A DNA stretch of 64,000 nucleotides from Blastocystis sp. Blastoise. Lineage: Eukaryota > Protista > Bigyra: Opalinata. The stretch covers positions 620,001-684,000 of the forward strand of contig JBBPEB010000027.1 in assembly GCA_039096225.1 (NCBI GenBank), given 5' to 3'. Positions 1 through 64,000 of the stretch are shown piece after piece. Position numbers and translations under genes: made by a program. Every line of letters starts with the position of its first letter. Position 1 is the stretch's first letter. A model generated the notes under the pieces. It ran no database searches, was not told the DNA's origin, and saw only the letters and a list, made by a program, of their open reading frames with translations.

Positions 1-112
1 AATATATATAGAATAATATATATAGAATAATATAAAATGCTACTATTTAATATCATTTACAAATATATATATATATTAATAATAATAATAATAATAATAT
101 ATATATATATAC

Positions 113-1075
<963 letters not shown>

Positions 1076-1320
1076 GATATTATATAAATGGATTAAATAT
1101 ACAAAGAAAGAAAAACCATACAAAAATGTTAAACAAAAAATTTCACGATTATTTATAATTTTAAACTAGGAAAACCATTTATTTCAGTGAAATGATTACT
1201 TTTGTTAGAAAACAGTGTAAGGATGTATAAACAAAACAAGAATAATAATAGAATATGATTTACATAAAAAAACACCTTGATTCATCGAAAAAAAAGAGAT
1301 ATTTAAAAGAAAAATAAAGT

Positions 1321-2090
1321 TTAATCGATTTTAATGTTATTGAATATTTTTTTCACAAATACTTCAGCAGCTGATGACGATATATAAGCAGTAACCAGTG
1401 ATATGCAACTACTAAGAAGAAGCTAAAGAAATAATAAGAAATTAGAACTATTGAATTAGCAATAAAATATAATGATTCAAGAGATATAGAATTAATAATT
1501 ATATATATATAAAGAGAGAGAATAGAATTACATACAGCTTCAGTGAAGAAGAAAAGAGTTTGAATATATCCAGACATTTCCGTTTTATATAAATAGAAAT
1601 AGACACAATAAATAAAGACATAAAGTCCCGTAGATAAACCCGAGAAATAAGAGGTCCATCTCCAATTATAATTCTCAACATTTAATAATATATAAGTACC
1701 AACAATAGATACACAAATGGTAATAATCAATAAAACAACTATATATATATATAGTATAATCATGAAAGATAAATAAATAGTTCGATATATAGTAATAATA
1801 ATATAAATATTATGTATAATAATAATAATAATAATAATAATATAAATAATGTGTGAACATATGATAATAATAATAATATATATATCATACGGACCATGAA
1901 TAATAAGAATCCATAAACATAATAATATTTATAAGACCATAAAGAGGTGAAGATGAAGAATATTTCAATGAAAATGGCACCAAAAGGTAGTAATCCAGAA
2001 ATGAAAGAGATGAATACAGGGGTAGTGTAGAAGGGAGTAGAAGGAATAGGAGAAGGAAGAGAAGACGTACGACATGGATAATTAGGAATA

Positions 2091-2161
<71 letters not shown>

Positions 2162-2716
2162 AAATAGTAGAATTGTTAAAATAAAATAGTAATTATATAT
2201 AATATATATATACCATTAATATTTCTGCCAATAATAGTACCAATAGTTTGAAGTGGTATCATAATTAGTGCCCAAATAGCTAGTATATAGAGAAATACTT
2301 GTACAGGAACAGTAGTAGCATGAAGATAAGTAGACATTAGTATATGAAGGAAGAGATATCCAATAGATACCAATACTATTATATATATATATATAGAGAG
2401 AGAGAGAGAATATATATTAATAATAAAATTTCATATTTGAAAAAAGAAGAAAATAATAGTTATAAAATATATAAAAAAATAATATATATAGAATATACAT
2501 TAATAATAAAATTTCATATTTGAAAAAAGAAGAAAATAATAGTTATATATATATATATATACAAGGTAATGCGGATACCGCGAGGATCATAGTGAAAGTC
2601 CATTTGGGTGAAGGATGAGGGAAGAACGCCTTACGGTATATAGATCCAGAGACATAACCATTAACGAGGGTACAGGCACAATAGATAATAATGAAATATG
2701 TAATAATATCATCATC

Positions 2717-2747
<31 letters not shown>

Positions 2748-3779
2748 GATTATACAAAAGATACTAGAAATACAATAATAATAATTATATATATATATAT
2801 ATATATATATACGTTGAACATAATGTCCTCCAAATAAAATTAGCATCAGAGAAATGAGAATAGAAAAACATAATTGTGCACCAGTACCCTATATATATGT
2901 ATATATATTATTAAAAAAACAATATAACAATATAAGTATATATATATACCATAAGAATACTGTACATTTGGATATGTACGGGTGTACGAAACACATCTCC
3001 ATGAATTCGTTTCCATCCGCTATCATCTTTGTTTCTCTCTACGTTATCACTATAATCTTGTTTATAACGGGCATAATCATAGTTTAATGTTCTCATCATA
3101 ATAAGAGCAACTAAACCGGCTAAGAAGATAACTATCATAAAACTATTCAGAATAGAAAACCAATGAATTTGAGACTCAAAGAAATTATATTCTAAATAAC
3201 GATTAAATCGCTGAGAAAATGGAACGTCAGTATATACCCATTTACAAGAATAAGTAAATGTAATAGGACTATATATATATGATTATATTATTATTATTTA
3301 TATATATATTATATATTATATTATTATTATTTATATATATTATATATTATATATTATATATATATATATTATATATATACACAAGAGGTTCGACTTTGGT
3401 AAGAACGGAGGAAGTGAGATTGACTTCAATGATATTATTCTGATTATAAGAGAGAGTGAAGTGACGATGTGTATATATAAATGTCTTATCAGGCAAAACT
3501 TCATGAGTTACCTATATATATAGATATATATATATATATAATTCTAAATAAATAATATATATAAAGAGAAAGTTGTATATAGATAAGAACAGCAAATAAT
3601 ATATAGATTATTTTATAAGATATTTTAACAATATATATATATAATTATATTTAAAGATAGCTTTAATAATAAATATATATATATATATACTCCTTGTTCT
3701 TCTAGTTTATCGACAGCATCCTGACTGAGGTTCAGATCACCGACTTTCGACCAGATGGGCAAGCCATCAATATCCAACT

Positions 3780-3850
<71 letters not shown>

Positions 3851-4539
3851 TATATATATATATATAGTATTTAGTAATAGTAAATAATAATATATATTAT
3901 AATATATACTATAATATATATTATAATATATATATATATATAATCATACTTGATACCAATAATGATTTGAAATAGCATACTGTATACTTTCGGTCTCTAT
4001 TTCATTCAAATTCCTATACATATAACATTAAGTATATATATAATAAATATTATAAATATAATAATAATAAATGTAAATATAAATATAATAAATTTAATAA
4101 ACAAATAACCATAATAAACACAATAAACAAATAAACATAATAAATTTAATAAATAAAATAAATATAATAAACACAATAAACACAATAAACATAATAAATT
4201 TAATAAACAAATAACCATAATAAACACAATATACATTTGACAGAGATCTTCTTTTTCGATATCTTTTTTAAATAATAATTTAATACCAGAGTTTTGAAGG
4301 AGATGTCCCTCAATAACTTCAGAAATACCACCAGTTTTAACTTCTAAGTCTTTAGGTAAATCAGGTTTGCAAAAAGGTAAATCGTAATAATCATAAGTTT
4401 CATGAGGATTATGATATGGTCCAATTCTGTTGATCCAAACATAGATAGGTTCTCCTTCTTCGTAATCATGATCAGAATTAAGTGCTACAGTATTGTAAAT
4501 AAAGATGCATAAAAAGATTGTCAAAATTATGGATTTCAT
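1321..4539 (-). CDS. TM9SF: Transmembrane 9 superfamily (EMP70/nonaspanin) protein, about 11 exons
   Basis: Signal peptide, NRIGPYHNPHETYDYYDLPFC, IHWFSILNS, GWKRIHGDVFR, GLLPFGAIFIE, C-terminal NIKID*. Confidence 0.93.
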
Positions 4540-5412
4540 CTTCTAAATGCGAATGTAAGATTTAAATGTGTAACACTTCTAAAAACTACACTTTTTATTT
4601 ATTATAAAATGAAAAGTCATCAATTCTGTACACATTCCAAAAAAACAAGTTTTTCTTCTTTATGTCCATTGATTAAACACAATTTTTTTGGATTATATTT
4701 CTGTCGTATGTTTTCATCATATCTGATGATCTATGTATATAATTATATGAATTCTTTTTTTAATATAGAGTACAAGTAGATCACTGATAGTTAAATCACT
4801 ATTCTCTAAAAAATGTAAACATAAATGGGTTCTTCACATCTTGTAATTCAATCTATCTGAATTTATTTTTTATTATTTTTATGCTTCTCATAGTCTGTAC
4901 ATCTTGAATGAATGGTTGTAACTTTTTTTAATAAAACAATTGAATATATGTTAACGTAATATCCTAAATTTTTTTGTGATTTTGTCATTTTATATGCTAA
5001 AAGAAAATCATACATGAACTTCTTATCATTATTTTTCATTATAGATCAAATGTAATCATAGTGAATAGCACTAATTGAATTATTTTAATTATATTTCCCT
5101 TCAGCAATAGTTTCCATAAGTGTTCCATCTATATTTATTTTCCAAACTACACATAAAAGTAGGAAAAAATATTGATTCTTACAATTAAAACTAGATATAT
5201 CACTACCATATCCATATAGATCGGTTTTCTTTCAATATTTTATATTTATTTCATAAATAAGTAAAAACAACAAGAAAAATAGAATAAAAAAATGACTTTC
5301 AAAAAATGAGCTGAAAGAATAGAATATTCGTGAAACAAAGCAAGAACATGACTACATTTTTGGACATTCACTATTTCTTGCTTTTCATTAAGAATACATC
5401 ACCAACTTAAAT

Positions 5413-5919
5413 ATGTCTGAATCTAAAGGACTTCGTTATCGTAAGATTATCACTGAAGATGGTAAACAAAAGGAAGAATCACTTGTTAGTTTAGCTCTTG
5501 CAAAGAATGCTAAATATAACAAAGTATGTTTATAATAAATAAATTTAATTTAATCTTTAAAACTAAACATTGTTTTTCTAGCTTCGATTTCCTGATTTCT
5601 TAGACATTATTTTCTGGATGAAAGTTATTTTTGCTATGTATATCTCTTCTTTCTATTTTATATGTTGAATCAAAATATTCTCTATATAAATTATAGTGTT
5701 ATTGGTATTACTTGGGGTATTATTCCTCTTTATGGTTTCATTCCTGGCTTAGCTGGTGTTTGTTTCGTAACGATGATGCCTTACTTCTATTCTACTTACT
5801 ATTTAAATGTAGATGAAAATGATTTCGACTTTAATACCATTCTTATGGAAGCTGTCATTCCCTCCAACGCTTTATTTTTCCTCTGTTGGATTGTTACTTT
5901 CACTTGTTTTCATGCATAA
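5413..5919 (+). CDS. Rab5ip/EMC6-family small membrane protein (C20orf24-like), 3 exons
   Basis: DFLDIIFWMKVIFA..VIGITWGIIPLYG..FYSTYYLNVDENDF..FFLCWIVTFT resembles the Rab5ip family. Confidence 0.75.
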
Positions 5920-6150
5920 ATAAATATAAAGTGATGAACTATAATTTTTATTCCGTTTTTATTTTCTCTTCTAATTTCTTTTGTATGGGTTAAAACACTA
6001 GTTAGCTTTTATATATTTAAATTCTATATCTAGTTATATTACAAAATATTTTGTTTTGCTTTTCATTTTAATTATTTAACTTTAAAAAATAGATATATAA
6101 ACAGACAAAAAATTATATATAAATAATTTTCTTTTTAAAAAAGAAAAAGT

Positions 6151-6223
6151 TGGAGAAGAGGGGCATCGATCCCCTTACCTCTCGCATGCTAAGCGAGCGC
6201 TCTACCATCTGAGCTACATCCCC
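6151..6223 (-). tRNA. tRNA-Ala (anticodon AGC)
   Basis: GGGGATGTAGCTCAGATGGTAGAGCGCTCGCTTAGCATGCGAGAGGTAAGGGGATCGATGCCCCTCTTCTCCA folds as a cloverleaf; G3:U70 Ala identity pair; downstream T-runs (Pol III terminator). Confidence 0.96.
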
Positions 6224-6697
6224 TTATGAAAAACTCTATTTATATCCTTAGTTTTTAATTATTTTTATTTTCAACATATTTTTTAATTTTATTTCTTATG
6301 AACTTTCATTAAATATTTAATATATACATATAAAATGTAGATAAATAAATAAATCATGTATAAAGCTATATAAAAACTATTTTAATTGAATACAAGACCA
6401 ATATAAAAAGTTTTAATTCGATAAAAACATTTGACAATATTTTTATTTTTGATATTTTTTCTTTTTTTAATAAAATTTTTTCATTTTGTTGTTTCATTTT
6501 TATTTTATGATTATCTTCCATGTGATCATGCATACAAACGTATGAACTATAACAAAACTTATAATCAAAAATAATTTTACTTGATGAGGTCACTATTGAT
6601 GAACTAAACAATATATATATATTACTAATGAATTTATTCTATATTCTCAAATACATATAATAAAGAATAAAAGTAGAATTGTTTAAAAGAGTGAGAA

Positions 6698-7263
6698 TTA
6701 TTCTTTTTTTTCTTGTTCTTTAGATTCGTCTTTGCTTTTTGAAGTTTCTTCATTACTAATACTTCCTGCTTCTTCTAGCATTTTCTTTAATTCTCCAGAT
6801 TCATAAAGTTGCATCATAATATCACAACCTCCTACAAACTCACCTTTGATAAATAACTGTGGATATGTTTGCCAATGCGAAACTTCTTTAAGACCATCTT
6901 TGACAGCTTCACTTGTAAGAATATTAGCACTAGCAAAATCGGAACCTAAAGTTTTCAATATCTGTACTGCTTTATAACTGAAACCACACATAGGATTTGA
7001 CGGTGTTCCTTTCATGAAAAGCATAACTGGATTTTCTGTGACGATCTACAAAATATAGAGATTTACAACTTTAATTAGCTTACTTTGTTTATAAACTCTT
7101 TGACTTCTTTTGGATCATATTGTCTTCTCTCAGCTTTACGTTTTGGTTGAGCAGCAGCAGCTGCAGCTTCTTTTGGAACTGTAGCAAAGAATAATTTGGA
7201 TGATTGAAGTGATGTAGAGAGTAAGGGTTGTGAAAATTTAATGATACGAGGAAGAGAAAACAT
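6698..7263 (-). CDS. GRX5: Mitochondrial monothiol glutaredoxin (Grx5/GrxD), 2 exons
   Basis: LFMKGTP..PMCGFS, WQTYPQLFIKGEFVGGCDI; Ser/Arg-rich N-terminal presequence MFSLPRIIKFS. Confidence 0.93.
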
Positions 7264-7715
7264 ATTATAGTTTTTAATAAGAAAAAGAAAATGAAAAAGA
7301 AACACTTTTTTTCTTTAGGAATATTTTCTTTAGGTCTCTTCTTTTGTGAAACTCACATATATATTTGCAAATAATGAACTATTAAGAATAGAATACAGTA
7401 AATAAGACTAGTATTCTATCTCATTATTGTTACATGAGTAATAATTAATCAGTATTTTCTTTCTTTTCTATGTGATTTCTTTATATCGTTATGATCCTTT
7501 CATAAGAAAAAAGAAAAAAGAATATTATATTGCAAAAAATGAGTCCAATTAATGTGATTAACAAATAAAACTTATTATTGTTACAGATTATTATAGATGA
7601 ACAAACGCAATAGCGAAGGTACAACTGCCGTTGAAAAATGATACCTGAAGCAGCAAGATAAAATAATAAAAATTAAAAAAAGTTAAAAAAAATAGGTTTT
7701 GAATGACAACACTAA

Positions 7716-8946
7716 TTATTGAATGTCTTCTTCAATAGGTATCGTTTGACTGTTAGTACTAATAGAGTTTGCGCGGAGTTCTTCCTCTCTAAGAGTAGGA
7801 TCATGATCTGGATTCATATCTACAGTATCTTGAGGAGGAATATAATCCTCTCCTTTTATTTCTTTATATCTATAGAATAACAATTAATAAATAATTTGGT
7901 AAATAGTGTTTTAAAAAAAGAATTTAAAATATTTATCATAAAATAATGAGTATATTAATATAAAATAATAAAAAATGAAATTATTTTAATATTATTATTA
8001 AATTTATATACTTATTCACTTCATTTTGATAACGTTGACGATCATCTTGAGCCATTTTCTCATAGGGCTAAATATATTATAAATATAAACATAAATATAT
8101 ATATAATATAAGCATAAATATATAATATAAACATAAATATATATATAATATAAGCATAAATATATATAGAATATAAACATAAATACAATATAAATATATA
8201 TATATATATATATAAACTAAAACTAACAATACTAAGGATATACTTCTTTTTGTTCTTCAGAGAGAGTGCGCCACGCAGCACCTATTTTTTTACCAACTAA
8301 AAAGAGTATGAAATAATAGTATATATAAAATAATTTAGCATTCTATTCTATCGAATAATAGAATAATAATAATAATAATAATTCTTATTTATATAAATAC
8401 TTTCACCAAAGGATGCTTCGGTATTTTCTTGTTTTATCTTAGGTCTCATAGCTTTAAAAAAGAACATATATGGAGCTGAGGCAGCCTTAGGAGCATTCGG
8501 ATCTCGCTTACGTTTCCTTTTTGTAACTGTCTTTTTGTCAATATCTGTTGTCTAAAGAGAAAATATACAATAAATCATTGTTTAGAGTATAGGCATGAAG
8601 AATTTACATCAAGTAATTTATTTTTTTCTCTTCGAAAAGTGTCTTCATAAGACATTTCTTCGTATTTCTACAAATGAATATAACATATGAAATTATTAAA
8701 TCAAATACACGTTTTTCTTCTGGAAGGAGTTTCTCCCATTCTTCTACAATAGCCTTTCCTAAAGAAACATAGGATGCTGACGCATTCTTTTCCCAGATCT
8801 TCGATCTGTTCTCACCAGCAAATATCATAAAAGCGGTCAGAACAGGTCTTGTCTTTTTGGCATTTTGTTTTGCTATTGATATTGAATCAAAAGTATTTTA
8901 GATGTATACTCTTTGATGTAGTAGTTGCTTTTTGACCTTTAACCAT
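7716..8946 (-). CDS. Two-HMG-box protein, about 7 exons
   Basis: RPVLTAFMIFAGENR..LGKAIVEEWEKL and KRDPNAPKAASAPYMFFFKAMRPKIKQEN..FGEIGKKIGAAWRTLSEEQKEPYEKMA. Confidence 0.9.
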
Positions 8947-9322
8947 TTCAATAAATAATTAAAAAAATGAAGTCAAAAGAATAATAATGTTTGAAAAGCG
9001 GGATTTTTACTAATTTAAAAAATGTTTAAAATAAATACAATTCATAATAAGTCATTGAATAACATTTGATTAGTATATACAGTATACTATGAAGGAGAAT
9101 GTTCAAAAATGAAAATGACAATTGTCTGAAGATAAATAAATGATATGTAAGAACGCACTACATATAGAGAATAGATTTCACCTATTTAATATAGTCTCGC
9201 ATAAGAAAAGACAAAACATATAGAAAAGAAATTGAACAAATAGTAAATGAAAAACAAAAACATCAACAAAAAACATAAATACAAGATAATAATAAAAGAG
9301 AACAAATAAGAGTTGAATAAGT

Positions 9323-10967
<1,645 letters not shown>

Positions 10968-11149
10968 TGGTATATAGTTGTATAAATGTAGATCAAAAAA
11001 ATGAAGGGATAAAAAAGGACTTTTCTCAAAAGTTATGGGAATTGCTTTAATCTTCAGAGATATTTATTAAATACCCAGTATTCTTTTATTTGTGTAAATT
11101 AAGAAAATTTTTTTTTTTAATATTTTCTGTTTTAGTCTCATTATAAATT

Positions 11150-11820
11150 ATGTTTAGGCAAGCTGCTACAAAATCTGCTAAGCTGAAGGCTAAATTACAT
11201 CCTGAACCTGCTCAAACATGGAAAATTCTTAGAGGAGATCTTGTTGAAGTTATACAAGGAGAGGAACAAGGAAAACAAGGAAAAGTTCTTAAAGTAATTC
11301 GTGCAGATAATCGTGTCATTGTAGAGAGTGTTAATACTGTATGTATATTTAAGAAATATTTCTATTTGACAATTATTCAAACTATATATTTTGAATAGAA
11401 AAAATATTAATTTTATTCAATATAGAGAAATAAAATTATCAAAGATCAACAAACTCAAAAAAGACAATCTATTAAACTTGAATCTCCACTTCCTATATCA
11501 ACAGTATCTCTTCTTGATCCTAAAGATGGAAAGCCAACTAAAGTAGAATATAAGACAATAGATGGTAAGAAAGTACGTGTAGCTACTCGTACAGGAAATA
11601 TTATTCCTAAACCTCCGGAATGTTTGTCACGTACTATACCTCGTAATACTACTATTGGACCAAAAGATACCAATCCAGATGATGTATATTATATATCTAT
11701 TATATATATTATATATATTATATATATTATTATAATAACTAATAATACTTAGTATAATATAAACTATAACTTTTTTGTAATCTTATTCTTTTATTTTTTT
11801 TTTCAATCTCATCTATCAAA

Positions 11821-11893
<73 letters not shown>

Positions 11894-11968
11894 GTATTAG
11901 AAATGACATTTAATCCTGAAATTGAATTAAAGAAGGCATTAAAAGAATTCTATCCTTTCCCTCAGTAA
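11150..11968 (+). CDS. MRPL24: Mitochondrial ribosomal protein uL24m, 3 exons
   Basis: WKILRGDLVEVIQGEEQGKQGKVLKV KOW motif; ESPLPISTVSLLDP..GKKVRVATRTGNIIPKP. Confidence 0.9.
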
Positions 11969-12675
11969 GAATAGAAGCAAAATAAATCATCATCATAACA
12001 ATGCTATTCTTTTTTAATATATATATATACTTCGTTTTCTATCTAGTCTATTATTGTTTTTATTACAATTCCTTATAATTTTAATATTTTTATTTCTTAA
12101 AATTATGATTCTTTTCTACTTTATATTATATTCATATTCTATTTTCATATATATTTTCTATTTATTTATTTGGGGATCCTTGCCTTTGTTGTTTCTTAAA
12201 TTCATTATATTTATTTATTATTTTATAAAAGTTCAAAGATTTAAAAGAAATTAAAACAATATATAAACAAAACAACATTATTATTATTATTTTATTAAAC
12301 AAACACAAAGATAAATAAGGAAAGAGAATAAACTGCGCAATAATATAAATAAAAGTAGAAATAAATATCAAAAATATAAGCAAAATAATTAATCAATAAT
12401 ATTAATGTTACAAAATATAATATATTGTCTCTAATTGTTTTCATTCTATAAATAGAAAGATATAAAGAAAGAGATGATCATTTCTTCATATATTATATAT
12501 ATATGTAAATATAGAATATATGAATAGTTAATGTATGAAGAATGAATCTATATGGAAAGGAGAAAAATGAACGAAAATAACAATATTGTTATTTGTATCT
12601 ATCAGAAAAAAAAAATAGTTCTTTGACATGAACATAAATAGTAAAATACTAATTATTATAAAAAATGGCAAAGAA

Positions 12676-14218
12676 TCAGCCAAGTTCTACTGGATAATGA
12701 TAGGTCATCAGGTTATTGACTTGATAAGCAGTTTCTTCACTGATGGTGGTTAAGAAACCAGGAGAAATATAATCAAAACCATTGAATTCTTCTTCAATTT
12801 CTTTAGGGTAGAAATTTGTATTATGAACAGACATTGTTTTATTTAAATTAGCGTGTTTTGTAGCATCTGTTGTATCATCAACTTCAAACACGGTAATTTC
12901 TCGATTTTTGACTTTTTCTATATCAATTCCATTAAAGAAAGGATGTTTTAAAATATCTTCATAATCTCCTTCTCCTGCTCCTAGACGTGTATGTGATATT
13001 TTAGTTAACATACATTTAATAAGAGAAACAGCTTGTGAAGATAAATAGGAAGGATAAGTAGGTTCTCCTTCTATAATTTGTTTACGACGTGATTCTTTAT
13101 GACCAGAAAAAGCAGGTGTACCTGTTAATAATTCATAAATAACACAACCACATTGCCACCAATCTAAAGCACGTGTATATCCAATAGTACCCGTAAACAT
13201 TTCAGGAGGTCGATATAAATCAGTTCCACAAAAAGAATAAGCACGACCTTTGAATGAACTTATCATTTTCGATAATCCAAAATCAGCTAATTTAATATGA
13301 CCTTGAGTATCAATAAGAATATTTTCTGGTTTGATATCACGATGAAGAACATGCATATGATGTAAATGACCTATAGCAAGAATAAGTTCTGTTGCTATTA
13401 ATTTCACTTTATTCTCGGGTAAACGACCAAATTTTTTTAATTTCGAATAAAGATCACCACCACCACCATATTCTAACACATAAAATAACTTATTTCCACT
13501 TCGAAAACAACATTCCATATGAACAATAAAATCACAATTATTTAAATATTGCATAATTGTTCTTTCATCAATGAATTGATTAAGGAGATCTTTTCCAGTT
13601 CCATTCAATGTAACAGTTTTCACAGCATATAATTGATTATTTGTTTTCAAACGACATAATTGTACTTGACCAAAAGCTCCACTACCTATTTCACGGATAA
13701 CATCGAAGTCATTGACTGAAACAGAGTACTGACAACTCTTTAATAAACCAATCCAAGAATAAAAAAGGTTTTCATCATCAAAAAGTAATATTAAAGGCTT
13801 ATCTTGCTTTGGTACAATATTGATAAGATATTTCTCTTTAGAAATAAAAGAAAATACTTGAGAATCGACGATATTGATCATTCTTTTGACATTCTCAATG
13901 GGTTCATCGTCAGCTACACGCTTTAATTCTTCATAAGTTTCTATAGATTCTAATTCTCTAGATCTTTCTTTTCCGTAACATAACAGATATTTCGATTTTA
14001 ATACAAAAAAACGCTTCGAAGTAAATCCTATGCCGGGATTTCGTTTTTTTCTTGCAAAGCTAAAAAAATCAGAAGGAAGTTTACATAGCAATTGATAAGA
14101 AGGTCTAGAGTTTTGTAAGTTACCTTCTGAACCTTGTCGACCAGGAGGAGGACCTAAGAAAAGTGTTAATACAATGAATAAGAAAAACAATACCAAATAT
14201 ACCAAGAATAGTGTTCAT
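12676..14218 (-). CDS. PH-domain AGC Ser/Thr kinase (PKB/S6K-like), short first exon MNTILG
   Basis: PH-like N-terminus (KRFFVLKSKYLLCY), GSGAFG, HRDIKPEN, DFG, SFCGT, hydrophobic motif FNGFDY. Confidence 0.9.
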
Positions 14219-15182
14219 CTCATAAATAAGTTAATATACTCTTTTTTCTATTCACAATTCAATCTTTAAAGCTACTATACAGTAACTAAAATCAGAAGTA
14301 TTTCGAGAAAACGAGAAGCCCAACAAAAGAAAAGAATAAATTCTATCTTTTTGTGGAATTCGGGAAAGAGTTCAGCTGATTCTATAAGAAATTCATTTTC
14401 TTCTAGCCAAAAAGTTTTATTCATGAATATTTTATAGAAAATGGATGTATTTTCTAAATATCCGTGATTTACTGAACTGGCTCTGTTGTTACAGTTGTGT
14501 TTTCGAACTTCGATTCGAAAGGGAAAAGAAGCTGATTTCGAGAATTATTGGTAAAGAGAGCAGATATCTAATTCATCTGATTTATAAATAGAAGTATTTC
14601 GAATATCAAAAGGAATATATTTTAAGATTGCATTATTTTTTGTGATCTATTTTCTAATTACTTTTTATATTCAGTTAAAAATTCAGCATATTATCTTCAT
14701 TTATAAAACAATTGTTATATTTATTTATAGATTACGTATTTATATCAATTCATAATACGTATGAAGATTGGTTTAGTTTATATATTTAGTATTTAGAAGA
14801 AATATATTGGAGTGATCCTGATTTCATTGAATGTTAGAAATTTCTTCATAAATAATTAAAACAGAAATAAAGTTGTAAAAGAGTTTTAATAATACTTTAG
14901 AAACATATATAAAAATTATTTTGATGTTCTGTTTTTACTTCACTCTTTTGGATTTTTCGAGAAAGTGTATACAAAAGGTTGATAACACTAATATATATAT
15001 AAATAATATAATATTAATTCAAATATTTATAAATAATAAGAATAAATCTAAAAAGCGTGTGGTAACAAAAGAAATGAAAAATTGCTTATTTATGGTGACA
15101 GAAACATGGTTATATTTAATTTTTGGAGTCATTCATTTTATTATTAGAATATCTGTTAAATACAATATATTTTATTATCGCG

Positions 15183-15974
15183 ATGAAGGTTCCTGCACTT
15201 CCCTATATGTTTAAACGGTTGGAACAGTTACAAAGCACAAACCCACCCTTTCATGAGAAAATTGTACACTCTTTGGATATTATAAAGAAAGCTATTCGTA
15301 TATATGGCCCTGAGAAGTTGTCTATAAGTTATAATGGTGGAAAAGAATCGGATGTTATTCTTCATTTATTAAGAATAGCTCTTGTTTCTTATAATCAGCC
15401 TGAAACATTTGATATAGAGAATCTTAAAGATGCAAAGATTAATTCAATGTACTTTGAAAGCGATGATGATTTTGAAGAAATTACTCAACATGTTATTTCT
15501 GTTCAAGAAAAGTATATTGTTATATAATTATATTTTTTAAAGAATTCCAATGTATATAATGATATAAATTGATTTCTAAATATAGTTTACAGATGAATAT
15601 GATCGTAAAGAACACTTCATTTCAAAAAGGAATTCAAGATATATTGGATAATACATCAGTTGAGGCTATTCTACTTGGAAATCGATCAACAGATCCATAT
15701 TCAAGTATTTTAATATTTTTATTGTTGTTTATTTTGTTTTTAATTATTTTTTTATTCTTATTTAAATTTTTTTTATACATTAATATTTCTTTGTGTATTG
15801 TATAATTTATATTTATAATAGAATCTTTGACTTCTTTCTCTCCTAGTTCTCCTGGATGGCCTACATTTATGAGAATATTACCTATATTAGATTGGACTTA
15901 TGGTGAAGTTTGGCTATTTATTGATATATTTAATATTCCTTATTGTCAACTTTATAATCTTGGGTATATATATA

Positions 15975-16064
<90 letters not shown>

Positions 16065-16259
16065 ATTATTATTTAAAATACAATTTCTTTTATTATTCTT
16101 ATCTATATATTTATTTAAAATACAATTTCTTTTTATAGTTATTCTTCTATTGGTAAGAAAGGAAATACTATTCCAAATCCGTTATTACAGACTTCTACAG
16201 GATATGCACATGCGAATACATTAAAAGAATGGGATAACGAACGGTTGTCTAGACAATAA
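15183..16259 (+). CDS. FAD1: FAD synthase (PAPS-reductase family), 4 exons
   Basis: SISYNGGKES, AILLGNRSTDP, SPGWPTFMRILPILDWTYGEVW, PYCQLYNLGYSSIG..TIPNP. Confidence 0.9.
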
Positions 16260-16842
16260 TTATAGAAACTTATTCTTTTATTATAGTTTTATTATTTATC
16301 TATATATAAGTTGAAAGGAAATTCAGAAAACACTATAAATTTTCTATTTTTTTCATTTTTCTTTTAAGTTTTCTCTTCTTTTATTTATAGTTCTATTTTG
16401 AATAATTGAAGTTTTAGTTTAGTTTTTCAACTTTTTCTTTATATATGAATCATCTACAATTCTATATATACTTTTGTAACTATTCTAAAAACAATATTCA
16501 ATATACAGTATAATTAACAGAAATTTAACTGTATATAAAGAATTATCTAGATAATAAAAAGATATAGATTTTTACCGTATTAAAAATAAATAAAAGTGGA
16601 ATAATAAATGATACCAAACCATAAAAAATGAATGAAAATGAATGAAAATGATTTAACTAACTAAAAAAAAATAATCATTAAAAAATAGGAATTATAAAAA
16701 GGAAAGGGCAATGACAATCGAAATAAGAGGAAGTAATATACTTGAAATGAAGAATAATATATAGTAAAATTATGATATATATATATTATTTATATATAGA
16801 TAATAAAATAGAGGTATGAAGGATACTGATGAATAGCAATAA

Positions 16843-16908
<66 letters not shown>

Positions 16909-17258
16909 CATTTATATATATTCAATAAATGATAAATACTAAAGATAAAAAAAATAGGTATGATAAAATCTATTAATAAATAAAAGTTATACTTAAGAAT
17001 ATATAATGAAAGAATAAATGATAGATAATTTTAATAAAATAAGACAAAGAAATAAAAAATAAATATCTATAAAATTGATGAAAACAACATAAATAATGTA
17101 TTTCTATAAATATTTCATAGAACTAAAACTAGAATTAGAAAAAGAAGAAGAATAAAATAACAAAAAGAAGCTGATATTCTTTAAACAATAGTTTAGAAGA
17201 AAAAAAGGAAAATACAAAATAAAACAAGAATATCAACTTTTCTGAATCATTAGAATAT

Positions 17259-17671
17259 TCATGCACTAATCTCTAATTCTTTACATATTTTATCATGCAT
17301 CTCTTTTGCTTTAATAGGATTCACATTTCCTGTCAAAGGATCTGTTCCAAGGGGTCTTCGGAATAATAATACATAAGGTTCGGGTCTATTTAATATGTGA
17401 TATTAATATTAATTCTAAAAATAGAGAATGAATCATGAATTACTTATAAAAAGCGTAATGGACCCAACCACGACTCATAGTGATGTTTAATGATCTCCAT
17501 TCGTTCTCAGATAGTAATCTATTATGAGGAATGGTTTTCGCGACACTCTCAGGTAAAATAACATGTCTACAAAACATAATTGATTAGAATTATAAAGTAT
17601 ATATACCTATATTCATATTGAGAATCATAATATCTCTCTGAATATGCTGGTTGAGTAATAGTCTTTTGCAT
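17259..17671 (-). CDS. CKS1: Cyclin-dependent kinase regulatory subunit CKS1/Suc1, 3 exons (absent from ORF track)
   Basis: Manual splice gives YSERYYDSQYEYRHVILP..RLLSENEWRSLNITMSRGWVHY..KPEPYVLLFRRP. Confidence 0.95.
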
Positions 17672-17939
17672 AATGAAAGTTATAATTTAAAATTTAAATA
17701 TATAAAAAAATTCAAATTTCTTTTATTGTTCTTTATAGTGAAACCGTTTCCAACAATTCAATTTACCCCCCTTTGAAGAAAACATGTGATTTTTATTCAT
17801 TTTTAGTATTTCTATATAGTTAATCTCACTATCAGGTCATTTTTAATTTTTAAAGCTTTTTGATTGGCTAATTTTCGTTCAAAACTTATTCAGCCAATAA
17901 AATTATAACAAAAAAAAGACTTATGCAAAAAAAACAAAA

Positions 17940-18760
17940 TTTTCATAAAAATTTTAAGTCGACTTTTGATTTAGACACAAAAACCCTATTAAACATATTT
18001 TATTAAAGAATTGACAATATTTTTTATTTACAGAGGATCGCACGATATCCAAACCGTTTTTATTTATTTTAAAGTCGCAATTCTGAAGAAAATGAGGGTC
18101 AATATTTTAAAATATTTTATAGTTGTGTTTAAAGTGAAGACCCTCTCAGAGTCACATATATGATTAAAAATGAATAAAAAGACCTCTATGGTTCGAAACC
18201 AAAATTCAGCCAAAAAGTCAAAAAATTATATTTTTTTTACACTGAAAAATTGAGCCGAGCCTATTTGTTCCATGGGCAGTCAGACCAGAGTTTTGAATTT
18301 TTAAAATATTTACGGGAATATTTTTCTCGTTCAAAACTGAGTCTATTTATATTTTATTGACTATCAGAGGATATAAGTGTTTTAGAAGAGTTTTTTCATT
18401 TGATTTTATTATGACTTAAAGTTCCGCATACAAAGAGTATGCCAAAACTTCTAAAAAAACTACTTTTCCTCAGAATCAAATAAAAGTCTTTTATAAAGTC
18501 ACTTTTAGAGTTAATTATGTAGCATGCAATCGTTTTAAGTCAAAATTAATAGTTTTTAGACGAGTCAGTCAACAGATCAGAGAGTCAACAAAAATGAGTA
18601 ATTTTTTAAAACTTGAAAGTAGTGAGATACAATAGTGTTGTGTCAATAGCTCAGTACATAACGTTTAAAACTTGTAATTTTAGTAGTGAGTCATAAAAAA
18701 TTAAAAAAAAATATAAAAGCTATTTTTACGAAAATTTTTAGTATTTGACTAACAAATTTT
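17940..18760. repeat. Subterminal short-motif array (AGTC/GACT) of the CACTA element
   Basis: About 15 AGTC/GACT-cored motifs in both orientations, including palindrome AAGTCGACTT at 17956-17965; further copies at 24526-24560. Confidence 0.55.
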
Positions 18761-18944
18761 ATTATATTAGTGAATTCATCTTTATTTTTAAATTATTATA
18801 ACCAAACATATATAGATATTTTTATACTTATTTATGGTGTTTTTTATACAGGTATGCACTTTATAAGTATTTATTTATTAGATATTTTCTACTTTTTTCA
18901 TAATTCTTTTTAGTTTTCCATTGTGTAAATCCTTTTCCTGACAG

Positions 18945-19300
18945 ATATTCTCCCAGGTCGGTTTCAAAGTGGTTCATCATGTGTACTTGTTGGGTTTTTT
19001 CTTATAAGGTATTTTATTACATTTGTTTATTTTTAATTTTTTTAGGTTGTTTATTAGGTCTTGTCGGTACTTCAAATAATCAATTAACAAAGTCTAGAAG
19101 GTATATAATTATATATATTTTTTTCTTTGCATTTAGATATTTTTCTTTTTTCTCTTTTCCTATGTTACAATATTCTTTTATTCTTTTTTTAATTTACTCT
19201 ATTTTTAGTATATGTTTATTATATATTATATTATATAGGAAGGTGCTTTTTAGTTGCCATTGGTGAATTAGGTTGCTGGTGTGTTCTTTAAAAATTAAAA
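18945..19300 (+). other. Spliced non-coding exon module A (leader to cargo)
   Basis: Short GC-richer exons 18945-19008 and 19046-19100 bounded by AG|..AAG|GTAT; no continuous ORF. Confidence 0.55.
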
Positions 19301-19332
19301 AGACTGATTTTACAAAGGATATTGGTCTCTAT

Positions 19333-19361
19333 ATGTCTATTCATGTTAATGATAATTATAC

Positions 19362-19398
<37 letters not shown>

Positions 19399-20074
19399 AA
19401 TATCTTTAGAATCACGGGAATAGTGCTTGATTTCTTTGAAGAGAGAGGTATATATAAGAATATATACAGAGTTTATTAAGATGGATATACACAAGCAGAT
19501 ATTTATGGATTAGAAGATATTCAAGTTGATATGTATATATATATATATATATATTATTTGTTATTTATTATTATACATATATTATATATTATATATTATT
19601 ATAGAGTAGAGCCATTTCCTTACCTGGAGCGTCATCTAGATGCGTCACTTGTACTAACCAATACATCTCATGATAAGAATTTACTTATTTATTATCATCA
19701 GGACAAACAGATTTATACCATAATAGATCTTTCTTACTCCCCCATTTCTGATAAATATACATATTCACTACGAAATAGTGATAATAGAGCATTTATTTTT
19801 GATTTATCTCAAGGTTCATATACGATTCTAAAAGAAATTCCAGCACGTGATCGTCTCGTGACTCCCCTCAATCCCCCTCCAACAGACCCCATTCTCAGTA
19901 CGAAACTCAAATCATTTGTCGAGGAATATACAGATAAACGATATTATTGTAAACCCTATAGTTTTTTATATAAAGCTATTGAAACCTCTTTATATGAATA
20001 TATGAATGTATTACAATCATTATGGGCAGATATCGACTTTGGAAAAGATGTATATATATATATATATATATATG

Positions 20075-20109
<35 letters not shown>

Positions 20110-21051
20110 GTTTGAATACTTATTCTCTATGTATAAATTAAGCATATATATTTATATACTTACTTCTCTTCCTTCACTTGTTACTATTTGTAATGAAATG
20201 TATATATATATTTGGGTATATTTATTATATATATATATAGTTTATTAAAATTTTTACCAAGTGATTTTCCCCGCCAAATTGATGTTGATGAATATACAAA
20301 TACACTGAAAATTGCTGAAAAACGAAAAATGTAATTATGATTTATTATATTATTAATATATATATATATATATATAGTTATCAAGAACCTTATGATTATC
20401 AAAAATTATATATTAATATATATATATATATATATTGATGAGATCAAGTATTAAAAATAAAATTGATGTATATAATAATTATATATATATACATATATAG
20501 GGAATAACGAATTTAACTACATTATTTAATGATCTTCAAACGGTAAAGAAATCTGCTATTTATAAATCACTTGTTCAATATATACGAGACAGAGTATATA
20601 TAACTATCTATATATATTACTTATATATATGTTACTTATTATATATAGGATATATTAGATGTGTTATTCCGACAGTGTTTAAATACAGAAACGTTACGAT
20701 TGTCTCTCTCTCTTCTTCAATATATATGCACTGTTATCCCTGTATTTACTTATTATTCTATTCTTATTATTATATATATACATATTCTTATTCTTATATA
20801 TATAGTTAACAAATAAGGATATTGATATATTTTATGAAGCTGTTCATAATAGCAGTATATATGAATACATTCAAGCAACTACCATTATATGTCAACTACT
20901 CCCTTTCTTCCCTAATCAACGTATATATATATATAGTATTATGCTTTTTATTATTATATATTCTTATATATAGAACGTGAATATTTACAAAGTTTATTAT
21001 TAAATACAAGTGTTGATATATGTACAGTACAAGTATATATTTATATATATT

Positions 21052-21082
<31 letters not shown>

Positions 21083-22930
21083 AATTATACATATATATAT
21101 ATACTTATATTCATATTATTTATAGAGTATTAAAGTATTAAGTAAAATTGTTAGTTATATATATAAATGACATCCCTGAATCACAACCTATTCCTGATTC
21201 TATTCGAAATTCTATTAAAACAGTTGGTGAGTATATTTTCCGTTAAGGATGTATTTGTACTCCCGAATCAAATGAAGAAAAGCACGTGATATTCTCATTG
21301 ATTCCACTTTATAAATCGGAGAGCTGTATATATATATATATATATATATATTTTATTATATATATATATTTTATTATTATTATATATTATTATTGTATAT
21401 TATTATAGACTTCTTAACAACATGGTTAAAGAATGCAATATATTTATATAAGTGTTTTAAATTATTCTTCAGTTTATTATGCTTTTAAACCTTCCTTTGA
21501 AATCCATTTCAATTCATATACTGTACTATCTCGTTTCTTACTTATAATATTATATCATATTATTATATATAATACAAAGAAGAGAAACAATATTAGTAAG
21601 TCTATATATATATGAATTGAATTATATTCCTCAAGATATGATATATACCTTATTAACAAGAATAGAAGAAATTATACAAATAGCTCGTTGTCCTTCTTCT
21701 TATATACCTCCTCAGTTACATACATTAAAAAGATTGATATTTATTCTATTTCCTTTTTTATGAGTCATAATAGTTTAAAAGAAGTCTATAGTCCTCCTTT
21801 TCCTCCTCCTCCTACTACTAATTATTTCACAGGTGCATATAAAGATACAGGAAATGATTTGATGATTGATAATGATATGGAAGTACCTGAAGAAGAAGAA
21901 ATAGGATTAATGAATACATATGAAGAGAAAGAAAGAGGAGAAGGAGAAGAAAAACCTAGTGGAGAACTGATTTATGGATTAAGTCATATACTGAATACGG
22001 TTGAAATTGAAGGTGAAGAAGAAACAGGAAAGAAAAAAGAAAAAGAAATGATAGATATGTTTACTTATATAGGAAAAAGAGAAGAAGATAATGATCATTG
22101 TATGTTTTGTATTTATTATGGTTTTATTATAGTTACATTATATTTATTGTATATATTATTGTGTGTATTATTATTATTATTATATTATATAATATATATA
22201 GCTATTGATGTTCAATATGTATATTCTCTTCGTAACCGACTGAAAACCGCGGATAAGAAGATATATATGATATAAATATACTGGATGACTTTGTATATAT
22301 ATATATATATATATATTATTATTGTTATTATTATTATTATTATTATATAGAATATATGTATTCTATGAATGTTTGAATCCCTCTATCAGCTACTTATGTC
22401 ACATGATTTTCTTATTACATATTTTATAGGATATACTTAATTATCCCCGGTTATATACTGTTATCCTGTTATCTCCTACTTCATCTTCCCTACTAAGAGT
22501 AGCGTGTTGTCTTTATGAATTATAATCGTGGGAAATACTTATTCTAGAATTTCTCAAGTATATATATATATATACTTTATTGTTCTCGTGATATTATATA
22601 TTTATATATATACTTTATTATTATATTTTGATATAATATATATATATATATATATAGTTATTACAATTCCATACAAACTACAGAAAAAGGATCATTATCT
22701 ATTTGAAGAATTACCACCATATAAAACATATATATACAACTATATACCTCCTATAATACCCACGTTTTATGTTCCTTATTGATAACCATGATTATCAGAA
22801 ACATGGTTATTATATATCTTGTATATATATATATATATATTATATACTTATTGTTATTACTATTATTATATTATTATTATTATATAAACTTTTGGATGAT
22901 TCCTTTATGTATTAAGATAATGATAACTCT
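19333..22930 (+). pseudogene. Multi-exon fragment of a large USP34/USP24/USP9-like deubiquitinase (N-terminal ARM region), decayed
   Basis: Spliced SLVQYIRDRDILDVLFRQCLNTETLRLSLSLLQYICTVIPLTNKDIDIFYEA resembles this family's ARM region (recalled, not searched); frameshifts at about 20410-20437, 21160 and 21755, in-frame TAA at 21244; no Cys/His catalytic boxes. Confidence 0.55.
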
Positions 22931-23823
22931 TGTATATATATATATTTATAATACTATATCAATATATATATATATTTAAATTATATATGGTTTTATAATC
23001 ATGTATATATAGAATAGAAAGGAGTTTAATAAATTATTCATATTATATATATTATAATGATATATTACTATATATATACTATATATTATCTTTTTTATCT
23101 ATCTTTTATTTTGTTTTATTTCTTTATATATTACTCTATTTGTTTTGTTGATATTTAGGAATAAAATTATTTATAGAATTCTTTTGGAATAATAGAAAAA
23201 AGAGTAAATATTAATCTACTTTATACTTTAATAAATTACATTCTTTATTATGTCTTAAACAACTCACAAAGCTTTCAAACATTCTCGTTTTATTTATACA
23301 TCTACAATAATCGATAAATTGTTGAAATAAATCATATTAGAAACAAAAGTTTATAAATTTTGAATCATGTCTCTATAAGTGATTATACTAAATATTTCTC
23401 TTGATTATCTAGGACCTTCTTGTTATAAATAAAATACTATTATATAAAAATAGCAGACAAATATATTTAATTGTAATTAAAGATTTTTTAAATAACTATA
23501 TTTTTGTTCTAATAAGTCTTAAACATGTTGTAATTAAATAATTTAGGTTCATAAACACATATTACATTTATAAATCATTTTTATATTCAAATAGACTTTT
23601 TATTAGAGAAAAAGGGAAAATTTAAAAATGTTGTAACCCCTGGAAACCCAGATTTTGTAAAGAATTTTATTATACAAAAAAAAAATTGTAAGGGGGAATT
23701 TCTCTTTGTTTATAAGATTCAACTTTTTCGCATATTTATTTTTATTTTTCTTTAATTTACAACTATATTTTATATATTATTAAATGTATATAATATTTTT
23801 TTTATTTATCTTATTCTATATAG

Positions 23824-24329
23824 GCTTACTGGTGTGTCAAAATAGATTCTAATAGGTCCTGATTCCTCTTCATTTTTACAGTTAGTTTATGAGTTTCCGG
23901 GCCTGAACGTATAGAAATCTGGTTGTATTAAAGGTATATATTTTTTAGCATTCTCTCTGCTATTATTATTTATTATCTTATATAGGTTCAACTATTGTCT
24001 CAGGTCTCCTTGGTCAACAAATCAATGCTTCTGAAGGTATTTAATTATATTTTATTTTTTTGAAATTAACTAATTTAATTTTTTATAGGTTCTAGGTACT
24101 CTCTGGTGTCCCTTTTGGTCTACACTGCTAGGATTTAGAAGGTATATTGTTATAATATATTTATTTTTTTACATTCTATTTTTATAGTTTTGGTTCTTGT
24201 TCAAGAGTTGGTCTAGAAGTGATGTTAGAAGGTATGTATTCTATATTATCTATATTATTATTAGTTCTATCAATTTATATATATAGTCCTCAGATACAGT
24301 TGCCAATTTATCAAAACAAATCAAAATAA
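23824..24329 (+). other. Spliced exon module B (5 short exons), probably non-coding
   Basis: Exons 23824-23933, 23986-24036, 24089-24141, 24188-24231 and 24287 onward, separated by about 50-nt GT-AG introns; all donors AAG|GTAT. Confidence 0.6.
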
Positions 24330-24837
24330 TTATTATTTTCTTATCTTTCTTGCTATTTTAATTATTATATATTATTTATTGTCTTTTGTTATATATATAT
24401 ATTGATTATCATTCACACAACGATTAAATTAATAATAAAATGACGTTTCTAAAAGAATTCTGAACGAATGAAAAGAAAGACCATATTCGACAAAAATAAC
24501 CTAGTTTTTGGCTACTCTTTTCGCCTGACTGAAAATAGTCTTAAAAAGTAATTTAGTCATTTTTTGGCAAAACTCTCCAAAAAGTATCACGGGAATACCT
24601 GATAGTGTCTTTAAGAAAAAAGTAAATATTATATAAACATAATAATATATGTTGCAAATATATATTTTATAAATGAAATAATAAAAATATGAAACAAAAC
24701 AATTAAAATTTAGCAAATAAGCAAAACTACACATTGACAACTATATATAAACATTCATTAATTAAAAAAATAATAATAATTGTTTCTAATAATGAATTAT
24801 TTATATAAAACTTAATGAATTAATTTTATGTTTTTAT

Positions 24838-26485
24838 TTATTGAGTGAATTGTTCAAGAGTATGAATAAGAACCTTATATAAAGGATCAACAGAAGAGAC
24901 TAAAAGTCTTTCATTAGGGCTATGAGGGAAGTTAAGATCAGGACCAATAGAAGTACACTTCATATCAGGATATTTACTTTGGAATAAACCACATTCAAGA
25001 CCAGCATGAATAGCATATACCTTAGGATCAACCTTAGTAACTTCTCTGTAAGAATTAATAAGAGTTTGAGTAAGAACGTTAGATACATCAGGTTCCCAAC
25101 CAGGATAAGCATATATATAATAAATATATATTGTTGAATAATAAATATTGAATAATAATAATAATAATAATAATATAATAAATAATAAATAAAAAATAAA
25201 AACATACGCACCAATTTGTTCAGAAAGAGTAACTCCAGCAAGAGTACAAAGAGAGCCAATCTTCTTATACATATAATCTAATTGAGAAGCAGAAGAAGAA
25301 CGAACAGAAGCAGTAAGAGTCACTTCATCTTCCTTTTCAACTTTAGCAATAGCACAAGTAATAGAAGTTTCAACTAATCCAGCAACATCAAAGTTCATCT
25401 TTTGAGGACCGAAGGGGAAAACATTGAGGAAATCAATAGTCTTTTGAGTAGATTCTAAAGTAAAAGGTTTCTTTTCACAAACACAATCAACAGCTTCAAT
25501 AGCAATATCATTTTCAATACGAGTATATTCGTGTTTAACATGAGCAAATTCACGTTCAAGATCACTAATAATCTTTTCTTCAGCAGCTTTTTCAATAGCA
25601 ATAACAGCATCACATCTACGAGGAATAGCATTATGAACAGAACCACAAGTATAATCAACAAGTCTGAATTTTTCTTGATCACATTTCTTTAAGAGACGAG
25701 CCATAATATGAAGAGGATTAGCTCTACCTAAGTTAATATCACAACCAGAGTGACCACCAACAAAGTTCTTAATAGATATCTTCTTAAGAATAGAGTTTTC
25801 AAGACCTTCATGTTCTACAGGAATACCTAATTTCATAACGAAACCTCCAGCACAACCAACACAAACAGCATTTTGTTCTTCAGAATCGACGTTAATAAGA
25901 TATTTACTCTTAAGAACACCTTCTTCAAGACCAGCAGCACCATATAAACCAGTTTCTTCATCACGAGTAACTAAAACTTCAAGAGGACCATGCTTGAATT
26001 CTTTATTTTCAAGAAGACCAAAACAAACAGCAATACCAGCACCATCATCAGCACCTAAGGAAGTACCAGTAGCCATAATGTATTTATTATCAACAAGACG
26101 AGGAACAAGAGGATCAGTTTCCATATTAATGTCAACATGATCATCCTTTTGACAAACCATATCCATATGGCATTGAAGACAAATAGAAGGTTTATCTTCA
26201 AAACCAGGAGTAGCCTTCATACGAACAATAATGTTATCAGCTTTATCAATATAAACATCATGACCTAATTCTTTAGCACAATTTTCTAAATAAGCAAGAA
26301 TCTTCTTATGTCTGAAGAATTCTTCACCTTGATTAGAACCACGAGGAATTTGAGTTACATTAAATAAATATTTCCAAACATTAATATCACCAGGAAGAGT
26401 TAAAGCTAAAGCTTTATGAGCAGGAGATTTTATTAATAATATATAGATCTATATAAATTACATACGGTACCATAAAATCAACCAT
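24838..26485 (-). CDS. pepD: Aminoacyl-histidine dipeptidase / peptidase D (M20C), bacterial-type
   Basis: TQIPRGS, LQCHMDMVCQK, TSLGADDGAG, RDEETGLYGA, GGHSG.DI, IHAGLECG, HSPNER. Confidence 0.93.
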
Positions 26486-26605
26486 TTTTTTACTTTATAA
26501 ATAAAAACAACAAACAAATAATATATGACAAAAATGTGTCTTGATCTTTAAAAGGAGAATTGTGACTAGGAGAACTTTTGTTTCTCTGTCATTGCCTTCG
26601 ACATT

Positions 26606-26618
26606 TTCTAGAATTTTC
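26606..26618. promoter_or_regulatory. Heat-shock element upstream of pepD
   Basis: TTCtaGAAttTTC, three inverted nGAAn units about 120 bp upstream of the ATG. Confidence 0.45.
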
Positions 26619-28303
26619 GTTTTAGATATTAATTTTTATTGGCTAGTAGTGAAGAATTATCCAATAATTCGTATATGGACGGTTCGATTATCATGTTGAT
26701 ACTGGAAGTCTCTACCATTAAATAATAATATTTTCGAATTGTGTTGTTGTTTCTATCGACAAATCATCCGTCAATACCAAATTATATCTCCTCATTCGAC
26801 TTTGGAATAAGAACTTCTTATTTTTCTTGTTTATTTCACAAATTCTACTTGTAATTATATATGAAATCGTGGGGGAAAAAAAATTGAATACGAAGAAGAC
26901 TATCGATTCCTTTTTTTTAATCGTTTTGGTATTATGTAGTTGTGGAAACAAGCTAAAGAGAATAATATTGAATTCACTTATCATTTTACTTTACTGATCG
27001 ATTCAAGATTCTAACATATTTTTTTAATGTTGATATTTTTCTATTAATCACTAAGCTTCTCACTTTATTAGCTGCTTAAAATATAATATTATAATGTTTA
27101 ATTAAAGTAATAAAGATATACTCTATATATCACTCACTGAATGAATAGTTTTTTTCGTAATTTAAATAATATCGTTGTAGTATATTATTCAAAGTCTCTT
27201 TTGCATAAAGAAAGTACTTATAAATTCAAAATATATTTTTGTAATATTTTGGGAAATGTTTAAGGATTTATATACAAAATGTTATAAAAAAAAAAATTTG
27301 CATCTGAATTTTTGTATAAACAAATGTAAAAGCAAATAACTTGTTAGTGATAAACATTTGAAATCGTATACAGCTATCTAGCAGATATACATCAATAATT
27401 ATTTTTATTTGTATGAATAACAGAGACTTTTTAACAAAGAATGAATTCATAGGTATTTATTTTACTTAAAAAGAACATTAAAAAAATATAACAATCAGTA
27501 TCGTACATTGAACAATATATACATATATAAAGAATTATTAGAAACAAACTTAAAAACTAAATATTTTTTTATAATTTTAATTATTATATATATATTTAAC
27601 TTTTAAATGTCGTTTTGAATTAACAAATATTAATAAATACATATCTTGTCAATAAATGAATAATTAATATCTAGCAAAATGAACACAAAACTTACTGCTC
27701 TATTGAGACAGTCTATACCAAATATATCTCATAAGAATCTGACTCTATATCGAATCTATGATGCATCAAAATAAAAGAAATTGATTAAAGATTCATAAAA
27801 ACATTTCAGTTGATATCAGACTAAGATTGACTCCATCTAAAAAAAGTGGGTATAGTATTTCTCCACCCCAATAAACGGGAAGTTCCCTATGTCCATCCAT
27901 ATTCTTTATTCCAAAGAAGTCTTTGAAATCTTATTCAGAAGGCGTCATCTGCCCTATTGACTTGGGAAACTGACGTTTTTCTTCATTTTTTACAGAGAGA
28001 CCTCAAGCGATTCAATTCTTTTGGGAATTCTGGAATCCTTAAAAAATTGGAGCCAACACTTTATGTACGGTAACAATTGGAGATATAGTCCCTAAATAAT
28101 TTACAATAGTATGCGTCATTAGAGGATATCCAATCGAGTAAACATTCTTATCATTTATTTCATTCATAACCATAGGAAATGAGAAGAGTTGTTTCAATAT
28201 TATGAAAGTATTGATCACTGAACAGTTGAGACCATACAATTTTAATGAAACAAATAAAATCCACACAGTTTACATATTAATATATTTTTTATAAATATAC
28301 GAA

Positions 28304-30117
28304 ATGTTTGCTACTCGTCTTGGTAAAGTTGCTACTATTGCTAGGTATGCTTCCTTTATGTTATTTTATTTAATTGAAATCATAGACCTGCCGCTGCTTT
28401 TGTTCGTAATATCGAAACCACTGGTGCCGCTCTTGGTATCAACAAGGCTCTCGGTATGAACTTTGGTAAGGTCCACAGAAATCTTAATTATGGTATGTAT
28501 TTATCAAATAATATGATTTTATTTTTTTTACTATTTTCAAATGATCATCAAAAATTATTGCCAAAACAATGAATGATTTATATTTTTATTTATATAGATG
28601 AAGTTCTTGAACACGAAGTCAAGAACAAGGAAGGTCAAATGACTGCTTTTGGTTGTTACACCGTTGATACTGGTGATTACACTGGTCGTTCTCCTCAAGA
28701 TAAATACTTCGTAAAACAAAAGCCCTCTGAAGATAATCTTTGGTGGAGTAAGATTCCTCCTAATAAGCCCGTTGATCCTAAGATCTTCGATGCTCTTTAT
28801 GAAGATGTCAAGACTTACATGAACGGAAAGGAAGTTTACGTCCTTGATGCTTATTGTGGTGCTTCTAAGACTACCTTCAAGAAGGTTCGTTTCATTACTG
28901 AATGGGCTTGGCAACATCACTTTGTCAAGAACATGTTCATTGTTCCTAAGACTGAAGAAGAAATTAAGAACTTCGTTCCTGATTTCACTGTCATTAACGC
29001 TTCTAAGGGTCTTGTCAACAAGAACTGGAAGGCTCAAGGTCTTAACTCTGAAGCTTTCGTTGGTTTCAATCTTGAACAAAAGGTTGCTATCATCATTGGT
29101 GCTTCCTATGGTGGTGAAATGAAGAAGGGTATCTTCTCTCTTATGAACTACTGGTTACCTCTTGAAGGTATTCTTTCTATGCATTGTTCTGCTAACCGTG
29201 GTCCTAAGGGTGATTCTGCTCTTTTCTTCGGTCTTTCTGGTACTGGTAAGACTACCCTTTCTGCTGATCCTAAGAGATTCTTATTAGGTGATGATGAACA
29301 TGGTTGGGATGATAACGGTATTTTCAATTATGAAGGTGGTTGTTATGCTAAGACCATCAATCTTTCTCAAAAGAACGAACCTGAAATTTATGGTGCTATT
29401 CGTAAGAACGCTCTTCTTGAAAACGTTTGGGTCAACCCTGATGGTACTGTAGATTTCTACAATAAGAGCAAGACTGAAAATGGACGTGTCTCTTATCCTC
29501 TTAATCACATCGCTAACCACGAACCTACTTCTTGTGCTGGTCATCCTAAGAATATCATCTTCTTAACTTGTGATGCTTATGGTGTTCTTCCTCCTGTATC
29601 TAAACTTTCTCCTGGTCAAGCTATGTATCATTATCTTTGTGGTTATACTGCTAAGGTTGCTGGTACTGAACGTGGTATTAAGGAACCTAAGGCTACCTTC
29701 TCTCCTTGTTTCGGTGGTGCTTTCTTACCCTTAAATCCTATTGTCTATGCTAAGCTTCTTGGTGAAAAGATGGAAAAGCACGGATCTCATGCTTTCTTAG
29801 TTAACACTGGTTGGACTGCTGGTGGTTATGGTGTTGGTCACAGAATGGATATTCCTGTTACTCGTAAGTGTATTGATGTTATTCTTGATGGTTCCATTAA
29901 CAACTGCAAATTTGTTCATGATGATTTATTCAACCTTGAAGTTCCTAGTAACATTCCTGGAATTGATTCTAATACTCTTATTCCTAAGAATGCTTGGAGT
30001 GATAAGGCTGCTTATGATGCTGCTGCTAAGGTTCTTGCTACCAAGTTCATTAAGAACTTCGAACAATACAAGGTTCCTAATCTTCCCGATTATTCCGTTT
30101 ATGGACCTAAACTTTAA
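28304..30117 (+). CDS. pckA: ATP-dependent phosphoenolpyruvate carboxykinase with N-terminal mitochondrial presequence, 3 exons
   Basis: [46 protein letters not shown]; leader [22 protein letters not shown]; strong codon bias. Confidence 0.97.
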
Positions 30118-30374
30118 ATTCTTCACATATGTATAAGTACATAATGTATTTTCTTTTCTCTTGTAGTGTTTTTTATTAACAACTTATTTTTTTTGCTTAT
30201 AAACTAAAAATTTGTTTTGTAAATAAAAAATCTTTAATTATTAAAGAAAGAACTAAAACACAACTAAAAAATTTTTTTTTATTTTGATAAATTTTTAATG
30301 TTTAGAAAAAATTAAAAAATATACTGAAAAGACATAAATAAACATTGTTTTTTTATAAATTAAAAAAAAATACT

Positions 30375-31288
30375 ATGTCTTCTCCTACAGTCTCTCCCAA
30401 ACCTCAATTGAAACGTATTTTAGATGAGGATGAATCTTCTAAGAAGAAGAAACAAGAAATAACGAAAAGATATCAAATCATTAAACGATTGTCAGAAGGA
30501 ACTTATGGTATGGTAGCAAAGGCATTAGATACAAATACAAATAACTTTGTAGCTTTAAAACAATTGAAGATGGAAAAAGAATCTCATGGTTTTCCAGTCA
30601 CTGCATTAAGAGAGATTAAAATATTACAAGGTCTTCAACATGAGAATGTAGTTCATCTTCAAGATACATTTAGCACACCCTCTAGTAATGATGATAAAAG
30701 TATACCTGACACTTATATGGTATTTGATTTTATATCTTTATGATTATTATAGTATTTGATTTTATATTTTTATATCTTTATGATTATTATGGTATTTAAT
30801 TTATATATTTTTTATTTTTATGATTATTATGGTATTTGATTTCATATTTCTATATATTTATGATTATTATGATATTTGATTTTATATCTTTATATATTTA
30901 TGATTCTAAATGAATATTCTATTGTTTTATAATATATATATATCAAAAGTATATTCTATATTTCTTTAATTCTTATTTTACGCTGATTACGATTTATTTT
31001 ATTTATTAAATAAAAAAATATCTTTTTCACTTGCTCAAAAGAAATATATATTTTTACAAGTATTAAAAGGCATGGCTTATTTGCATGAACATCATATTTT
31101 ACATAGAGATATTAAAGGTATATATATATTTATTATATTTTTATATTATTATATTTATTATATTTATTATATTATGATATTTATTATGTTTTATATTGTT
31201 ATATTGTTCATCTATATATAGCTAGTAATATATTAATTACGAAATCAGGAGAAATAAAAATAACTGATTTTGGTCTCTCCAGACCATT

Positions 31289-31337
<49 letters not shown>

Positions 31338-31556
31338 ACTTGTATTACTTTATTAATATTTGTTTTATTTTTTATATATTTTATATATATTTTGTATTTA
31401 GATTTATTTGCTATATATATATAATAGTATTCTATATAGTCAAAAACAGGTCCACATCTGTATACCCGTGATGTAATTACACGTAATTACAGGCCACTGG
31501 AATTATTCTTTAAAGAACAAATTTATAGTACTTCCGTCGACATGTGGAGTATGGGG

Positions 31557-31587
<31 letters not shown>

Positions 31588-32509
31588 AATCAATTTAAAT
31601 TCATTATTTAATAATTATATAAATATATAAAAATTATTTTTTGTTATTTATTTATGAAATATTGATATATATATATATATTATCATTTGATTTATTTATA
31701 CTTATTAGATTATTCTTTCTATACATATACATATATATATAATAGATGTTTATTTGGAGAGATTCTGCAGGGATCGGCCATGTTCCTAGGGAAGACAGAT
31801 CAGGAGGTAGTTACTAATATATACCAATTATGTGGCACAGATATCCATTTCTATTATATATATATATACTCTTTATTCTTATTTATATATATTCTCTACT
31901 TTTATATATATTGTACTAGTATTATCTACATACACTGTTTATTATTCATATTATATATACATTGGCTATCATAATTAAATAACTCTATTTTAAATATCTA
32001 TTCATATATATATATATATATTTCCATAATAAAATACTTCCAGAAAGTTCTATATTGAGTCAATTACCAGAGTATCGAATGTTTATTCCCAAAACTACAT
32101 ATATAAGGAAAATCAAAGAGAAATATCAACAGTATATATATATATATCTAAATAATTAAGAATTCTAAAATATATATATATCTAAATAATTAATAATTCT
32201 AATATATATATATATATATATATCTAAATAATTAAGAATTCTAAAATATATATATATTTAAAATTCTTTATGAACACATAGTTATGGATCTAATGCAGCA
32301 GATTTATTAGATAAATTATTAGCTCTTGATCCAAAACTTCGTATCAGTGCAAAAAGTGCTCTTGAACATCCATTCTTCTTCGATTCACCTAAACCAGAAC
32401 CTATCGATGTGTATATTATATTTAAATAACATTTATTTAAAAAAAATTATATTCATATATTCTAATTCTTCTATTCTTTAGAATCACACAGAAACTACCT
32501 GAAAGATAA
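30375..32509 (+). CDS. CDK9/12-like cyclin-dependent kinase (PVTALRE), 8 exons, two AT-AC introns
   Basis: EGTYGMV, GFPVTALREIKIL, MVFDF|ADYDL, HRDIK|ASNIL, DFGLSR, VITRNYRPLELF, DMWSMG, LLALDPKLRISA. Confidence 0.9.
30732..30981 (+). other. U12-type AT-AC intron
   Basis: 5' ATATCTTT, branch-like TTTCTTTAAT at 30961-30970, 3' TAC; restores MVFDF|ADYDL; no in-frame GT-AG solution found. Confidence 0.88.
31841..32037 (+). other. U12-type AT-AC intron
   Basis: 5' ATATCCAT, branch-like TTTCCATAAT at 32021-32030, 3' TAC; restores QLCGTVPESSILSQLPEY. Confidence 0.85.
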
Positions 32510-32810
32510 AAATAAAATTTGTCAATATTTTGTTAAACATTAACTTTCAGTAATTATTCTAAAATCTAGTATGACATTTGTTCGTGACTTTCACATTCTC
32601 TTTATGAATGTCAATTCATTTTTGTTTTATTTAAAAGAACATCAATATACCTTCATCATTAAATCTTATTTTCATCTCTAAATATTATCGTTGTCAATAT
32701 TATAAAAGAAACAAAGAATTTTGTTGGCTTATTTCAGAAAATTCCAGACGTTTTTGTATTTCTGGTTTATTTTTATGTTCACTATATTTTTGTGAAATTC
32801 TTATTTAACA

Positions 32811-36461
<3,651 letters not shown>

Positions 36462-37218
36462 TTATTCATTAATCTTGTTTTATTTTTTTTTCATGTTCTT
36501 TCTATCATCAATTTATACTTATTTGGTTATCACATGTGATTGTTTTATTTTTGATATTTTCCTATTGTTCTTGTCTTGTTAAATTCTGTTTGTATATATT
36601 TTTTTGTGATTTTTTATGTTTTTGTTTTATTATTAGGATCATTGAATAAATTAGAATTGTTATACGTGATTATAATAATGCATAGAATACACCAAGAGAG
36701 AAAAAAAATGATAATTTATTAAATAATTCTTTTTCTAAATCTATTCTTTCCATTATTTGCTTCAATACTTTCGTAATCACATTCTAATTATGCTATAAAT
36801 TCTTTTTATAATACTAAAAAGCAAGAAAACCATATTCAAATCAAAATCTTAATTCTCACGAATAAATCAAAATTAATTACTAAAAAATCAAATTTTACCA
36901 TCCATTGTTTCCATTTTAAAATATATATTTCTATGATAATTAAGCCTATTAAAGGTAAATGCGTAATTCATATGTTATATCATTCGCTGTAACATTATTT
37001 CTGGTTGCAGGATCGTGCTATCTTACATACAATTGTCAAAGTAACCATTTCATTATTCTAGTTTTCTTTTATTTACATATTTTTCGTCTTTAGAATATAG
37101 CAACAAATTCAAATCATCAAACATTATTGTTGACTCTGATATACATACTGTTTCTTCTTTTGGTTTTGGTAGTTTTATCAATGAACTTCAATTAAATATT
37201 CATGAAACGAACTCTTCT

Positions 37219-38613
37219 ATGCATAAAATGAACACTGCAATTAATGAAACTATAACAAGTATTAGCAACACTAATCAAACAAATAATCCCGTTGTTTCTC
37301 TTGCTTCAGACATTATTAAATCTCATAATTCAGAAATAATAATATCAAATAATTCGAATTCTACTATTCTTAACCCTTTAAAACTCGAAGTATTGAATCA
37401 TTCAAATCCAATTGTTTCTGTCCATTCAAATATCAGTGTTATAACTATTAGTAATAGAAATGCTCATCGTAAGGATCACCGTCAATCTGCGTCTCTTTTT
37501 TATTATCGTCATCGTAAGTTACCACAAAGAAACGTTTCAGCCTATAAACCGCCATCAATAGAAACTACATATCCATTATTTTATGGTGCATTATCATATG
37601 GATATTTGAATGGTACAATTCCTCCGTTATATCAGGAAATCGATATTGCTCAACCAGCTGACTTATACAAGGGTTTAGATATAAATTACATTCAATCTTA
37701 TCATTATCAATTGAGTAGTGAAGAGGATCCTTCTGTTCAAACGGATCAACCATATATTCATCGTTATTATGAATTTCCATCAACACGACATTTTTCATTT
37801 TATAGTTTCCCCAAATTTGAGAATCCAAAACATCCATTTGATGGTTATATGATGGTAGGATTTATAAAAACACATTGGAAACGAAATCAGAATCGAAATG
37901 TTATACGATCAACATATTTAGATTTTAATAAAGCTCCTATATTAAAAAATCGATTTAAATTATTTTTTGTAATTGCTTTAAGTTATGATAAGAGTCAAAT
38001 ACCTATATTATTAAAAGAGCAAGAAACATATAATGATTTAATCATATTAAATACAATTGATACTTATAATAATTTAACTCTAAAAACGTTAATGATGGAA
38101 GATTTATTTGTAGCTCTCAATTCAACAACACCTTATTATATGTCTATTGATGACGATGTTTGTGTTGATTTATATGCAATATATCGGTTTTTATCATCTA
38201 GAATACGTCGTAACTTATATATAGGAAGTATATTAAAAGAGATGCCGACAAAAACATTAAATACAAAACATTCAATTCCATTTTGTGTTTTACCAAAAAG
38301 AATTCGTTTTGCTTTTGGTCCTGCCTATATCATGTCACGTGACGTAGTGAATTGTCATGTGCAGTATATTCGAATGGTGAATGGTTTTTATCATGTGGAT
38401 GACGCGTTTGTTGGTTATTTATCGAAATTATGTGGTATTCAAGTACATTCCCTTGGGAATTGGATGGGACAGGGACAGAATATGGTAGGACATTCGAAAG
38501 AATTCGTGTCACGTGGATATTATGTTGCGAATGGGTTAGGAAGAGCCGATCATCTCAATGAAGTGTGTGCTTCTGTTTATACTCGAAAGGCTAGCTTGTC
38601 TTCTATCTCCTAA
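37219..38613 (+). CDS. GT31 beta-1,3-galactosyltransferase-like protein (5' end unresolved, probably starts near 36933)
   Basis: RNVIRSTY, EQETYNDLI..DTYNNLTLKT, SIDDDV, FAFGPAYIMSRD, VDDAFVG. Confidence 0.88.
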   Translation: MHKMNTAINETITSISNTNQTNNPVVSLASDIIKSHNSEIIISNNSNSTILNPLKLEVLNHSNPIVSVHSNISVITISNRNAHRKDHRQSASLFYYRHRKLPQRNVSAYKPPSIETTYPLFYGALSYGYLNGTIPPLYQEIDIAQPADLYKGLDINYIQSYHYQLSSEEDPSVQTDQPYIHRYYEFPSTRHFSFYSFPKFENPKHPFDGYMMVGFIKTHWKRNQNRNVIRSTYLDFNKAPILKNRFKLFFVIALSYDKSQIPILLKEQETYNDLIILNTIDTYNNLTLKTLMMEDLFVALNSTTPYYMSIDDDVCVDLYAIYRFLSSRIRRNLYIGSILKEMPTKTLNTKHSIPFCVLPKRIRFAFGPAYIMSRDVVNCHVQYIRMVNGFYHVDDAFVGYLSKLCGIQVHSLGNWMGQGQNMVGHSKEFVSRGYYVANGLGRADHLNEVCASVYTRKASLSSIS

Positions 38614-39709
38614 TTATATCGATTTATTTTCTATATGATTTGTAACAATATATATACTATTATATATACATTATTTTTTCCATTTTTCTTAAATAGCATA
38701 TTCTATAAGTGTGGATATATATATGTATATATTCTATTTTATATCAGAAACATTACTTTCTTTTATTGTTATGCATAATATATATGTTTATTGTACTACA
38801 TTTATCTATATATATACTTTTATAATTATAAATATAATTCTTATTTCTTTCTTAGTCTGTATTAAAATTTATATTATTTATATACTTTAGATTTCTCTCT
38901 TTTTCTATTTAATATATCAGTTTGCTGTTTATATTGTGTATCTATATTATCTTGAGTATATTTTCATATATATATATAGTAAATATATGTGTGCTTTATT
39001 GTATTTATCATGGAAAACAATTGTTTTTTTGTTAATAAATATAATATTTGCTGCATATTACACTTTGGTTTTCATTTTTTTTTGTTTTCTTTATTATATC
39101 TTGTTACAGTTGTTCTATACATTGTTATAGAGACATGTTCAAATGTTTTTCATTCTTTTCTTTGTTTCTTTGTTTTTTATTATAATTCTAGAAATATAAA
39201 CCATTTTAAAGTAATTAAGTAGATATATTTATTTACATTTTTATTTATCTTACTAAATACAGTATAGTTTAAACTATGCTTACTATACTACTTTTTATAT
39301 ATTAATACTAATATATAATTGAATTGATTATAGTGTATTGAACAACATTTTTATAGACCTAGAATTATTTTATCTACTATTTAAACAGTTTTTATATAAA
39401 TATTCTCTTAATCGTTTGTTCTAGTTAATTGAAGATAATTATTAGGTATGTGTTTCAAATTTAATTTTTGTCTGTTTCAATATGTAAGTATCATAATTAT
39501 TTATATTGTTTTTGATTAGACTATTCATTTATATAGAATACTTTTGAAGAATAATCACAGATAATTCTTATGTTCTATTACATATGTTGTTTATTATGCG
39601 AAAATAGAGAACAAAATTCAAATAATAATATGAAAGTTACAAGTGAAGATAATTGAATAATAATAATAATAATCAAGATATATATAATAATAGTATTAAT
39701 ATTTCATGA

Positions 39710-41044
39710 TTATATTCCTTCAATAGTATAGGATATATGCGTAACACCCTTCTTTACCTATATAAGAATAAACATTATACATATAATTAATATGATAAAT
39801 GTAATAAATATAATTAATATAATAAATATGATATATAAAATATGATAAATATGATAAATATAATAAATATAAAAATATAATAAATAATAAAAACAAGAAT
39901 ATATATTTACTTTAATTTTCTCGATGATTATGTGACCAATTTCTTTTGTAGTTCGTACATGTGTACCAGCACAAGGATAATCCACGTGACCTCCCACGTG
40001 TACAATTCTAGCTTTTTCACCTATTTAATAATAATTATTATTTTTATATTTGTTATTTAGATAGATAGAAATATAGGTTATAATAATAATAATAATAAAG
40101 AGAATAATATTAATATATATATATACCAGGGAGAAGATAGGATGTATCATGAGGAACATCTTTTGGATCTAAGTATTCAATAACCGTGGGAATGGCTTCT
40201 TCAACTAATTCATCACAAGTGTGCTATATTGAATATATAGAATTATCTGTAATATATATAATACTAATAATAAATATATAATAACACTAAGGATAATAGA
40301 CATAAAATAAACTTAATAATAAGAATATATACTTGTAATTTATGAATCACAGTATTTCTTTCTTCTGTAGGTATAACGCCAAGATATTCCACATAGCATT
40401 GACCTATAGCATGATTTCCCTTGGAAGGGGGAATATGATACCCTAATATATATATATATACATATAAATGACAATAGAAAAAAAATCAAAAAAGAAATCA
40501 TATTCATAATATAATTAATGTATAATAAAATATATATACCAATCTTCATCATTGCCTGATCTAAAAGATGACCGGCACTATGTAAACGTGTGTTTTTTAA
40601 TCGGAAACACTCATCAACTTCCATGTGAATCTTATCATTTACTTGAAACACATTATTCTCAAAAAACCCTTCATGAATAACCATATGCTTATTCTCATGA
40701 TGACTGCACGTATTTGTTACATGAAATATATCACTGCCACATTTCATTATACCTATATCTCCTGATTGACCACCACCCTATTTTAATAATATCTAAATAT
40801 TTAATTTATACAAAACATATACTTTGCAATAGAATAATGTTTCATCAAGAACAACGAAGTATTTTTTGCTTTCGCTTTCATCTTCAGCAGGTATTTTCTC
40901 TACATAAATGACAGTTGCATCTCCATTAAATAAATATTGATCTTCCAAATATATTTTCTTTGTTATTTGTTTGGATATATCAAATGGTTTCATAGTACAT
41001 GATTCATATACTTGATTTGGCTCGTTAATAATTTCTGATGTCAT
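39710..41044 (-). CDS. AlaX-type alanyl-tRNA editing protein, 6 exons
   Basis: LDETLFYCK|GGGQSGDIG, RLHSAGHLLD, YPCAGTHV (HxxxH/CxxxH zinc motif). Confidence 0.9.
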
Positions 41045-41245
41045 TTCGTATTGTAGAAAAATGAAATGAAATGAAAATGAAATGTTATAAGAAATGAATC
41101 AGCCAATAGAAAATTTGTGATTCAAAAATGGGTTTTAGGTCAATTTTAATTGATTTAGTAGCATAAACAAAATAAAAAACATATCTAATGATGTAAACAA
41201 ACAATGCATTTAGATAGGACAGATTTTTAATTTCTATATAAAAAT

Positions 41246-43961
<2,716 letters not shown>

Positions 43962-44581
43962 TGTTAACACAGTAAATAAATAAATAACTTCAATAAAGAA
44001 AGAAAGTCTTAAAAATTGCTTTCAAAGAGAAACACAGAGTTGTTAACAGAAAAAGAATACCCAGAAAGGAAATATTTTGATTTCTCTTTAAACTTTTGAA
44101 TAAAGGCATATTAAATAGATAAAATAAAAATAATGAGTCAGTGTGATCAGATCTGTCTTTAATTATTCAATATTAGTCTAATTTGACTAAAGTATTAAAA
44201 AGAAATTTTTAAAAAATACGAAACCTTTTTATTTTAGATAAGAGAATGCCATGAATAGATTTCTATTTACTTGTTAATAATAAAAAGCTATTCTATGAGA
44301 ATAGAACAACATACAAGTTGATGTCCAACTTAGTTTCTTCTTGAAAAGAACTTACAGTTGTACTTCTGTTCACTATGTTACATGATAAAAAGCATCATTA
44401 CTTTAAAAGAATTAATATGAAAAGTTATAAAAACAAATAAAAAACAATACATATATTTTTTGTATAAAAATTGAGAAATAGGGAGAAATGACAAGATAAT
44501 CGCGGGTGTTCGCTTCAAGTTATCATTTACAAAGATATTTGTTTTCAATATTGTTATTGTTAGAAAAGAGAGAAAAGGAAG

Positions 44582-45241
44582 ATGGAAGCTCATGGTATGA
44601 TAACAAACTTTATGGTGACCGATGTACACGGTGTTATTTTATTAGCAAAATATTACGATAATTCTGATGCTAAAAAGAGAGGCTTATGGGAGCATAAGTT
44701 ATTCCATCAAACTAAATGTGAATGGGGTTCAATTCGTCCCAATTACAAAGTTGATGAAGTTGTTGTAGCTACAAAAGGTATTTATACTACCTCTGCAGCT
44801 GGAGATTCTGAGGATGGATTCCATATAGCAATCATTGATGGAACAACTGTTGTCTTTCATAAAGTTAATGATATTGTTTGTTTCGTTTCTGGTAATGGCC
44901 AATTCTGTGAAACTTACTGTATGAATATTTGGATATTTATGTTCGTTTTAATATATTATATATTTTTTGATAATAATAATCATAATATATTATTTTTATA
45001 TATAGTATGTGATGTACTTCGTTTCTTAATAGATGTTATGCAAAGTCAATGTGTTAAGACTATGATTTCTGTTGTTGCCTTTAGAGACGCTGAATCTTTC
45101 GGTAAAATATTAACATGTATTGATGAAGTTATATATAAAGTATATAAATATTTATTATTATTATTTTGAAATATATATTTATTATTATTTTCTTTATTTA
45201 TTTTTAAAATAGTTAAATTATTATTATCTCTACTTCTTTTG

Positions 45242-45286
<45 letters not shown>

Positions 45287-45360
45287 CTCTTTTATAGGGT
45301 ATTATTGAACAATTAGATTTGGAAGTAATATTAAAGAGATTCAAGATGAAGAACTTCTAA
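44582..45360 (+). CDS. Longin-type adaptor small subunit, most like TSET sigma subunit TSPOON/LOLITA, 3 exons
   Basis: GVILLAKYY..RGLW..VVFHKVNDIVCFVSG..GKILTCIDEVIYK|GIIEQLD; sigma/zeta fold. Confidence 0.65.
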
Positions 45361-45578
45361 ATATCATTTTAATAAAGAATCTATTATAAGCAAATAGATT
45401 ATAAACTGTAATTTGAGTAATAAGTCTTAAACTATCAAATTTAGAATTCATAAAATTATATATATGTATGTAGAATATAAAAATTAAAACAAAAAGATTT
45501 GTAAGTATTAGTATGTATAACATTTTGTTTGTTATCTTCTTTTATTTATATAAAACTACTTCATCATTTAAGTGAATC

Positions 45579-45625
<47 letters not shown>

Positions 45626-45727
45626 TATAATTTTATGTGGATTATGTATAATAAAGAAACAAAAACAATCATAAAAATAATCAACACACATTATAATTCT
45701 TTCTTGATCAATTTATGAAAAAAAAAA

Positions 45728-46206
45728 TTATTCTTCCAAATAGGTTTTTAATTGTTCTATTGCATTTAATGCTGACAAATAATGTCCTTTAACGGTTTGT
45801 AATTCAATTCTTCTTTTGGAAACAATATCATTCACTTCATCAATTCTTTTTGTGACATATTTAAGTCCTTCTTCTAAAGTAAACTCTACCATAAAGCCTA
45901 ATCCAATTTCAATAAAGATATGTTTTTTATCTTTTGTTTCAGCTTGCACATAACATTCAGAACCAATATTCACTAACGACTTCAATGGTTCATCTTGTGA
46001 ATTAATCATAGATTCAATGTTTTGTTTTAATATTGAGAAGTCTTGTTGTGTTTTTAATATTTCTTCTAAATGGTTATTTGTCTCTTCATATTTTGGCTAT
46101 GTATAAAATTATAAATAAAAAAATAATTTATGAATACTTTCAATTTGTAGTAAATCATATCCTCAAACTCACGGATTTTTGCTTCTGTTATCTTTTGATC
46201 AACCAT
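45728..46206 (-). CDS. UXT: UXT / prefoldin alpha-type subunit, 2 exons
   Basis: KSLVNIGSECYVQAE..IFIEIGLGFMVEFTLEEG. Confidence 0.8.
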
Positions 46207-46732
46207 AAAGTATTTTAGAACTAAAAATAAAATAAAATCGGTTGAATAAAATGAAGTTGAAATGGATTTTCTTTTTGAATATAAATTTAATAAAAAGAAA
46301 CTTTGTTAATTTTAAATAAATTATTTAAAAATATGGAATGGTTGACTATATAGTATACGCAATTTTCTAGAGTATTCTATTTGAAATAGTCTTCAATGAC
46401 ACACTGATGATTCATAGTCGAATCGTTTTATTATTATTGTAAATATATAAATGATACAGGGTACATTATAATTTAAGAAAAGAAATAGGTAAATAATGCA
46501 AACAATGTTGTTATACTACTAGTAATCGTATTAGTATTCATATGAAGCAAGATATTAAATGATGGCAGAAGCGTAAGAAGCATAGAAATAAAATATAGAA
46601 AAATGGAAATTGAAAAACGAGAAAAAAGCGTGAATTAAAAAAATGCGTATAGAAAAATGAGAAAAAAGAAGATGAAAAATTAATAAAAGATGAGTATAAA
46701 TCAATCATAGGAAATCATTTACTATATATATT

Positions 46733-47677
46733 TTAAGTGCAATAAAGAGTAGGAAATATTCCTTTATAAGGATAATGATTGTGTTTTTGATCGGTAATAG
46801 AAAAATGGGGAAACTCGTATTTCCCTTTTTGAAGAATACGTAACGTCAGTCGATAGTCAAATGTATGCTATACATATATAAGTAATATATATATATGTTC
46901 TATAATGAATGATATATATATAGAATAGTATTCTATAGTTATAGAAAATATATAGTTATATATATATATATATATATATATATACTGATGGTTCTAATTG
47001 AGATATTTGAAATGATGAAGGTGATAAATGAATAAATTGTATCTATATACTTATAGTGAATGAATGAATAATATATTTATATACATTTTGATTATTATTT
47101 GATAAATCAAATCTATAGTATAATAAAGAATAGTGATGATATAAATATATATATATATATATACAATAAAGGAAGTAATGAATCAGTAGTATTATTTGTG
47201 ATATGAATATAACAATCGACATTCTTTTCCATGGGAATCTCTTCAGGGATATCTATATGTATAGACACCAGAGCAGGTGGAGATATATAATATTGAAGAT
47301 AGAAGGATTGATTAATATTGTTTTGACAGGAGGGCTGTCGTAAGTTGATTACTGTATATATATATAGATAACATCCTGTTTGACGAATCTCTTTGGAAAG
47401 TAAATCAATACTTGAAGAATCAATATAGATCTATAGAATATAAAATCAATATATATATATATATATACCATGTACGACAGTTTTTCTTTAGGTCCTATAG
47501 TCATTTTGGATTTGGGTATAATAGTTCGTATATCTATATAATTGAAATTAGAAGGAACTGTTGTTGGTGGAATCTATATATATTAATATATATATAAAAT
47601 AGCTATGAATAGTAAAATCTATTTATATATATACGTTCTCAATATATTGAATAATATCAGAATCAGGAGCTATAAAT

Positions 47678-47708
<31 letters not shown>

Positions 47709-48809
47709 TAATAATAATAATAATAATAATATACAAGCAATAAGTGGTTTTATGTGAGAGAGAGAACTTGAGAAGGAATCAATGCATATAGACATGTCAG
47801 ATAATACATTCTCTACCTATCCAAATCATATACATATATATTATTATAACAATAACATAATGAATAGTTATAGAATATATAACTATATATATACAGTAAC
47901 AGTAGCACTGAGTCCCCTTCCACTGCACGTGACTTTCAATGGATTGTAAACTACTACATCTTTCTTAATCTCTAAAATACTCTACAATATAATATAGCAT
48001 AGAAATATTCTCTCTCTAAATATATCAATATATATATATATATACTTTAGATATGTTTTCACTAAAGGTGAACATTGACTGAAGGAGACGTTGATGTGGC
48101 GGATTATTGATATTTTCAAGAGGAAACACAGGTTGTAAGTATCGTTCCTTTGTTGATATCTTCTTATCAGAGTATATTATTAAGAGACATTACGAAAATC
48201 ATTGATATGTAGAGAATATATATAATATATATAATATATATAAAAAATATTATACATATATATTAATACTATATATATAATCTATGAAAAGGATATAACA
48301 ATAAGTGAAGAAGGTTTAATGATGGTATTTAAACAAAGAGGTATATTACAACAATATTTTGGAACTGTAATTTTAATTTGTATTTCTATATAACCCACGA
48401 GATTCTCTTGAACATACATATATTGCATCCATTTTGGCTCCTCTAAAGAGACATATATAAATATATATGTTAGTTTATTTATTATATATATAATTATATA
48501 TAATTGAATACTTAGAATAGTTTTATTATTCAAATAACAAATTGGAAAAACAGAATCTTTTTGATATAAAGGTTTAGATTTTAACGCTCTATCTTTTAAA
48601 CAATCAGTTAAATTCAAACACACTTGAGCTTTTGGTAATTCATTTTTATTTTCTTCATTTATTACAGAATCATTTTTGCATTTGATTAAGACATACAATT
48701 TAAGTGATTCACCAGCTAATAAAAAGTGTCTGAATGTTGGTAAAGATTTATATGCGTCATCCATGTCAGGAATCCACACATCAAATAGTAATTGATCAAA
48801 TGTTGACAT
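46733..48809 (-). CDS. TRAPP-associated protein, TRAPPC14/C7orf43-like, about 10 exons, one AT-AC intron
   Basis: N-terminal YKSLPTFRHFLLAGESLKLYVLIKC resembles the TRAPPC14 start; beta-rich C-terminus ending LRILQKGKYEFP. Confidence 0.5.
48172..48296 (-). other. U12-type AT-AC intron
   Basis: 5' ATATCCTT (consensus), branch-like GTCTCTTAAT at 48188-48179, 3' TAC; joins SSLIV|SDKKISTKERY in an open frame. Confidence 0.87.
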
Positions 48810-49024
48810 TCTTATCAATAGAGTTAGTAAACAAACAAAAAAACTATTTAATCATGATTTTATGATACATATAAATACAAAAAAATCAGTTCAGAACTGA
48901 ATTATTCTTAATTTTTTCTATCCTATTTTTTGGAAAAGAGAAATTGATTTACAATTATCTGTTTTGTGATTTACAAAGGAGGTATTATTATTTTCTTTGT
49001 ATATATTGAGGATCTACATAAGTA

Positions 49025-49627
49025 ATGACATTCCGTACACATCAAAGACATGTCAAAATCATAAAGATGGCTAAGGGCTATCGTGGTAGAGCAAAGAATT
49101 GCTATACTATTGCTGTCAGACAAGTTCATCGATCATGGCAGAAAATGTATGTTGGTAGAAAACTTAAACAACGTGATATGCGTTCTCTATGGATTCAAAG
49201 AATTAATGCTGCTTCTAGAATTTTTGGTACTTCATATAACAAATTGATTTCTCAAGAGAAGAAAGCAGGTATCCTATTGAATCGTAAAGTTCTTGCAGAT
49301 ATGGCTGTTACTGTATTTGATTGATTTATTACTTTTAATCTATATATATATATATATTTAACTATTTAAAGAATGTCACACATGTTTATTCTTTTTATTG
49401 ATTATCACTATTATTATCATAAATAGTATTATTGATAATGTTATGAATTCTCTGATATATAGGAACCATGTTCATTTAAAGCTATTGTTGATGCTGTAAC
49501 TTATAGTATTAAATACCCTACTGTTCCAATTCCTAGATATAGAACATCAGAGAATACCAAACATGATCCTGATTATGAAGTTCTTTCAAGGGTAGAAAAA
49601 CAACTTGGGGAAATGAAATTAGAATAA
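49025..49627 (+). CDS. MRPL20: Mitochondrial ribosomal protein bL20m, 2 exons
   Basis: [41 protein letters not shown]|EPCSFKAI. Confidence 0.93.
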
Positions 49628-50257
49628 AAATAATCAATTCTATTATTATTCTTTTGTTTTTTATATGTATTTTAATCCAGTTGTATTGTTTACAGACTCC
49701 TTTTGGTGATTTTATTCTCATTAAATAAAGAAAAATATATATATGAACGAATTCAATTAAAGGTTTATTTATTACATTACATTCATAAGAATTATTTTTA
49801 CATAGAGTTAATGGAATAAGAATTTTTTGTGTATATTTTCATTCAAATATTTATTTTTTAATTCAAAACACTTTAGTTTATAGTATATTTGCTTTCCTGA
49901 ACTATCTATTACGCTATCTATATAATATATTAATAAAAACAAAAACAAAAACACGAATGATCCAAATAAATTTGCAGTAAAATTAAAAAAATAGTAATCT
50001 ATGATTTTCCTAAAAGATTTTCAATTGTTTATTTTACTATTTCTAATATATAAAGTGAAGAGTGATCAAAAAAAATGAGTAAAATAAAAATTTCTATCAA
50101 AATGATTCTATGGATAATGATCTATTGATTCCCACGATTCTAGAGAAAAACCTTAGAGAAAAAAGCAAAAGAGAATCAAAGGAACAAAGAATAAGAATTT
50201 CTGTTTCGTTATCTGAATGAGACTTTTATGATAATCAAAGATAATTGAACAAATCAA

Positions 50258-50270
50258 GAAGTTTCTAGAA
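50258..50270. promoter_or_regulatory. Heat-shock element upstream of UBC4
   Basis: GAAgtTTCtaGAA, a perfect three-unit HSE about 110 bp upstream of the ATG. Confidence 0.5.
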
Positions 50271-50375
50271 CTTTATTCAGGAAGTTCAGTTGATACAATT
50301 CTTTGAAAAAATATTGTATTGTTTTCTGATAATATAGAAATCAACAAGCTTTATAGAATTAATTTATATAAATAA

Positions 50376-50909
<534 letters not shown>

Positions 50910-51088
50910 ACATTCTTTCTTTCTTTTTTAAATTAAAAAATATATATAAAATAAATGAATTACTTGTGTTTTGTTAAATTGTATTCATTTATCTACTTTT
51001 AAAAACATATATATTATTCATAGAAACAAAAACACAAAGATATTATTTTAATATATATATTTAAAGACTATTATTATATAGATGATAT

Positions 51089-52483
51089 TTATTCTTGTGC
51101 TGTACCAAGGACATGACCACCACCCAAGTAATGAACGGAATAATCAGCAGCTGTTTTAGGAGCATTCGTAGGTAATGACAAAGCTTTTCTTCTATAAATA
51201 ATATAATGAGAAAGTATTCATTAATATATATATATATATATACAACCAAAGAGGAGTTGAGAAAAAACGTGTATTTTTTGTTGTTTCAAAAACCTATAAG
51301 AATAATTTATATAAATATATATATATTTATCATAATAAATAGAATAATAAATAGAATAAAAAAAAATATAAAAATTATAAATAGAATAAAAAATATAATA
51401 AATATAAAAAAAGAATAGAATAAAAAAATAATAATAAACATAATAATAAATAAAATAATAATACAATAGAAATGAATCTATATATAGACATACTTGAGTA
51501 AAGAAATAGAATATATGTCCTGTGACAATTCCAAGAATATTAACAAGAATAGAAGATCCCATAAGTAAAGAGACACCCATCATAACATAAGGAATATAAA
51601 ATCCAGTAACAGGTATACCGTAGTATTTAAACGTAGTATCCGAGAACTTCTTACTCCACACATAGACAAGGTAATCAATTAATATATAGGAACAAAAGGG
51701 AAGACCAATACACCAACCGGAAATCTATATATATACATATATATATTATTGACTAGTCGAGAATTATACTACTTATATTGATTATAAATATATATTTCAT
51801 ATAAACATATATATTATTAACTACAATAAATCTATCTTTCATATAAAAAGATATTAATAATCAAAAGTTATATTTCATATAAAACGACATATTAATAATT
51901 AAAACTAATAAATATATATATTAATATATATATATATATATATATATTATAAATAGAATATACTAAAGATAAAACACAACCCCAAAGAAGACAAAAAACA
52001 AAATCAGCTTTATCACCTGCTCCTCCTATATTTATATTATATATTCACACTTTATATATTATAATTATTATAATATACCTTGTGTGCATGATAAGGGAGT
52101 TTGTTCTAAAGCACCCATATATTGAAGACTAAATAAATAGAATCATACATATTCATAATAGAGATAAGTGAAAAAAAAAAATTAAAAACTATTATTTAAA
52201 ACAAGATCTATTCATATTTATCCATTAAGAATATTATAAATATATACATGATCATTAAGGTAATAAAAAAATTAAGAGAGGGTCTTCCAATAAACATAAA
52301 ATTTCCAATTAATCTATTAAATTGAAAATGCTTGATTACTGATTCAAGATCAAAACTTAAATCACCTATAGAATAAATACCCATCGTTGAGGTCAATCCT
52401 AATGTTAAAAGAATAACCAAATAACATCTGGTGATCGTTGGTATATTGAAAAACCAATCTTTTGTACTATTTGAAGCTTGCAT
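51089..52483 (-). CDS. DERL: Derlin (DER1-like ERAD protein), about 6 exons
   Basis: WFFNIPTITR, FNRLIGNFMF, ADF, VYVWSK, GIVTGHIFYF, C-terminal GGGHVLG (SHP-like). Confidence 0.9.
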
Positions 52484-52789
52484 AATGAACAAACAAATAA
52501 AAAAGAAATTAAAACAATAAACAATAAATAATCTTGATTCTTCTTTTCTTTATCCAGAATTTAACAGAATAATCTCAAACAACGCCAAATAGCGTCCAGT
52601 TTCTTTTTTTCTTCTTTTGTAGCCTGTTTAGTCGGGAATCGTGGGAATTTCTTGAAAACACCTATATTTCTTTGAACAAAAGAATCTGGCAAAAAAATTC
52701 CCTCTCGCGGTTTATCAAACCTCCAAAAAAAAAAGTTTTGTTTTTTTAGGAAATAGAAAAATCATTTTTATCAAATAAATATATTAAGA

Positions 52790-53066
52790 ATGAGTACGTC
52801 GATAGTATCAGCTCAAACAAAGAAAGAGTTTGAATCATCAAGGGTATTTTCTATTCGTTTCACTTGTTTGAGTGATCATTATTTAGGATGAGTTTACGCA
52901 ACTTCGTGTTATAAATAGGGTAATGCAGAAAGAATTTGTTTCTTTTCAAATGAAAGGAAGAAAATTCGTTCGATTCTCTGAATTAACAACAGCAAATTCA
53001 AAACGCTTCAATGAAAGTGATGTATATTGTTTATTTTTATTTAATTTGTTTTATCATTATTTAAAG

Positions 53067-53118
<52 letters not shown>

Positions 53119-55607
53119 TCTATTTAATATCTAGGACAATTGGGTAACTTATGGTATTGTTTCAAAAGTTGGAGATATTAAAGATAATAAAATAGGTAAG
53201 AAATATCAGACTTTAACTATTACAGATCTCAGTGAAAATTATATTATGGTATTTCTGAACTCGAAAGCATTAGTCAATCATGAATCTATTAAAAGTGGTG
53301 AAATAGTATATACTATATATTTATATATATATTATTTATTCATTTAAATAATTAGAATCACTAGTATATCAATGATTATAATAACCTTTTCATTGTATAG
53401 TATTTTTTAATTAATCCAGAGATTGTACCTGGTTCAGAACGTTTTAAATCCATTTCGTTATCTATAAATACAAGTGATCAACTTCAAAAATTAGGTGAAT
53501 CGAAAGATTTTGGTTTTTGTAAAGGAAAGACATCTAATGGTAATCGTTGTACGAATGCTATTAATACTTCACTTGGTCAATATTGTATGTACCATGTTAA
53601 TATGAAAATGACAGTTGCTAGAAATAATCGAAGAGAACTAAATAATAGTATATATATATAGAATTATTCATTTCTTAATTATCTACATTTTATTGTTATT
53701 CATCTATTTATCTAAGGATATATATATTCTTTTATTCTTTAATAATTCCTATACTATTTATTATCTATATATATATATTTCTCTTTAGTTCCTATATCAA
53801 TTCATCATGATTCTCAGCCACAACCTGGTATATTTACGTTAAATCGTTCTATTCTTTCTTCTACAACAAAACCATCACCTCAATGTGGTTTACTCCCTCC
53901 AAGAGCATCTCTTAATAGAAATAGCTCTATTCTAAAGAATATGACTCCAAAAATAGAAAATCTTAAGGTTATACCCACGGGAATACAAGGAAAACGATAT
54001 TTAACTGTATTAAATCAAACAAAAGTAAAACCTTTATCTCCTTCTGTTCCTTTGCAACCAAATACATCTCAATCTATATTAGGCACAAAAGAAAATAGAG
54101 AAAGTTTAGGTTCTAATATACGTCTTTCTCTTGATTCTACTATTTCTACTTCTTCTTCTTCTTCTTCTCCTCTTATTGCTAGTCTTCATAATTCTAAAGA
54201 TTCATTAAGTCATACATCTCCACGTAAAATAATCGATTCATCACCAACAAAATTGAAATCCTCAGTATCTATTAAGAATAATAATAATAATTCTAATAAT
54301 AATAATATATCAAATAGTAATAATATATCAAATAATAATAATATATCAAATAATAATAATATAACAACAAATACTACTATAAGTAAATCATCTTTTTTAA
54401 AAGAGTCTCCTTCTCAATCTCATGGTGTGAAACGTCCTATTTGTTATGAACCTACAGATAATACTATTATTTCTCAAATAGGACAGGGTGTCGATTCAAA
54501 TGGATATATTCAATTAGATAGTGAAGATATGTATCAATTACAACGTATTCAAAAGAATCAAATGATTGGAGATCAATTAAGATCTCAACATATTTTACCT
54601 GATGATAAACAACCTTCTCTCTCTGCTTACGAATATTTAGTAAAACATACAAAAAATATATCTGTTTCAACTCCTAAGAAATCAAATAACTCTTATAAAC
54701 CTTCTCCAACAAATGTTACTACATCTCTATATACTGATTCTTCTTCAGTATCTCCTCTTCCTTCTTCTATTGTCTCTAAAATAAATCAAGAAAATCCTTA
54801 TAATAAAATGATTACTACTTCTGTTCCTATCAGTTCTTTTGGAAAGAATCAATATCCTAAGTTTATAAATACAAATACAACCACTATAACTACTTCTTCT
54901 CCTTCAAAAGCTCCTGGATTACCTACTACTTATGATTTAACGAGAAAAGCTACTCCTAAAGAAGAACGATTATATGACAGTATTAATAATAATACTTCTA
55001 AACAACCTTTACCTGAAATATCTATTGAAACATTACAATCCTATCAATCCCCTTATGAACAAAATGCTTTACATGAAGAAATGATTCGCAAAATTGAGTT
55101 ATTAGAAAAACAAGAAAAAATTCAAGATTATCATAATAGTATTATGGAACAAGAAATAACTGTATTTTATTGCCCAATGTGTAAAATATATGTCAATGGT
55201 ACTTCAAAATCTATTTGTGAATCCAAAGGACATTGTGTTGAAATTAAACAAGTAATAAAAACTACGTATAGATGTCAAGAATGTCATAAGAAATATCCTG
55301 TTTTTGATAATCATGAACCCAAAAGACCTTGTGAATGTGGAAGGTATTTATTATTATTTATTCCTTTATTCTTATTTATTTATTTTATATTCTATTGTAT
55401 TATATATATATATATATATATTATAATCATTATATGCTTATTTATTATGTAAATAGAAATTATAATATATATTTCTTTATATATAGTGTTTTATGGAAAC
55501 GTTGTCCTATATTTGGTGACGAAGATCTTCCTAAAAAAGAAAAAGAAGAATCCATTATTATACCTGTCAAATATGCACATAGAAGTGCTTATACTATTCG
55601 AGAATAA
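52790..55607 (+). CDS. MCM10: MCM10 replication factor, 6 exons
   Basis: DEFTQLRV, NWVTYGIV, TITDL, LGESKDFGFCKGKTSNGNRCTNAIN..YCMYH; C-terminal CCCH/CCCC zinc fingers. Confidence 0.9.
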
Positions 55608-56025
55608 ATATACATATATATATATTCATTTTATTTATTTATGACTTTTTCTATAAACTCTTTCTTTTTCTACTTTTTATTTTTGTACTATTATTTCTGG
55701 GTTTTTTTTTTCATATATCAAAAGAAGACTTTATTTTCTATTTTCATAATTCTATTTTAATTTTTTTTTTTCAATTTTATTCCTTTTTTTATCTTTTTAC
55801 TTTTTTTAATATTTGGTTGACAAACTTATAATTGTCTGATAACTCATGTTTAATTGTTTTTAATATATTTCAAGATAAAATAATTAAGAATAAAAAACAT
55901 ATAAAACGATAAACAAATAATAAACTATTATTATTATTATTATTACATCCTATATATAGTTTCAAAAGTGAAAAATGAAAAAGAAATTTTAAAAAATAAG
56001 AAAAACAATATATATATGGAATAAA

Positions 56026-57798
56026 TTAAGTTAAAGGATTAATGACTTTTTTAAAGAATATTTTAAAGTTATTACTAAATATTGATTTGATTTTAGTGTT
56101 TTCATAGTTTTCTTCTATAGTTTTATATCTAAATAATTGTTGATTTAGTATTTCAATTTCTTCGGAATAATCTAATTCATCTTTTCGTTGTTGTTCCTCA
56201 TAATATTCAATTTGTTGAAGAATTTCCTTTTGTTCTTTCTTATATGTTTGTATATGTAAATATAAATCTAATCTAGAGAATAATTTGATTTTTAAATACT
56301 CTAAATTCGACATATCTTCATCTACTGTCTGATTATTTGTCGATAATAAATCCCAATACATAATTTGTGAAAGAATAGAAATACCTGCTTCACATGCTGG
56401 AGTAGCATAGAATACAACAGAATATTCGGTAAACATAAAGAAGAACGAATAGGGTAATATTATGTAAAAAAGAAAGTATACAATAGTTTGGAATATAAGA
56501 AGTAAATCGATATTATAACTCGAAATGAGCATGGAGACTAATGTTGAAATACAAGGTATAAATGGAAGTGAACAAACATAGAAAGAAGACCCATAGGAAA
56601 TAATAGACATAAATAGAGAGGTTGGTTTCATATCATTAAATAATGTATATGATAAATATAATATAGGAGAGGAGATAGCAAGAGATACAATAGTTGATAT
56701 ATAATATGTATTTTGTATACAGTTAAGATATCTACCATAATAATCAAGTTTATTACTACAAGAGAAAAGGATAGGTATAACCGATTGACATATAGATTTA
56801 GGTATAGTAACAACAATACGATACGTAATAGTAAGTACACCAAATGCACTTATTAATTCTACTTCTGAATCTGTAGTTAGATTTCTATTGACATTCATAA
56901 GTATAGTATAAATCACAAATGAATTTAATACTTGAAATACACTATCTATAAATATAGGTAATGAATACCATAAAATAGACTTTATAATCGACCAAGAAGG
57001 ACGTAATCGAAAGAAATCTAATTTAAATATTTCTTTATGAGTAAGGTAATAAGCACCATAAATAGATATAATTGCATAGGAGATATTTGATGATAATGCA
57101 CAACCAAGAACATTCATATTTAAAAAATAAGCGAATATAAAATTTAAGGCTTGTTTTATACATAATGAAAATAATGTTAGCATACATACAATAAATCCTT
57201 TATTACTATTCATTAAATGAAAGAGGAATAGAAAACACATACCTTGTGTAAATGAACCACATGCAGAAATCTGAATATAATCGGTGGATGAAAATAATGT
57301 ATTACTGGCTATACTTGCACCAAATAATTCTAAGACGTATTTCCCAAATAAATATGTCTCTGCCATATATATACAGAATATACATACAATAATGAAAATC
57401 ACATTAAAAATAATATCTTCTCGCTTTATTGAAGAATAATTCAATAATGTTATAGAGTATGTATAAAATCCAATACAAACACCCCAAAGAAGAGGCCACA
57501 AAAACATATATTCAAAATTACTTGCAACAAATAACGCTGTCATATCACGAAAACGTTCCAAATTTGATAAAGATGTCACCGAAATCACCTGAATATCTGA
57601 TCCATTCATCACTGCCTTATATAAAGAGAGAAATAGGAATGGAATACCAATACGAAGCATCACATTTGATAAAGGTTTTTCATGTAATAACTTGGAACGA
57701 TTCTCCAAGTATTTGTCTGGTATAAATCCTGCATTCTCTGAAGGATCAGGAATATCCTGATCAGGTGAATATTGCAATCCGTAACTACTTTCATCCAT
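56026..57798 (-). CDS. MATE-family multidrug/efflux transporter, intronless
   Basis: About 12 hydrophobic segments; KPL..VMLRIGIP, LNFIFAYFLNMNVLGCALSS, KSILWYSLP, ISAFGV. Confidence 0.72.
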   Translation of the reverse strand: MDESSYGLQYSPDQDIPDPSENAGFIPDKYLENRSKLLHEKPLSNVMLRIGIPFLFLSLYKAVMNGSDIQVISVTSLSNLERFRDMTALFVASNFEYMFLWPLLWGVCIGFYTYSITLLNYSSIKREDIIFNVIFIIVCIFCIYMAETYLFGKYVLELFGASIASNTLFSSTDYIQISACGSFTQGMCFLFLFHLMNSNKGFIVCMLTLFSLCIKQALNFIFAYFLNMNVLGCALSSNISYAIISIYGAYYLTHKEIFKLDFFRLRPSWSIIKSILWYSLPIFIDSVFQVLNSFVIYTILMNVNRNLTTDSEVELISAFGVLTITYRIVVTIPKSICQSVIPILFSCSNKLDYYGRYLNCIQNTYYISTIVSLAISSPILYLSYTLFNDMKPTSLFMSIISYGSSFYVCSLPFIPCISTLVSMLISSYNIDLLLIFQTIVYFLFYIILPYSFFFMFTEYSVVFYATPACEAGISILSQIMYWDLLSTNNQTVDEDMSNLEYLKIKLFSRLDLYLHIQTYKKEQKEILQQIEYYEEQQRKDELDYSEEIEILNQQLFRYKTIEENYENTKIKSIFSNNFKIFFKKVINPLT

Positions 57799-59544
57799 AC
57801 TGAAGTTCAATTACTTTCAAACCTAGACAACTGATCTAAACTTGTTTCTTTATTATGTGATAATATTATTTATATATACTAGATATTTTTATAAATGAAA
57901 ATTAAGAAGATAAAAGGAATAAAAATTTATTTTTGTCTTTGTTTTTCTTTTAGTGTTCTTTTCATCATATTTAAGAGTATTCAATTATGTCGTCTTTTTT
58001 ACTTTCTTTTTTATCATATATATATATATTGTATATTTATTATAATAGTATTTAAAAACAATTTTCTCAAGATTAATAGGAATCATGAAAAATTTGCATT
58101 TATGTACTATTCTTGTTTTCATTTTCATGGGTTTTTAATTATTTTCTTTTCTTTGTTTCTTCATATTTGTATGTTATCTACAGTGATATAAATGAAATAT
58201 CCATATCCATATAGCTCTAGAATCTTGTGAAACTAATTATTTTTTGATATTATTCTGGTTTATATCACAAGAATCGTCTGAAACTGACAATATTGTGTAT
58301 TATCACATAAATTTACAAACACTAAGTTTCTACATAATAGAATAACTATGATTTTAAAAAATAATGTAGCTGACTGTTAAAATTAATTAACATTCTTTAT
58401 TTATTATATATAGAGTCTTTGTATATTTATTCTTACTATGTATAGAACTTATTGATATTTATTTTTATACAAAAACAAAGCATAGAAATTTTTTATCGTC
58501 TGTTTATTTGTTTGCATCAATTATTTTTCTTTTATTCTTTTTAGGAAAAGTGTTTTTTATATTTTTACAATTAGACTTGTATCTATTTATTGCAAAATAT
58601 AACAGAGTATTTTTTTTGTGAATAATCTCCTTAATTATGAGTTATATATACAGTATAGTTTTTTTTCCTACATATACTTATATCTATATAAAGTGTTTTT
58701 CCAAATAAGTATTATTTTACATTATATATTCGTTGTTTGTTATCCTATTATTTATATTTTCATTAATATGTATTATTCATTATGTATTATTTACTATGTA
58801 TATTTATTACTATATGAATAGATAGTATGATAAATTAAATATAACGGCATAGATAAATCAGCAATTTTCTCTTTCTCTTCTCGTTTATCTATTACTATTC
58901 ATGTTATAATATAGAGATATATCTAGTGCAAATAAAGACTATTACTGATTCTTTGTTTATAACCTATATAAATTCTTAAAAAGTATAGTAAATACATCAA
59001 TAGTAGAGTTATTTATATAAATAATAAGAAATATAAAAATTTGGTAAAATTAATTTCTTCAAAATAGCAACTTTTAAAGAGTATAAATAAATTAGTTAAT
59101 GATTTATATAGAACATGATAAAGATAAGTTTTATCATGAGAACATAAATAAATCATCCTTTATCGTTTTCTAACATGATATTGAATAATTTTTTGTTATG
59201 ATAAAAAATAAATATAAAGAATAGCTTATATTATTATAATTTTCATTTGACTATGCTCCTTGATAATCATGTTAGATCACTGAACATAAGATTACGGAAA
59301 CCAAACAATTAATACGAGTGAATCAGAATTTTTGTTTTGTTTTAGCTTTCATTCTCATTATTCTTATAGTATATTGATGCATCTTATGAAATTGAGACTT
59401 TACACTAGAAATCCCTTCTATTCTAGATCAATAACGAAAGTCTAAAATTTAAAACTGACTTCATATTTTAGAATTCCCAGAAATCTAAGAAGGATTTCTA
59501 TAACAAACAAATTAAACCGTCTTATTCACAATCGATAAAATAAA

Positions 59545-64000
<4,456 letters not shown>

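Follow-up and report, generated by a model that had tools for sequence, protein, structure and literature searches.

Positions 17827-24607 of the window (the whole stretch of DNA that was analysed, 64,000 nucleotides) likely hold a non-autonomous member of the CACTA (En/Spm-like, CMC) lineage, which was recently inserted, encloses a spliced interior unit and has sister copies with mosaic intron loss. The features of the element and its surroundings are collected in Table 1.

Table 1. Coordinates of the element, its parts, the intron differences among copies and the neighbouring host genes
Feature	Position	Strand	Remarks
CKS1, host gene, three exons	17259..17671	-	start codon 155 bp from element 5' end
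Left TSD copy TCT	17824..17826	.	same triplet at 24608-24610
5' TIR CACTATCAGGT	17827..17837	+	11 bp, read from the sequence
5' backbone	17827..19300	+	common to subfamilies with termini CACTATGAGGCAC or CACTGGTAGGCAC
Ultra-conserved 120-bp block in 5' backbone	18227..18346	+	contains ACGGGAATA
Multi-exon transcription unit, orphan gene	18979..22440	+	exon-by-exon tblastn of P0001, P0002, P0010
42-bp GT..AG segment site	19300..19301	+	kept in C13, C15, C29 and diverged C21; absent here, C30, C31
Intron, 48 bp, GT..AG	19362..19409	+	present here; precisely absent from C31 copy
Intron, 72 bp, GT..AG	19533..19604	+	present here; precisely absent from C30 copy
Exon A, largest exon, ~147 codons	19606..20049	+	homologues in transposon copies only
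Interior and 3' part	19791..24320	+	collinear, 76-79%, with second CACTA family, termini CACTAGTAGGCA
Intron, 61 bp, GT..AG	20050..20110	+	present here; absent from C29 copy (match coordinates); P0001 junction FGKD/FEYLF
Intron, 33 bp, GT..AG	20468..20500	+	present here; absent from C31 copy
Intron, 64 bp, GT..AG	20742..20805	+	present here; absent from C15 copy (match coordinates); P0001 junction CTVIP/LTNKD
43-bp GT..AG intron site	21216..21217	+	absent here; kept in C30, C31; junction RNSI/KTVG in P0009, P0010
Intron, 83 bp, GT..AG	21326..21408	+	present here; absent from C31 copy
Intron, 102 bp, GT..AG	22100..22201	+	present here; absent from C29 copy (match coordinates); P0010 junction DHS/IDVQ
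3' backbone	22838..24545	+	79-81% to DNA downstream of C19, C23 and C5 transposase frames
35-bp GT..AG segment site	23879..23880	+	kept in C15, C30; absent here, C13, C29, C31, C34
3' TIR, ACCTGATAGTG on + strand	24597..24607	-	
Right TSD copy TCT	24608..24610	.	pairs with 17824..17826
M20 dipeptidase (pepD-like), host gene	24838..26220	-	stop codon 227 bp from element 3' end

Element ends and host spacer

The element spans 6,781 bp between CKS1 and the pepD-like gene. With a slash at the element boundary, its left end reads ...aatct/CACTATCAGGTC... (17824-17838) and its right end ...ACCTGATAGTG/tcttta (24597-24613). Both ends and both TCT copies could be read just as an earlier, sequence-only reading of this DNA had described them, namely as 11-bp perfect inverted repeats starting with CACTA and flanked by TCT; beyond base 11, the arms differ. 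The exact 11-mer was found in the window at the two element ends only, in inverted orientation, and 29 times in the whole genome, compared to 3 times for a reversed control.

Without the element, 155 bp (17672-17826) and 227 bp (24611-24837) of host spacer remain on either side of one TCT. The resulting ~385 bp, running from the CKS1 start codon to the pepD stop codon with both genes on the minus strand, agree with the tandem spacing of about 390 bp that had been claimed. The pepD-like gene matched the Pfam families Peptidase_M20 (2.4e-12) and M20_dimer (6.8e-08), and its neighbour is presumably CKS1, a name based on the CKS motif EYRHV..LP...EWR..G...S.GW.HY. Since the element lies 155 bp upstream of CKS1, this cell-cycle gene may be affected by it.

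As for membership in CACTA/En-Spm (CMC), we observed CACTA/G...T/CAGTG termini and the 3-bp TSD, but not the subterminal arrays. Such repeats had been listed as a defining feature; they were not evident here, and a repeat count of the terminal 700 bp found no 8-10-mer more than three times. The sole candidate, ACGGGAATA, occurred three times in direct orientation (in the window, 4 observed versus 0.26 expected). Subterminal repeat arrays are typical of plant CACTA elements, although not universal in the superfamily.

Copies, recency and shared backbones

Multiple further copies of the termini with matching TSDs were found in the genome, as the earlier reading had envisaged. The element is one of six to seven near-identical copies (99.1-99.9%), in line with the claim of recent activity in a gut protist. 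The host genome is that of Blastocystis sp. 'Blastoise', from tortoise gut. The larger group comprises at least 49 elements, every one starting exactly at CACT, and the 32-nt 5' terminal pattern had 49 genome matches, compared to 0 in the control. All 30 fetched copies had their 5' end exactly at CACT with unrelated flanks, and 28 of the 30 3' ends checked carried AGTG at the exact boundary. Identical 3-bp flanking duplications were present in 15 of 17 paired copies, which is far from chance, since by our own arithmetic two 3-mers would be identical with a probability of ~0.03 at this base composition; the triplets seen were TCT, AAT, TTC, TAT, TTA, ATT, ATC, TTT, GGT and AAA. Moreover, insertion of the C15 copy is proved by paralogous uninterrupted sites: two paralogues, each with one TAT at the junction, aligned gap-free to its rebuilt empty site. 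These results support a TIR transposon that is non-autonomous, multicopy and recently active, with ends of the CACTA type and a TSD of 3 bp.

At least 40 genome locations matched the 5' backbone, with identities of ~79-99%. Within this backbone, the ultra-conserved block showed a column identity of 95-98% over 29 copies of three subfamilies, and a 39-mer taken from it was found in 49 places at up to three mismatches (0 in the control). The block is a candidate cis element, perhaps a promoter or a transposase-binding site. The CACTGGTAGG subfamily has ~1.2 kb of the 5' end and the 3' backbone in common with the element and a different interior, and the CACTAGTAGGCA family has the interior and the 3' part in common and a different 5' part. 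The Pack-TYPE characteristic of same ends with different interiors among members was found.

Transposase and superfamily

A profile search found no match to Transposase_21 anywhere in the window, and neither the open frames of the element nor the public gene models for the copies matched any Pfam family, which upholds the claimed absence of a transposase. In the genome, four Transposase_21 (PF02992) frames of 744-758 aa exceeded the Pfam cut-off (C5, C19 and two in C23). DNA 79-80% identical to the 3' ~1.24-1.25 kb of the element was located downstream of three of these four frames; the distance from the frame to the homologous 3' backbone was 6.6 kb for C19 and C23 and 19.6 kb for C5. The proposed search for an autonomous Transposase_21 partner yielded candidates, in the form of these frames and the 3' backbone homology. 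Since genome searches detected neither the exact 11-mer nor the 5' 32-nt pattern nor the 39-mer of the conserved 5' block at the transposase-bearing elements, we infer rather than observe that the element would be mobilised in trans by one of these Transposase_21 enzymes.

The element itself encodes no transposase, as might be expected also if its ends were merely CACTA-like and it belonged to another TIR superfamily with 3-bp TSDs (PIF/Harbinger, Zator or Academ). This assignment is most improbable, given that the TSDs show no TWA preference, that the ends read CACTA/G...T/CAGTG across every subfamily and that DNA adjoining Transposase_21 frames shows homology to the 3' 1.25 kb of the element.

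The interior unit and its origin

The interior unit of the CACTA element has TA-rich GT..AG introns and corresponds to ~435-620 aa in the public models of sister copies. According to these models it is spliced, and the gene-model pipeline demanded introns supported by RNA-seq (PMC12129017). A polyA gut metatranscriptome contains 20% of the sampled words of the stretch. Exon A has an open frame of 211 codons in DNA of 23% GC, and its homologues show 40-54% identity; those of the related family have stop codons in common.

Among the matches listed, all genome six-frame matches to exon A and to P0001 residues 225-589 were within transposon copies (112 of 166 candidates were scored for the P0001 residues). 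Similarly, phmmer against 1.84 billion representatives returned only gene models of element copies, and a word-indexed search of a 5.8 billion-protein library, covering proteins of 324-1030 aa, returned 13 proteins, every one of them encoded in this genome by a transposon copy. No Pfam domain or PDB relative was found for the interior protein, its AlphaFold model was unconfident (mean pLDDT 34.5), and the genome searches and protein libraries, within the scopes given, yielded no host parent gene. With neither a host parent nor a Pfam domain nor a confidently predicted fold found in these searches, the results support "non-autonomous CACTA" and leave "Pack" or gene capture unproven. Of the non-autonomous, Pack-CACTA-like element proposed from the sequence, the first half is supported and gene capture is not, every homologue found being in a transposon copy. 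With regard to Pack-TYPE elements, no transposase was found between the ends, and no host parent locus could be identified within the scopes given. The cargo appears to be old rather than a fresh capture, because it is common to two families that are 76-79% identical. The interior unit may be an old capture, or else a hybrid built from neighbouring elements.

A true Pack-CACTA, in which the interior was taken from one or several host genes and moved around the genome by transposon ends, is a serious possibility, although short of probable. One backbone pair encloses differing interiors across subfamilies, and the interior has host-gene-like introns, open exons and gene models. Moreover, the C31 copy follows another CACTA element in the same direction at a distance of 10 bp, which is the layout from which Arabidopsis Pack-CACTAs were proposed to form, via aberrant excision of adjacent direct elements, and elements with untraceable cargo are also accepted as Pack-CACTAs (PMC6379663). 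Against this stand the missing parent, the exclusive presence of the listed exon A and P0001 225-589 matches in transposon copies, protein libraries that returned only transposon-borne models of this genome, and a cargo with no Pfam or PDB match.

It is rather unlikely that the interior represents a second gene belonging to the element itself, a TnpA-like accessory retained while the transposase part was deleted, which would make the element a dSpm-like deletion derivative and not a Pack element. The presence of the unit in at least two families of just 76-79% DNA identity fits this idea, as do several open exons with 84-92% protein identity between families (residues 226-296), the persistence of 183-319-codon frames in DNA of 23% GC and a start codon near the conserved 5' backbone. 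However, the unit was unmatched at the C19, C23 and C5 transposase loci, exon A carries the shared stop codons in the related family, the public models of sister copies vary widely, and neither a DNA-binding or other domain nor a confident AlphaFold model was obtained.

Intron presence and absence among copies

The main difference among the near-identical copies is the presence or absence of an exact GT...AG segment, seen at 11 sites. All 11 events are bounded by GT..AG to the base, and 9 of them correspond to splice junctions of P0001, P0002, P0009 or P0010; three (61, 64 and 102 bp) are known from match coordinates alone. The pattern is a mosaic that fits no single tree. Exact GT...AG differences at annotated junctions point to introns having been lost repeatedly and in mosaic fashion, with spliced RNA or cDNA as the most likely route.

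An artefact of assembly or polishing (RNA-derived reads, collapsed copies) or deletion by (TA)n slippage could also produce such differences: the segments are TA-rich and microsatellite-like, long-read consensus and alignment are error-prone in such DNA, and a 27-bp indel among copies (20201-20227) has no GT..AG bounds. We consider this very improbable, since the larger events are all exact from GT to AG, nine of them at independently annotated junctions, since the combination of losses differs from copy to copy, each copy being set in unique flanks, and since DNA long reads and short reads together with Hi-C went into the assembly (PMC12129017).

Proposed mechanism and significance

The element would have inserted recently into the pepD-CKS1 spacer by cut and paste, duplicating TCT, with a Transposase_21 enzyme recognising the CACT...AGTG ends and subterminal DNA and moving it in trans. 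The repair of breaks, which could be excision gaps or breaks within (TA)n-rich introns, may be templated or bridged by the family's spliced transcripts (RNA or cDNA), so that one or a few introns pop out per repair event. The cDNA could come from the many intact reverse transcriptases of the genome, in which at least 20 RVT_1 frames of 2,400-2,787 aa contain no stops. In yeast and human cells, intron pop-out at breaks and gaps under repair is promoted by spliced RNA (PMC11390984), and reverse-transcriptase-mediated intron loss was inferred for plant CACTA transposases (PMC4158355). This connection of intron loss with transposition or RNA has the status of a model, and one loss can be spread from copy to copy by gene conversion.

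By our rough estimate, at least 12 loss events occurred over 7 copies that differ by 0.1-0.9% in sequence. We tentatively raise the somewhat doubtful idea that the family is a natural reporter of RNA-guided DNA rewriting, with piecemeal intron loss far faster than in ordinary genes. If true, intron loss, and an RNA-templated versus a reverse-transcriptase route, could be watched and manipulated in a culturable protist. Young copies (99.1-99.9% identical) differing at 11 intron positions are rare, direct evidence on intron loss. With its many paralogous reporters, intact reverse transcriptases and candidate transposase, this culturable organism offers a tractable system for distinguishing spliced RNA, cDNA and transposition-linked repair. 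Textbooks treat CACTA elements and Pack elements with genes on board as part of plant biology; the large and recently active set found in Blastocystis extends them to a stramenopile gut symbiont, for which the 'Blastoise' genome paper gave the bulk repeat fraction only (PMC12129017).

Comparison with known systems

The element resembles maize dSpm/I, non-autonomous En/Spm (CMC) elements, in its CACTA...TAGTG termini, 11-bp perfect TIR and 3-bp TSD, and also in having no transposase; like them, it would depend on a related Transposase_21-type enzyme encoded elsewhere. In contrast to dSpm/I, its host is a stramenopile gut protist, no subterminal repeat arrays were found in it, its interior is not a shortened transposase gene, and genome searches found no autonomous element with identical ends. 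We found no report of CACTA elements in Blastocystis in the literature searched.

The gene-carrying CACTAs of morning glory and soybean are similar. In Arabidopsis Pack-CACTAs, CACTA ends likewise surround intron-bearing, gene-like, non-transposase DNA, and common ends with differing interiors, close direct repeats and some untraceable cargo are seen there too (Catoni et al. 2019, PMC6379663), but here the searches yielded no host parent for any portion of the cargo. The intron loss described for plant CACTA elements separates ancient families and affects the transposase gene (Buchmann et al. 2014, PMC4158355), whereas the losses reported here occur among 99.1-99.9% identical copies, in a non-transposase unit, and are mosaic, with different introns affected in each copy. 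Finally, RNA-templated or RNA-bridged break repair likewise removes introns exactly from the DNA of a locus that is transcribed and spliced (Jeon et al. 2024, PMC11390984); that work used yeast and human cells and an engineered Cas9 assay, whereas the exact removal seen here is a natural pattern known from sequence.

Ends, insertion sites and copies of the element

The left end of the element reads TCT followed by CACTATCAGGT (17824-17837) and the right end ACCTGATAGTG followed by TCT (24597-24610), giving perfect 11-bp terminal inverted repeats (TIRs) that start with CACTA, enclose 6,781 bp and are flanked by identical 3-bp sequences. Once the element is removed, CKS1 and the pepD-like gene lie about 385 bp apart. 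Thus, the CACTA ends, inverted repeat, TCT duplication and tandem-gene spacing described in the sequence-only reading were borne out in every detail. The search for other copies of the termini, proposed in the same reading, was also positive: the exact TIR 11-mer is present at only two sites in the 64-kb window, both of them ends of the element, and 29 times in the 33.3-Mb genome (34 contigs, 23% GC), compared to three times for the reversed control. The AT-rich isolates from tortoises described in PMC12129017 include Blastocystis sp. 'Blastoise'.

Searching the genome with the terminal 300 bp of each element end revealed six further copies at 98-100% identity, as well as dozens at 83-90%. Sequence was read at 63 loci; the transposase loci and the central parts of most copies were placed by coordinates only. 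In each of the 30 5' ends read, the element starts precisely with CACT and the adjoining DNA is unrelated. Three 5' terminal variants were observed (CACTATCAGGTC, CACTATGAGGCAC and CACTGGTAGGCAC), and the 3' ends terminate in ACCTGATAGTG or GCCTACCAGTG. With a 32-nt pattern taken from the 5' end, 49 matches were found in the genome and none in the control. The sister copies are 99.1-99.9% identical over the 3' 1.8 kb and 99.1-99.8% over the 5' 1.8 kb, indicating a recent burst.

Identical 3-bp flanks were found in 15 of the 17 copies with both ends read (TCT, AAT, TTC, TAT, TTA, ATT, ATC, TTT, TCT, TAT, GGT, AAT, AAA, TCT and TAT); by our own arithmetic, chance identity of two such flanks is about 3% at the base composition of this genome. 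The copy on contig C15 is nested in another repeat, and its rebuilt empty site aligned without gaps over the junction to two paralogues, which carry a single TAT. This alignment directly supports insertion accompanied by a 3-bp duplication. A second empty-site candidate, on C28, was dropped because it was a flank-internal repeat.

Contig C34 carries two fragments of the element (C34:544136-547281 and C34:579835-580391; loci L036 and L002), one a 5' fragment of just 558 bp and the other a 3' fragment that runs from about position 3500 to the element's end. They are separated by 36 kb, have nonmatching flanks (ata and aat), and represent either one copy that was broken or rearranged or a pair of remnants of aberrant excision. 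The C30 copy contains, near its 3' end, a nested foldback element of 1,062 bp (L060:429-1490, on G000:C30), whose terminal inverted repeats match perfectly over 202-213 bp (GAGAAGTTGATTAGGGTCGTCC...) and which is flanked by a 9-10-bp duplication (CTCTTTTCGC). It looks like a very recent insertion of a Mutator-like MITE.

Coordinates of the element, its copies and related loci (window positions unless a contig is named; G000 is the genome of the isolate itself, in which the window is C2:620001-684000)
Feature	Position	Strand	Remarks
CKS1	start codon 17671	-	left flank
M20 dipeptidase (pepD-like)	stop 24838	-	right flank
5' backbone	17827 to ~19300		79-99% identity with other terminal variants
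Conserved block, 120 bp	18227-18346		95-98% conserved over 29 copies, three subfamilies
Interior and 3' part	~19791 to 24320		collinear, 76-79%, with related CACTAGTAGGCA family; 5' part differs there
Transcription unit	18979 to ~22440	+	at least 10 exons; public models mapped exon by exon
GT...AG segment	18867-18913		absent in C21 copy
GT...AG segment, 42 bp	after 19300		kept in C13, C15, C29 and diverged C21 copy; absent in C2 (window copy), C30, C31
GT...AG segment	19362-19409	+	absent in C31
GT...AG segment	19533-19604	+	absent in C30
GT...AG segment	20050-20110		absent in C29 (match coordinates; GT/AG in window)
GT...AG segment	20468-20500	+	absent in C31
GT...AG segment	20742-20805		absent in C15 (match coordinates; GT/AG in window)
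GT...AG segment, 43 bp	after 21216	+	kept in C30, C31; absent in window copy
GT...AG segment	21326-21408	+	absent in C31
GT...AG segment	22100-22201		absent in C29 (match coordinates; GT/AG in window)
GT...AG segment, 35 bp	after 23879		kept in C15, C30; absent in C2, C13, C29, C31, C34
Sister copy	C13:199196-205849		98-100% identity, terminal 300 bp
Sister copy	C15:464068-470784		98-100% identity, terminal 300 bp
Sister copy	C29:945797-952423		98-100% identity, terminal 300 bp
Sister copy	C30:148474-156340		98-100% identity, terminal 300 bp
Sister copy	C31:1135289-1141926		98-100% identity, terminal 300 bp
Sister copy, broken	C34		98-100% identity, terminal 300 bp
Transposase_21 frame	C5:500192		over PF02992 curated cut-off
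Transposase_21 frame	C19:220920		over PF02992 curated cut-off
Transposase_21 frame	C23:205345		over PF02992 curated cut-off
Transposase_21 frame	C23:375036		over PF02992 curated cut-off
3' backbone relative	C19:227758-229017	same as frame	6.6 kb downstream of transposase frame
3' backbone relative	C23:197509-198767	same as frame	6.6 kb downstream of transposase frame
3' backbone relative	C5:479329-480588		19.6 kb downstream of transposase frame
Tandem reverse-transcriptase frames	C10:55024/63615, C13:624268/632859, C14:664277/672868/681360, C29:412516/421012, others		G000

Probable mosaic loss of introns among sister copies

The window copy was aligned with the C30 and C31 copies, to which it is 99.4-99.5% identical in aligned columns. 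In the compared stretches, all long differences were exact GT...AG segments on the + strand, except for TA-repeat indels of 27 bp and 20 bp. Splice junctions of public protein models match 9 of the 11 sites that differ between copies (for example, FGKD/FEYLF, CTVIP/LTNKD, RNSI/KTVG and DHS/IDVQ), and the remaining two (18867-18913 and after 23879) fall outside these models. Random deletion or slippage is unable to explain exact GT..AG boundaries at 11/11 sites.

The 42-bp segment is ancestral, since it is present in diverged relatives, which makes loss more parsimonious than gain. The C15 and C29 copies differ by one substitution in 1.8 kb and yet differ in the state of the intron at 23879. 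Similarly, the C30 copy has one loss in common with the window and C31 copies but retains an intron that both of these lack. This mosaic pattern requires either independent, repeated losses or conversion between copies. Directly upstream of the lost-intron site after 23879, we observed about six substitutions within 20 bp (23858-23877) that are unique to the window copy (cctgattcctcttcatttttac, compared to cctaattggtcttcttttttaa in five sisters); this cluster resembles a short tract converted from a diverged template.

When breaks and gaps are repaired, spliced RNA promotes the pop-out of introns, as has been demonstrated (PMC11390984), and reverse-transcriptase-mediated intron loss over deep time was inferred for plant CACTA transposase genes (PMC4158355). 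In the mechanism proposed for the present family, excision gaps, or breaks in the (TA)n-rich introns, would be repaired with the family's spliced RNA or cDNA as a guide. Stop-free reverse-transcriptase frames, 2,400-2,787 aa long, number at least 20 in the genome. Several of them are arranged in tandem at a regular distance of 8,591 bp (8,496 bp for one pair on C29), pointing to tandem arrays of a large retroelement that appears intact.

The interior appears to be a spliced unit without a visible parent gene

The cargo was queried exon by exon and, at the protein level, with public models (P0001, residues 80-589 or 225-589) and with alignment A1. A phmmer search of the largest exon, exon A (19606-20049), against 1.84 billion representative proteins returned two credible matches, the public models P0001 (589 aa) and P0002 (435 aa). 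A word-indexed protein search with P0001 gave 13 matches, all of them 'hypothetical protein WA158_...' of the same Blastocystis. The gene models of the genome paper were selected for strictly RNA-seq-supported introns (PMC12129017), and a polyA gut metatranscriptome contains 20% of the sampled words of the stretch. Thus, the element family appears to be transcribed and spliced.

With Pfam, nothing exceeded the cut-off for the exons or for eight public models, and the chimeric model P0016 gave one DDE_3 piece below it. A PDB profile search with the cargo returned only noise (E of 0.09 or worse). A HEAT/ARM-like identity, proposed from ESM Atlas features (0.80-0.82), was rejected since shuffled proteins score at that level. 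AlphaFold2 predicted no confident fold for P0001 (11-row alignment; mean pLDDT, 34.5).

In six-frame searches of the genome, every match of exon A lay within transposon copies, as did all listed matches of P0001 residues 225-589 (8 more were found), and no single-copy parent gene was visible among the genome matches listed. Gene capture, on which the Pack-CACTA reading had relied, was thus not corroborated by a parent gene of host origin; it is a reasonable but unproven origin for the cargo. Alternatively, the cargo could be an accessory gene encoded by the element itself, a reading weakened by the finding that it is not found at the transposase loci. In the related family, a second CACTA family with CACTAGTAGGCA termini, exon A is only 40-54% identical with shared stop codons, and some downstream exons are 84-92% identical and open. 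This indicates that the cargo is old and partly decaying. The N-terminal halves (e.g., ...NNGLWVFINKHLFLDYGG...) of P0013-P0016 and P0019, which are models from the CACTAGTAGGCA family, are unrelated to the cargo of the element and matched nothing in Pfam; this family therefore joins different 5' cargo to shared downstream exons.

Modular backbone and sequence motifs

The three subfamilies that share the 120-bp block of the 5' backbone are about 87% alike elsewhere. One 39-mer of the block has 49 genome occurrences, none of them at transposase loci. The block may serve as a promoter or bind a protein. Upstream of it (window 18150-18185; same columns in loci L003-L030), three alternative patches occur independently of the terminal variant, and such reticulate sharing among subfamilies suggests recombination or gene conversion between elements. 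The CACTGGTAGG subfamily matches the element over 1.2 kb at the 5' end and in the 3' backbone, but not in the interior. The sharing patterns of the CACTAGTAGGCA family and this subfamily indicate that the elements are modular mosaics.

The sequence-only reading named subterminal repeats among the features that define the En/Spm superfamily; classical arrays are not evident in the element. Its only recurrent motif is ACGGGAATA, with three direct-orientation sites on the + strand: 18312 (within the conserved 5' block), 19414 (directly after an intron) and 24589 (immediately adjacent to the 3' TIR). Four matches lie in the window as a whole, compared to 0.26 expected, and ACGGGAATA may be a subterminal binding motif. 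The 5' backbone also carries a B-box-like GGTTCGAAACC at 18190-18200. Despite this, ARAGORN found no tRNA in the element and Rfam no known RNA at E up to 1 (17500-24900), and a tRNA or known-RNA cargo was rejected.

Transposase and candidate partners

Reading the element in six frames gave only a few exon-like frames, none of which matched Pfam. A genome-wide six-frame search for Transposase_21 (PF02992) found four places over the curated cut-off, with open frames of 744-758 aa, and none of the four lies in the window or in any copy of the element's family. The proposed absence of a transposase from the element was thus confirmed.

The 3' 1.24 kb of the element (window 23303-24545) is 79-80% identical to stretches on C19, C23 and C5 beside transposase frames, indicating that this 3' backbone is common to the element and to transposase-bearing elements. 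There are candidates for the anticipated autonomous partner: four Transposase_21 frames exist and three loci share the 3' backbone, but the transposase loci lack the 11-mer, the 5' 32-nt pattern and the 39-mer of the conserved 5' block (49 matches elsewhere). A degenerate terminus pattern, CACTNNNAGGNA, had 575 genome matches compared to 558 in the control and is too degenerate to inform; the matches listed (contigs C1-C7) include termini of the CACTAGTAGGCA family and no termini of a transposase-bearing element. Trans-mobilization by the C5, C19 and C23 transposases would be the likely mechanism. Such partner elements would be expected to have CACT...AGTG ends, 3-bp duplications and a ACGGGAAT-like subterminal motif.

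Relation to known elements

By its ends and duplications, the element qualifies as a nonautonomous CACTA/En-Spm element; subterminal repeat arrays are not evident, and the link to a transposase is partial. We found no report of CACTA elements in Blastocystis in the literature covered. The architecture is like that of Pack-CACTA elements, but the host-derived cargo that defines the latter was looked for here and not found. A CACTA element of the CACTAGTAGGCA family (3' end ...GCCTACTAGTG; locus L007, G000:C31:1140126-1143426) has the orientation of the C31 copy and ends 10 bp upstream of it. In Arabidopsis, hybrid Pack-CACTA elements were proposed to originate by aberrant excision from closely spaced direct elements, and the spacing and orientation of the C31 pair are as in those proposed precursors (PMC6379663). 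Most worth pursuing is the fast, mosaic loss of introns in young copies, a known process in a form that is new.
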